This document shows positions 1 to 64,000 of a stretch of DNA of 64,000 nucleotides, one piece after another. The DNA comes from Lophium mytilinum. Taxonomy: Eukaryota. The position numbers and the translations under genes were made by a program. Location of the stretch: the NCBI GenBank assembly GCA_010093605.1, contig MU004191.1:914816-978815 (forward strand), read 5' to 3'. Position 1 is the first letter of the stretch, and every line of letters begins with the position of its first letter. Below the pieces are notes generated by a model. It made no database searches. It was not told the origin of the DNA and worked only from the letters and a program-made list of their open reading frames with translations.

Positions 1-611
1 AGAGGGCTCTTACCCATGATGATGACAGAGAGGGGCTTCATTTTGGTGGATTTTGGAGCGGGAAGGTCTGAATTGTGGACGTAGAGTTCCGGACTGCGGA
101 TGTGAAGGTCTGGATTCTGGCGTGTAAAGGTCTGAGTTGGGGCGAACGATACGAAGAAAGATGCACACGGAAGCTGTCGAGTAAGCGGTAGGAAGGAGCC
201 AATGGCCTGAGATGATTCGAAGAGCTGTGACGCTTGCCGCAACGGCCGGTTTGCGGGTCCTGAGAATGGCGATGAGGATCTCAAGCAGTGCTGGTCAAGT
301 GCACACAGTCCTAGGTAGAGAGAGTACCATGACGTGACGGAAGCGTCTAGGAAGAAACAATGCAAGCATCAAACAAGCAAGTAGAAAAAGCCCAAAAACG
401 TGCATTAAACCAAAATGAATGGTATATAAGAATCCGAGCCGCAAGCCAGCATTGGGTAAAAAACAGATAAACCACAGAGCGTACCCAGTTTAGTTCAAAG
501 CTAACTCAAGACAAGCATAAAGACATGAAGACCACAATCGCGTGCGCCAAATTTCCCTTTCTCGGGAGGATTAAGTGAAGACGTTGAAAGCACAAAAGAA
601 AACTATGATTG

Positions 612-3063
612 TCATAGATCGCCTCCTGCTTCTACGCCGTCGAGCCCAAAGTTGAAATCGCCTCCCAAAGGCCCAAAAGCACCAGTGTCTTCTGTATGAA
701 GGAATGAATCGAAGTCGAAATTTTCGAGGACATCAGGTCCATCGACTGCTGGGAAATCGAGGCCGTTAAACTATTCAGTATTAGTGCTGTCGTCAAATCT
801 CGTAATAAAGCGAATCATACCTCTTCGCCCAGGTTTCCGAACGGAGCCCCAGGATTGTCCATAGGAGGCTGTTGTACTTGAGGTGCAGGTGCCGCAACGG
901 ACTGTTGCGATTGCACGTTGCCCTGTTGCCCGTTCTTCTGGCTTGGGTTGAACGAGTTCGCATTCATTGGGGTAATGGGAGTCGAGGGCGTGGGCGTTGG
1001 GGCGGTATCTCCCTCTGTAGCGGGCGCGTTTGCTGCATTCCCCGTGTTCTTCTTTGTAGGCTTCTATAGCGCAAGTTGATTAACGGTGTACACGAGGACG
1101 AAAATGGGGGCGCGACTTACCTTCTTCGTTTCCTTGGTGTCCTTCTTCCTTGGGTTCGCCTTCGTGCCTTGGGAAGGCGTCGGAGGAGCTGGAGGTTGTG
1201 CTGGTGATGAGGGCTGTGTCCGCGCAGGCTCACCAGTCGGGGGCGCGGGCGGAGGTGGCATGGCGGAGTTCCTCTGTAGCGGTGTGCCCATTGGCCCTCC
1301 TGGCTGTTGACCTTGGTTTGGCATTAGCTGAGGGCCTTGTGGCCAATTTACCCCATTTGGAATCCGGCCACCGTTGCGTTGGATTGTCTCCATTTGCTGC
1401 GGGGTAAACTGCCCGTTGAATTGCGGGTGGGAGCTGGGTGGCCTCATCATAGCGTTGTTTGGCATTTGCTGATAATACTGTGGCGGCATTCCAGGCGGCA
1501 TCTGGCTAGGATCGAAACCATTGGGACCTGGGGAGTTCCGGTTCTGCTGCATGTCGGCAGCCATAGGAGAACCCGGGAGACCTTGCGGGCCCATCTTGGG
1601 CGTCTGTTTCCTCATTTGGTCGTTAGGATTTGGCGATGGTCCGGCTCGACTGCCTGAAGGCGACATGGATGGGGCAAATCCTTGGGCGTTGACGGGCGGT
1701 TGGCCATGAGGGCCTTGGGCCATGTTATCCTGCTCTTGGCGGGCCATCATTAGGCGCTTCTTGTTCTGCTGCTCTAGAAGCATGAGCTGCATCTGGTAGT
1801 CCTGGAGAGCGTGGTTCCCTTGTGGCTGGCCGGGAGCCCCGCCGGGCATTCGAGGTGTGCTGTTGAAGAGGTCTTGGGATCCCTCTAAGCCGCCCTGTCC
1901 CATAGGAGAGCCTTGCGGTATGCCGGGGTTCATTCCCTTCGCCATTGTATGGTTAAAGGCTGTTCTCTGTTGGTGGGCCAGACTCTGGGTATATACCTCT
2001 ATTGACTTCTGCTGCGCGTTCTGCGCCTGTGATGCAAACTCGAACTGACCAGACATGTCACCAGGATTCAGGCCATTCGTGGCCATCATCTGGTGAGCAT
2101 TCGCTGCGGTCGATGTAGCTCCCATGGGCTGTTGCCCCATCCCCTGACTCCGGGCTCCGCCCATGGGTTGGCCGTTGAAGGCATTCCCCTCAAGTCGCGG
2201 TCGCTTGTTTGGCGACGGCGCATTGTTGGCGGAGCCTGGCGACTGAGGACGCTGGCCCAAGTCCATTCCAGAGCCATCCCGCGACATTTGCGCAGACATG
2301 AGGGCTTGCTGGTTCTTCATGTTCTGCTGCATCTGCTGGAGTTGCTGCGGATTCCTATTGGTGAGAAGTATGTATCAGCCCACGTCAAGTCGCGTGACGC
2401 CAGCTAGATAGACGTACCGATTGTTCTGCATGGCCTTCCTCTGCAAATCGTTAGGGATTCCCATACCGTTGGGCATTTGCTGCATCATGTTCCGATATTG
2501 CATCGCCGGGGCCGTGAGCATTCGGTTCTGTTGATCGTTGCGCACCTGCGTTGCCGCCTAACCCAAGTCATCAGCAATCGCATCGCCGGAATCCACGCGA
2601 ATGTGCTGCTCCTTACCCTTGTGTGGTTTAGATAGTTGTGAGCGGACGGTGTGCCTCCACGCCCCCGCGCGGCGCCGAACAGCTCCCAAAACTGATACCA
2701 CCAGTCTAATAAAAATGAGTTGTCGGTCAATTGGTTCTCAGGCACGTCTGGTAGTTCCAGATCATCCGGCCGGCCTTGAAGGCCGTTCGCCTTCGAGTCT
2801 GTGTCTAGAGCATCCACGCCGTTCAAAGCCCGACCATTCGGGTTTCCCTTCTGGCCGGACTTCAGCTTGACTGGGGCCTCTTCCTTGAAAAGCCGTGCTG
2901 TCTGATAATGGCTGTTCTTAAGGAGGTATTCGTAGATGTAGGTGTTCAGCTGCTTATTAGCGTCGTCCATTGGCAGGTTGCGACGGTTGTTCATCGTTGG
3001 CGTACCGCCCACGGGACCGCCGGCGGTGTTCATACCGACCATGTTGACCTGTTGCTGATTCAT
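612..3063 (-). CDS. SOM1: LisH-domain transcriptional regulator, Som1/SomA/Flo8 type (multi-exon)
   Basis: ATG at 3063; N-terminal LisH-like LNTYIYEYLLKNSHYQTARLF plus FLLDWWYQFWELF; Q/P/M/G-rich body; HALQDYQMQLMLLEQQNKKRLMMARQEQD block; C-terminal DVLENFDFDSFLH read at about 697-735; stop at 612-614; several GT-AG introns. Confidence 0.85.
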
Positions 3064-4586
3064 GGCTCTTGCGTGCGGCCGCACGGGTAGAGGGCTGCAC
3101 GTCGACGAGGGCGCGGTGAAGCGTGCAGCAGAGAGCCTCGGCGGTCAAGCGCTCGACCACAAGGCGATTCCACGACGCGAGCGACGCTCAGAAGGTATGG
3201 GAGCAGGTTATAGGAGCATGGGATGCGTGGCGACCACGGAGTCGTGTTCGGAGCAGACGGAGGCGGCAGAGGCGGTCTGACTGAGCGTGCGATGGGGTCT
3301 GCGGACGTCGAGGCGTGGAGGACAGAGGAGCTAGACGGAAGCGCAAACGGGTCAGAATGGTGAATTGATGCGGGCGCGCGACGTTGGGTAGATGGGGTGA
3401 AGGCAGTAGGGCGGGTAGGGTCTTAGCGACGGGGTGGTGAGAGGGCGTGGGAAATACCGGGCTAGGGGCGTGCCAGCAGCGATCACGGGCAGACTCAGGG
3501 TGAGGGGCGATTTGGTGACGGCCACGCACAACCACGTATCGCGCGTCGATGAGGGTAGCGATGCGGGCGCGGGGCGATGGGCGCGATGAGGACGAGGACA
3601 ACGGGGAGAGCTGGACGGGTCTGGTAGGGGGAGAATGCTGAGGAGGAGGGGATGGGCGATGCTCTGCACTGGTGCCAAGCTGGAGGGCGGCCTCAATTAG
3701 GCCACATCACGTGTCGCGGGCGAAGCTGCCGTCCCACGCCTCTCGCGATGCAGCAGTGGTGTGGTGGTGTGGTGAGTCTAGTGATCTTGTTCGAAATATA
3801 TTCACTGAGCGAAGCCGTGTCTACACAAGGGTCTATGTGGGCGACGTTGATATGGACCGCATCACGTGCAGCTGTAGAGACTGCTCATACGATAGCAACA
3901 CTGCGTCTGCTGAGCGTGCCCGAGAGAGCCCCACGGAGTGAAGCTGTGTTTACCTTCAGGGCCTGTTATGGTTTACGTTCAGGGTCTACGTTGATCTACG
4001 TTCAGTGGGGCGCGCTGGTGTTTGGACCAAGGTAAGCAGCCATGCGAACCTTGGGACGAGAACCGTATTGAGGCTATTTACATGGGCGAGGTTTGATGTG
4101 TCAAGGCCCACCTGGTGCGACCTTCAAGGCGGTGGGAACGTCCAGCATCGCCTTGACGAGTTTGAACGTGAGCGCACGATTGTCCAGAGTTCTCGACGCT
4201 GTACTCCAGCTGAGTTGGCCATGCGTGACACCTCGGGCGAATCAGACAGACATGGCAAGCCGTTCAGCGTTCAGCATTCAGCGATCTACTCAACGGCTCT
4301 TTCGCCACAGTCCTAGAGCCGTCCGCAAAGCCTTTGAGGGTCCGTTGGAGCAGTCGCACACATTAGCATGGTGCTCACCAGAAATCATAGTCGTAGCAGA
4401 GGAGCGACGAGCTGCGCGGCCTGCGCTTGGGCTGTGTAGCTGTCGATGTAGAGTACCTATCTGGTGGCAGTCCTCACCATGGGAAATGCGCGCAGGACTG
4501 GAAATAGCAAACGCCCGACTCCGTTCCAATGCCAATTGCCACCCCGACCTATACGCCAGTGACGGGCAGAGCTCTTCTCCGCCTAT

Positions 4587-5398
4587 TTACTCGTCATCAG
4601 GGGGCATTTCGTCGTCGATGTACCTGATCAGTGATATCCTCATCTCGGTCGTGTCGTTGCCCCGCAGCACGTCGCTGATGAAGTGCGCTTCAACCTGCAT
4701 CTGGACCTGAAGACCACTAAGTCAGTATGAGACATCTCGGACAGCGTGACTGAATTGGTGAGTGAGGCAGAAGTGTCATATACCATTTCCAGAGCGCCTC
4801 GAAGCACTCCGCAAAGGATGTTCGAGTACCACAGCTCGTCCTGCGCCCTGCCGTCGTCTGGAAGCTCTACGAAATCTGCCAATGGGTTCTCCTCGAACAG
4901 CAGGGAGAACTGCTTGTTGTCGCTGGTCCAATTCGTGATTGTCGGTGTGATGTTCAGGAAGATCTTGAAGCCGACCTAAAGAGCAATGTATAAGATATTG
5001 CCCGCCTTGTAAAACGAACGGGTCGTACCTTAGAGATCATCTCGGCCACTTCGCGGAAGTTGGAGCACGTCGGCGCATTCGACTTTGCGAGGAAGTCCTC
5101 AATTAACCGCAGCCCAATATTGTAGCCCATCTTGTCTAGCTGTCGGTTGACCTCCAGGTAGTCGCTCTCGAAGTCCTTGCATAGCTGTGCTACAATAGTT
5201 CCGTATGTCAAAGTCACAAGCTCGGCGCTGACCTTGTCTATCCGGGTCCTTGAAGCTGTCAGAAAGCTGCAATGATCTAGGGCGGGGCTTGGAGCGACTA
5301 GCACTTACTTCCATACCCTGGGAATAATTAGCTTTGTTTGATGTTTCTATAGGAAAGGCTCACTCTTCGCCTAGACGAGCGGCTTTCGTTGAGGCCAT
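4587..5398 (-). CDS. BET3: TRAPP complex subunit Bet3 (multi-exon, includes 9-nt microexon 5309-5317)
   Basis: Spliced [40 protein letters not shown]...[19 protein letters not shown]...[18 protein letters not shown]...[10 protein letters not shown]. Confidence 0.95.
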
Positions 5399-5716
5399 GT
5401 TGACCCTTGTTCGAGTCGCGGGACTGGAGAGTGTACTGAATCAACTTCTGTGCGCGAACGAAGGACTAAATAACACGGTCCTTCACAGAGGGTGGAATGT
5501 GAATGTTCTTGTCGTTGGATTTACCTCGCATGCCAGTCTGAGGTGCCAGAATGTAAGGCGCGGCTAGTTCCGACGGCGCTAAGCGGCGCTAGTGAACTGA
5601 GGTGCCAGAAAAGTCAAGAACATCACAGCTCATGAACGCAGCTCATCACGACCTTTCTCCTCCACTACGTCCGCTCTGACCAGCGCGAGCCTCACCAAGT
5701 CATCCTAATTCTCAAC

Positions 5717-7240
5717 ATGTCCGCGGAAAAGCGTCCTGCTGCGCCATCGTTCGGTTCCAACCAGCTCGTCAAGCGCCAGAAATCCGATGCGAACCTGGGC
5801 GGCAGCGCAGTTGCAGTAGTAAATGGGTCCGCTCAAAATGGCGCTCTTATACAAGCGGTATGTTGCGTCGCAGACAGATCTCGCGCATCGCAAGCAGCGC
5901 TAAAACATTGGAAAGGAACGCCTTGGCTGATAGAGGTGGGATGTTTAGGTACCACGCACGAGTGCGCTTCAGGCGCCGATAATGGAGCTGAGCGGTACGA
6001 GTTCCCTTTCTGAATTTGGTCAAACACATCTCTGACAGCAGTATATCAGGCCATACGGGCGAGGTCTTCGCGACGCGATTCGACCCCACGGGCGAGCACA
6101 TAGCATCCGGCTCAATGGACCGATCAATCTGTCAGTTACCACCTCGGACCGCAAAGAAACCTGAGCTGATGCGAGACAGTACTATGGCGGACCTATGGAC
6201 AGTGTGAGAACTATGGAGTTCTTAACGGACACAGGGGAGCAGTCCTGGATCTCCAATGGTCCAGGGACTCGAATACGCTGTTCTCTGCTTCTGCAGACAT
6301 GACGCTGGCTAGCTGGGATCTCGAAACAGGTCAGAGAATTCGCCGGCATGAGGGGCACTCGGAGGTTATCAATTGCATGGATCTCAGCAAACGCGGAGAG
6401 GAACTGTTGGTCAGTGGGTCTGACGATGGGTACATTGGAGTAAGTGGCATTTTGATATGGTGTGAAGTATAGAGAGGGGAGTGTGCTGACTAGGACCAGA
6501 TATGGGACCCGCGACAAAAGCACGCGATCGAATATATCGAGACAGAGTTCCCCGTAACTGCAATTGCGCTCTCGGAAGCGGGAAACGAGCTGTTTTCTGG
6601 TGGCATCGACAATGATATCAAAGTTTGGGATCTTCGGAAGAAAGCGGTGGCGTACTCGCTCCTCGGACATACGGATACCGTCACATCACTGCAGATAGCG
6701 CCAGATTCGCAGTCGCTGCTGTCGCATTCGCACGACTCTACAGTCCGAACTTGGGATATCCGGCCATTCGCAGCTACCAACCGGCATGTACATACCTATG
6801 ACGGCGCTCACGTCGGCATGGAGAAGAATCTCCTCAAAGCCAGCTGGGACTCGAAGGGCGAGAAGATTGCTGCGGCCAGCGGAGATCAGAGCGTGATTGT
6901 TTGGGATGCTCGCACCGGAAAGCTGTTGTACAAGCTTCCAGGGCATCGTGGATGCGTGAACGATGTGCGGTTCTCACCCCGGGATGAGCCAATTAGTAAG
7001 TATATATTCTTGTTTTCATTTGGTCGTCCCTTGCACTTTCCCAGGTCCCAGGCACTCCGGTGGAGATGGTTGATTCGAGAGCTTGTCGGGGAAGGCCCAA
7101 GTGCCATTATCCAGCCAACACGTCTTGATCTGCGGGGAGGGTTTCAGCAGGTGAGTCTTGTTTGAATATAGCTGACACTCGGCATAGTCGTTTCTGGGTC
7201 GTCGGACCGCACGGTAATGTTGGGGGAGTTGGGCAAGTGA
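5717..7240 (+). CDS. SNRNP40: U5 snRNP 40 kDa WD40 protein (SNRNP40/Cwf17/Spf38-like), multi-exon
   Basis: VPRTSALQAPIMELSGHTGEVFATRFDPTGEHIASGSMDRSI; repeated GH...WD units; TVRTWDIRPFA; EKNLLKASWD; KLPGHRGCVNDVRFSPRDEPI; ends LGELGK* at 7238-7240. Confidence 0.9.
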
Positions 7241-8506
7241 GCGGCAGCTATGCCCGAGTGGCTTGATATCGCACGAGAGGATTAGGATGACTACACCGAG
7301 GCCTCGTCCGGCAGCTGGCTGACGCCGCTGGTGTCACAGGAGGCGGACCTTACATGCTGGACACATCGGTGAGACGCATCGCCACCAGGGACAGCGGGAG
7401 AGGGCAGCAGTGGAAAAGCACGCGTGCACGACGCGTCGAGCACCTTGGATATATATATTTATGTGCGACCACAAGCGGCGCCAAATGATAGCAAATGCGA
7501 AATCGGTGCATTTGCGCCCGTGGACCCCGTCCAAGCTCGAGTTGCAGAGCGCCTCCGTGCTGTGTTGGGTGTTGGTGTGAAGGGGCAATGATTGGTGGAC
7601 ACACGCCGTAGCAAATGCACGCCGAGCAACACCTCGATTTATTCTACCTGTAGCATTTCAGCACACTGCCTGTTTCATCAACCCCCTGCGGCCAACCACG
7701 ACGCCCATACTGCTGCATTATGGCCGCCGCACGTGAGGCGGTAGGGTCGGCAGCCTCGCTGGAAGGAGACCTGCGGGAAGGGCTGAACCCCGACGCGTTT
7801 CAGGAGCTCTTTTGGACGACTTGACACCGCGCTTGTAGCAGAAACGTGCTGGCCTCAATGCGCTGCTATCTCGACCTCCAGTGGTCGCGTCCTTGCAGGC
7901 AATCGTGCGACTTGCTCCCTTCTCCTGCACTCCATGTACTCTTTCCTTAAGTCCTCACTATTGGCAGCTGCTGTTCAACGCAGTTTCGCCTTTCTTGAAC
8001 CCTCTTCTTTCGTTTGGTGTTGAGCTTTGAGCTACCGTTCTCTCCCCTCTCTTCTATTCTCCGGCCTTCAGCGTGTGCTTGAAGCTTGACTGCAGCTGTG
8101 CCGCCCATAGGTCTGCTCTCCCGCGCCGGTCACTTCTTCGAGGCCGCTCTGAGTGCCGGTAGTTGCTCGAGACCAACCGATTGACCTCCAGCATGCTCAA
8201 CTAGCTGCGAATGACATTGGACGGGCTCCAGTCATTCTTCTTCCGTGAAGCTGTTCCTTACATCCTCGCTGTCACTACCGGGTACAACCGCCCCTAGTCT
8301 GTCAAAACAACCGCATGGCCAGCAGTCCCAGTCAATCATTCGCTGTTAGCTCTACCCAGTCCGTCGACATCAACAATACGTCTCTAGGCTGGCTACCCGA
8401 GTACTCGATATAAGAACCTTGTTTCACGCTCACACTTCTGATTCTTGAGCTTCTTCTCCCGGATCATAAATCAGGATAGCCATTTGGAGCATCGCGCCTC
8501 ACAAAA

Positions 8507-9878
8507 ATGCCTCTTCCCTATTTCCACAGGCCCTCTCCGAGGCTGGACGATTCGCCCGCGCCTTCATCGATATCTCGATTCTCCGTTATGCACAACAACG
8601 TTCGCTCGATGCTCAATGGTAGCTCTGTTTACTCGGATTCGCCTCTCCCATCAAACAACAACACACCCAAGCTCCCATTGCTAGGCTTTCTCCGCCGGCC
8701 ACATAGCCCTCCTCCTCTGCCTCTCGCGAACTCTGAGTTTCGACGCGACTCCACCTACTCACAGTCTCCTCTACGGCCCCAGCACACCGCAGGCTCATAC
8801 ATACGTGCAATTAGCTCGGATAATGTCGCTAGAGGACCTGTCGCGCCGCAAATGGTGCATACACGGAACGAGTCGCATAGCTCATATGACAGTATCGACC
8901 CCGAGACGGAGCATATCGCAGAGATCGTGAACCACAACCGGCGACGGAGGAGGCGTAGGAGGAGGACGAGGGCGACACCAGAGCGTAACGCGTGGATACG
9001 CAAGCGTGCCGAGCGTGGTGTCTGCTTCTCATACGTGAAGAGTCCTGCGGCGCGAACGAAGTGTACGGCATTGTTGATATCGGGACTATTCCTCATCGTG
9101 GTGTTGACTACATGTGAGTATTTCATTATTTTCGCGTCGGAATACCTGGACCAGTCAGCTGACTTGCAATGCGCAGACCTCTCCGTCGCTCTCACACGAC
9201 CACACCTCGGCCAGGAAGTCCATGTCCTGTTCATCATGGTTATTCTCTGCACCACAATTTTCTTCTGCCATTCGCTCATTCGACTTTGCATGCTTGCGCT
9301 GCGCCCAGAATCAGACCTTCCACACATCCCCAGCATGACCGGTCCCGACGGGTTCAAGCCAATCCGGCCAATCCGCGTGCATCTAGCCCGGGACGAAGAG
9401 ATCGGAGTTAGCCATGAAGCAGCCGAGGTCGAGGCGGAGCCAGAGAAGGAAAAGGTCCAGATGCCGCCGCCTGCGTACGGGCTGTGGAGATCCAGCGTGG
9501 TAAGTTTCCTCGTCTTCTACAAAAAGACCCTCCAGACTAACCCTTCCCCAGCGCGTCGACCCCAATCTCCTCCACTGGCAGCGCGCCGACGCCGCCGAAG
9601 CCAGCGGCGCTCTCCCACCAACCCGTCCGCCTTCTGTCTTCCCAGGCTTCTCGTCCCACCCAACCTCCCGCTCCGGCTCTCTCTCCAACATCCACCAGCA
9701 GGCGCCTCCGCCAGCGGAGCATGCTGATGAGCCCGCGAGGCGGGATCCGCGGCCGCCATCTTACGTCTCCGACGACGGCGTCACCTACGTCGTTGCTGCG
9801 GTCCCGCGGAGCGTGGCGCCGAGCGTGTCGGGGATGAGCGATGTGCATCCGGCGTGGCGGCCGGGGTTTGCGGTGTAG
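8507..9878 (+). CDS. Uncharacterised fungal membrane protein with two hydrophobic segments
   Basis: Long ORF from 8507; Arg-rich patch; hydrophobic ALLISGLFLIVVLTT and VHVLFIMVILCTTIFFCHSLIRL; PPPAYGLWRSSV and RPPSYVSDDGV motifs; introns near 9114-9177 and from 9500; stop TAG 9876-9878. Confidence 0.75.
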
Positions 9879-10979
9879 TGTAGTGTAGTTTAGTGTGTTG
9901 TGGGTGTTTGTTCTTGTTCCTAATACTCTCTTTCCTATGCATCAGCTCCTCCGTATGGGTCTACCTATGGTATCTCCTATACGGCGTCTTGGGTCCAGGT
10001 CTGGCGTTGCGTTGATTGGAGGGGTGGTGTTGTGTGAGTAGTGGTGTATTGTACCTACGTAGCTGTTGGACGAAGTTGGAGAGAGGAGGGGAGATGAGAG
10101 TGGGGAGGAGAAGAGTCTACCCTAGAGGTTAGAAGACATTGATACCTTTTATTTTGTAAATTTTCTGTATTTGTTTTTTTGTGGTGACAGTGGTGGTGAT
10201 CAAGATCATATGTCGTAGCAGGTTCTATCTCTTGAGAAGAGGTAGATGGCTTGGTGGTATGTGCTGTCCCTTTCTAACAACATTGAAGCGAGTAACCGGC
10301 TAACATTGGTCATGGTAAACGTACGGTACTAGGTCATAAATTTAAGTACATCGATACTCTCACACTTGATTTCTATTTCTGAAAGCTGGGCGTCATTGTC
10401 AGGAGTCACCCAGGTCCCACTGCCAGGAAGCCTGTCAGTCAAGAGGCAGCTTGAAATTCACTATACAAAACTTAACATTGCCCTTGCCTTTCTAAATCCC
10501 TAAGGGAGTGCCGTACCTTAAGCCTAGGTGAACGATGATGCATCGAATTGGTAGCCAGCGGCCATGAAACACTCTGTCATTGAACAGCGTACACACAAAG
10601 TCTAGAGTAGTGGTTTGCAAGCTCATTCCACCGTAAACTTCCCAGACACTGTCCGAGGTGCCTTAGAGCTAATGAGGTCGAAAACGAGTGCCTTCAATTT
10701 TCTAGAACCGCATCGCGGGACTTCTCGGGGTAGCAGAAAAGTTCTTACAGCTCTGGGCCAGGTGAAGTAATATCGAATTAGCAGCCGAAGGTGAAGAGCT
10801 CTCCTCACTTCATTCACCCAGACGGTGGCCTGGTTCTTGGCGCACGCTCTGATTCGCTGCATCTAAGAGGAGTGGTACCAACTTCAACCGCGGTTACTCG
10901 ACTCCACCTGTCTTCTTCGTCCAATTTAGCTTCATCTTCACCGCGCATCCCGAAAGGAGCACAGCCTCTAGCAGCGATT

Positions 10980-11863
10980 ATGGCGACGCCAACACCAGCG
11001 ACTTCAGCGATGTCAGCGACACCAGCGACACCAGCGACAACAAAAGATGAGTTCGTGATGCCAGTTCTTGTTCCGTGCTCCCACCCAACACCATGGCCTC
11101 CAGAGTAAGTCGAATTCCAGCCTTGAAATGGTTCGTAAATGTTAGCTGATCTAACATCTTTAGCAGCTGTTTCGACGACATAGTCTCCGTTATCGTTGGC
11201 GAAGAGAAGAAGGCCTTTCGCGTCCACAAAGGTGTTCTCACCTACCATTCCGCTTTCTTTGCCGCAGCCTTAGATGGCAAATTCAAAGAAGGCGTGACTC
11301 AGATCGTAGAACTGCCCGAGGACGAAGTTTCCGTCTTTCAAGTAGTGTACTGTTGGCTTTACACTGGACGGCTCTACAACCCACCAGAACACCCACCATC
11401 TTCATCACCTTCAACCGCCGCTGAACACTTCGCGGGTGCAGAGCAGGTTCCGCTTTTCGAGACGCTTATCTGCAAGGTCTTCGTCTTTGCAGACATGAAG
11501 ATCATTCCAGAGCTCAAGAACAAAGCAGTCGACGTACTACATCTAGTTACCTGTACCAACTGGACTTTTCTGAATCACCAAGCCCACTACATCTACAGTA
11601 ACACAATAGATGGTTCCCCCCTAAGAAAAGTCATCACGGACTTTGCAGCGAAGAGTCTCGGTTGCGAGAGCTTCATAAAATTCAGCAGAGGCGGTGCCCT
11701 CTACCCGACTGCCTTCTGCCTTGATGTAATAGCGGCGATACATAGCCAAGGTGGAAAGTGGGATCATATTGGTCGAGAGGGCTGGGCAAAAATTGACCGA
11801 TGCCTTTACCATGATCACTCAGGACCTGGTGGGAAGCTGAGAAGATCACATACGACTGCTTGA
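10980..11863 (+). CDS. BTB/POZ-domain protein, array copy A
   Basis: ATG 10980; phase-2 intron 11105-11163 (tandem TAGCAG acceptor); DIVSVIVGEEKKAFRVHKGVLTYHSAFFAAALDGKFKEG..VELPEDEVSVFQVVYCWLYTG is a fungal BTB signature. Confidence 0.9.
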
Positions 11864-12652
11864 ACGCCAGAGATACTCCTAAAGTCTCCGTGTCTGGCAG
11901 TTTCTTCCTACGATGCTTCAGGGATACTACGCATGACACGAGACTATTGACAATGACGGATGTGGGTTGGTGCAACTCTCTCCTTTCCATAGTCTGGAGG
12001 CTGTCCGAGGGCGATATATACAAGCTTGAAATAAAGAGTGAAGCATATCGGGCGGGGCGTTCTCTGCTTTCATTATCGATGACAAATTAAACTTTGCCAG
12101 GTAAAAGGCATTGATCGATGAATATCAGGGATGTCTAGGTTTGAGTTGTCTATATGCAACTCTATAGAACTAGAGAGAGTCCCTTCCACCTCACTCCTAT
12201 CGGAGAGAGCTGGCCTACATAGTAAGCGTGTTTCTCATCGTGCCGTGATATGTTCCACTCGACGGCTCTCTTGGCCAACCTTTTTCCCGGTAATCCCAGA
12301 TAGCAGCTCCGAGACGATAGCTTGCGACGAAATTCTTAGGTAGTGACTTTATTTCATCTCATTCTCCCAAGGACTGTCTGGTGGAAGCCCTTGGTCTTGA
12401 CGCCTTCGACTGCTAAATAAAATGCTTGCCCCTAATACTTTTAGCTGGAGTTTCAAAAGCTGTCCGTAGCCGCTGCCCTGGACCACCATAAGCGATAGAA
12501 TTCTAAGGTGATTGGCTAAGTATGCGAGCACGTCCCCACCCTGCATGGTGGCTTCTGAACGTCGTTCAGCCTCTCCATTTCCTCTCCGTTTTGTCCTTCC
12601 TTCTATCCGCACTCTCGCCTTGAGTAATGAGACCGAGTCTCTATCCGGCCCG

Positions 12653-13463
12653 ATGGCGACATCTCCCCCAGAGAAACCGGCGTATGTGATGCCCCATTTG
12701 AAAAGCTGCGATCATCCAACCCCGTCAGCACCGATGTTAGTATAGACCCGACCGTCACACTAGCGGTATGATTGGCTGACTCGACCTCAGTTCCACCTGG
12801 GGCAGTGTCATATCTGTCATCGTCGGCGAAGAAAAGAAGGTCTACCAGGTACACAAAGGCCTGCTACTCTACCACTCGTCCTACTTCGTTGGCGCCCTCG
12901 AAGGAGGATTTAAAGAAAGCGAAACCGAAGTTGTGGAGCTCTTTACAGATGAAGTGGTCGTATTCGATGCCGTGTACTGCTGGCTCTACAAAGGGCACTT
13001 ATTCGATTCGCCATCCGCCGGGAAACCTACAGATGTGTCACTCCTATACGACCTGCTCTGCAAGATCTTTGTCTTCGGGGACATGAGAGGCATCCCCGCC
13101 CTTAAGAATGCAGCAATCGACCTACTGCACTCGTCGATTTGTATAAAATGGAAATTCCCCAAGACTCAGGTTCGCTTCATCTACGAGAATACGATGGAAG
13201 GGTCCCTCTTGAGGAAGTTTATTGTGGATATGGCAGTCTTGATTGCTTCTTGTGAGACATTTCTATCGTTTGATAAAGATGGCACCAATTTTACGACTGA
13301 GTTTCTTATGGATGTTATTAAGGCGTTGAATGATCAGGGTGGAAAGTGGCTTGTGATTGGACGGGATGCCTTTGCGGTGATTGACAGGTGCCAGTATCAT
13401 GATCATTCTGGTCCTGGAGGGAAGCTGAGAAATGTAGGGACAAGTGGAGAGGATTCGGGCTGA
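12653..13463 (+). CDS. BTB/POZ-domain protein, array copy B
   Basis: ATG 12653; phase-2 intron 12736-12790; VISVIVGEEKKVYQVHKGLLLYHSSYFVGALEGGFKE...WLYKG. Confidence 0.9.
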
Positions 13464-14028
13464 TTCAATCACTTCTGGGATCTGGGGTGCTTGCATAGGC
13501 TTCTAAATCCTTCAGGTTCTAAGCTTCTCCTCTTCATAGCAGGCAAGGTGACTAATAAATCCTCAGGGATGCATGAAGAAAACTATGTGAAGGGCATACT
13601 CCACTGTGTGTGTTGAGAATCCAAAGGAGGTCATAGAGTGACGTGGTCTATAAAGGTATTTTAACGATGTTCAATATTGCTGAGAGGTACCGCATCTTGC
13701 CAGGCTATTCAACTGCTTGGAGCACCCTGAAATGACTTCAGCTCGAAGTCGAACTGTCGACATATTTTGAACGCTGCATGTGCTGCTTCGAGCTCTTCTT
13801 AGACTCCGAGCTAGACGAAGTCAGTGGATTTGAACATTCGTAAACTGTTCTGGCCACCCCAGAGAGAATTATCTAGTGAGTACAAGCTCATACTGTCGCT
13901 TCACCTCAGTTCAACCACGTGCGCTTACCTAATCCTACTCCACCTGCTCAAACTTAACATCATCGTCTCGCTCATCCTCATCGTCTCACCACGTTCCTTC
14001 ACCGGCTTAGGTGGTCTACACCGCCACC

Positions 14029-14909
14029 ATGGCTACGTCTTCGGTGCCTCCTTCTCCAGCGACGGTGTTCGTGATGCCACCACTGGTGCCATGTCCTCAC
14101 TCTACTGCGCTCCCTCCGATGTATGTACATATTGAGTACCTCAGCCTCATGTCAATAAAGCGCATGAATTGTGCTAATGTTACATCAGAACAGCCTACGA
14201 TGAGCTAGTCTCCGTCATTGTTGGACAACAGAAGAAAGTCTTCCGGATTCACAAGGGAGTGCTCTCTTACCACTCATCTTACTTTGCCGCTGCCTTGGAA
14301 GGACAATTCAAAGAAGGAAACACTGGAGTGGTGGAGCTCGAAGACGACGAAGTGGAAGTGTTTCACGCCTTCTATTGCTGGATATACACGAGACGCCTCC
14401 GGGACCCCCTATCTTCACCGCTGCACAAAGATGCTCTTCCTCAGAACTCGGCGGAAACTACACTATCGGACCTACTGCTCTGTAAAATCTACATCTTCGG
14501 AGACATGCGGGGGATTCCTGGACTTCAAAATAATGCTCTCGACGCACTCCACAAGAACATCTTGCTTTCCTGGAGGACACTTAGTGCGTCCATTGTGAAT
14601 TACGTCTACAGTAATACTGTCGAAAAGTCCCAGCTGCGTTGCTTCATCGTTCAACTTAACATCTCAGGGTATCACGATCTCTGCGAATTCGTCGAAAAAC
14701 GCCTCAAAAAGGATCGCAACAACTACCCAATGGACTTTGTCATCGACATATTACAGATTATTTCCACCAAGGACAAGAGCGGGGCATGGCCGAGAGTGAA
14801 GCACCTGCAAGAGACCTGGGCAAAGCTGGACAGATGTGAATTTCACGATCACTCTGGACCTGGAGGGGCTCTGAGGAAGGCGCCAGGAAACGGGCCGACC
14901 TCTGCATAG
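14029..14909 (+). CDS. BTB/POZ-domain protein, array copy C
   Basis: ATG 14029 in ccgccaccATGg context; phase-2 intron 14121-14188; LVSVIVGQQKKVFRIHKGVLSYHSSYFAAALEGQFKEG...WIYT. Confidence 0.9.
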
Positions 14910-15297
14910 ACAGATCAAGACTCGGAATCAAGACTGCCTTAGCAAAGGAACAGTCAAAATAATCAAAAGATGAAAGGTCTCCAGCCTGGCCTTGAAGTCA
15001 AGCTATCATGTTACCCTTATGCTCGTTTAAGACAATCGTTTAAGACCTTCCTTCATGGTGATGTTGTGAGATGTGACATTCGTGATTCAACTTAGAACCT
15101 TCGACTTTTCACTTCACCCAACAGGGCATTGACAGAGAGATGTAAGTACAGGGCTATGACATCGTGTCCATTCACATCACTTGACTGCTTACCTAATCGT
15201 CGCGTCGCGTTCTTTGCGACTTAACAACCTTCTCGCGCCCAACCTCACTCACAGCCAACAAATTCCTTTGCAAGTTGGAGCGGCCAACGCCAACACC

Positions 15298-16205
15298 ATG
15301 GCCACACCTGTGGTACCTGCTACGCCTCTGGTACCTACCACTCCGGCGTCGCCAGCGACGAAACCAACATTTGTTATGCCAGACCTCAAGCCATGCTCGC
15401 ATCCCATTCAAGGTCCCTGCATGTAAGTACCTCACTTTCGCCAACCGGCGGGCACCTCGTTCAGGAACAGTGCGCTGAACTTTTGCTGACGACTTGAATG
15501 TATAGCGATGCCTTCAACCACGAGATCTTGATCAAGGTCGGCAAGGAGGGCAAGGAAGTCAGAATCTACGAGGGGTTACTCACCTATCATTCCTCCTACT
15601 TCGCCGCCGCACTGAGCGGCTCATTCATTGAAGGCCAAACCAAAGTAATTGAGCTTAAGGAAGATGAGGTGGAAGTTTTCTCCGCGTTTCACTGCTGGAT
15701 CTACACTGGACGCCTGCACCCGTCTCGAGAATCACCACTCAGCAGAGATGCATACAAAGCCCCTACAAGTTCGGAAAGGAATGACCTGTATCTTCTCCTC
15801 GCCAAGATCTTTGTTTTCGGAGACATGAGAGGTATACCAGCGCTGAAGAACGAGGCAATTGATATACTCCACCAACTCTACACATGCACCTGGACGGATT
15901 TTCACTTGTCTGCTGTCAAATACATCTACAAGAACACCACGGCTACGTCTCAGCTACGCCAGTTTGTCGCTCATGCCAATGTCATAGGCCTTCGTGATCT
16001 CAAAAGCTTCCATGAGACAACAAGCACAGCCTGGCCGATCGCGTACGTCTTTGATGTACTACAACTCGTTGCGATGAAGGATAGGAGCGGGGCATGGCCA
16101 AAACTAACTGGCAATCGAATGCACTGGGCGAAACTTGATAGATGTCAGTTCCACGACCATTCTGGACCGGGAGGAGCGCTTAGGAAAACCCCAGCAATCG
16201 GATGA
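15298..16205 (+). CDS. BTB/POZ-domain protein, array copy D
   Basis: ATG 15298; phase-2 intron 15423-15505; ILIKVGKEGKEVRIYEGLLTYHSSYFAAALSGSFIEG...WIYTG. Confidence 0.9.
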
Positions 16206-17158
16206 ACTTCTACTTGAGCGTGTGCAGCAGTCTGTGCACATCCGTCCTCCACAACTCGGAGTTCCCCAACGTGTCTTCAACAATCAGGACAGGACGTAAG
16301 GCTTGATACACATGAATTTGGGCTTGGTTCCGAAGGTTTTTGGACTGCCGATTGCGCGACCGAGGCAACTCTGGATGACTGGACATGAGCTTAGGCCCAC
16401 TATCAAACTATCCTAATACCATTATACTTCTACCAGACCCTTTTTGATCGTGACGTTATGAGGATTGACATCCGTGCGTTGAGGTGCTCTGAGAAGGCGT
16501 TGATAGCTTCAGAGGAAGCTTAAGTGTAGTAGTCCTCGTTTCTTGCGCGCTAAGTTTGTTCTGTCGACACTTAGCTATGGAGTTTGAGTTTAGAGCCTCT
16601 AGCAGGAACGTAGGAGTAAAATGCAGGAGTCTTTGCGTCGTAGCTACTCCAGCACCAAACGAATACTATCTGTAGTTGGACTCACCACTACTCCGATGCT
16701 GCTAAAAGTGCTATCTCTAAGGCGGATTGCAGAGAGCATTGATCGATCGAATGTTTCAATTATAGCCCAAGACTCACCTTACCGTGGTTTGCGTGTGATC
16801 CGGATCTCTATTACTATTGACAAAGTGATAGCGGTGGTGAAGAGCGCAAAGACGATGGAGAGGTACTTACGACTCGCCCATTGTGATCACAATCTAATAA
16901 GAACACAGGCCAGCAGCTTGGTAGCCCTTCATGCTGTGATCGTTGGGATTAGCACGTGACTGAATCTGGGAGCATTTCACTTCTTCAGCTCACGTTAGGA
17001 TTAACTCTCGGCCCGCTCGCTATCAATCTGCCGCTTCAAACATCCGGCTCGGGCTTTCCACGGCAGAGCATCCTATTCACCTCCTTCAACTTCGCATACT
17101 GCTGCTCAAGCCCGACCACCAGCTGCGAAGACCCGGTCTACCGCTGGCGCGCGTCGCG

Positions 17159-18002
17159 ATGGCAGACGACGATTTCAAGATGCCGACTGACCTCAAGGAG
17201 TGTCCGCACAAGACTGAGTTCCCCCCGATGTAAGTCCTATGCAGCCCTTACACCGACGGCGAGTGGAGTTCGCTAACAAAGCCATTCATATAGGACTGCG
17301 TGGGACCACTATGTCTCAGTCAAGGTTGGCAAAGGCGAACAAAAGAAGGAGTTCAATGTCTACAGGGGACTTCTGACTTACTACTCGTCTTACTTTGCGG
17401 CTGCTCTCGACGGAAACTTCAAGGAGGGTGTCACTCAGGTCGTAGAGCTCAAAGAAGATGATCCAAAAGTCTTCGAGGCCTTCCGGAGTTGGATGTATAC
17501 CAGACGTCTATTGGACCAAGTCCCGAGCTTCGATGTGCTCAAATCAGCGGCACACGACCGGTTTCTATGCAATGTTTTCATTTTCGGTGACATGAGAGGC
17601 ATACCAGGCCTCAAGAATGAAGCTATCGATCAGCTTCACAGGTCAACGGCCGAAACCTGGATGGTGCCTTCAAACGACATCAAATACATCTATACGCACA
17701 CACCTGTGCCGTCCTCACTTCGAGACTTTGTTGTTAGTGTGCATGCTCTTACGAAGAATTCTGTTGAAGAGGCGGAATCCGGGAAACATGGTTTCACGGT
17801 AGATTTTTTGTTTGACCTGTTGAAGATGGTAAATACACAGCACGGAATAAAGAACATCGGAAGATTGCCATGGGCAAGATTGGACCGATGCCAATGGCAC
17901 GATCACTCGGGCCCGGGAGGCAAGCTACGGGCGATTTCTGCCAATGGTTCAAACAGCTTGACGGAACGAATACTTACTCCTCTCGCGCAGCTTCCATTGT
18001 AG
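17159..18002 (+). CDS. BTB/POZ-domain protein, array copy E
   Basis: ATG 17159; phase-2 intron 17230-17293; YVSVKVGKGEQKKEFNVYRGLLTYYSSYFAAALDGNFKEG...WMYT. Confidence 0.9.
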
Positions 18003-18712
18003 AGGTCGCGATGCCTTGCCATTAGACATGGCGGTCTGGGGACTGGACAAGGCAGGACAGGCTCTCGACTACGACGCCTACTCTAAAGTCACGGCAACCG
18101 AAAACGAACCAAGATCGTTGACACTTTGGCTGCAAAATGGTACTTGAAGCGAGATAGCGACTCTTTAATCTGCATCCGAGTCCAAAGGTGTCTAGGAGAC
18201 GGGAATATCGGCTGAATCTCTGAATTAGTGGCGCCCACAAACACTATAGGTAGCGTCGACAAACATAGAAAACACAAATGCAACCTAAGCTCACATCGTC
18301 GTCAGCACTGGCTGGTGATCATTACGTGATACAGAGGATGAGTTCAAAGGCCACGAGTCGTCTGACGATATCTGGTTATGTAACCATTTTTCGGCTGCTA
18401 AACCAATCATTGCCTACCGCCATCCCCTATGTTCATCCTCTCCATTTGAGACTTTCTCTTACAAAGGGTGCGGCCGAATGCATATTCCGATTCTAATCGC
18501 TGTAACGGCCGTGCACGGCAGAATCTCCACTAATAGGAACCACCTTTCTTCACCGCCTCCCCCTTATTTTAATCCGTGAGAATATAAATATTTACCTAAA
18601 TTTTAACTACTATAGCTTACTACTATGCTAGAGGCCGCTCTAAGGGGGCTAATAACACCCCTATTACTATAAAGGCTACTATTATTATAATATATCTCTT
18701 CTTTTAGGTTTC

Positions 18713-18916
18713 TGTCACGGGCAGTGAGGTACGGAGGTGTGTCGAGCGAGAAGTAGGATTGTATTACAAGACGTGCTGCAAGGAGCCGGAGTATGAGGCT
18801 GCTCGCGATTCTATCTAGAGACACGCCGGTGGCGGAACAACGATGTTCCTAGCGAGCACGTGACTATCAGGCACGTGCTAGGTTCGTAGCTAGGAAAGAG
18901 GCCTAGATCCGTCACA
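18713..18916. mobile_element. Solo LTR, 204 bp, essentially unRIPped
   Basis: TG...CA ends; imperfect terminal inverted repeat tgtcacgg / ccgtcaca; 5-bp TSD gtttc at 18708-18712 and 18917-18921; GC-balanced inside an AT-rich host. Confidence 0.9.
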
Positions 18917-19029
18917 GTTTCTTTTACCTAAATTAAGGCTAAAACTAGAGTTACTAAGTTAATAGCTATAAAGATCTATAGCTAAGTAAAGAAAAATGCT
19001 AGAAATAAGAATTTCTATAATATACTAGA

Positions 19030-19231
19030 TATAACGGATCTAGCTCTATATATATTATATACTCTTAGCTATATTATATAAGCCTATATACTAGCGCGGT
19101 TTTATACCTCTAGCCTATATTTAGCCTCCACCGCGTAGAACCTCTACCTTTATATAACTTTATCTTTATAAATACACCTTATTTCTAGCTTAATACTATA
19201 CTCTATACCTTACCTTTTATAGTCTATAATA
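19030..19231 (+). repeat. 5' LTR of gypsy element 1
   Basis: Direct repeat of 26699-26900 differing by transitions. Confidence 0.95.
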
Positions 19232-22200
19232 CTATAAAGTTACTCTACCTAGCTACTATTCTACTAAGTCCTTAAACTATAATCTACTACTAGTAAACTA
19301 TAATACTCTATAATTACCCCGCGCGGCTATTATAGCTAATAATTCTAACCCCCTTAATATAACTAGTATATAGAAGCTTTAAGATCTTCTCTTATAGTAT
19401 ACTATTCTTATATTCTTAGACTTCTAGGCCTTAACTTAGGACTTCTAGAATACTAATACCGCTAAGAAATTCTAGATAATTACTAGAAACTTGCAGCGCG
19501 CACGCAGCTATAATAATAATATCTAAGATAACCTTACTAAAGGCCTTACTAAAGGCGACGCTATTCTTAAAGATAATAAGCTTTAGAAACACCCTAATTA
19601 ATCTAATTCTAGTAGCTACGTCTACTACTCTAAAATGCCCGGCGCCTTTAAGACTTCTATTCTTAAAGTAAATAAGCTTATTAATTACTCCGCTATTAAT
19701 AAGTAAGATACTAATAAAGCTTCTATTATATATAAAGTTCTAGATGCTAAAGCCTTTATAGACTTTATTACTAAAAATAAGATAATAGCCTTTAAATTAA
19801 CCCGTTTATATAAAGCTAAAATCTATTAACTATATAACTACCTAGAGCGTAATAAGGCCTCTATAGAGGCTTAGGCTAAGCTTAATAAGTAAGCTTATAA
19901 TATAATTAAGTAATAAGATAATTACCTCTAGGCCGCAAAAGATAATATTAAGTAGCTAGAAAAGACTATTACTAATATAAAATTTAAATACTAGTCTAAC
20001 CTTTCTAACCTCTATAATAACTATAATAATGCTATTTAAAATAAAGATAATACTATCTATACTAGAAACTCTAAGAATAATATTATATATAAATATATAG
20101 CTAATATAGTAGTATTTACTATATAGATAGACACTATTAATACTATAGTAGTAAAGTATATTACTAAGCTTAAGACTTATAGTAAAGCTTTAGCTAAGTA
20201 TATTACTAAGCTAGAAGCCTATATTAAAAATATTAAGAAAGCTCTTACCGCTACTAAAGTCTATATTAATAGCCTCTAGAATACTACTATCTACAGCCCT
20301 ATAGCCCGCGCTAATAACCCTCCCTCTAAAATTACTACGCAACTTACTACTACTATAAGCTAGTAATATAAGCTTATAGCCTATATTATAGCTAAAGAAG
20401 GCGCTAAGCTAGAATATTACTCTTCTCTACCTAGCTAATATTACTTACGCGGCTATAATTACTAGTAATATAAACCCTTACTACTCTACCGCCCTAATAA
20501 GCCCCTCTATAGTTAATAGGACTATATACGCCCCACCGGGGGCAGCGGTAGACCCCTATCTAATTCTAGTAATAGTAATAATAATAATAAGAACTTCTAT
20601 AACTATAATTTAATTTACGCCCTATAATTATATATACTACCTATACCTTTTATAAAACCTAATAGCGCCCTACTACCCCTATATAATATTAACTGCGGAA
20701 TACGCGCTAATTAAAATAAGGATAAAACTATACTATACCCCTCTAAGTATAATAGAGATAAAGCTAAGTATATTACCTAGTATTACTAGGTTCTTAGTAA
20801 GTTTACTTATAGTAGCTATCTCTACTAATATAATAAAGGATTCCGCCTCTACTTTCTAGGTATATATCTTACTAGTATACCTCTTAGTAACTATATAGCG
20901 TAGATAATAGGCTATTAGCCCTTTTATACTCTTAATAATACTATTAAGCGCCTTAATATTAAGAACTTACTATATAACCCTAAAGCTATTATCTTCTAGT
21001 AACTTAACTAACTAATATAGAGTAATAATAACCTTAATATATTCTATATAAAGTACTAAGCGCTTATAGTATAACTACTAAATTAAGAATACTATTAGAA
21101 TATTACCGTGCTTAAGGTAAAGATCTGCCTAGGTATTACTAAGCCTGCAGGTGTTCTAGAAAAACATTATAAGAAGGGATATAAAGTTATTAATATATAT
21201 TATAACTAGCTTTTTAATTAGGCTATAGTAGACTATACCTAGCCACGCTAATAATATAGTAACTAGCCCGGATAGTATAACCCCTAGACTAATATTAATA
21301 GCTATTACGGAGGATACTATAGTAATAAGCCCTAGAACCCTTCTAACTAGACCCCGATAGATTAGTTTTAGGCTACTTAAAACTAGGTTACTTAGAATAG
21401 TTAGAACTAAAGCTACTAGAATAACTATAGCTAAGAATAAACCTAGAATATAATAAACGCGTCTAGCTAGAATTACTAGATATCTATACTATAGACATGT
21501 AAAGTTATAAACTTTCCTATTAATATTTCTACTAACTAGCAGCGCCTAGCCCTAGGCTGTCTTATAGATAACTAAAAGTATTAACTTATAAGTAAGAATT
21601 ACTACTTCTACTACTAACTTATTAGTTATATATCTACTAACTAGTAGTACCTTATAGAGCGCTCTACGCTCGCCCTATATAGTATTAGCATGTATTCTAA
21701 TAATATTATAACCCTAGCCCCGTCTATATACGCTCTATCTATATACGCGCCTCTATTTATATATACTCTATCTATATATATAGCCTCTACTATATTTACT
21801 CTAGCTTCTATTAAAGTAGGTATTAATACTTCTATCTTATCTAGAGGCGCGGGAGGACTATTTATAGAATACGGCTAATCTTAATACTAGAGCTACTTAG
21901 GAAATGCTTAGTTCTAGATTATAGTTATAATCTAGGGCGTATTATTACTAAAGCAGTCTAATACTATAAAAATAAGAAATCTATAAAGTTATAGTTAAAA
22001 AGGTTAGTTATTTTAGCTGCCTCTCTTAGTAATAATATTTAAGTAGGTTAAACTAATAAAAAGACCCTCTATAGCTTTCTAGTTCTAGCTAAAGTCTAGC
22101 GTTTCTATAAAGAATAACTACTAGATATAATTAAAGAATACCTTTATAGTAATACTAGAGTAACTAATAAATTTATAGATACTACTTATGCGCACTAAAT

Positions 22201-25200
22201 AAACTTTTCTATCTACCCCTTACTAAAATTATAAATACTTAAATTAGCTAATAGCTCTACTATTACTAAAAAGATTACTTATAAAGCTCTTATCTCTATT
22301 ACTATTTAAGGCTACTAGAGCTATAAATAGGCTTATATTACTAACCTTAGTAATTATAATATTATTCTAGGCCTCCGCTAGTTCTAATATTATAACCCAG
22401 CTATTAACTAGGTTATAGGCAAGATTAGCTTTATAAAAGATAAATATAATAGAATCTTCTATATATATTAATATTACTATATAGATAATACTAATAGTAC
22501 TATTACTTATACTAAAGGATTAGCTCTACTAGACTTTATATATAACTATAAATATATACTATCTAACTCTATAAACTCCGCGTAGAGAATAAGTATTATA
22601 GCTTACCTTACTATATACCGCATAGCCGCTATTAAAGAAGACTAGCTTAATAACTTACCTTAATACGTTACTACTAACCTTACTAATACTAGTAAGAACT
22701 TCCTACTCTATTCTAACTACCTCTAGGTTATAGCTATATAAATAAGTAATATACCTATCTACCTCTATAAACTAGCTATGCGCGATATTAAGAAGTTTAT
22801 AGAAGTTAAGTAATACTATACTAAGAAAGAGATATTTATAAAGCTTTTCTCTAGCCTATATAAATATATCTATATATTTAACTAAGTTAATACTAATATA
22901 CTCCCTCTATATAGACTAGGTATTAACTATAAGATTAACTAGGTTAATAGTATTAACCTTAGTAAGCTATTTAAAGCCCGTCTATATTCTATATCTACTA
23001 ATAAGCTCTAAGTTATTAAGAAATAGCTTAATAATAATCTAGCTAAGGGCTATATTAGATAATCGCAATTATAAGTCTCTTTACCTATTCTTCTTATACG
23101 CAAGCTAGGGGGCGGTATTTAGTTCTACATTAACTATAGAGCTATTAACGCTCTTACTATTAAAACTTATTATTCTATACCCCTTATATAAGAGACACTT
23201 TACTATCTTAGAAAAGCTAAGTAGTTTACTAAGCTTAATATTATCGCCGCTTTTAATAAAGTCTATATAGCCCTAGGCTATAAATATAAAATAGCTTTTA
23301 TAACCTGCTATAGTAAATACAAGTCCCTTATTATACCCTTTAGTATTATAGAAGGGCTAGAAACCTTCTAGTCCTTTATTAATTAAATACTATATAACTT
23401 CCTTAATATATTCTATATAGCGTACCTTAATAATATTCTTATCTATACTAGAGGCTCTAAAGCTAACTATAAAGCTTACGTTATAGCTATTCTTAAATAA
23501 CTAGAGGTAGTAGGCTTATATATTAACTTATCTAAGTGCGCGTTTAATTAAAAAGAAGTTACTTACTTAGAACTAATAATTTTAACTAACAGAATCCGCA
23601 TAGATCTAGAGAAAGTTACCGCCATTCTAGAATAGAATACTTTAACCTGTATTAAGGACGTCTAAGCCTTTATTAGACTATCTAATTTCTACTAGTAATT
23701 TATCTACGGGTTTTTATATATTATTAAACCTCTTACTAATATAATAAAGCTCTAAGAGAAATAAAAGAAAGCCTACTTCTTATAGATAGAGGCCTATAAA
23801 AAGGCCTTCCGCGCGCTTAAGAAAGTATTTATAGAAGCACCCGTTCTTATGCACTTCTAATATAGTAAGAAGGTCTTTCTTAAAATAGACGCTTCTAACT
23901 ATATAATAGCCGGCGTTATATTCTAAATTAGACCTAATAGCCTTCTATACCTAGTTGCCTTTTTCTCCTTTAAGATATTACTAGCTAAGTGCAATTATAA
24001 GATCTATAATAAGGAACTTCTTATAGTAGTTAAGGCCTTTAAAGAATAGAGACCTAAGCTTATAAGCGCTAACTCTAAAGATCTAACTAACGTTCTTATA
24101 AATTACTATAATCTTAAATAGTTTATAACTACTAAGAAGCTTAATTAATATTAAGTCTATTAGGCTAAATTTCTTACTAGGTTTAACTTTAAGATTATAT
24201 ACCGCCCTAGTATACTAGAGGGTAAACCTAATAGCCTTACGCAGTATTTATAAGACCTACCTTATAGACCTAATAATCTATAGAATTAATTTTAACATTA
24301 AACTATACTTAAATCTTATAACCTTAGACTAGAAGTTATACTAAATAGTAAATTACCCTTACTCTTACTAAATAACGCTAAGTTAAGTAAGCCTAGCTTT
24401 CTTAGGCCGTTCTACGCACTTTACCTATATACTAAGCTACTTAAGCCTCTTCTAATAAACTTACTATAATCCTCTCTTAAAATATATTCTCTTTTTCTCT
24501 TACCTCTTTAACTCGCCCCTGCCAGGCTCCGCAGCTATAACTATGCTAGTAATAATAGTAATAGTAATAGAAGCACTAATAAGAACTTTACAGCGCTACC
24601 TAGTAATACTAATAAGATTTTTACAGCTCTATTAGCTAATAAGGATATTATAGCCGCTAATAAGGTTATTATAGTATAGCTAGATTAAGGTAATAACAGC
24701 GCTAATAGTAATATTAACTATAATAATAATAACCTATAATACCTTATTAATAAAGCCTATATACGCCCGCCCTACTTTAAATCTCTATATAATTCTACCC
24801 TATATAAGCTTATTAATCTTATTTAAAGCAGCGCCTATTCTATTCTAAAGCCCTTTATAACCTTATTAGTAACCTTAATATTAATAGTTTTAAAGTATAA
24901 GATAACTAATTATACTATTATAATTACCTATACGTGCCGGCCTATAATTAGCTCTATACTAAGCTGCTTAGCCTATTTTATAATATATCTATTACTAGCT
25001 ATTCTAGTAAATATAGATTCTATAAGCTACTTTAATATTACTATTTCTAGCCTAACTTCTATAAAGATATTAAGCGCTATACAGGCGCCTATTATAGCTG
25101 CCGCTAAGTAAAAGCCTTTTAAGATAAGTAGTAAGGACTACTCTATAGCCTTAATATACTAGATAAGTAATAGACTAAAATTACTATAGATTTTATTATA

Positions 25201-26698
25201 GACCTTTCTCTCTATATAAGAAATAGATAGATATATATACTTATTCTTATTATAGTTAATAGACTATCTAAAGAACGCTACTATATTTCTATAATAGGGG
25301 ATATAGTTAAGAATATTACTAATACCTTTATCTGCGAAATATTTTAATTACATAGCCTACCTAAGATTATTATTAGTAACCGCGGTGTATAATTTATATC
25401 TATAGTATAGCGCCGCCTATATAAACGCCTTGGCATTAAATCTAAGTTTTCTACTACTTTCTATTCTAAAACTAATAGCTAGACTAAGAACGCTAACTCT
25501 ATTATAAAGGCCTACCTGCGCTAGTTTATCTTATACTAATAGAATAACTAGGTTAATTATCTCCCTCTTAGTAAATTTATAGTTAATAACTATAAATTAG
25601 CCTTAATAGGTTTTACGCCCTTCTTTACTACTTGCGGTTTCCACCTATAGTTAGGTATTAAACTAGCTATACTAGTTACTAGTTACGCTGCTACACATAA
25701 TAAATAACTACTTACTAATTAATACGCTAACTAAATAAAGGATATACTTAAGGAATATTATAACACTATTACCTAGGCTATAGTAGTATAAGCCTACTTT
25801 ACTAATTAATATTACTAACCGCTACTACGTCTTAAGGTAGATAACCTAGTCTAGCTTAACGCGCGTAATATTAAGACCTAACACTCTAATTATTTACTTA
25901 ACTATAAGAATCTTAGTCTATTCTATATTACTAAAGTTATTAATTAGAGTTACACCTTCTAGCTTAACTTTACTAGAATATTACTTAAGAGATATTGCAT
26001 GCATAACGTCTTCTATTCTTATCTACTTTATCTATTTAAGCCCTATTCTATACTAGAATAGAACCTACCTCCGCCTCTACCCGTATAAGTTATTAACCCT
26101 TATAGTATAACTAATAATAAGTAAGATTACATTAATATATAGCTAATTAACTTTATTATAGATAGCTACTAGCTATAACGGGGCCGCTATAGCTATAAAC
26201 TATAATACCGCGCCTAGTATAAAGGTTATACTAAGCTATAGATATAGTAGAACTAGATAAACTTTAGTAAATATAGAGCTAATAAGCTTATTAGTAAATT
26301 CTACTACTATTACCCTAACGCCGACGGCCCTTATCTAGATTTTAGGCCTAACCCTAATTAGTAATAGGTTCTTAATAAGCGCGCACTTATAATCTACAAC
26401 GCGCGTATTTATTAACTCTAATTATATACCTTGCGCAGTAATATTATAATATTATTTATAACCCTAAGACCCGGATTCTCCGCCGCATCTAGCTAGCCGA
26501 GCTATCTTAATAGGAACGCCTACCTTTATAATACTATAAGCACGCCTCTTTCTTATATAGTTCTTATTTAATTACTTATAACTATATTTCCTTAGTATTT
26601 TATTTTATTTTTCTAAGTTAATAGCCTTACTATATAGCCTTTTCTTTATATATAGCCTTTTCTTTCTATAGCCTTTCTTCTTTATTTAGGGGGGGTAG

Positions 26699-26900
26699 TA
26701 TAATAGATCTAGCTCTATATATATTACATGCTCTTAGCTATATTATATAAGCCCGTGCGCTAGCGCAGTTTTATACCTCTAGCCTGTATTTAGCCTCCGC
26801 CGCGTAGAATCTCTACCTCTATACAACTTTATCTTTATAAATACACTCTATTCCTAGCTTAATACTATACTTTATACCTTGCCTCTTATAGTCTATAACA
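26699..26900 (+). repeat. 3' LTR of gypsy element 1
   Basis: Direct repeat of 19030-19231; ends aaca, followed by TSD ctaga. Confidence 0.95.
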
Positions 26901-28717
26901 CTAGAGTCCCTTTTACCTAAATCTAGCCGGCCTAGAAGGGCTTAATATATTAAGAATAGCTTAAATTTCTTAAGAGAAATTAGATAGAATATACTATATT
27001 AGAAGAACTATTCTTTTAAAAAAGTAGCTACTCTAGCACTCTATATAGCTAGCGTTAAAGTAGCTAGATTAATAATTAAAAGAATTATTTATTAGTACTA
27101 TAATTCTCTTTACTAGGTACTAATTATATATAGAATTAGGCCTAGAAAGCCGGCGCTTAATATAGCGTAGAAAGATACTAGATTTAATTACTACACCTAG
27201 CTATAAAATCTTATTAAAAGAACCTAAGAAAAAGTTATTATTATCTATTTAGATAAATTACTAAAGTAATTTAGACCGGGCTAGGCTAGTAAAGGTAAAG
27301 CTAGAGTCTCTAAGCTAATAGAGAGAGATACTAATAAGTATATAATAGCCTAAAAGAGTACTAAGTTCTTTTTTTCTTTTTAGAGTACTATATACTTAGA
27401 TAATTATATTTTAAGGCTATATATTATATAGAAGCTAGAGTCTTAAAAGTAGAAGAATACTCTTAAGAAGAAGCTTATTAAAGATAATAAGAATATAAAG
27501 AAAAGGGCTAAAAGGTACTAAAGAAATACTAAGATTTAGGGGATAATAGAGCATAACTATATAAAAAAGGTAAATAATAAAATTAGAGAAGATAATAAGC
27601 GCCTTAAATAATAAGAAATTTAAAAGGGATAGTAGTATAAGTATAGGTCTAATTAGAAGTATAAGTATAAGATTTTTACCTAAAAAAAAGAAAAGAGGAT
27701 AGATATAGCTTAGTATACTAATAATATTTTAAAGCTATTACTTTATTCTTACTATTTTACTATATAAGAAGTAAACCTAGATAAAGAGGTTTAGCTAATT
27801 AAAAATAATATCTCTCTTTACTATTCTACTTAAAGAAAACTATTATACCTCTTCTTATAGATTAAATTTATAGACTACCTAGCTTTCTCCCCTAATTTAT
27901 ACCTAATTAAGTAAGTTTTTAGAAGAATAAACTATTCTATAAAGCTCTATAACTACTAGAGCGCTAGTAAGTAAGTAAAAGATAAAGCTAGGTAGTTTCT
28001 ACTTAATCTATAGAGGAAGAATAAATAGATAAATAAATATATTATTAGCTAAGTAAAAAATAATACCTTTTTAGACCTTATATATAAGTGTAAATTAGTA
28101 GATAGAAATAATAACTTTATAGAATAATAGCGCACTTTATTTTATAGATTATTAATAGAAATTAAATAAGTTATAGTAATTTAAATTTATATATAGTACT
28201 TTAGTATTCTACCCCCTATACTTATATAACTAGAATATATATTTAGCCGCACCCTTTATATATATAGCTATAGCTAAAGCTTAGACCTCTATACTTTAAT
28301 TAATAATATAAAGGTATATAGCTATTTTATCTTTTATAATATTTCTCTTAATATATTAATAGGGCTAGTACTATATATATAACTATAAATTATTTAGTAG
28401 TATTATAAAACTATCCCTTACCCTAGTATATTAGAGTGTGCCAGTCCCTTATATATTATCGCTCTTAATAGTCTTCTATATTTTTATGTAGATTCGTGGA
28501 TTGTATACACAAGGACTGAGGGAATCGGTGCCATCTTACATCGGGGCAATCTCGGGCGGAGAAAGATGATCTTATCAGATGCCCCGCGCCAAGCCCAAGC
28601 TCCATCGCTGTTGACTGAAATACACCTCCACCGTCACTTCAAGCAAGCAATTACCTACACCTCACCAACCTCACCACATAAACTCTCTCAAACCTCCCAC
28701 ACTCTCCACAGCTCACC

Positions 28718-29610
28718 ATGGAGCAAACACGCGCCCTCAACGCGCTGGAACCCTTCCTCGCCCTCTCCAAATCCGCCAACTCGCCCCGCGCGGCCGCCGA
28801 TCTGGTCTCGCAAGCTACCTCCGCCCCAAACACCTACGTCTTCGCGGAGCTCCTCCAGACGCCAAACATGCAAGCGCTGAAGCAATCGCCCGAATACGCC
28901 TCTCACCTCACACTCCTGGAGATATTCGCATGGGGCACGTTGGCCGACTACAAGGGTAAGGCAGCCACTTCCCCCCCTCCCAACCCCCCTTCCCATGAAA
29001 CCCTACAAGAACATATACTAACACCTCTCTCCTAGCAAACGCATCACTACCCCAGCTAAACGCCGCCCAACACCAAAAACTCCTCCTCCTCTCCCTCCTC
29101 CCCCTCGCCCGCTCCCACACCACCCTAACCTACGCCCACCTCACAACCGCCCTCTCCCTCCCCTCCCCCCGCGCCCTCGAAGAACTCATCACCACCGCCA
29201 TCTACGCCTCCCTCCTCACCGCCACCCTCGACCCCGCCCACGGCCTCGTCAACGTCACCTCCATCGCACCGTTACGGGACCTCGCACCCGGCGCCATCCC
29301 CTCCCTCGCCGCGACCCTCGCGGCCTGGAGCGCGCGGTGCGGCGGCGCGCTCGACGAACTAGACGCGCAGATCGCGGGGGTGCGGAAAGCGGCGGTGCGG
29401 CGAGAGAAGGAGCGGCGGAAGCGGGAGCGGGGGATGGAGACGGCGATGGGGTTGCTGGAGGAGAAGAGCGCGGGGGCGGCGAAGAGGGGGGAGGAGGGGG
29501 GGCAGGGGCAGGGGGAGGCGATGGAGATTGATCAGGAGGATATTGTGGGGCGGTTTGCAAGGGGCGTGAAGAAGGGGGGGTTGGCGGGGTTGGGGGGTCG
29601 AAGGTTGTGA
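28718..29610 (+). CDS. CSN7: COP9 signalosome subunit 7 (PCI domain; CsnG/AcoB-like)
   Basis: MEQTRALNALEPFLALSKSANSPRAAADLVSQATSAPNTYVFAELLQTPN...LLEIFAWGTLADY; intron 28956-29035; QKLLLLSLL, RALEELITTAIYASLL..TLD, VTSIAPLRDL. Confidence 0.9.
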
Positions 29611-30627
29611 TCGTGTGTGCGTTCTGCAATAAAGTTGGTGAGGGTAGTGCTGACCGGGTTTTAGGGGCCGTGATGAGGATGAGGATTGGCTGGTGGCGCC
29701 GAGGGCGAAACGGGTGAAGAGGGTTGAGGGGAAGGTGGATGGGGATGGAGGTGGGGAGGATTGCGATTATGGCGGTGTCGGGAAAGAGGAGAGTGAGCAT
29801 GAGGTGCTGAAGATGCTTGGTGTGGCAGGTGTTGTAGGCGTTGAAAACGGCGACAAGGACAGTATCACCGATTGAGCATCATGCTCGTTCGCAGGGTAGT
29901 CATCGGGACACGACTTGGCGGAGATGCCTTGACTGCATGGAGTCGACCAGGAACGAACAATTAGAGAGAATAATTCATCATAGGAGTTCAAGCGAATGAT
30001 ATCTCTTTTCCCCATACCTTCTGGAGCAGCTCGACCATGCAGCCAGTCGCCCAAAACCATCAAACCATGCTTCAAATTCGCATAGTGACGACCCCCTTCC
30101 CATGTAAATCCCCTAAAACAAGCAAAAGCACCTCACACCCTCGCGCATCACCTTTAATCGCACCGACTCTATGAAAACTCTCAATATCATTCCTTCGAAT
30201 ATATACAAGGCCGCCCCCACCTACGGGCAGCGCGAAAAAACCCCCTCAAAAACAACCATAAGAAAAAAAAACGGGTATTACTCCACCGCCTATCCGTTGT
30301 TGTGCTCGCTATATGCCGTTGCCCGTTTGCGCCTGAAAACGCCGCTGGAAAACAAGAAAGATGTGAACGCCGTTGACAATGTGCAGGACCGTAATTGTGG
30401 CAGGGCCGCGGGAGATGGGTTGACGGGGTGGGGAAGTTAGGGGATGCCGGGCTAAAAGTAGATGAGACTTGGGGGTGGTTGTGATGTTCGGGCTTGGCGG
30501 GAGTTTGGAGATGGATGAGTGTCGTTGTGTTTGAGGCCCACTACCGCAGAGTGGCTCAGTGTCGTTATGGTGAGGAGGAGCACTATATGGGGACTTCGGT
30601 ACCGAGAAGAAAGATAAAGTTTTGCCA

Positions 30628-31428
30628 TCAAGCGGATGTCGCGGTGCCCATAGATGGTACCGGGGGTCTGCTAACCGTGGGCGCGGCAGACGTCGACGAC
30701 GGCTGTATTTCCATCTCGCCTCCCTCACCCCTTTCCTGCTCCTTCAAAAACTGCTCCCACTCGGGATCCATGACGGCGCTCACACCTTGCTCCCGCAGCG
30801 CCGCGGCATGCCGTAGCCGCTCGTTGAGCGCGAAGCCCACGGAATCCGCCACCTCGTCCTCGTCGCTCTCCTCGTCCTCGCGGTCGGCCATGTCTGCGTC
30901 CGCAGCCTCGTCGACGTCCATCCCCGAGCTCGCATTCGTAACGCCATTTTGCTGCGGCTGCCGCACCTCCTCAATCTCAACCTCAATCCGCGTCTTCACG
31001 TTGATGCCCTTGCTGCCCCCTTGCCGCGCCCGCTTGTCCACCCACTCGCCAATCTCCATGCCGGTTGTGTCGTGCACTTTCACGCCCTCGTCGCGCTCGT
31101 AGCGCTCGCGGGCCCACAGGGTGCCCTCCCAGCGGCAGAAGCCCTGGATCTCGTGCTCGGTGAGGCCGAGGTCGTCGAAGGCGCGGAAGAGGCGGGCGTG
31201 GTGCGCGAAGCGGCCGAGGCGCTTGCGGTGCGGCGGGTGCGAGTAGTTGAGGCCCGGGTAGCGGGCCTCGATGGTGTCGAGCGAGCCGTAGAAGGTGGCC
31301 GTCTCGATGCGCACCTCGCCGACCAGGTTCTTGGACAGGTGCGCGCTGAAGTTGGCCGGGTCTTCGGGCCGCGGGTTCGGGAAGAGCTGGTTGTAGACGA
31401 GCAACGTTATGGGCTGTTTGCGGTGCAT
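30628..31428 (-). CDS. Uncharacterised fungal protein, intronless
   Basis: MHRKQPITLLVYNQLFPNPRPEDPANFSAHL...IEARYPGLNYSHPPHRKRL...FCRWEGTLWARERYERDEG; high GC3; acidic C-terminal half. Confidence 0.8.
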   Translation of the reverse strand: MHRKQPITLLVYNQLFPNPRPEDPANFSAHLSKNLVGEVRIETATFYGSLDTIEARYPGLNYSHPPHRKRLGRFAHHARLFRAFDDLGLTEHEIQGFCRWEGTLWARERYERDEGVKVHDTTGMEIGEWVDKRARQGGSKGINVKTRIEVEIEEVRQPQQNGVTNASSGMDVDEAADADMADREDEESDEDEVADSVGFALNERLRHAAALREQGVSAVMDPEWEQFLKEQERGEGGEMEIQPSSTSAAPTVSRPPVPSMGTATSA

Positions 31429-32715
31429 TGTGGGTTCGCTGGGGTGAGGGTGATGTGATGGGCGGAGAAGGGAGCGGTGTTTTGGATGTCGAGGTTGCAG
31501 GCGCGCGCGGAGTGAGATGCCGGGGCTTATGTAGGTGTGACTGCAGCTAGGGACGGCGTTGGACGTGTCCGTGGGCGGGTTCGTGTGTGGAATGGTGCCT
31601 GGATGGCGTTCCAGCGGCGGAGAGTGGTTCCTGGCTCCTGAGGGCACCGAGCACGAGGCTGGCGGCGTGACTCGAAACAGGAGAAATGGTTGAACAAGCA
31701 GCCGTAGTAGTCGCCCAGTCGAGAAAGAGCAGCAGGAGCAGCGGAGCAGGAGGAGCTTCCGGAGATCAGGGCTGACCGTGGTTGGGCGTGGATATAGCGT
31801 GAGGCTTGGGACGGGTGTAGTTTTTTTCGCGGAACGCTATTCTAGGGGTGAATGTCTGCAGTAGGGAGGTTGTCACTTGGGCAGGGAGGGCGTGGGGCTC
31901 GGGGGCTCGGGGAAATGAAGTCTTTGAAGCTGGTACACCGCCATTACTTATAACGGCAGCACTGCTCTCACACCCCGGGCAGCAGGCGAGAGTTGGGTTG
32001 CCCTGGTGCATGCTTGGAGGTGGAGCTCGGGGCCGTCGCGGTGCCTTCAAGGGTCGACCGATTTAAGCTGCAGCAAATAGTGCCAGGACACCTATCACAG
32101 CCCGTCTGCAAGCCGCTTCGATGTCGCAGTGCTGCAACCACGCCGATTTGGCCGGCCTTGTCGGTCCATCAGAAGACCAGCCCGCCCGGCACCTCCAGAA
32201 GCACGGGCTGCCTGACCGCGCCGGCAGTGAATCCAACTAATCCAACTATGTAAATCCAACGACTCTCAGAGTAAGCTGGAGCTGGGGCTGGGGCCATCGC
32301 CAACGAGTGCCCGGCCTCCCGCTTTGTTACTCTGATTCTGATCCGTCCCGTCGGCATCGACCCCAAGGAGTGCTACCCAGCACGCCGAGGGCCCAGCAAG
32401 CCCAGCATCACCCACGCCGACAGCCTTCGCCTTCCAACCAGCATCGCCAACCTCGACGCCAGGGCCGCGCCACCGTGGCACTCTCCACTGCCCAGCAAGC
32501 CTGCAGCAAGGCCCGCATGCAGTGTGTGCAGTCTGCATGCCACTGACGCGGGCCGGGAGCCAGAGGCGGCCGACGCGTGAAAGAAAGCTCCAGGTGAAAC
32601 TGTGCAGCGAATCGCGCCGTGCAGCCTCTACCGCCTTTTCGTCCACGCCACTCGCCCACAGTCTCCAGTCCCTGGTGGTAGGAGCACGGCGAACTGCATT
32701 GCCAGCCTGGGAAAC

Positions 32716-35700
32716 ATGTCGACCTTCAAGGGCGTCGTGGCCGGTAAGCCGTGTTTCAGCGCCGAAGATATGCCCCCTAATCACCCACTTCCTCGCAGAG
32801 TTCCCCCAGGTCCGAATCGACTACTTTCGCCCTGTGCGCGCGGTGCCGCCGCCGCTGGCCTGCTTCCTGAGCCATGTGCACTCCGACCATCTGCAGGGAC
32901 TGGAGTCGCTGAAGGCGCCCTTTGTCTACTGCTCGCCGGCAACCCGCGAGGTGAGTGAACTGATTGGCTGTCATGCTCCGCATTGAGGAGACGTGCCCTG
33001 CATCGCCAACTCCATCTTCCATCGTGGCTCGAATCACGCGTCTGGTCGTGCAAGAACGTGCTCTATCGCCATGCACCCATATCTCGCAATTGTCTAGCCT
33101 TCCGCTACTCTATTGCACCTCGTGTGATTCAGGCGTTAGTGTTAATGCTCCCAGATCCTGCTCCGTCTCGAAAAGTACCCCCATCGAATGAATTTTGCAA
33201 AAGGCCTCCTTGAGACCCGGAAGCAGACGTACAGGCATCTAAAGTATCTGCTCAAGACGCTGCCTTTGGACACCCCGACCGTCATTGAGCTGTCCCCCGG
33301 GAATGAGTTGCGTGTAACCCTGTTCGATGCCAACCACTGTGCGGGGGCCGTCATGTTTCTTATCCAGGGCGACGGCAAAGCCATCCTGTACACGGGCGAT
33401 ATTAGATCTGAATCCTGGTGGGTGAACTCACTTGTCCAGAACCCAATACTAATCCCATACACGCTCGGCTCGCGACGACTTGACTGCATATACTTAGACA
33501 CCACCTTTGCAACCAAGTCGTTGTGGTCGAGAGACTTCCAATCCAAAGCTGAAGGCCTCAAAGAGCTACTCGGTAAGGTAGAGAAATACCCACCAGAAAC
33601 AATATTCTACTTTCATTCCTGGACGTTTGGGTATGAGAATGTGTGGATTGCTCTCTCCAATTTTCTTGAAAGTCCAATACACCTCGATCGGTATCGATGG
33701 TCAATCTATAAATCTCTATCGGCCGTGCAAGGCACCCCAGACTGTAGAGAGGCGCCCCCACTCACCGGCTTCTCGCTAGGTAATCACCAAAGAAGCGGCT
33801 GTCTGACTCAAGATCCCAACGTCAGACTCCATAGCTGTGAAAAAGGATTCTGGTGTTCTACTGTCGAAAGTAGCCCCGACGTCGTACATATCATCCCGAT
33901 CGTAACGCGTTTGGAGAATGGTTCCGAAATCGCCGAAGTTGGCGCAGGTGGTGGCAAAGGAGATCTAGACCAAGCTCACGAGCTCGAAGTGGGCAATACA
34001 AATGATGTGGCTCAGCTGATGCATCTCTGCGCCACAAACATATCCAATCCAGACCTTCTCTCAATAGTGCTCAAACTCCTGTCCACCACTATCGCCGACT
34101 CAAAACAAAGAATAACGCTCGAACCCAGCACAGCTGAGAACGGTTCATCCGAAACCGTGCTCCTTGACGACCTTCCAATTAAAGACCTTATCCCCATGCT
34201 AGCGAAAGGTGCAGCGAGACAAGATTCTCACTCTACACCCTCTTCAGAAAATGAAGAGAGCCTTCCAATTCAAGAAAATGGTCTACCTAAAATGATAAAA
34301 TTTCCTTACTCGAGACACTCGTCTTATAGAGAGCTCTGCGAGCTGGTCCAAGCATTTCGACCACGTGACATCTATCCATGCACCGTCGATTCCGCCAACT
34401 GGACCCCCGAGCTGAGCATGCGCTCTCTCTTCGGCAATCTCTGCTCAGATAGCATCTTTGCACATGATGCGGAGATGCTGGCAGCCTTCGAAGAGCGCGC
34501 AGAAGAGGGCCGGAAATCTAGAGCAAACCACGAAGAAACTCAAATCAGCGTGCACACTGACACGCAAGCAAGCACGGTAGAAAATTTCCAGCAAACCGTA
34601 GAGCAGGTTAAGCTGGCCCAGCATATTGCCTTCATCTCGCCCCCGAAACTGAAACGAAAGGCTTCCTCGCTATTGCAGCAGAAGCCTTCGGTTGATACGT
34701 CTGAGATTGAAGAGACTGTATTTGACTCCCCGCTGCAGGCAAATCGAAGCGTTACGACACCCACCCGCCAATCACTCGCAAAGAGATTGCGAGGCTTCCA
34801 GCGAATGGAAAACCTCCGGCATCCCTCCTCATCGCCATCGCGCGTTTCTCCAGAACCACCTCTGAAAAGAAAGACACCGCGAGCACGAATAAGACTTAGC
34901 AATGACGGTGAGATGTACGTCGAATCCATCCACTCCTCTCAGGAGAGCGACGACGGCCAAAACTCGCAGGTCTGGACGGATCGGCAGAGGGAAATGATAT
35001 CTGCCTATTTTGCGGAACGAGATAGTAAGGCCAAGGATGAAAATCTACTCGCTGTTGACGGAAGGCATCCAGAGGACGTCGTTCTTAGTACCGAGATACA
35101 AGAATCGGACTCGTATACTCGGGGCGGCAGTATTGCGCGAACACCGCATGACACGACGACTAGAGGGTACTCTCGAATCAGCACTACAATGGAGACGATG
35201 CACAGCTCCCCAGCTCCCTCTCGCCCATCTCTCGCTTCCGGGGCTTCGGACACGGAAGCTAGAAGGAGCAGGAACGTCGAAACTCTACGCCGTAACCCCG
35301 TCACAGGTTCGACGTCCAAATCCAAGGGCCTCGAATCCACCTCTACCACCGCATCTCCTGCTTCTAGGGTGTCCGACTCGACCTCCAGAAACGACACCAG
35401 CCACAGACCCGGCACATCCACCAACCCCATCGACATCCCAAGCTCCCATCCTCGCGCTCCCACCCCTTTCAACCACAACCCCCCGGAACCAGATTCTTCG
35501 CTTCCACGCAGTCCCACACCTCCCACCACTCAGATCAAAATCACCACTTCCCCCCACCAAGACGCCGACGCCGACGACGAAGCCGATGCCGATGCCGAAA
35601 GCGAGACTGACACCGACTCCTCCACCCTCTCGTACCCCGACCTAGGCTCCGACTCCAAGGTCCGACGCATGGCGTACGACGCCGCACTAAACCGCAACGG

Positions 35701-35764
35701 GCTGAGCATGGAAGATATTCAGCTCGTGAGCACGAAGCGGGATGAGTCGTCAGTGGAGTTGTGA
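32716..35764 (+). CDS. DCLRE1C: Artemis/SNM1-family metallo-beta-lactamase beta-CASP DNA repair nuclease
   Basis: MSTFKGVVAEFPQVRIDYFR; CFLSHVHSDHLQGL; DANHCAGAVMFL; LYTGDIR; IYLDTTF; FPYSRHSSYREL; introns 32744-32798 and 32951-33154; long disordered tail. Confidence 0.88.
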
Positions 35765-35954
35765 GGGCTGCGCGCTTTGAGTTCACGGTTGGTTCTCAAA
35801 TGGGGAAGGGGGGGAGGTGTCGTCAGTAGGGGGTGAAGAGGAGGGTTGGCACACCTAGTCACCGTGTCAGAGGGGTTTACGGATCTTCAGCGAGCTATCA
35901 GAAGGGGGAGGAGGGGATAGCGACAGAGTCACCGCGTTGAGTTGTACAAACTGT

Positions 35955-36530
35955 CGCCAGCCACGTGCGATCTGAAGTCAGTTTCAGCATATCATTACCA
36001 GACGCTTCGAATTGAGACATGAAGAACGGATTGATTTGAGAATTATGAGATGCGTGAAGTAGAGCCAGTCCGTCCGATATAGATTTTCGATTACGGCGTA
36101 TCATTGTCACAACGTTTAACCCAGGCCTTTGTAACACGCTGAGCTTCGGCACGTCCTAAATCGGACCACGGGAATAGGGTTGGGTTGGCGGTGTTGAGAT
36201 GTGTAAAGTGGAAGCCAGTCCGTGCGATTTGAACGCGATTTGGGCATGTTATTGCCGGGCGCTTTGCAATAGGACGTAGAAAACAGATGGATTTGCAGTC
36301 GATTTCGGCATATTATTGCCCAGAAGCTTTGAATTAGGACACAGAAGATAGTTTATTTAAGGGTTGCGAGAAGTATAAAGTGGAGCCCAGTCCGCGCGAT
36401 TTGAAGTCGTTTTTAGTATATTATTGCTGGACGCATTCAATCAGGACGTGGAGCCTGGATTAATTTTAAGGGTTGCGAGAAGTATGAAGTGGAGCTAGTC
36501 CGCGCGATTTGGAGTCATTTTTGGCATACT
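35955..36530. repeat. Degenerate tandem repeat, about 105-110-bp unit, roughly 5 partial or complete copies
   Basis: Recurring aagtggag(c)cagtccg(t/c)gcgatttgaagtc...ggcatattattgc...ttaagggttgcgagaagta at about 35958, 36058, 36206, 36378 and 36487. Confidence 0.75.
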
Positions 36531-36709
36531 GTCACTTTTCCGCCATGCTGAGAGGTTTAAAGAAGTCTTTGGGACTGATCGATCACACCACGGCACTGCG
36601 ACTGTCCACGTGCGTTCCTATTTTCATGCATATGATTGTCCAAATACGCGCCGCGATCGTGGCTCCGATTCCTTATACGTACTATACAACGCTTCTATCC
36701 CCCAGAGCC

Positions 36710-38677
36710 TCACCACTCCATCACCTCACCCGGCTTCGGCCGCTGCACGCGAACAATCTTATCGCAGTTCAGCAAGCACAGCGGGTCGAACGCGAGTTTC
36801 AGCCGCCTCATCGCGTCCACGGTCGACTCGCCGAGCTCGTGAGGGAGGTAGTCGCGCTTGACGAGGCCGATGCCGTGCTCGCCGGTGGCCGTGCCCTCGA
36901 GCTCGATGGCGCGCTTGACCATGCGGTGGACGACTTCTTCGGCGACGGCGTGTTGGGAGTCGTTCCAGAGGAGGATAGCTGGGCGAACGGATTAGCCTTG
37001 TCTCGTGGATACTAAAAGACAAAAAAGGAGACTTGGGGGGATATGCTTACAGTGGAAGTTCCCGTCGCCGACGTGGCCGACTATACTTCCCAGAAGCCCG
37101 CTCTCTGAGATGTGTTTCTTGGTCTCTTCAATAATGGTAGAAAGGTGCGAGATGGGTACTGCTACGTCGGTGGTCCAGACGTGGTCGCCTTCTTTCTGCT
37201 GCGACGTGACACTCCATAATGCTTCTTTTCTCGCGCTCCACAGCTCCAGCTGCTCTTCCTGTGACTTCGCGAACTCAAACGACTTCGACCCCGTCGCCTT
37301 CGCCAGCTTCTGCACCTGCGCAATCTGCTCTTTCACAGCCGAGGGCGTCCCAGCGAACTTAAAGAACAGCGTCGGCGCCTCCGCCCACTGCTTCGTCGTC
37401 ATGCCCGCATCATTAATGCACTTCATCTGCACATCATCCAAAATCTCAATCGCCGCAATCGGCACGCCCGCGCCCACGACCTTAAACACGCACTCGGCCG
37501 CGTCCCGCACCGTCTGGAACGCCGACACGGCCACCGACGTCTGCTGCGGCTTCACTGTCACCTTCAGCACCGCCTCCGTCACCAAGCCTAGCGTGCCCTC
37601 GCTGCCAATGAACATGCGCGTGAGGTCGTAACCCGCGCTGCTCTTGCGCGGCCGCTGCCGCGTTTTGATTACCGTCCCGTCTGCCAGCACGACTGTCAGC
37701 GACAGCACCCACTCCTTCATCGTACCGTAGCGGTACGAGTTCGTCCCCGAGCACCCGGTCCCTACCATCCCCCCGATCATGGCCCCGGGGCCCGGGTCCG
37801 GCGGGAAGAAGAGGTTCTGCGCCGCTAGCTCTTCATTCAGCCGCTCCCACCCAACTGCTGGTTGCACCACTACGTCGAGGTCGTCTTTGTGGAGCGCGAG
37901 GATACGGTCCATGCGCGTGAAATCGATGCAGATGCCACCGCGGGTCGCCGCGAAGTGGCCCTCGAGGGACGTCCCGCCGGAGTACGCCGTCACGGGGATG
38001 CGCCGGTCGTGGCAGACTTTCATGATGAGCGCGACTTCCTCGGTGGAGGCGGGTTTGAGTACCGCGAAGGGCACTTCGTGCGCGAGGAGCGGGTGCGAGG
38101 ACCACGAGGAGCCGGAGTGTGATTCTAGCTCGCTGCGCTGCGTGCTGATGTTGGCGGCGCCGACGATGTCGCGGAAGTCTGTCCACGCGGCTTGTAGGTT
38201 GCCCGGGGAGGTGTCATGTTTTGGGGGGGTGGTTGCGGCGAGGGGGGTTGTAGAGGTAGTGGCAGGTTGGGGGGGTTTTTGGGTGCCGCTATAGTAGCCT
38301 ACGGCTGCAGAGAAGGCAACGGCTGGAGGTTGTTAGAAAGGGTTGAAAATGAGGATTAAACGTGTATGTGTTGCTGGGGTGGTAGGAAGTCGAGAAGAAA
38401 TGTCCATACCGAATAACATGCTAGCACCTCTTCCGCCAGACCCCAGCTGCCTCTTCGTCGCAAACCGGACCTGCTCCTCGCGCTCTTTCTGTATCCTCTG
38501 CGCGGTGCTCTCATACAGCTGGCCCTTGAACGACTTCCCCCCCTCCTCGGGGGCGCTGGCATAGCTTCTCCGCTGCGTCGTGCGGAGGCGGCGGGCGAGC
38601 CATGGCGGTGGTGTTGAGCTTTTGCAGGTGCTTTGCAATGCCAATTGGCGGCGAGATATGTGGAGGACAGACATCAT
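36710..38677 (-). CDS. DLD1: Mitochondrial D-lactate dehydrogenase (cytochrome), FAD-linked oxidase
   Basis: Basic presequence-like N-terminus; YSGGTSLEGHF; FFPPDPGPGAMIGGMVGTGCSGTN; RPRKSSAGYDLT; GSEGTLG; TTDVAVP; GHVGDGNFH; EGTATGEHGIG; two introns; stop 36710-36712; start at 38677 or 38674. Confidence 0.92.
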
Positions 38678-39541
38678 AACCGGACGCAACTTTCGAGCAT
38701 GGCGAGAGAATGGGGCCACGGAATGCGGGGAGCTTTGTAAGTTCTTGTATGGCGCCGATGTTCGAAGTTGACGTGCTTGGGTGACTCGGTAGTCCTTCCG
38801 CATTCGGCAGACAGGGCAGATAGCAAAGCCGCAGCGAATGAGCGTTATCCAGACAACCTTTCACCCCTCTGCGCATAACCGTCAAGTCACTAGAAGTAAC
38901 ACCTCATTCACGAGCATGGCATCACGGGGAAGTGCCTTTTTAATAATAAAGGTTGCAATCCGTGATTGCTAAGCATTGCAGACGTATCTAAGCAATATCC
39001 AATGCGAGGGATATGCAAAACGCAGACGTGAAATCCACCCAGCCGGTATACCCAAGAAGCCATTCCGGTATCCAATGCGGTTCGAAAGACGGCGCAAATC
39101 CCAAAAACACCGTAGGCAGCTATCCAAAGCGCCCACCAAGCCCAAAACCCCAAGATCCAGATAAGACCCGTGCCCTAGCCAATGCTCGCAGTGTATGCAG
39201 CCGAGAGGGAGAAAAGAAGTGCGTCGCATCATAAGCCCATAAACACGTAATAACGCCATGCTGTGAAAAAGCCGAAAAGGCGAAGAATGACGGCGGCGCG
39301 CCGGTTGGCCACAGCGTAAAGAAAAACAAAAAAGATAAAACGAAATAGCACAAAGATACTGATGATATAGGGGTGGAGCAGGTGACAATATTGCTCCTGA
39401 CTCCGACGGTAGTAATGGTGTGGAGTGGTGAGTAGGATACTGTCGAAGAATACGCGTTTGCTGCGTCTGTATGGCTTTCTAGCCTGCCGTGACTATACAA
39501 ACGTCAGGTGATTTCCAGCGGCAATTGGCATCATCCATTTC

Positions 39542-40867
39542 TTATGCCACGTGGAGTCTCTTGCCTAGCCGTAACATCCTAGTTCTAAACCAGGTCACAA
39601 AATTGGCCCAGCGGCCTTTCGCCATACGTCGACCAGTAATCGGAGGAGCGGCATGGTTCTCCTTTTCTGGATCAACGGTCGCCACACGGGCCGGAAGTGA
39701 GCGACTGTGGGCGGGTGCGTAGTTCGAGTACTCCTTGCCGGCGACCGACGCAGCCACTTTTTCCTGAGAGGCACTCAACGTACGTTTTTCCGCGGCGTCA
39801 GATTTCCGACGCTGTCGCTCCTCTTGTTTGTACTTCTTCTTGTTCTCTCGATCCGCTTGCTTGGTCGCCTCTTTCTCGGCTTTGGCATCCTTCGCAGCTT
39901 CTTTCTCTTGATATGCTTGACGAGCTGCGCGAATTGAAGCAGCTCGCGAAGCAGGATCTACAGGCGAATCTCGGCCACCACGAATGAAGCCAAAGGCCTT
40001 GTCGAGAGAAGGTCGGGAGCTTGGCGACGCCGTGTCGATGGACTTAAGGGTGTCTCCGCGCGGTCGGGTTTGGGGTGAAGCGATCGATAGACTTGTTTGC
40101 GAATAGCTACCGAGCCTGGTAGAAGATCCCGAAGTTGTCACGCGGAGTGCTTGTGCTTGTGTGGAGGATATTGAGCCAGAGCGCCGGGCGGGGTCAAACA
40201 TGTTTTGCCTATATCTCATCTCTTCATCGGACATGATGTCGTCTGCTTCATCACCATCGCTTCCTATCATCGAGGCTGGAGAAGACTTCGATTTGCTCTG
40301 AGGCGGAGTGTAGGGTCGAGATGTCTGCCGCAGGGGCATGTAGGGAGCGGTCGGGCGCTGCAGACTCGACGAGGTAGAAAACTGGGAGGTGTTGCTGGTG
40401 GAGCGGTTGTGTCTGCTCCGACTGTTGACTGGGGCGAAGCTGACGTCGGAGGCAGTTCGCGAGCTAGCCCCGTATTCGTGGATCCCAAGCCCAGCTAGTC
40501 GTTCATTCTCTGCGGCCGGGCGGGACAGGTCAAGAGAGTTTGAATCTTTTACGGAGAGCTTCCGGAGATAGGGCTTGATCTTGAGAGGATTGGAGGCGGC
40601 CGGGGTGGGACGCGGGGGCTCCCAGGGCTCTTCGTAGGTAGCCCTGGGGGTGTCGAAGCGGTTGAAGTTGTAGCCCGCGAGTTCCGAGCTGGTCTTTGGG
40701 TTGTTGATAGACGAGGCAGAGTTCCCGCGTTTGTGAAGCTTGCCGTGCTGCGACGGCGCATGCGAGCGTGTAGCAGCCATGTTTTTAGGAGTGCTAGAAG
40801 ACGAGATCAAGGGGACATGTCTCGCGGACTTTGGCGGGTCGCTGCTGGAGTGATGTTCGCGGACCAT
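39542..40867 (-). CDS. Uncharacterised Ser-rich protein with a charged coiled-coil and basic amphipathic C-terminus
   Basis: 441-codon ORF; KIKPYLRKLS, RAASIRAARQAYQEKEAAKDAK, GRWANFVTWFRTRMLRL; true start may be the Met at 40780. Confidence 0.75.
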   Translation of the reverse strand: MVREHHSSSDPPKSARHVPLISSSSTPKNMAATRSHAPSQHGKLHKRGNSASSINNPKTSSELAGYNFNRFDTPRATYEEPWEPPRPTPAASNPLKIKPYLRKLSVKDSNSLDLSRPAAENERLAGLGIHEYGASSRTASDVSFAPVNSRSRHNRSTSNTSQFSTSSSLQRPTAPYMPLRQTSRPYTPPQSKSKSSPASMIGSDGDEADDIMSDEEMRYRQNMFDPARRSGSISSTQAQALRVTTSGSSTRLGSYSQTSLSIASPQTRPRGDTLKSIDTASPSSRPSLDKAFGFIRGGRDSPVDPASRAASIRAARQAYQEKEAAKDAKAEKEATKQADRENKKKYKQEERQRRKSDAAEKRTLSASQEKVAASVAGKEYSNYAPAHSRSLPARVATVDPEKENHAAPPITGRRMAKGRWANFVTWFRTRMLRLGKRLHVA

Positions 40868-41634
40868 AGCTCAGTTAGGTAGGTTGCGGGGAGCGGCGGC
40901 AGTGGCATCACCAGGGTAACATGGTGTGAGGTGGTGGTGTGCGGGAAGGGAGGCGACAAGTCTTTGAAGAGGGCTAGCGGAAGTCTCGGAGGCTTTGTAG
41001 AGAAGGCAGGCTCAGGCTTCGCAAAGATGCGTAGACGGTGGTAGGCGGCCGAAGTGGCTTTGAGGGCGTTGGCAGCTGGAGCAGCGGGCTTTGATCGAGG
41101 CTGCGCAGGGCCAACGTCAACACTGGGGGCTCAGGCGGATGACTGCAGCTGAGGGCACACTCGCGGCAGACAGCAGGCGGCGACGGAACAATATAGCTGC
41201 TGGATAGCTGCTAAATATGAAACAGGACGGTGAGGGGAAAGAGGTGGTGAAGTTGGGGTCGGCGATAGAGACGGGCAGCCCTTCACTCTAATCGGCGCCG
41301 GCCTTGCATTTGCTCTTCAACCCTCTACAAACAGGCGGCCTGGGCTCTCGTCTCCACCCGGACTAAGGTGCATTATGGCATGCTTCCGCTATTTGCAATT
41401 GCCTACGCGGCCAATTTGGCTTCACTCGGCACATGTCGCTCTCATGATAATGGATAATGATATGCTGCGAGGTCCAGCCCGCCCGGGGCGCGCAAGATCA
41501 AGCACATTCAAAGCACGTTGGAGAAGTAAATTGGGGTATCATATTGTGTTTGTGATTAAGGCTTCCTAGTCATTGTGAAGCCGCTCAGATTTACCGAGAT
41601 TGATCAGTTCTGCGAACTGCTGAACTCCCTGTCC

Positions 41635-42188
41635 TCACTGCTCTATGGGTGGACGGTCATCCTCTTCGTGAACCTGGCCATGATTGCCGGTGACTGAAAT
41701 ATTGTTAGAAGTAAACCCCAATTACATTTAAAGCTTACTTACCATTATCATTACCAGTTAGAGGGAGCTAGACTCGTGGGCGTTTAGCGGAAGACTTGCC
41801 GTCTAAAGGTTGTTAGAAGCAGACTTAACGCACATGCACAATAAAACTTACCGGCACTAAACTTGTATCCCGCTTGGACCAAGTCCTCTACCCAATGCAT
41901 CCTAGCCTAAGTCTAAAGCAAAGTTAGAAATGGCTTAAAGTATACTTAGAACATGCTTACTTCAGCCTTCTCCGCCTTATTAACCTTAAGCGCCATTACA
42001 TATTACATCGCTTCCTTCTTATAGCCTTCCCAGCTAAACCTATTAAAGGCTTTAACTCCCTTTATTGCCTCGGTAACAAGGGCTGCTAATATAGTTGGGT
42101 GGCGGGCTCGGACTAGGGTTTTACATAACGCTAAGGGGCCGGGATAGTGGCGACCACAGCACAGGCGGCCCGGGTCTTTTTCCGCCAT
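41635..42188 (-). pseudogene. Four-exon small gene inactivated by RIP-type nonsense changes
   Basis: Three canonical GTAAG..CTAAC..YAG introns; spliced frame MAEKDPGRLCCG...KKEAM*YVMALKVNKAEKAE/T*ARMHWVEDLVQAGYKFSA/DGKSSAKRPRV*LPLTGNDN/VTGNHGQVHEEDDRPPIEQ*; internal stops are TAA/TAG, reachable by single RIP transitions. Confidence 0.75.
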
Positions 42189-42869
42189 AATTGGGTGTTG
42201 CTCTAAAGGTTGCTTAATAGTTGCTTAATAAAAAATTAATAGAAATTAACAGAATAGATAGTAGATTGCCCGAAAGTAAGGTAAAAAGGTAATAGTGCAA
42301 GGTTAGCTTAAGCGGGGTAAAGAAGCACGCAAACCGCGCTAGCCGCGCTAGCGGCTTAACTTTAGTATTGGCGCGGCGTTTAAGCAGGTAGAAGTGCTAA
42401 CAGGCTCGTGCACGCTACTAGCTTATATACGCTCTTTCTAGTAAAATTAAATTATATAGTAATACTCTAATAAGCTAGAATTTTTTAAGTAGTATAAAGT
42501 ATACTAGAATATTAAAAAAGGGAACTAGTAATACTATACTAGGTTTCTTCTCTATATATACTATATAATTTCTCTATATATACTTTTCTTCTATTTAATT
42601 TTTTAATTAGCTTAAAGAGCTTAAATTACTACTCTAGTACTTATATATTTATATTTTATAGTAAAGCTATATAGCCTTTCTATTTTCTTATTTAAATCTA
42701 TATATAAAGCTATACTTATAGTAAAACTATATAGTATATTTATTTTAGTATATATACTATTTATTTTCTAATAGTAGCTTATAAATAATAGTAGCCTTTA
42801 AATAATAGTAGCTAATAAACTATAGTAGCTAGTAGACTATAGTAATTTATAAAGTAATAGTAGCCTAGA

Positions 42870-42980
42870 AGCTATTATAGATAATACTATTATAAACTAT
42901 ATTATTATAGATAAAGCTATTATAAATAAAGCTATTATAAATAAAGCTATTATAATTAAAGCTATTATAGATAAAGCTTT
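42870..42980. repeat. 15-bp tandem repeat (ataaagctattataa), about 5 copies plus degenerate ones
   Basis: Units at 42911, 42926, 42941, 42956 and 42971 (partial). Confidence 0.8.
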
Positions 42981-43112
42981 TCTTAATACTAGTATTAAAG
43001 AAAAAGTAAAGTAGAAGTTTATAACTAGTAGTATATAGAAATACTAATATAGTTAATAAAGAAAATAAAGAAAATAAAGAAGAAAAAAAAAATAAGTAGA
43101 AGAGGTTATTAA

Positions 43113-46100
43113 TGTTATAGCTATAATATAACTTCTATTATAATATATTCCTAATATATATAATAGCGTTACGTGCCCTCTAGCACGTAATTACTGTTAT
43201 ATAACTAGGCTTAGCGCCAGCCTTACCTACCTCTTAGCTAGCGCTCCGCGCCCTTCTCTCTCTCTTATAGCTACTTTATCTATATATACTAATATTAGGT
43301 CTTCTCTTATAATCTACTATTATACTATAATATAAAGTAGCTACTTTTCTAGCTTCTAGAAGTTTTTAGAAGTACTTTTTTCTACCTACCTACCTACCTA
43401 TATATATACCCAGCTAATTTAATAGGCTAAAATTTTAATATATAAACCTAATACCCTCTATATTAATATAAGGGAGGCTTAAAAGAAGGCTCTATAACCT
43501 TATAGTAAGGACTCTATATACCCCGCTAATTAGAGGCGCGCAGGCCCTATATACCTACTTACTATTACACGCAACTAACTAATATAAGCGCAGTTACTTT
43601 CTACTAATAGAGTAAGAACTATATATACTCTATTAGTAATAGGCTAGCGCGTAGGCCCTATATATTTACTTACTACTATTACGCGCAACTAACTAGTCTA
43701 TGCATAGTTATTCTATTTTTATTTACTAATTAAAGGCAGCTACTAAGTATAGCACTAGCCGCCTTAGAAAGCACGCCTACTTTTAAGCTTTTATAGAGGA
43801 CCTATACTCTCTACCTTATACTAACCTTTCTTATTAGATAGTTAATAAACGCTTACTAGTAAAGATATAAATAATACTTCTAAGACTAGCTATACTAAGC
43901 TATAGTAGGAAAACTCTAACCCTATATAGTATAGCTATACTAAGCACGCAGCCTATAGGTTTACCTCCCGGCGGTAAAGCTAATAAGCGTCTAGTTATTC
44001 TTACTTATACTCCTATTCTTTCTTTTAACTTGCAAGCTACTTAATCTACTTTCGCGTTTAACTCTTAGAAGGCGCATAAGCTTAATTATAGAGAAAAGGA
44101 AGCCGCCTATAAAATAGGCGGCGGAGGAGTATTATAATACTAACTAACTATAACCCCGGAAGCTCTTACTACGCGCGCTAAGAAATTTAGTAATCTAGAA
44201 CTAGACGTTTACCTCCTACTAAATTAATTTAGCACTAACCTACTATAGAGCTAAGCCTATTATAACCTAGCTAATTCTACTAAGTAGAATACTAATAATA
44301 ACGCCTACGCAAATAAGAATAAAAGTAAAGTTAAAGCTAAAGATAAAGAAGCCTTTAAGTTATTTACTAAGATATCTATACCTTAAGCTGTTTAATTTAC
44401 TAAACCCCTTATTAACCTAACTATTCTATTCTCCTCCTAAATTCTAATTACCTTAGTGGACTAGGTTATTACCTCTACTACTAATACTATCGCAATTCTA
44501 AATATCTACCCTACCTAGAAACAATCTAATATAGCTAACGCAGGCGCTAGTTCTACTAGAGCTAGCGGCCAACTACCTAATTATTAATAGTCCCTCCTTA
44601 TAGATAATAAGAACGGTATAGTCTTTATTATTAACTAAGCTAGTAATAGCTAATCTATTAATATTACTATTAATAACACAGAAGAGCTTTATAATATAGC
44701 TTAAGATAAATATATTAGTATTTACGCTATACTACTTAACTGCCGCTAAGAACTAGGCAAGTTATATAAAGATGTTAGAAATATAGTAGTAGCTATTTAA
44801 TAGAAAAATAATAAGATTATATAACTTTAAGAATAATAAGGCGCATAAAATAGTATTATAATTAATAACCTTAAAGACTAAGCCGCTAAGCTCTATTATT
44901 AAGTAGCTAAGATATATACTAACGCTAAGAACTTTACTAATAAACGCGATAGTCTTACTAAGCAGCTAGAAGATAAGCGCAAGAAAACTAATACTTAGAC
45001 TATTCTTAACGCTAAGCTCTATATTAAAGTTAAAGGCCTTACTACTAAAGTAGCTAAAGTTACTTTTTACTATAATTACTACTAATAGTAGCGCAATACC
45101 TTCCGCGCATAAGGTATAGAGTATAAGAAGAAATATTAGTAGGCTATATAATAATAGCCCTAAGCGCGCTCTTAATAAGATAACGCAGCTAACTATAGTA
45201 ACTATAGCTATATTTCTAATAAAGGTAATAGCAATAATCCTTCTAACTATAATTACTTTACCTAGCCCGATTTCTTATATAATTTAAACGCCTAACTTAC
45301 TACTAGTCTATACTAGCCCTATACTAAGTTCTATAACCTTTAGAAGTTTAAAGAACGCAATAATATATTAAAGTATAAATTATAGAAGGCTTACGCCTAT
45401 ACTATATTCTAGAATAAACCTTAAGATTTCCGTAATAAGTAAGCTAAGCTTAAGTACATTAAATTATACTGCGTTAGATACGCTAAAAGCATTATATATA
45501 GCTGTACCTAATAGGACCGCCCTATAAGCAATAACTTTAAAATAATTAAAGAAATATTTAAGGTAATAGACCTATACTTTATAATTAATAATAAAGCTAT
45601 AGCTATAAATAATAAGCTCTATAGCTAATAGGCGTATATAAAATATAATAAGAAATAGACTATATTTCTTCTTTAGTTCTAGAAGATAGTATCTATAAAC
45701 TCTAATAAGAATATAGACTTTATTAAATAAAAAGAATAGCTTAAGCGCCTTATTACCCCTAAACTCTAGAGTTAGGTCTTTAGCGCCGCTAACAACTATA
45801 CGTTCTAGCTAGAACTTATTAGCGCTATTAACCGTGCAGTCTTATATTTTGCTAGTAAGCGTAAATATGCCTGCAAATAGCGACGCACTAATAGCCCTTT
45901 CTAAAATAATAGTAATAGATCCGCATATACTAATAAGCTATTTAGTAAGAAATCTAATTATAGCTTCTAGAATTTTAACTATAACTCTAAGACGTCTTTA
46001 TTATACTCTATTATAGATAATAGCTTACGCTGCTATAACTATAATAGTAATATACGCCGCATTTATCTCTCTTCTATAGTAACTAAAGTATTAAGTAAAT

Positions 46101-49100
46101 AGACTTAAGAGGTCTACTATAATTACCTTAAGATAGAATATTATGCATTAGACCGCAACTATCCTTATATAAAAAACGCCCCTCCCTCTAAGAAAATAGT
46201 TTAATAACGTCTTACCCGTTTCTAGAAAGAACTAGACCTAAAGCTCTCTATAATCTACTATATAGATAATTCCGCATCTAATATTAAGCTTAGTAACGCC
46301 CTAGCTGCTGTTAACTATAATAGTAGTAATAATAACGCTACTTATAATAATTAAGACTCGTCTAATAGTAAGAATTTTCCCTAGGCTCTAACTATAGTTA
46401 TAGTTAGAGTCTAGTAAAGATTTATCTAAGTATACTAGTTACCCGCATTTACAAGCTAGAGCGACTACCTTCTAAGCTAGATAAACTCCGGCTCTCTACT
46501 TGCGCAGTTAATTCCTCTAAGAAAGTTACGTAAGGTAAGTAGCTTAACTTTAAGTGTAAAATCTATACTACTATAAGCGCTATTAATAGTAGATATCTAA
46601 TAGACACCAGTTACTTATACTTAGTATTTATATTATAAATATTTATAAAAGCTTATAAGCTTATAACTATTATAATTACTAAGCTAATACTACTATAGCT
46701 TACTAATAGCCGCTCTATGCTAATAGTTACGCATAAAGCTTAAATTACACTATTACTTAGAGCCTATATTAAATATCTATAGTACTATATTACTAACCTT
46801 TAGGGCTATAATATTATTCTTAGTATACTCTAGTTTAAGCACTATAAACCCCGTTCTATATAGAGAGAGCATATACTAGATTTTAACTCTAACTACTATA
46901 TAAGCAACTATCTATATATAGACGGCTGCCGATATATCTAGAGTAATAGCTGCAACTAAAATATTACTTATAAAGGAAAAAAGCTATATAATAGCGCCCT
47001 ATATAAAATTATTAACTATTACTATAAGCTTAGCCTAGACCTAGCTAAAGCTAATAACTTTCTTACTAAATGCTAGAAGCTTACCCGCGAAGGTAAGAAG
47101 AACGCTATTATTTAACTTTAGAATAATAACTTTAATAAGCTTAATGCCTATAAGAATAAGGCTACTTATACTATAGCTAATAATCCCGCTCTCTATAGGC
47201 TTACTAAGCTTAATAATACTTTAGCTGCGGAACAAGCCGCATTTACGTCTAACCTATTTATAATTAACCTAGCTAACTATAGAAAGTTCTTTAATAAAAT
47301 AAATAGGCCTTCTATTACTAATAAAGAGATTAAGTAGCTTCTTCTAGATTAGCTTTACTATCTCTATAACGCCTAGAACCCCCGCGCGGCTAATATATTG
47401 CCCTCTTACTATAATATAGATTACGTAATTAACCTCTAATCTAATAGTAAGCCACCCGTATAGAAGGTCTATAGCCTCTCTAGAGACTAAGCCGCCGTTA
47501 TAAAGGTATTTATTAATAAAATGCGCTTAAAAGGCTTTATTTAACTAAGCTTATTCTTCTTTACTACCCTAATACTTATTATTAAGAAACCTAGAGGCGG
47601 TCTTTATATCTATATAGACTATAGAGAACTAAATAATATTATAATTAAGAGCTATAATATGCTACCTCTTATTAAAGATACGCTTATACTACTAGCTAAA
47701 GCTAAATTCTATACTAAGCTAGATATTATTAGCGCTTTTAACACTCTATGTATTAAAGAGGGCAATAAGTATAAAATAGTATTCCTAATATAATAGGGCC
47801 TATTTAAATTTATAGTCCTTCTATTTAGCCTATACAACGCCCCTAGTTTATTTTAAGCCTATATTAATAATATACTCTATAAGAATCTTAACTACTACTA
47901 TATAGCCTATATAGATAATATACTTATATTTAGTAATAGCCTTAAAGAATATAAAAAGTATATTATTTCTATAGTTACGCGACTAAAAGACGCTGGCCTC
48001 TTTCTAGACATTTATAAATCTAAATTTACTATCTAAGAAGTTAAGTATTTAGGCGTTATTATAGGCGTTAATAGTATTTATATAGACCCTTATAAAGTCT
48101 AAATAGTGCTTAACTAGCCTATACTAAGAAATCTAAAAGATATATAAGCTTTTCTTAGTTTCTATAACTTCTATTACTATTTTATTACTAGATATTCTAA
48201 GTTTACCGCTCCCCTCTCTATACTTATATTCTTAGCTAGAAAGTTATTTAAATTCCCTTAGAAAGACAATAGAGATAAAGCATAAGTATTTACCCAAATT
48301 AAGAAGTGTTTCTAAAACGCCCCTTAGCTAGCCTTATAGAATCTAGACTATAAAATATAGATTAAGTATAATTCCTTAGATTATATAGTAGCCGCGGTAT
48401 TATTATAAATCTAACTAAACGGTACTCTACAGCCTATTACCTTTATATTATAATAGATAACGCCGTAGTAGATTAATTATACTATCTATAATAAAGAACT
48501 ACTCGCTATTATTCTAGTATTTAAAGACTAGCGCCTAGAGCTTACTAGCTAGGGATAGAAATATAGTAGTTCTATTAACATTATCTCTAATTATAAGAAT
48601 CTTTAGATATTTATAACTACTAAATAACTTAACTATTATTAAGCCTAATAGGCTAAGTTCTTAGCTAAATTTAACTTTAAAATTATATACAAGCCCGGCA
48701 AGCTTAATAATAAGCTAGATCTTCTTACTAGGCGACCTAGTAATAAGCCCTCTAAAGGTAACGCTCGCTATAAATATTAAGAGTAAGTTATACTTAAGCC
48801 TACTAATTATAAGCCTAATATATATTACGCTATTAACCTAGCCTATATACTTACTAATAACGCCCTAGAATATATAGTAATAGACCTAGCCTCTATACTT
48901 TATAACCTTAGCGAATTTAATTAACCTAAATACACTAATAAGCTTTAACTCGCAGTTACGCGTACTAGACGGATGTAATTATAACTAGAGCCCCTAGATA
49001 AGATAAAGAATTCTAGAACTACCTCTATAGTAAGAGATAAGATAAAGAATTCTCCCGCTAATAATAGATAAGCTTTTAATGCTAAGCTATATAACGCATT

Positions 49101-51388
49101 AAAGCTAGTCCTAATAAGTAATTAAATTCTATACTAAGTTAAGAAAGCTTTTTAAGCTAATTCTATTATATAAGCAGTTAAATACGCTAAGCGCCGCAAT
49201 AAGTAATAACTACTAGCTTAATTCTATCGTAACTATTACCTATAAATTAAGCTTAGTAATTATAATATTATTAATAATTTTCTCTATATTTATAAGAAGC
49301 TCTATATTCTAGCTATACTAAAATTATATACTATAATTATCCGTTCTATATATAAACCTAAACTAGCTAGTTATATAGAAACTACCTCTATATATACTAG
49401 GTTAAGTAACTACTATTACTAGCCTCTTATAACCTCTAACGTTAATTAGTATATAGGCGCTTATATAACCTATCGCCGCTTATAGCACTCTAGAGAAGGT
49501 AAGTAAGGCCTTCTTTACCTACTACTAATTCTACATTACTACTAGTATAATATCTTAGTTAATTTTATTAGACCGCTGCCCATTTATAAATAATAGGGCA
49601 GGAAATATAAGTATATTATAGTTATAGTAGATTAACTATCTAAGAAGAGAAAGTTTATCCCGCTTAATTCTATAGAAGTTAAGCTAGTTATCTAAGTATT
49701 TATTAAATAGGTCTAGCGTAAGAAAGGCTATCTATATACTATTATATCTAATTAAGGCGTATAGTTTATATTACACTTCTAGAAACGCCTCTACGCCTAT
49801 ATTAGCACCTTACCTAAGTTATTCTTATTATTTTACCTAGAAATAGACGGCTAGACTAAAATCGCGAATATAGCTTTAAAATAATACCTGCGAGCCTATA
49901 TTAATTATAAACAGGATAATTAGGTAGACCTTCTACCTATAGCTAAGTTTAAAGCTAATTATAATAAGATAATAATAGGCGTATTACTATTTATAGCAAC
50001 TAAAGGCTATAATCTACATTTAGAACTTAAGCCTGCTAATAATAGTATTAAACTAAAAGGGCCCTAGAAGTCCTTATAAAAGAAAGCTAACGTACTTACT
50101 AAACGCATTAACTATTTATAACTATTTCTTTATAATAAACTTATATAGGTATAAGCTCGCTAAGCTTACTACGTAAATCTTAAATATAAACCCGCGCCCG
50201 AGCTTAAAATAGAAGATAAAGTTATGCTTAATGTATAAAATATTAAGACCCAGCGCCTAAATAAGTCCTTAGACTATAAGTAACTAGAACTCTATAAGAT
50301 TACGCGCGTTATTAATAATAGTGCCTATAAGCTTACCTTACCGCGAACTATAAAAGAACTATTTAACGTCTTCTATCTATAGCTACTTTATAGAGTTACT
50401 TATAAACTACTTAAAGAATAGATATATAATAAGCCCGGCCTAGTTAAAGTTAATAAAGAAGGGTTTAAGTAATAGGACATTAATAATATTATTAACTTAT
50501 ATATTAATAAAGTAATAGTTAATCTAGCTATAAGCCTTAAAGGACTTCTCTAATATAAAATTAGATATACTAGTTACCTAGACTAGAATACTAAACCTAA
50601 GTAGAAGTTATATAAAAGTATATTTAATTACTATAATATTATAATAGACTACTATTATTAATACCCTAACGCCGCTAGACCTTATAAGTCTTTTAAGAAA
50701 CCTAAGTACTAGAAACCTCTACTAGCTATAATTATATTAAGACTATAGAAGTAGACCTTAAGCTAGATATTACTAAAGCTAATTAGCGCTAGCTAGCTAA
50801 GTAATTGCCAACTTCTCTAGTTAGAAGACGCTAACCTAGCGGACTGCTAGATAATAGGTAATATAAAGGTTTATAAGTTTAAACTTCTATACTAATTTAT
50901 ATTATACCCGCACAGTACCTATAGGTTATAATATCTATAGTTTATAATACTAATAGTTTATAATACTATATAAAAGACTAAAGGGTTATAGAGAATTATA
51001 GTAAGACTATATAATTAATAGAAAGACTAATTATAGAAGAACTAATTAAAAAAGAACTAATTAAGAAAGGACTAATTAGAAAGTAGTACTTGTGTATAGT
51101 AAGTATAAAATAGAAAGGCTAAAGTATAATAGAAGCTCTATATATAGTTTCTTTTAGAGGGGGGGTAGTATTATAGCTATAACGCGACTTCTATTATAAT
51201 ACGTTTCTAATATATATAATAGTATTACGTGCCCTCTAGCACGTAATTACTATTATATAACTAGGCTTAGCGCCAGCCTCGCCTACCTCTCGGCCGGCGC
51301 TCCGCGCCCTTCTCTCTCTCTTATAGCTACTTTGTCTATATATACTAATATTAGGTCTTCTCTTACAATCCGCTATTATACTATAATA
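43113..51388 (+). mobile_element. Ty3/gypsy LTR retrotransposon 2, full length, RIP-inactivated
   Basis: 220-bp LTRs at 43113-43332 and 51169-51388; TSD attaa; PPT agaggggggg before the 3' LTR; RT AYID[D]ILIF about 47905; NY[T]IY[D]KELL about 48475; integrase [H]PE[T]DG[Q]T[E] about 49835. Confidence 0.95.
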
Positions 51389-52342
51389 ATTAATAATAAG
51401 GCTTTCTAAAACCTATAGAATACTTATCTATAGTTCTATAGAATACCTTTTATATTTAGTAGATAGCTTCTATATAAAGCTATTAAAAATAGTAGCTTTT
51501 ATATAGTTATAAAATAGTTATAAAGTAGCTATTATTATTATCTTTAAAAGCTAAAAAATACTCTAGAAAAGTTAATAGCTTTTAATAGTAGAAGCCTTAA
51601 GCTAGAGCTTTTATATAAATAGAAGCTAATAAAGCTATTAGTAGAAATAAGGCTATTAATAAGAAGCTTATTAATAATATATAGCTAGATAATAATAGCT
51701 TAATAATAAAAAGCTTAATAGATATAGAATAGTAGCTAGTAAGTCTAGTATTAAAAGATTTAATAGATCTAGTTATTAGTAGCCTATAAGGCTATTAGCT
51801 AGTAGTTAGTAGATACTAAGCTACTAAATAGTATAAAAAATAGTAGAAAAGAAAAGTATTTTATTAGGCTAAAGCTATTTTATAGTTTTAAAAACTATAA
51901 TAACTAAAGCTAATACTTATATATTATATATAGTTATCTATAACCTCTATATAAGTATTATTAAGTATAAATATCTATAATTATAATAAGTATTAGCTAA
52001 ATAGTAAATAGCTATTTAGTATTAGCCTAGTTTTATATTAATTTAAAATATAAGTATTAAAAAGCTATTTATTATTATTTAAAAGATAAAGTATATAGAT
52101 AATATTAGTCTATAATATAGTACTATTAACTTTTATCTATATTAAATTATACTTTAAACTACTTTATTAGTTAAGAATTTTACTTTATAATTTAAATAGA
52201 TATATTATTAGAGCTTAAAGTTAGAATATTAGATTAAATAGTATTAATATTAATAAAAGATAAATATAAAAGGGAAAGAGGTTTCTAAAATAGATATTAT
52301 AATAATCTAAAGAGTAGAGTAATATTTATTTATTCTATAGAG

Positions 52343-52733
52343 TGTTATATTATTTCTTAGTATTCTCTTAGTAGTTATTAAGGTTAGGGGTTATTATATA
52401 TATAGACGTTACGTAATCTCTAGGCTAAGAGTTCTTCTAGCGCCTAGGGTTCTACCGGCGCGCATATAACTATATAGCAGGCCTATAGCTAAAGCCTCTC
52501 TCCTCTCTACGCAACCTTATTAATAGAAATATAACTTCTTTCTAGCTATAAGCCTAATACTAGGTTGCATTATTCTTTAAAACCTAGAAATATAGAAATA
52601 TAGAAACCTTAATTTCTTTTTACACGGCTATACTACTATATGCGCGCGCACCTATATAGGTACTACTACTAGCTTTAAAATTTAGCTATATAGTTACTTA
52701 ATTACTAACCTTAAAACTAATACGTTTCCTTTT

Positions 52734-52771
<38 letters not shown>

Positions 52772-55700
52772 CTAAAACTCTCTCCTTATTTCCTACATCT
52801 ATATAAAGCCTAGGCCTTACTATAGATAACTAGGTATAACTAACTATATTAATACGCCTAGTAGGTAACCCTATAACTCTAATATTCTATAAGGTAAGAA
52901 GGGGGTTAGTTACTAGAACTTTAATAAGATATAGAATACTTAAGGCAATATCTTTAAAAAAGTAGATAAGAAAGTACTATAGGTAGACCTTAACCGCTTA
53001 GCATTACGCATAAAGAACTAATAGAACCGTCTTACTAAGCGGCGTAAGTATATTAGCGAACTACTTAATATAGCTATATTAGAGGCGCTTAATACCTAGA
53101 ACTTCTATACTATTAGTATAGACTTCTAGAATATAGAAAGCCCTATTACCTTTAACCTTCTTCTAGATTTATATAATATTAAGAAGCTTACTATAAAGCT
53201 AGAAGGCACTATATTCTAGAATTTATTTAAGTTCTATTAGTAGGTAAACTCTAAACTACTTAAAGCCTTTAAGCTACTATATACTCTAGTTAAAAGTACT
53301 AACATCTATATTAATAACTATAGCGCCGGCTTAGAGAAATAGAAGAATATATCTATAAACCTCTATAAGCGGTTTAATAGTATAGATAAGGTTATTAGTA
53401 ATTTAAAGATCTAGCTTAATAATTCTAAGCTTAATCTCTAGGCTACTTAGGTGCACGCGTACAACCTCTAGTAATAATAGTTAAAGCCTGCTAAGATATC
53501 TAAAGAACCCGTTTATTTTAATAATAATAAGCGGCGCGACAACAACGTTAACTATTAGTAGATAAATAGCGGGGCCGGAGGATAACCTCTAGGTAGGCCT
53601 AATAACTATAGTTATAATAGTTATAATAATAATAATTATATAGAGCCTAAATATACTTCTTCTACTCTAAATATAAACCTCTATAGCGGCGGCAACTAAA
53701 CCCGCCGCTCTGCCTCTCTATATAATAAACGTTTAGATAACTAATATTATAATAATAGCTACTATAATAGCTATACTCTACTATATACTTAGCCACTATT
53801 ATTAATATCTTACTAGCGCACCTACTGCTAGCCGGACCTAGTTATGTTTAACGGAGAGGACCTAGACGCATACCTAATCTAGCGCAGTAAGGTCCTTACT
53901 AAGATTCGCTATACTTTTTCTAATAAGATAGATAACTATAAGCTTAACTATATTAAGAGCGTTCTATTAGGCGGACTATTTAAGTATATCTAGGTATAGC
54001 GCCGCAATTAAATTATCTATAATAAGACTAACGCCCTCTACTCTCTTAATAATAGCTATAGTAAATATAATATTAAGGCTAAGGCGCTAATATAACTTAA
54101 AACTCTCTATATAGGTAATAACTTATTTATAACCTTTTATAACCGCTTTCTTAATATTATTAGCAACCTTAACTAAAAACTAGCTAAGCTTATCTACTAA
54201 TTTAAAACACGCCTTATACTCTACCTATAATCTAAACTAGTTAATAGCGTAATATATAATTACTTTAATAACTTTATATAATATATTTATACTATAGATA
54301 TATAGAATATAGCCTTCTAGTAGGCTAAGAAGTATAATACTTTTATCTTCTAGCCTTATTAGGCCATAATAACCTCTACAACAACTAATTAATCTACTCG
54401 CGGCCGGGGCCGCGGCTATAGTAGCTACTTATCCACGCCTACTATAGGTACTAATATAATAACTATAACTATAATAACTTCTTTAATAACTACTTTAAGT
54501 ACTCTACGCGCCCCTACTATTATAGCTGCAGCTAGTATAAAATAATACTTACGCGCTATAAATCTAGCGGATAAACTAGTATATATCTAGAGTATTAGTA
54601 AGCTTACTAAAGCTAATAAAGAGAGAACGCGCGTAGCGGGCGCGTATAACTATTACCGCTATATTAGTTACCGCGCTATTAATAATAATTACCCTCTTTA
54701 AAACTTCTCTATCTAGATAACTAGCGGCCTCCCTCTATACGCCACTAATACTATATTTTCCGGCTAGAAAAATAAGTAGTCCTTAAGTATAGTTACGCCT
54801 AAGAACCTATTATAATTAATTATAAATATACCCTATTATCTACTCTATTATTAACCCTATTATCTACCCCTTATTCTATACTAACTTTCTTTAAGTATAG
54901 TAACTTAGTTTCTACTATAGATAACCTTCTAAGTAAGAAGGCCTAGAAATTACGCAAGAGCTATTATAGGGGCACTAAATATAGAACACCTAAAAAGTAT
55001 AGAATAAAAGTAGTAGAACCTCTACTATAATTTAATACGCCCTTCTAGCTATAGAAGGTGCTAGAGTACATTAAAAATAATAAGAACTAGCTAGAACTTT
55101 ATATTTCTACAATAGCTATTACGCGTACTTAGCATAATATTATAAAGCTCTAGCTAAAGAAAGGTAGTTAGTACTTACTTTCTTATTCTATAGCCTTAGA
55201 TAGTAATTAAATTATTTATACTTACTCTCTCTCTAATAATAGTATAATATCTTCTTTTATTAATTAATTATTTACGCGTAAATACAAAATCTATTAAATT
55301 CCCCTTAATTTACCCTAACACCTAATGTATATTAATAATTCTAATTCTACCTAATCTATTATGCACGCGGTAATTATTAATATTACTATAGGCTTCTATG
55401 CGGAGCAGCTAGTCTACTATATTATAGACTTAGGCCATATACCTATAGTCTTTAGAACTAATTAGTATAAAACTTATAATCTAGAGATTAACTTTATTAA
55501 GAAAAGCTTCTACTTTTATTAATTATAATATTATAATCTACACTACTATTATAATAGCGTACTAGCTAAAATATACTATAAAGGAGCTCTATTTTACGCC
55601 GCTAGACCTAATAAGCTTTAGTCCACGTTCTTATTTATAATATCTATTAGTTTAATAGAATACTATATTTAACGCGCTAAGCCTAAAAACCTTATATAGA

Positions 55701-58700
55701 TCTATGGACTAGAGTTTATACCTAAGCTAGACAACTTCTTATTTAATACGCCCGCGATTAGGCACGTTATTAGCGTCCTAGAGAATAACGGGACACTTAA
55801 GCTCTACGCACTATCTATTAATAAATATAATAAATTTATAAAGAAGTATAGAATATATTTATCTAATAAGCTACGGAAATAATTAGATAAATATTTCTAC
55901 CCTTAGATTAATATATAGTTATAATAAGAAGCAGAAAACCTACCTCTATACTATAACTATAACTACGTAATTCTCCTCTAACTAGACGCTCTACTACTAA
56001 AATATAAGACTAGAGCCGTATCTAAGAAAAAGAACTATATTATCTATAATAAACTTTAGAAGCTTCTAGGTAATAGTTTTATTAAGAATAGTAATTCTCC
56101 TACGCATGCACCCGTGCTATTAGTTAAGAAACTAAATAGAACTTATTGCTTCTATATTAATTACCGCGGCCTTAATACTATTACTATAAAGAATTAATAT
56201 CTAATTTCTATTATATAGGAGACGCTTAACTGCCTCTATAAAGCTAAGTAGTATACTAAGCTAGATATTATCTTAGCTTTTAACCGCGTCCGCATTAAAC
56301 CTAGTAATAAATAGAAAACAGCTTTTATTATATAATATAGAATATTCTAATTTAAAGTCTTAGGATTTAGTATATATAATAGCCCCGGCACCTTCTAGAT
56401 ATTTATTAATAACGTCCTCTATAAGTATTTAAATAACTTCTATTTAGCCTATATAAATAATATACTAGTATTTATAGATAGAATAGAAAAAGAATATATT
56501 GCGCATATATAAAAGATACTAGACTAACTATATAAAGCTAGCCTATACCTTAATATTAATAAATGCGAATTCCTTATTAAGCATATTAAATACCTTAGCC
56601 TTATTATTACAACTAAGGGCGTTAAAATAGACTAGGAGAAAGTTAAGGCTATTACTAAATAGGCTACTCCCACCTATCTTAAGAACGTCTAGGCCTTTTT
56701 AGGCTTAGCTAACTTCTATAGGCAATTTATATAGGGCTTCTCGCAACTATATAAGCTACTTACTAACCTCTTATAAAAAGAACTAAATAGGCGCATCCAT
56801 TTTAAATAGATATTAGGTTGCTAGAAAGCTTTTAATAACCTTAAAATAGTGTTTACTACTACACCCTATCTTAAGCACTTTAATCCTAACTAGAAATTAC
56901 GTATTAAAATAGACGCATCTAATTATATCGCCGCAGGCGTATTCTTATAACTCTATAATAATAGAATATAGTATCTAGTTACTTTTTACTCTTATAAGAT
57001 AATACTAGCGGAGTGCAACTATAAGATTTATAATAAAGAGTTACTCGCCGTTATTCTTACCTTTAAGGAATAGAAACTATAATACTAAGGTAATAGATAC
57101 TAAAACTCTATCTAGGTACTAATAGATTACTAAAATCTATTATACTTTATAACTATATAATAGCTTAACTAGTAATAGATGCGCTAGCTATAGATCCTCT
57201 TAGAAATTAATTACGTCCTAATATACTAGCCTAGCCGCCTAGAAACTAAACCGGATAGTCTTACGCGTTGCAGCTAGAACCTTCCGCAATCTAATAATAA
57301 TAAATAATTCCTATTTTAATAATAGACTATAATTAAAATAAAGAACCTTATCTTAAAAGTATTAATAGATCTCTATCTACGCACTATAGGCGTTATAAAC
57401 GCTACTTATACTAGACCCCTCTATAAGCTTATTAAGGAGGTATATAACGCTAATAAAGCTGCGTTCTAGAAAGGCGGCAGTAATCTAGATAATAAGTTAG
57501 ATAACTATCTAGTCCACCGCATTATAGCGCTTAAATAATATAGTAATTAAAAACTTCCGCGCAATATCCTAAAGAATAAGCGCGTCTAGCTATTAATAAG
57601 TAAGCTAGAGGTTACTAATAATAAACTATAGGTTCTCTATAAGGACTCTAGGCAACTATTTATACTATAATCTACTATACTCTAGCTAAGAATCTTATAG
57701 CTAGGCTATAACTATACTAGCGCAGAATATAGGGGCTACGCGGATTATCTATAATAGATTTATTCTAACTACTACTAGCCTAGGTTTACTAAATTAATTA
57801 TAACATATATTAACGCCTATTAGTATTACTATAATATTAAGCTATTTAACTTTACTAAGTAGGGCTTTCTACGCCCCTTACCTATTTCTTTCTATTACTA
57901 GCGTAACGTTACTATAGACTATATAGTTAACTTACCTATCTATAAGCGCTATAGCTGTAAGTACTAATATATACTAGTTATAATTAATAGACTCTTAAAA
58001 GAATATTACTTTTTTACTATTACCTTACTAGAAGTAGATAAGCTTACTAAGGTCTACTTCTAATAGATCTACTAACTCTATAGACTACTAGAGTCTATTA
58101 TAAGTAATCTAGGCACGCAGTTTACTTCTAAGTTCTAGCAACACCTCTATTATTAGTTATAATTGTTGCTTAATACATCCACCGCCTTCCACCCGGAAAT
58201 AGATAGGTAAATAGAAATTACTAACACTAATATAAAGAAGTACCTATAAGCCTATATTAACTATATATAGAATAATTAGTATAACCTATTACTCTCTATA
58301 GAACTAGTAGCTAATACCTATATCTTAGCTATAATAGAACTATTACTATTCTTTACTAATTATAGCTATACTTCTTACTTAGAGCTTAAGCCTCCTACTA
58401 TTAAAGATAAGAAGATATCTAAGAATAAGGAAATTAAACGGGAGCTAGCTAATAATATAGCCTAACGCTTAAAGGATATTAAGGTCTACTTATAGAACCG
58501 CGTTATTTAGACTTAAGAAGAATAAGCTTACTAAGCTAACTGCTACTAAGATACTATAGTAGATATACGCGTTAATAATATAGTCTAGCTTAATACTAAG
58601 AATATTAAGCTTAACCGCGCTAAGAAGGCGCTTAATAATAAGTTTATAGGCCTATTCCGCGTTAATAAGGTTATTAATTAGGGCGCAGCTTTCTAATTAG

Positions 58701-59520
58701 ACCTACCGTCTAATACTAAGATCTATAATATCTTCCACCTATTACTACTATAGCTAGACACTTCTAAACCTATTAAAGGCTAAGATTAGCCGGAACCTAT
58801 ACCACTACTAGAGCTAATCCAGCATAAAGATAATAATAAACCCGTAGAAGAATTTACAGTTACTTAAATTATTAACTTACACGTTAAGAATAATAATATA
58901 TAGTATAAAGTTTACTATATTAGTAGTATATAACTATATAGGTTCTAGTAACTATCTAGAAACCTTAAAGGCTACCTCTATAAAGTCTTTAACTTCTATT
59001 ATTGCAGCCTATAGAAGCCTAAACTGCCCACTTACTTTATTAAACTAAAGAACTAGACTCTACCTATATAGTAGAACCTCTAAAACGTTACTATATTATT
59101 ATAATAGTCTAGTACAACCTAAAATTCTACACCGTTATTAGATAGTAGAATTAATTTAACTAAGAACGCCTACCTATATAATTTTATTAGCACGCTCTAT
59201 TTATATATAGAGCTACGCCTATATTAGCTATCTAATATATAAGTTTAATAGTAAGTCTTTCTATAGTTTTTATAGAAGCTTAGTTTTTAAAAGAGAAGGT
59301 ATATATTATATTATTCCTTAGTATTCTCTTAGTAGTTATTAAGGTTAGAGGTTATTATATGCATGGACGTTACGTAATCTCTAGGCTAAGGATTCTTCTA
59401 GCGCCCGGGGTTCTACCGGCGCGCACATAACTACGTAGCAGGCCCGTAGCCGGAGCCTCTCTTCTTTCTACGCAACCTTATTAATAGAAATATAACTCCT
59501 TTCTAGCTATAAGCCTAATA
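52343..59520 (+). mobile_element. Ty3/gypsy LTR retrotransposon 3, full length, RIP-inactivated
   Basis: 217-bp LTRs at 52343-52559 and 59304-59520; TSD tagag; purine tract before the 3' LTR; RT AY[MDD]ILVF about 56445; [T]DAS[D]YIAAG about 56910; STAFHPE[T]D about 58180. Confidence 0.95.
52732..52771 (+). repeat. (TTAC)n microsatellite in the leader of gypsy element 3
   Basis: Near-perfect cttacttactt... run of about 9 units. Confidence 0.85.
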
Positions 59521-59751
59521 TAGAGCCTCTATTATATAATCTCTAGTTATATATTATATATAATTATATAGCTATAATATATATACTTTATATTAGCTAA
59601 TATATAATAGTAGTAATACTTTTTTTATTATCTATAATAGATTTAGAAAGAGTATTATCTTCTATATATACTTTATTATTTACCTACTATCTAAACTAAG
59701 TATTCTTCTCTTTCTTCTTATTTTTTAGCTTAGAAATTAGAGATTAGTAAA

Positions 59752-60556
59752 GGGCGTTACTAACTCTATACCCTCTTTTAGTTCTAATTACACCCCTTTT
59801 TTACTTTAATTATACCCCCCTTCCGTCTAATTATCTAATTAGCTTAGAGGGGTACTTTAAGGCCCCTAATTTACTTACTTATATTTCTTACTAATTCTAA
59901 ATACTCTCTTTAAACTTTAAATATAGCGTAGCTATAAATAATTACCTTCTTATTTTAATTCTTAATAATATACTTACTATAGCCCTTAAACTACTACTAG
60001 TATAGTTAGCCTTAGCCTTAGATAGCGCTAATATAGCTTAGCTATATAGAGCTTCTATATAAGCTTATATTATATAAGAAGAAAATAGAGAAATATTAAT
60101 TAGAATAGCTAGAGTATATAGTAGTAATATAAGAGGGCTAGGCTTAATATAGAGGGCTAGTAATAAGATAAGAATTTAATAGTTTTAGTATACTTATAGG
60201 TATATAGATATATAGGTAGTAATTTAACAGCCTATATATACTATAGAAAATAGAAAGTATATATAGTAAAATAGGTATACTATAAAGCCTTACTATAACT
60301 ATAGCCTTATATACGGCCTATATATATAGCCTTATTTATAGCCTTATCTATAGTCTTATATGCAGCTAAGTATAGCCTATTAAAAATAGTAAGAATATAT
60401 AATAAAATAGGAAGGCTATATAGCCTTACTATAAAGCGCCGGAGTAGTAATTTAAGCCCTCCGGGCTAATTAGACAATTAGACGGAAGGGGGGTATAATT
60501 AGAGTTAAAAAAGGGTGTAGTTTAAGTAAAAAGAGGGTGCAGAGTTAGTATCGCCC
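59752..60556. mobile_element. Non-autonomous long-TIR DNA element (Mutator/MULE-like or hAT-like MITE), 805 bp
   Basis: About 100-bp TIRs starting gggcg(t/a)tactaactct and containing tataccccccttccgtctaatt; 8-bp TSD ttagtaaa at 59744-59751 and 60557-60564; no coding capacity. Confidence 0.88.
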
Positions 60557-60699
60557 TTAGTAAAGGCGCGTTTATAGAATAATTTATTTATTCTTTACCG
60601 GCACTACTTAAGAATAAATATCTTAGGTTTAACTGCTTAGGAGCAAATATACATATTAAATATAATGTAAGAAATACCTTAGACTCGCGATTAAATATA

Positions 60700-63600
60700 G
60701 TAAATAGCTTAGGTTACTTATTATATATACCTATATAAAGGTAAGAGTAAAATATAGGTAATTTATAGAATAATTAAAAAGAACTAATATATAACGCGGT
60801 TTATTTATATATTTATAACTAAACTACTAATCTAATAACTATATATTAACTATATTAAGAGCTTTAACTTCCTTAGTACGCGTATAGCGCCTAGCTAACT
60901 AGCTAACTACAACCTCCCTCTATAGTAATATTTTCTTCCTCTACTTCTCTATACTTATAATATAGCTAGTTAACTTCCACCTAACTCTATTATAGCTATT
61001 AATGCTATTCTAATAACTATACGCGTTCTAGTAAGGATTAGATTAGAGTAGATAGACCTCTATATTAGGCTCTACCTTAAGTATACTAGTATTAGTAGAT
61101 ATAATACTAAGAAGGCTCTTTATATAGACTTTACGCGGTTCTTAGTATAGAATATATACTATATAGGTATATAATTAGTAATAAGGTTTAAGATAGACTC
61201 TTTATATAACTATAAAAAGAAAGGGTTAGACTAGCTACCTTACTAGAAAATTAGTCTACTGTAAGCTAACTTACCTACTACTACTATTAGCGGCGACTAT
61301 AGTTTAGAATATTATATATTCTATAAATATCCCCGGGCTAAGCTATATTTAGGGTTTTCTCTTATCTATTATATAACGCGTATACCTCTATCTTATTCTT
61401 TTATTCTATTATTATTATTAATATTACCGTTATTATCTATATTACTATTTTCCGGAAAATAACTATATTACTTCCTTCTACTATTTAACTACTATTTATC
61501 TCTCTTAGGTATATTAGTTTAGAATATACTACGCGTTATTATATTAATAGGGCGATAAAATCTAGATAGAGGGGTTTTAGGTCTATTCTTTTAGTAAAGA
61601 AGCTAGGGAATTATATTCTATACCTATAGCGCCTATATCTATACCGTAGTTACATTATAGTAATAAGTAGTACTAAATTAAATTAAGATTTCTATTAGTA
61701 GGCTGCTCTATATCTATAGAATAGGGGGATAGATAATAATTAGTAGACTGCGTGCCCGGGGCAGGTAGAAAGAAGGCTTAGTAATATAGAGAACTAGCCT
61801 ACCTATTAGAAAGAAGAAGCTAAGGCTAGTATATAGAGGTAAGAGGTAGTAATACTAGTAGTAGATTTATATATGCTAGCTTTCTTTCTCTTTAAGTGCT
61901 AAGGCTCTACTATAAATAGTATTATTATTAGTACCGCGTTAGTTTCTACTCTCTTCTTCTAATAGCTAGTAATAATAGACTCTTTATAGATATAATAGTA
62001 AGTTCTTTAAGGCTATATATCTATCTATTTATAGCTAGTAAATATTTATACTATATCCGCCGCTATTAAATATAATCTTAGTCTAAACTCTCTACTTTAT
62101 CTTTCTTCTAGTCTCTACTATCTTTCTTCTCTAGCCTTAATTATCTCTAATAGTCTATTTTTTAGTATAATTATCTCTATTCTTATTATTATAGGTTGAA
62201 AATCATTATTAAATAAGTTAAAAATTATAGGCCTTAGAACTAAGGGTGCTAGTTAGCCTTTAAGTCTACTATTAGCACATTCTTAACTACTATAGTAGAT
62301 AAGCTCCGGGGAGAGGAAAACTCTATTTATAAAGCGCGGGACTTAGCCTCTAAAGTTAAGCTAAGATAATAAAAGAATTCTTAAGCACGTTTTCTAATAT
62401 AGGGAGAACTAGTTAAAATTTCCTTTTTATTCTATTAAGTAGGCTTTTTTTAATTGGCTTCTAGATAAACTAGAACTTACTTAGAACTTTTATTAGAATA
62501 TAGTATTACTAGATAAAGCTAAGCTTAAACGCATATTTAATATATAGGCTAGTCTTAGGGCGGTAGTAATATAGCCTTAACTATAAGTAGAGGTAGGCCC
62601 TATATTAAAAACCCCTTTTATAGTAATATCTTTAGATTAATAGGCCCTTTTTACTATCTTAAAGTCTATAGAAGCGCTAATAATAGATCTATCTTTAGAT
62701 ATCTAACTATTAAGCTTAATATCTCCGGACGGAAAGTAAATTTTTAAACGCTTAAAGTCTCCGGACAGAAAGTAAATTTTTAAACGCTTAAAGTTTCCGG
62801 ATAGAAAGTAAATTCTTAAACGCTTAAAGTCTCTAGATAGAAAGTAAATTTTTAAATACTTAAAGTCTCTAGACGGATAGTAGATTATTAAACGCTTAAT
62901 ATCTCTAGATAGATAGTAGATTTTTAAACGCTTAATATCTCTAGATAGAAAGTAGATTTATAAACGCTTAATATCTTTAAATAGAGAGCTACTTTTTATT
63001 TACTTAATATCTCTAGATAGAAAGCTATTAGTCTTAGCCGCTAGTTAATATTTAGATAAATTTAATAAAGTAGCATTTAATATAACGCATAGAGTAGTAC
63101 TAACTCTACTAAAAATATTACTAATAAAATTTATAGTTAGTATAGTGCTAACTTAAGTTATAGTACTAGGTAATATACTTAAAGGCGTAATAGTAATCGG
63201 CTTAGAATAGAGTAAGTCTAGTAAGAATAAAAATAAATTAGAAAGTAATATTCCCCTTACTAGTATTAGTACCTCTAATAATAAGGAGAGCTTTAATAAT
63301 AGTAGCTTTTAGTTAGATTTTAACATTCCTACTACAGATAGTAATAATAAGTAGTAGCTACTAATAGTAATCTAAGTTCTCTTAATAAAGAGAATAATAG
63401 TAGTAAGAAGTTAGATAACCTCCGCGCTAATTATTAGTCTAGTTAACTTAAGTTCTAGATAAACTCCGCAGTTAATATACTAAGTAAAGCCCGGACCGAG
63501 CCTAAATATAATATAGCTATAATAGTGGCTAAATTTCTTAATATCTAGTAAGAGGGATTGCGGAGATTTACCTTTAAGAACCCTATCCGCTACCGCCTAG

Positions 63601-64000
63601 AAATTAAAGTAGGCTAATAATAACTTAGCCTTAATTTAGTTAAAATTATCTAGCTTATACTATTATAGTATAGTAAAATTTAGATTAACCTTACTTATAT
63701 ACCTAGTAGTCTAGGGTATAATAGTAATACTAACTTTACTAAACTAGGCGCCTAGATTAGTAATAAAATAATAGGGCTCTTATTAGCGTGCTTTCTTAAT
63801 AGAAGAGCTAATAATCTTAATAAAGTATAGCTAGATCTAGCCTCTTATTTCTATAACTTTATAGGTTCTATTTTAAATAATCTAAATAGGTACTTAGTAT
63901 TAGAAGAAGCTTATTATAATAGGTGTAATATTCTAGACTATACTATATATAAAGTTAGAGTCCTAAGATAAGTAGAGCTTAGAGACTTAGAATAAGTTGC
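60700..64000 (-). pseudogene. RIP-destroyed long coding region(s) of unknown family
   Basis: Minus-strand frames read as protein interrupted only by TAA/TAG stops (e.g. ..AVADRVLKGKSPQSLLLDIKKFSH.. at about 63600-63520); contains a 36-bp in-frame repeat; no TE motif recognised. Confidence 0.5.
62690..63025. repeat. 36-bp tandem repeat, about 9 copies
   Basis: Unit ttaa(a/t)(g/a)tctccggacagaaagta(a/g)atttttaaacgc, directly abutting with no spacers. Confidence 0.9.

What the first reader, a model, noticed from the sequence alone, without database searches (positions are those of the whole stretch)
11057..17931. Invariant C-terminal DRCx(Y/F/W)HDHSGPGGxLR plus N-terminal CxH motif: candidate metal-binding clasp
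Seen: all five proteins end in DRCLYHDHSGPGGKLR, DRCQYHDHSGPGGKLR, DRCEFHDHSGPGGALR, DRCQFHDHSGPGGALR or DRCQWHDHSGPGGKLR. HDHSGPGG is identical in protein while its codons vary synonymously (cat/cac, tca/tct/tcg, gga/ggt/ggc, cct/ccg), direct evidence of purifying selection rather than gene conversion. All five first exons also keep (F/Y)xMP...CxH (VPCSH, KSCDH, VPCPH, KPCSH, KECPH). Inference: Cys/His from both termini, possibly across the BTB dimer, form a Zn or other metal site or sensor outside the canonical BTB fold.
Basis: partly seen in the sequence, partly recalled or inferred. Interest (0 to 1): 0.75.

Follow-up and report, generated by a model that had tools for sequence, protein, structure and literature searches.

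The report
Conserved Cys-His-His tail in fungal BTB genes
Five neighbouring fungal genes for BTB-type proteins (probable ubiquitin-ligase adaptors) end in a strictly conserved Cys-His-His motif that marks a large, undescribed ascomycete family and most likely holds a zinc ion, but whether an N-terminal cysteine closes the site could not be shown.

Summary
Five tandem two-exon genes on the + strand (10980-18002) each encode BTB plus a BACK-like helical domain. Each ends in DRCx(Y/F/W)HDHSGPGG(K/A)LR and has (F/Y)xMP...CxH in exon 1. Synonymous sites are saturated, so selection rather than gene conversion keeps the motif.

The motif is not private to this array. Of 147 relatives whose match reaches it, 146 keep C-x2/3-H-x-H. 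A sister clade adds a Cys six residues further on (C-x2-H-x-H-x5-C), the pattern of a four-ligand zinc knuckle. The window's clade (named members: Pleosporales, Mytilinidiales) replaced that Cys with SGPGGxLR.

Only two ligand-type residues are specific to proteins without that Cys: the N-terminal Cys and the Asp of HDH. The N-terminal Cys is present in 49 of 56 such proteins with a recorded N-extension. AlphaFold models the N-extension confidently, and leaving it out lowers confidence in the SGPGG loop (88 to 73).

These links are indirect:
- The clade split is only about two events on the tree.
- The His of CxH is not kept in Pleosporales.
- No coordinates were available, so no distances were measured, and the dimer job gave no verdict.

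Verdict: a real, probably zinc-binding family hallmark; the "clasp" is plausible but unproven.

The parts
10980..11863 (+). Gene 1, BTB + helical domain protein, 274 aa. Exon 1 is 10980-11104, the intron 11105-11163, exon 2 is 11164-11863 including the stop.
   Evidence: ORFs and splice sites. Pfam BTB E 6.8e-08. An X1 contig starts exactly at 11164. The start codon is inferred. No matching database protein appeared among the hits.
12653..13463 (+). Gene 2, 251 aa. Exon 1 is 12653-12735, the intron 12736-12790, exon 2 is 12791-13463.
   Evidence: Equals database protein P0008. The intron is confirmed by a spliced RNA contig with a GT..AG joint 12735>12791. Pfam BTB.
14029..14909 (+). Gene 3, 270 aa. 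Exon 1 is 14029-14120, the intron 14121-14188, exon 2 is 14189-14909.
   Evidence: Equals P0006. The intron is confirmed by the joint 14120>14189. Pfam BTB E 1.2e-10. AlphaFold model with mean pLDDT 89.1.
15298..16205 (+). Gene 4, 274 aa. Exon 1 is 15298-15422, the intron 15423-15505, exon 2 is 15506-16205.
   Evidence: Equals P0007. The intron is confirmed by the joint 15422>15506. Pfam BTB.
17159..18002 (+). Gene 5, 259 aa as read here. Exon 1 is 17159-17229, the intron 17230-17293, exon 2 is 17294-18002.
   Evidence: ORF and splice sites. The database model P0011 shares the N-terminus but ends differently and lacks the motif. The Mytilinidion relative P0203 keeps the motif. No sense-strand splice evidence was seen in X1.
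11795..11842 (+). C-terminal motif of g1: DRCLYHDHSGPGGKLR
13383..13430 (+). C-terminal motif of g2: DRCQYHDHSGPGGKLR
14829..14876 (+). C-terminal motif of g3: DRCEFHDHSGPGGALR (C247, H250, D251, H252 of P0006)
16137..16184 (+). C-terminal motif of g4: DRCQFHDHSGPGGALR
17883..17930 (+). C-terminal motif of g5: DRCQWHDHSGPGGKLR
11052..11084 (+). N-extension motif of g1: FVMP...CSH (CxH codons 11076-11084)
12683..12715 (+). N-extension motif of g2: YVMP...CDH (CxH codons 12707-12715)
14068..14100 (+). N-extension motif of g3: FVMP...CPH (C22 and H24 of P0006; CxH codons 14092-14100)
15370..15402 (+). N-extension motif of g4: FVMP...CSH (CxH codons 15394-15402)
17174..17209 (+). N-extension motif of g5: FKMP...CPH (CxH codons 17201-17209)

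Best explanation
The five genes are old tandem paralogs of a large Ascomycota family of small BTB proteins. Each has a BTB domain with the phi-x-E signature followed by a BACK/3-box-like helical domain, so they are probable Cullin-3 adaptors.

[quoted passage not shown] I read it as the core of a structural Zn(II) site that caps and fixes the C-terminal tail.

- In the sister clade, a Cys about six residues after the last His completes the site in cis (C-x2-H-x-H-x5-C).
- In the clade of this window (named members: Pleosporales and Mytilinidiales), that Cys was lost and the loop became SGPGG(K/A)LR.
- The most likely replacement ligand is the conserved Cys of the N-terminal extension (C22 of gene 3). 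That extension is a proline-rich strap, and binding would clasp the N-terminus to the C-terminal tail, in the same chain or in the partner of a BTB dimer.

What is shown and what is inferred:
- Shown: the conservation, the fold class and the clade pattern.
- Inferred: metal binding (my odds about 0.65) and the participation of the N-terminal Cys (about 0.35-0.4). The confidence given for this field (0.45) is for the statement as a whole.
For: Family and fold:
- Pfam BTB is above its cut-off in all five genes.
- The AlphaFold model of gene 3 has pLDDT 89.1 and pTM 0.87.
- The model matches NPR1, SPOP, KLHL3/11, KBTBD2/4 and A55 BTB-BACK structures (Foldseek E down to 4e-5; VIA Z 10-12 over model residues 25-233).
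- At the phi-x-E position, F or W occurs in 102 of 121 and E in 82 of 121 aligned family members.

Family size: 332 cluster representatives at E<=1e-30 and 5331 at E<=1e-10.

Motif:
- Of 147 relatives whose match reaches it, 132 have C-x2-H-x-H, 14 have C-x3-H-x-H and 1 has neither.
- About 48 of 121 have a further Cys 5-7 residues after the last His.

Candidate fourth ligand:
- C, H, D or E residues kept in at least 80% of proteins without that Cys are C22, D136, D149, C247, H250, D251 and H252. Only C22 and D251 are specific to that class.
- Among 76 proteins with an N-extension of at least 20 residues, the N-terminal Cys is present in 49 of 56 without the downstream Cys and in 7 of 20 with it.
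- Five of six metagenome loci of the SGPGG clade with upstream DNA carry an upstream exon '..LSxCxGPxxxAP' that ORF-style gene calls had missed.

Modelling:
- The N-extension coil (residues 11-30) has pLDDT 86-92.
- Folding exon 2 alone drops the HSGPGGALRK block from 88 to 73. The C-x2-H block stays at 94-96, and most other blocks change by 3 or less.

Precedent: the Kv channel T1 domain, a BTB fold, has a C-terminal Zn site with three ligands from one chain and one Cys from the neighbour (passages of bioRxiv 10.1101/2021.11.09.467962).
Against: - No metal was measured or modelled. No coordinates were available, so the distance between C22/H24 and C247/H250/H252 is unknown.
- The presence or absence of the downstream Cys changes only twice on the family tree. 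Only 2 independent pairs exist, so the co-distribution statistics are not independent events.
- The His of CxH is absent in Pleosporales.
- Some proteins with the downstream Cys also carry an N-terminal Cys (7 of 20; L010 and L011). The N-terminal Cys therefore cannot be a simple substitute.
- Asp251 (86% against 2%) tracks loss of the downstream Cys at least as well as C22 does.
- In an intermediate group without the downstream Cys, 14 of 24 recorded N-termini lack the Cys. Most of these are ORF-style calls from unspliced contigs, so this could not be resolved.
- The pLDDT comparison uses blocks of ten residues offset by one, with one run each.
- Alignments A3 and A4 were selected on C..H.H, so invariance within them is circular. 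One search is the fairer count, although its profile also contains the motif.
Confidence: 0.45

Rival explanations
1. The site has three protein ligands (Cys247, His250, His252), and Asp251 or water takes the fourth position. This would be a more open or labile metal site than in the sister clade. The N-terminal strap with its Cys would do something else, such as docking on the helical domain or redox sensing.
For: - Asp at the HxH middle position is found in 86% of proteins without the downstream Cys and 2% of those with it (60/2/10/47).
- The Asp is also present in intermediate-group proteins whose recorded N-termini lack a Cys.
- The N-terminal Cys co-occurs with the downstream Cys in some relatives.
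Against: - In H-x-H motifs where both His bind one ion, the middle side chain usually points away (general structural knowledge, not tested here).
- In the sister clade this position is mostly Val or Ile, which suggests a buried position facing away from the metal.
- Arg/Lys246 pairs with Asp/Glu251 in 54 sequences, against 24 mixed cases. This fits a salt bridge rather than metal ligation.
- The short N-termini are mostly unreliable ORF calls.
Confidence: 0.2
2. No metal is involved. The C-terminal motif and the N-terminal strap are a conserved docking surface or degron-like peptide for a partner (substrate, Cullin-3/Rbx1 or a regulator). Cys and His would be kept for packing or hydrogen bonding.
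For: - The whole 16-residue block, including Gly/Pro/Arg positions, is conserved in the clade.
- In Pleosporales the protein ends shortly after it with (L/M)ESRK.
- Nothing solved covers this part of the model.
Against: - Across the whole family only C, H and H persist while every other motif position varies.
- The sister clade conserves a fourth Cys at fixed spacing. That pattern is typical of metal ligands, not of a linear docking motif.
Confidence: 0.12
3. The site is a redox, heme or metal sensor. The N-terminal Cys-Pro(-His) resembles a heme-regulatory CP motif (recalled from BACH1 and IRP2 literature, not from a call). Together with the C-terminal Cys/His it would bind a ligand reversibly and switch adaptor activity, in the way KEAP1 senses through Cys and zinc.
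For: - CPH is found in g3 and g5 and in several distant relatives with 'PKCPH'.
- BTB adaptors with sensor cysteines exist. KEAP1 papers were seen only as titles in the reference list of PMC10070164.
Against: - The Pro and His after the Cys are not conserved: CSH and CDH in g1, g2 and g4, and C(K/S/N)x in Pleosporales.
Confidence: 0.05

Closest known systems
SPOP / KLHL / KBTBD-type BTB-BACK Cullin-3 substrate adaptors
   Same: - A BTB fold followed by 3-box/BACK-like helices.
- The phi-x-E position (FKE or FIE) is kept in all five genes.
   Different: - There is no MATH, Kelch or other substrate-binding domain; the proteins are only 251-274 aa.
- They add a C-terminal C-x2-H-x-H tail and a proline-rich N-terminal strap that no solved adaptor covers (model residues 234-260 fall outside the alignments).
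- Cul3 binding was not tested.
Kv2/Kv3/Kv4 channel T1 domain (BTB fold) with the HX5CX20CC inter-subunit Zn site
   Same: [quoted passage not shown] Three ligands come from one chain and the fourth from elsewhere, here the neighbouring subunit (passages of bioRxiv 10.1101/2021.11.09.467962). This shows that a '3+1' site is realistic.
   Different: - The motif HX5CX20CC is absent from the five proteins.
- T1 domains are tetramers or pentamers without a BACK-like domain.
- There is no sequence relationship beyond the fold.
NPR1 (plant) BTB with an internal zinc finger
   Same: NPR1 is the top Foldseek match (7mk3, E 4.1e-5). It has a BTB plus a helical bundle with an accessory Zn site. The Zn finger is recalled from the 2022 structure paper, which was not held.
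   Different: - As recalled, the NPR1 site (C-x4-C-x-H-x2-C) lies between the BTB core and the helical bundle.
- That pattern is absent here.
- The equivalent region of gene 3 is a low-confidence loop (pLDDT 60-76).
KEAP1 (BTB-IVR-Kelch sensor adaptor)
   Same: A BTB adaptor whose Cys residues, and reportedly zinc, act as a sensor. This was seen only as titles in a reference list. KEAP1 BTB structures align with the model at Z about 10.
   Different: There is no Kelch domain here. The Cys/His positions are unrelated, and a sensor role is pure speculation for these genes.

Membership tests
BTB/POZ domain (Pfam PF00651) | Match to the Pfam profile above the gathering score | tested here: met
   All five exon-2 products score 25.9-42 bits against a cut-off of 20.5, with E from 1.2e-05 to 1.2e-10.
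BTB/POZ domain (Pfam PF00651) | BTB fold | tested here: met
   The AlphaFold model has pLDDT 89.1. VIA gives Z 10-12 to the BTB domains of KLHL26, KBTBD2, SPOP, KEAP1 and BCL6.
Cullin-3 substrate adaptor (SPOP/KLHL type) | phi-x-E motif in the BTB (feature as recalled from the Cul3-BTB structural literature) | tested here: met
   The five genes have FKE, FKE, FKE, FIE and FKE. In the profile alignment the motif aligns to M-E-E of SPOP. It is not kept in many Pleosporales relatives.
Cullin-3 substrate adaptor (SPOP/KLHL type) | 3-box/BACK helices after the BTB | tested here: met
   The model aligns with KBTBD2, SPOP and A55 BTB-BACK through about residue 230. This rests on a predicted model only.
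Cullin-3 substrate adaptor (SPOP/KLHL type) | A separate substrate-recognition domain (MATH, Kelch and the like) | tested here: not met
   Pfam finds only BTB. The proteins are 251-274 aa long.
Cullin-3 substrate adaptor (SPOP/KLHL type) | Physical binding to Cullin-3 | not testable with these tools
   This needs a pull-down or co-expression experiment.
Compact Cys/His zinc knuckle (four ligands in one short stretch) | Four Cys/His at fixed short spacing | tested here: not met
   The five genes have only C-x2-H-x-H. The position of the sister clade's fourth Cys is Lys or Ala. The sister clade itself meets the pattern C-x2-H-x-H-x5-C.
Compact Cys/His zinc knuckle (four ligands in one short stretch) | Bound Zn | not testable with these tools
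   This needs ICP-MS, a PAR assay or a structure.
Kv T1-type inter-subunit Zn site | HX5CX20CC motif | tested here: not met
   A regular-expression search found it in none of the six proteins checked.
NPR1-type BTB zinc finger | C-x4-C-x-H-x2-C between the BTB core and the helical bundle (pattern recalled, not from a call) | tested here: not met
   The pattern is absent from all six proteins checked.

The most novel reading that the evidence does not exclude
The N-terminal Cys(-x-His) strap and the C-terminal Cys-His-His tail form a reversible inter-terminal or inter-subunit metal/redox clasp. Closing it would switch a whole Dothideomycete family of minimal Cullin-3 adaptors between open and closed states. 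This would be a KEAP1-like sensor principle, but built from the two chain ends of a BTB-BACK protein.
Probability: 0.1. Interest if true: 0.75.

Novelty: new variant of a known kind. Interest (0 to 1): 0.42.

Why it matters
Ascomycete genomes hold hundreds of clusters of these small BTB proteins (332 cluster representatives at E<=1e-30), and none has a described function. Pfam has no model for their C-terminal hallmark. Three literature searches found no description of it.

If the C-x2-H-x-H tail is a Zn site, it defines a new accessory module of BTB-BACK adaptors. It also gives a simple handle (Cys/His mutants) for studying the family.

If the N-terminal Cys really closes the site, these proteins would be an example of a metal-mediated N-to-C clasp, possibly regulatory, in a ubiquitin-ligase adaptor.

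If neither holds, the result is only a well-conserved family signature.

Tried and rejected
- **Homodimer with zinc.** Complex prediction on gene 3 x2 plus 2 Zn scored 0.03 and 0.06 against a mark of 0.32. That is no verdict. My alignment was not used and no contacts were given. It counts neither for nor against dimerisation or a trans site.
- **Distances in the model.** Model coordinates are not placed in the script box, so no Cys/His distances could be measured.
- **Whole-genome search for further paralogs.** No genome is held for this window.
- **Co-distribution statistics.** The Fisher tests on alignment A3 looked strong (OR 9.3 and OR 141). The tree test showed only 2 changes of the downstream-Cys trait and 2 independent pairs, so I do not use those p-values as evidence of coupling.
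- **Invariance of C, H and H in A3 and A4.** This is circular, because those rows were chosen for C..H.H. It is replaced by the count.
- **'Short' N-termini as evidence that the N-terminal Cys is dispensable.** Rejected for now. The ten proteins looked up come from Logan or ENA contig gene calls (one cluster also holds a partial NCBI record). In five metagenome loci the missing exon lies upstream.
- **Solved-structure sequence search.** The family profile matched only the BTB part. Pfam at E<=1 gave nothing for the tail.
- **RNA evidence.** Only one run was listed, and it is not on record as RNA. Its contigs are spliced. No sense-strand joint was seen for g5; contigs show presence, not absence.
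- **Other patterns considered from memory and dropped.** Walker A, cupin, DHHC and HExxH do not fit the spacing. No tool test was made.
- **First related-loci run.** The query A3 failed for lack of a conserved stretch. I repeated the scan with A2.
- **NPR1 structure paper.** The paper is not held, so its zinc finger is quoted from memory.
- **Earlier-findings look-ups.** The look-ups by place and by sequence returned nothing.

Full report
**1. What is there**

The window is fungal. Gene 3 equals, residue for residue, a database protein that its source names as from Lophium mytilinum (Dothideomycetes). GC-normal gene islands alternate with blocks of 27-30% GC.

Between 10980 and 18002 lie five genes on the + strand. 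Each has a short first exon, one phase-2 GT..AG intron of 55-83 nt and a long second exon. The predicted products are 274, 251, 270, 274 and 259 aa. Three equal database proteins (P0008, P0006, P0007).

Spliced contigs of one public run confirm the introns of genes 2, 3 and 4 at exactly the predicted bases. tblastn finds no sixth copy or relic in the window. The neighbours are unrelated: LisH, WD40, PCI, DRMBL and FAD-oxidase ORFs.

**2.

All five proteins end in DRCx(Y/F/W)HDHSGPGG(K/A)LR followed by 6-23 variable residues.

- The paralogs are 42-53% identical.
- dS is saturated in 9 of 10 pairs and dN is 0.39-0.58.
- Within the motif, 6-12 of 16 codons differ synonymously per pair and only 1-3 non-synonymously.
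- The motif is the most conserved 16-column stretch: 13 invariant columns, against a mean of 3.6 and a next best of 9.

So long-standing purifying selection, not gene conversion, keeps it. Exon 1 keeps (F/Y)xMP and, 4 residues later, CxH in all five genes.

**3. What the proteins are**

Pfam sees only a BTB domain at the start of exon 2 and nothing on the C-terminal half.

AlphaFold2 with a 121-row alignment gives a confident model of gene 3 (mean pLDDT 89.1, pTM 0.87). It shows a BTB followed by six more helices.

- The best structural matches are BTB plus BACK/3-box proteins: NPR1, SPOP, KLHL3/11, KBTBD2/4 and vaccinia A55 (Foldseek E down to 4e-5; VIA Z 10-12).
- The alignments cover model residues about 25-233.
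- The last short helix (246-249) and the motif (247-260) have no counterpart.

The phi-x-E position known from Cullin-3-binding BTB domains (feature recalled) is FKE or FIE in all five. It aligns with M-E-E of SPOP and is F/W in 102 and E in 82 of 121 aligned relatives. These are therefore probable, untested, minimal Cullin-3 adaptors without a separate substrate-binding domain.

**4. The motif is a family hallmark**

A profile search of 1.84 billion cluster representatives gives 332 hits at E<=1e-30 and 5331 at E<=1e-10. The Atlas look-up shows Ascomycota BTB clusters.

I collected 169 relatives. In 147 of them the match to the unselected 26-row profile reaches the motif positions. Of these 147:
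- 132 have C-x2-H-x-H;
- 14 have C-x3-H-x-H;
- 1 has neither (H to Y).

The other 22 do not reach the motif (fragments or other C-termini). Alignments A3 and A4 were chosen for C..H.H, so their 'invariant' columns are circular and are not used as evidence.

Three groups appear on a FastTree of 119 rows built without the trait columns.

- (a) The SGPGG clade: 45 rows, containing the window's genes. Every named member is from Pleosporales or Mytilinidiales. The exact string HDHSGPGG occurs in 72 of 226 collected proteins.
- (b) An intermediate group: 26 rows with C-x-Y-H-D-H and a variable tail.
- (c) A sister clade: 48 rows with C-x-[YF]-H-[VIEQ..]-H-x5-C, for example '..MCQYHVHEEGVKC'.

Group (c) has four Cys/His at fixed short spacing, the usual signature of a small Zn site. 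In (a) the position of that fourth Cys is Lys or Ala.

**5. Is the N-terminus part of it?**

Evidence for:

- A scan of all columns for C, H, D or E kept in at least 80% of proteins without the downstream Cys gives C22, D136, D149, C247, H250, D251 and H252. Only C22 and D251 are specific to that class.
- The N-extension has a conserved architecture, [FYW]-x-[MIVA]-P ... L-S-x-C-x-x-P-x3-[AP]-P, ending 15-17 residues before the first BTB strand. It is seen in the SGPGG clade and as '(I)PKCPH...SPxxYG' in more distant relatives.
- Among 76 proteins that start with Met and have at least 20 residues before the BTB, the Cys is present in 49 of 56 without the downstream Cys and in 7 of 20 with it (odds ratio 13). 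At least two of the 7 exceptions (P0035 and P0191) are intron read-through ORFs.
- ORF-style gene calls hide the exon. In five of six SGPGG-clade metagenome loci with upstream DNA, an exon '..DLSxC(K/N/D)GPxxxAP' followed by an intron lies upstream (L001-L004 and L008; L006 is doubtful).
- AlphaFold places the coil 11-30 with pLDDT 86-92.
- When exon 2 alone is folded with the same relatives, the block holding HSGPGGALRK falls from 88 to 73 and 231-240 from 81 to 74. The block holding C-x2-H stays at 94-96. Other blocks change by about 3 or less, except the new N-terminus and a disordered loop.

Evidence against or limiting:

- The downstream-Cys trait changes only twice on the tree and gives 2 independent pairs. 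The counts above are clade contrasts, not repeated events.
- The His of CxH is not kept in Pleosporales, which have C-(K/S/N)-x-P and a second Cys in 'STCY'.
- Some relatives have both an N-terminal Cys and the downstream Cys.
- In the intermediate group, 14 of 24 recorded N-termini lack the Cys. The ten looked up are Logan or ENA contig calls, so this is unresolved.
- Asp251 tracks the loss of the downstream Cys as well as C22 does. It may instead pair with Arg246: 54 basic/acidic pairs, 43 with neither, 24 mixed.
- No coordinates were available, so no distance was measured.

**6. How it most likely works**

*Shown:* an old, selected C-H-H core at the end of a BTB-BACK-like protein; a four-ligand version in the sister clade; and a conserved, confidently modelled N-terminal strap with a Cys in the clade that lacks the fourth ligand.

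*Inferred:*
- C247, H250 and H252 bind Zn(II) and fix the C-terminal tail on the helical domain (my odds about 0.65).
- In this clade the fourth ligand is C22 of the strap, in cis or from the partner of a BTB dimer (about 0.35-0.4).
- Otherwise the fourth ligand is Asp251 or water (about 0.2).
- A non-metal docking role (about 0.12) and a heme or redox sensor (about 0.05) remain possible.

A '3+1' Zn site at the C-terminal end of a BTB-fold domain has a precedent in Kv channel T1 domains (HX5CX20CC; passages read in bioRxiv 10.1101/2021.11.09.467962). That motif is absent here.

**7. Comparison and novelty**

The proteins are members of the BTB superfamily and resemble SPOP/KLHL-type Cul3 adaptors in fold. 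They lack a substrate domain, and Cul3 binding is untested.

The tail is not a Pfam family. I found no description of it in three full-text searches, which cover open-access papers and bioRxiv only. That fits group (c), but I did not check that genome.

I rate this a new variant of a known kind: a BTB-fold protein with an accessory Cys/His site. It is of moderate interest. The motif is real and family-wide. The 'clasp' is an attractive but unproven detail.

**8. Side observations**

Over gene 5 the public contigs show four joints whose ends are GT..AG on the minus strand (16560>16686, 16933>16994, 17308>17382, 17814>17976). This is a spliced antisense transcript whose longest ORF is 68 aa in 1239 nt. 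Its last intron spans the motif codons of gene 5.

The database model of gene 5 (P0011) lacks the motif, whereas the open frame and the Mytilinidion relative P0203 keep it.

Noticed in passing
window 16443-18100, minus strand: Contigs of run X1 show four joints with canonical GT..AG ends on the minus strand (16560>16686, 16933>16994, 17308>17382, 17814>17976), at depth about 24 against 4-9 over genes 1-4. This is a spliced antisense transcript across gene 5. Its longest ORF is 68 aa in 1239 nt, so it is probably non-coding. Its last intron spans the motif codons of gene 5.
   Followed up: partly
window 17159-18002 (gene 5): The database protein for this gene (P0011, 208 aa) shares the N-terminus but ends in '...DLLKMDSASTF' without the motif. 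The open frame in the window runs on through DRCQWHDHSGPGGKLR, and the Mytilinidion relative P0203 keeps a slightly degenerate motif. The deposited model is probably wrong at its 3' end, perhaps misled by the antisense splice.
   Followed up: partly
window 10980-11863 (gene 1): Gene 1 has an intact two-exon frame of 274 aa. No identical database protein appeared among the hits, which did list genes 2-5. It may be unannotated or modelled differently. No exact look-up was made.
   Followed up: no
window 18001-28000 and 42001-64000: Long blocks of 27-37% GC lie between gene islands of 48-60% GC, like the AT-rich, RIP-type isochores of some Dothideomycetes. The BTB array sits directly at the edge of one. 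No BTB relic was detected in them by tblastn.
   Followed up: partly
relatives P0058, P0080, P0107, P0174, P0150 (sister clade): Many sister-clade proteins share a different, Cys-free N-terminal peptide, 'MAPPSTP(D/G/E)K.P....(M/L)F(D/G)'. This may be a Ser/Thr-Pro phosphorylation or docking motif.
   Followed up: no
relatives P0041, P0200; P0175: Decaying or rearranged copies exist. P0041 has H to Y and P0200 has H to N in the C-H-H core, and P0200 also lacks the N-extension. P0175 (Curvularia) is a fusion of a partial and a full copy.
   Followed up: no
loci L001-L004, L008 (metagenome contigs): Protein predictions made on unspliced contigs (Logan, ENA, JGI metagenomes) systematically miss the short first exon of this family, or read through its intron. 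As a result, N-terminal features of fungal proteins in these collections are unreliable.
   Followed up: yes
alignment A3, P0006 positions 246 and 251: The residue before the Cys and the residue between the two His covary: Arg with Asp in the clades without the downstream Cys, and Met/Leu with Val/Ile in the sister clade (54 basic/acidic pairs, 43 with neither, 24 mixed). This suggests the two side chains touch.
   Followed up: partly

What the first reader, a model, noticed from the sequence alone, without database searches (positions are those of the whole stretch)
10980..18002. Head-to-tail array of five intact, highly diverged BTB/POZ genes beside a RIP island
Seen: five same-strand paralogues spaced about 1.3-1.9 kb apart, each with one phase-2 intron at the same position just before the BTB core, all with open frames and no obvious similarity between spacers. 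Established: BTB proteins act as Cul3 E3-ligase adaptors, and RIP destroys near-identical duplicates in these fungi. Inference: this is an old or fast-diverging array kept by selection. It could be a diversified panel of substrate receptors, for example for non-self or virus recognition or regulated proteolysis. I recognise no characterised family for it.
Basis: partly seen in the sequence, partly recalled or inferred. Interest (0 to 1): 0.8.

Follow-up and report, generated by a model that had tools for sequence, protein, structure and literature searches.

The report
Old tandem fungal BTB gene array
A wood-dwelling fungus carries five neighbouring, anciently duplicated genes for small proteins shaped like the docking half of a ubiquitin-ligase adaptor, probably closed by a zinc clasp; such arrays are common in moulds, their targets are unknown, and the neighbouring transposon block is a later, unrelated arrival.

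Summary
Observation confirmed: five intact same-strand BTB genes, each with one phase-2 intron at the same aligned codon, 44-53% protein identity, unrelated spacers, saturated synonymous sites. Introns of g2-g4 are spliced in one probable RNA run; g5 is overlapped by a spliced non-coding antisense RNA. The array is old: the sister genus Mytilinidion has counterparts of four copies, three with consecutive accessions, and monophyly of the five is rejected. The RIP island is a younger LTR-element nest, has left no mark on the genes, and is probably coincidental. The model is a SPOP-like BTB+3-box/BACK fold without a MATH or Kelch domain; all five keep the Cul3-contact phi-x-E motif. An N-terminal Cys plus a C-terminal C-x2-H-x-H probably form a zinc clasp (inferred). 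Cul3 binding was not tested. The genome holds at least eight more same-strand BTB clusters, the family has thousands of clusters, and this scan has noted similar arrays in other fungi. A defence role is unsupported here but not excluded. Ordinary kind, uncharacterised subfamily.

The parts
10980..11863 (+). g1, BTB gene; exons 10980-11104 and 11164-11863 (or acceptor 3 nt later), 274/273 aa
   Evidence: no splice joint seen in the one RNA-like run; Mytilinidion counterpart 55%
12653..13463 (+). g2, BTB gene; exons 12653-12735 and 12791-13463, 251 aa; the slow-evolving copy
   Evidence: intron spliced in run X3; Mytilinidion orthologue 86%, support 100/100
14029..14909 (+). g3, BTB gene; exons 14029-14120 and 14189-14909, 270 aa
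   Evidence: intron spliced in run X3; partial Mytilinidion counterpart 60%, orthology unresolved between g3 and g4
15298..16205 (+). g4, BTB gene; exons 15298-15422 and 15506-16205, 274 aa; the copy that was folded
   Evidence: intron spliced in run X3; models
17159..18002 (+). g5, BTB gene; exons 17159-17229 and 17294-18002, 259 aa (the public 208-aa model stops short of the C-terminal motif)
   Evidence: Mytilinidion orthologue 65%, collinear through the C-terminal motif, support 100/99; no sense splice joint seen
16300..18600 (-). Spliced antisense RNA over g5; introns 17817-17977, 17309-17381, 16934-16993, 16561-16685; ends approximate; longest ATG frame 55 aa
   Evidence: four CT..AC joints in run X3, absent from DNA run X1; GTAAGT/GTGAG donors and AG acceptors on the minus strand; no Rfam match
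18451..18712 (.). End of a repeated element; start of the repeat block
   Evidence: 77-83% matches at two other loci that lie in RIP-type DNA
18713..18916 (.). Solo LTR (TG...CA ends, GTTTC target-site duplication), inserted in the repeat block; not part of the array
   Evidence: sequence; 20 matches in the genome, best 94-96%, many in pairs about 8 kb apart
19030..26903 (.). RIP-mutated LTR element bounded by 205-nt direct repeats; core of the AT-rich island
   Evidence: direct repeat 19030-19234 / 26699-26903, 89% identical; CRI 1.6-1.75

Best explanation
An ancient local expansion, by tandem duplication before the Lophium/Mytilinidion split, of a small Dothideomycete BTB-3-box/BACK gene. 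Each product most likely docks on the Cul3 N-terminal repeat through the F-x-E motif in helix alpha-3.1 and the following helical pair (inferred from motif and fold), probably as a dimer, and recruits or modulates a partner through the variable C-terminal helices, since it has no MATH or Kelch domain (inferred). A Cys from exon 1 and the C-terminal C-x2-H-x-H probably bind one zinc and clasp the two ends of the chain (inferred). The copies have been kept by purifying selection and have drifted apart at different rates (shown); slow birth-and-death of Cul3 adaptors, as at other BTB clusters of this genome. The RIP island is a later transposon nest that neither made nor mutated the array.
For: Shared intron and open frames. 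pN well below pS. Counterparts in Mytilinidion with consecutive accessions in the same relative order; AU test rejects a clade of the five, p = 1.3e-7. Fold matches: SPOP Z 9.9 (170 aligned, rmsd 4.3), KLHL22 9.1, vaccinia A55 9.1, KEAP1 BTB+3-box 9.0; Foldseek and HMM hits are SPOP, KBTBD2, KLHL3. phi-x-E in 8 of 8 array proteins of the two genera and 76 of 103 wider relatives; PMC3616122 (passages) places this motif in the Cul3 pocket. A BTB protein binds Cul3 in Neurospora (PMC2996332, passages). Cys33, Cys255, His258, His260 are kept in 43/45, 84/84, 83/84, 82/84 ungapped rows; both ends are confidently ordered (pLDDT 92 and 95); N-terminal and C-terminal fourth Cys are mostly alternative (38 N-only, 12 C-only, 5 both, 8 neither). 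29 of 64 BTB-like hits in the genome lie in 11 clusters.
Against: No direct evidence of Cul3 binding, zinc binding or any substrate. The closest outside relatives (same C-terminal motif, named ones all Pleosporales) lack phi-x-E in 34 of 34 by my strict pattern, so the subfamily's conserved tail may serve a Cul3-independent job. Three of four cross-genus pairs are only 55-65% identical against 96% for Cul3, faster than a housekeeping reading predicts. Gene order in Mytilinidion is inferred from accession numbers, not seen in DNA. Sense splicing was seen for 3 of 5 genes only, in one run.
Confidence: 0.6

Rival explanations
1. A diversified surveillance panel: each copy recognises a different foreign or damaged protein (mycovirus, transposon, bacterial or competitor effector) through the variable BACK-like helices and sends it to Cul3, and the array evolves under host-parasite pressure.
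For: Identity among the five falls from 59% (BTB core) and 73% (C-terminal motif) to 35% and 27% in residues 171-245; the same pattern holds in the g1 and g5 cross-genus pairs. In a Parastagonospora nodorum relative, two haplotypes differ by 21 residues packed into about 45 positions of this same region and are identical elsewhere (131 and 15 contigs). The family is very large (10,352 clusters at E <= 0.001).
Against: All five copies are intact and at least four lineages survived a genus split, g2 at 86%: slow turnover. No polymorphism data for this species (one DNA sample). The P. nodorum blocks could be introgression or gene conversion, that gene lacks phi-x-E, and its paralogue is one sequence on 155 contigs. 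The Podospora non-self transcriptome paper has no mention of BTB in its main text (PMC4835503, term search; supplements not read). Variable peripheral helices are also what relaxed constraint gives.
Confidence: 0.2
2. Cul3-independent scaffolds or substrate-less decoys: the proteins dimerise with each other or with other BTB proteins and act through the conserved zinc clasp and SGPGG tail, tuning Cul3 occupancy or a chromatin or signalling partner rather than selecting substrates.
For: No recognised substrate-binding domain. The most conserved part is the C-terminal motif, not the Cul3 loop. The sister clade keeps the motif and has lost phi-x-E and, in the two tested, the Pfam BTB match. Model residues 34-45 align with the N-terminal segment of dimeric BTB domains.
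Against: phi-x-E is invariant in all eight array proteins of two genera despite about 50% overall divergence, which argues for a kept Cul3 contact.
Confidence: 0.15
3. RIP made the array: recent duplicates were forced apart by RIP or by RIP leakage from the neighbouring island, and the copies are largely neutral.
For: Physical adjacency to a RIP block; RIP is clearly active in this genome.
Against: Gene CRI -0.39 to -0.73, like ordinary neighbours, with no gradient towards the island. Copies predate the genus split, while the island's LTRs are 89-96% identical to their partners. 0 of 25 other BTB loci have RIP-type DNA within 1.5 kb. Purifying selection is clear.
Confidence: 0.05

Closest known systems
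SPOP (and plant BPM) BTB-3-box/BACK region; KLHL/KBTBD and KEAP1 BTB-3-box; vaccinia A55 BTB-BACK
   Same: Best sequence and fold matches; phi-x-E in a short alpha-3.1 helix; helical pair after the BTB core.
   Different: No MATH, Kelch or other substrate domain; about 260 aa; a long loop after alpha-4; N-terminal Cys and C-terminal C-x2-H-x-H-S-G-P-G-G not covered by any solved match (matches span residues 34-238); about 17-18% identity.
Neurospora crassa BTB1 (NCU04838)-Cul3 complex
   Same: Shows that a filamentous-ascomycete BTB protein binds Cul3 and is stabilised by the COP9 signalosome (PMC2996332, passages).
   Different: Not compared by sequence here; no reason to think it is this subfamily; no array described in the passages read.
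Lineage-specific BTB/POZ expansions in fungi
   Same: BTB/POZ, F-box and RING expansions are reported for Agaricomycetes (PMC10282164 and PMC8893723, passages); a BTB orthogroup is listed as expanded in psychrophilic Dothideomycetes (PMC11412873, passage).
   Different: Those passages give family counts only: no tandem anatomy, subfamily definition, metal site or function.
NPR1 BTB domain with a zinc finger
   Same: BTB plus BACK-like helices among the fold matches (Z 8.9 and 8.5); that NPR1 carries a Cys/His zinc site is recalled, not from a call.
   Different: NPR1's site lies inside its BTB domain (recalled) and the protein has ankyrin repeats; here the candidate ligands come from the two ends of the chain.

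Membership tests
BTB/POZ superfamily (PF00651) | Profile match above the curated cut-off | tested here: met
   5 of 5, 25.9-42 bits against 20.5
BTB/POZ superfamily (PF00651) | BTB core fold | tested here: met
   AlphaFold2 model pLDDT 84.6 and 89.5; top structural matches are BTB proteins
Cul3 adaptors (BTB-3-box/BACK) | phi-x-E motif in the alpha3/beta4 loop | tested here: met
   FKE, FKE, FKE, FIE, FKE; aligned to the SPOP loop; short helix 83-87 in the model; definition from PMC3616122
Cul3 adaptors (BTB-3-box/BACK) | 3-box helical pair after the BTB core | tested here: met
   Helices 176-185 and 191-203; alignment to KEAP1 BTB+3-box over model 34-200 and SPOP over 35-238; rmsd about 4, so geometry is approximate
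Cul3 adaptors (BTB-3-box/BACK) | Physical binding to Cul3 | not testable with these tools
A Cul3 gene is present in the genome
Cul3 adaptors (BTB-3-box/BACK) | BTB dimerisation | tested here: inconclusive
   Residues 34-45 align with the N-terminal segment of dimeric BTB domains; no dimer was modelled
SPOP / MATH-BTB and BTB-Kelch families | MATH or Kelch substrate domain | tested here: not met
   Only BTB passes in Pfam for the five second exons; exon 1 is 24-42 codons; not filed as a member
Fungal non-self recognition genes (het / NLR type) | HET, NACHT/NB-ARC or repeat sensor domains in or beside the genes | tested here: not met
   Pfam of the five and of seven neighbouring ORFs: BTB, LisH, WD40, PCI, DRMBL, FAD oxidase or none
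Fungal non-self recognition genes (het / NLR type) | Balancing or diversifying selection among strains | not testable with these tools
   One DNA sample of this species listed; dS saturated between paralogues
RIP-mutated duplicates | TpA excess and CpA/TpG depletion in the copies | tested here: not met
   CRI -0.39 to -0.73 in the five coding sequences against 1.6-1.75 in the island
Cys2His2-type zinc site (proposed clasp) | Four ligands in tetrahedral geometry around a metal | tested here: inconclusive
   Conservation, alternation of the fourth Cys and high pLDDT fit; the folding tool gives no coordinates, so distances were not measured

The most novel reading that the evidence does not exclude
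The thousands of small ascomycete BTB proteins ending in C-x2-H-x-H are one unrecognised class of single-module Cul3 receptors in which a zinc clasp (fourth Cys supplied by either end of the chain) presents a swappable BACK-like specificity block, and arrays such as this one are an intracellular, ubiquitin-based surveillance repertoire of filamentous fungi, with alleles exchanged as blocks and individual copies muted by transposon-driven antisense RNA.
Probability: 0.15. Interest if true: 0.7.

Novelty: new member of a known kind. Interest (0 to 1): 0.3.

Why it matters
As it stands this is one more old, lineage-specific BTB cluster. Its value is as a clean test case: five intact paralogues with known cross-genus counterparts, a kept Cul3 motif, a sister clade that has lost the motif, and a candidate zinc clasp shared by a very large fungal family for which my searches found no functional study. 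If the copies proved to select different substrates under diversifying selection, filamentous fungi would have a ubiquitin-based recognition repertoire like the F-box and MATH-BTB expansions of nematodes and plants (recalled).

Tried and rejected
Complex prediction of g4 with Cul3 and zinc: service not available, no result either way. Metagenome scan for related loci with alignment A4: 104 pattern matches, none confirmed, so no DNA-level synteny outside this genome. Look-up of neighbouring genes for a divergence baseline and synteny: 1 of 4 window sequences was in the collection, with no accession shown; the only baseline is Cul3. No RNA holder is on record as RNA; run X3 is a guessed RNA run, accepted as spliced RNA because it skips GT..AG introns in neighbouring genes. 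Missing sense joints for g1 and g5 are not evidence of silence. Contig depth was not used to rank genes. Loose ends near 18459-18491 do not map elsewhere in the window and are explained by the repeat there. Antisense RNA as a coding gene: rejected, longest ATG frame 55 aa with assumed ends; no Rfam family. Bacterial promoter scan: not applicable to a fungus, chance level. ESM Atlas: only unnamed ascomycete BTB clusters. Positive-selection test among the five: not possible, dS undefined in 8 of 10 pairs. The Pfam methyltransferase hit in g3 (E 0.032, below cut-off): chance. Nine paper searches found no study of this subfamily or array; the library lacks most subscription journals and I read no supplements, where gene-family tables could list these genes.
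Full report
Observation. The five genes are there. Gene models with one GT-AG intron each give open frames of 274, 251, 270, 274 and 259 aa; all introns are phase 2 and interrupt the same alignment column, just before the first BTB strand. All five second exons pass Pfam BTB. Protein identity is 44-53%, DNA identity 50-58%, the longest shared exact run 10-15 nt, and the spacers are unrelated. A search with g4 returned an identical public protein labelled Lophium mytilinum; the five public models carry consecutive accessions in gene order. The public g5 model is cut short at 208 aa; the Mytilinidion orthologue is collinear with my longer model through the C-terminal motif.

Selection and age. 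pN is 0.31-0.40 against pS 0.73-0.87, dS is undefined in 8 of 10 pairs, and identity by codon position is 0.59/0.66/0.36: purifying selection on old duplicates, with no power to test positive selection. Mytilinidion resinicola has four relatives on one scaffold length: three with consecutive accessions that match g1 (55%), g2 (86%) and g3 or g4 (60%/57%, partial) in the same relative order, and a g5 orthologue (65%) 46-48 accessions away. Order there is inferred from accession numbers only. Trees pair g2 and g5 with their counterparts at 100/100 and 100/99 and g1 at 94/89; an AU test rejects a clade of the five Lophium genes, p = 1.3e-7. So the duplications predate the genus split, and one end of the array has probably been rearranged in one lineage. 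Cul3 is 96% identical between the genera over 248 aa, the only baseline I have; three of the four BTB pairs have diverged much more.

RIP island. The coding sequences have composite RIP indices of -0.39 to -0.73, like ordinary neighbours, with no gradient towards the island (1.6-1.75). The island starts with a repeat end at about 18451, then a solo LTR at 18713-18916 with a GTTTC target-site duplication and 94-96% identical copies elsewhere, then a 7.9-kb element with 89% identical 205-nt direct repeats. These are far younger than the array. 31 of 64 kb of the window are RIP-like, and 0 of 25 other BTB loci have such DNA within 1.5 kb. At 50-58% identity the copies are far below what RIP recognises (roughly 80% over several hundred bases; recalled). 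How the first duplicates escaped RIP is not answered. RIP in Mytilinidiales is the subject of PMC12910237 (abstract start and passages), whose main text has no mention of BTB.

Expression. One run guessed to be RNA (X3) skips GT..AG introns in neighbouring genes and skips exactly the predicted introns of g2, g3 and g4, each in one shallow contig; the DNA run shows none of these joints. No sense joint was seen for g1 (a hole in cover across the intron) or g5; this is not evidence of silence. Four CT..AC joints show a spliced minus-strand RNA over g5, with good splice signals and no ATG frame over 55 aa. Cover ends before 18609, in the repeat end, so a transposon-driven start is possible but not shown. 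Antisense transcripts are common in fungi (PMC8893723, passages).

Protein anatomy. AlphaFold2 models of g4 reach pLDDT 84.6 (27 rows) and 89.5 (86 rows): BTB core 46-170 with a long loop after alpha-4, then a helical pair 176-203 and further helices. Best matches are SPOP (Z 9.9, 170 aligned, rmsd 4.3), KLHL22, vaccinia A55, KEAP1 BTB+3-box and NPR1, in line with Foldseek and an HMM search of solved chains. There is no MATH or Kelch domain. All five, and three Mytilinidion proteins tested, carry F-x-E at the place of the phi-x-E motif, which in KLHL3 sits in a short alpha-3.1 helix, fills a Cul3 pocket and is needed for binding (PMC3616122, passages). Of 174 family sequences, 29 lacked my anchor pattern; of the rest the motif was in 8 of 8 array proteins, 76 of 103 wider relatives and 0 of 34 other proteins with the same SGPG tail (the strict pattern misses at least one shifted FKE). 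Named members of that tail group are Pleosporales and form the sister clade. Identity among the five is 55% in the exon-1 motif, 59% in the BTB front half, 19% in the loop, 49% in alpha-5/6, 35% in 171-203, 27% in 204-245 and 73% in the C-terminal motif.

Candidate zinc clasp. C-x-[WFY]-H-x-H occurs near the C-terminus of 137 of 173 hits. In the 86-row alignment Cys33, Cys255, His258 and His260 are kept in 43/45, 84/84, 83/84 and 82/84 ungapped rows. Of 174 sequences, 111 were set aside (37 without the motif, 8 long, 66 with an N-terminus too short to judge); among the other 63, the fourth Cys is N-terminal only in 38, C-terminal only in 12, both in 5, neither in 8 (Fisher p = 1.3e-4, inflated because the rows are related). 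The two ends have pLDDT 92 and 95 with little regular structure. This fits one Cys2His2 site closing the chain; geometry was not measured.

Context. A hand-made union of two own-genome searches (lower bounds) gives 64 BTB-like hits, 29 of them in 11 clusters with gaps up to 5 kb. One cluster is two domains in a single frame and one is on opposite strands, leaving eight other same-strand clusters; this one is the largest found. Only one other locus scores clearly closer than the rest, and it lacks the SGPG tail. The profile finds 10,352 clusters at E <= 0.001 and 3,458 at 1e-10; the Atlas lists only unnamed ascomycete BTB clusters. Earlier notes of this scan describe other BTB arrays in this genome and old arrays of 4 to 17 copies in other fungi; they are unchecked AI notes and count as context only. 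None matched this protein by sequence.

Evidence for the defence reading. The best hint comes from elsewhere: in P. nodorum a relative has two haplotypes (131 and 15 contigs) that differ at 21 residues packed into about 45 positions from the end of alpha-6 through the BACK-like helices and are identical elsewhere; a rarer form adds an N-terminal block. Against it: introgression or conversion gives the same picture, that gene lacks phi-x-E, its paralogue is a single sequence on 155 contigs, all five copies here are intact, and the Podospora non-self study does not mention BTB in its main text (PMC4835503, term search only).

Literature. Nine searches found no study of this subfamily. I saw passages of PMC3616122, PMC2996332, PMC10282164 (only the first 300,000 characters are held), PMC8893723, PMC11412873 and PMC12910237, and a term search of PMC4835503; all others only as listings. 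No supplements were read, and most subscription journals are not in the library.

Verdict. Real, intact, old and at least partly transcribed. It works most probably like the BTB-3-box half of a Cul3 adaptor (0.6); a surveillance panel (0.2), a Cul3-independent scaffold or decoy (0.15) and a RIP product (0.05) are the rivals. It is a BTB superfamily member, not a SPOP or Kelch family member. New member of a known kind; interest 0.3.

Noticed in passing
window 16300-18600, minus strand: Four-intron non-coding antisense RNA covering g5; its cover ends in the repeat end beside a solo LTR, so it may be transposon-driven.
   Followed up: partly
proteins P0295, P0296, P0299, P0020 (P. nodorum relative): Block-wise allelic dimorphism: 21 differences in about 45 residues of the 3-box/BACK-like region, otherwise identical; a second block at the N-terminus in a rarer form.
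   Followed up: partly
Pleosporales-type relatives (P0006-P0028 and others): The sister clade keeps the Cys/His motif and SGPGG tail but has replaced the Cul3-contact loop; the two tested no longer match Pfam BTB. A natural negative control for Cul3 binding.
   Followed up: partly
window 28999-29610, + strand: PCI-domain ORF, which I recall as resembling COP9 signalosome subunit 7, about 11 kb from the array across the transposon block; the signalosome regulates cullins, but the proximity is probably chance.
   Followed up: no
window 18713-18916: Solo LTR with intact target-site duplication and higher GC than the surrounding block, nested in an older repeat end; family of about 20 copies, many paired about 8 kb apart.
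   Followed up: partly
G000 C16:1175407-1179643, C4:112866-120512, C4:1886965-1890949, C1:989552-992117, C4:99623-101888: Other same-strand BTB clusters of 2-4 genes; several end in C-x2-H-x-H followed by a downstream Cys, the alternative form of the clasp.
   Followed up: partly
P0167 (public model of g5): Public annotation ends at 208 aa and loses the conserved C-terminal motif; probably a mis-predicted intron.
   Followed up: yes
P0302, P0154, P0162, P0187: Some relatives match the profile in two or three stretches and look like tandem or fused repeats of the whole module in one chain.
   Followed up: no
window 42000-64000: A second, larger RIP-type AT-rich block (CRI 1.4-1.7) fills the right third of the window.
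   Followed up: no
window 8480-9878 and 30628-31428: Two neighbouring ORFs without any Pfam match; the first is spliced in run X3.
   Followed up: no
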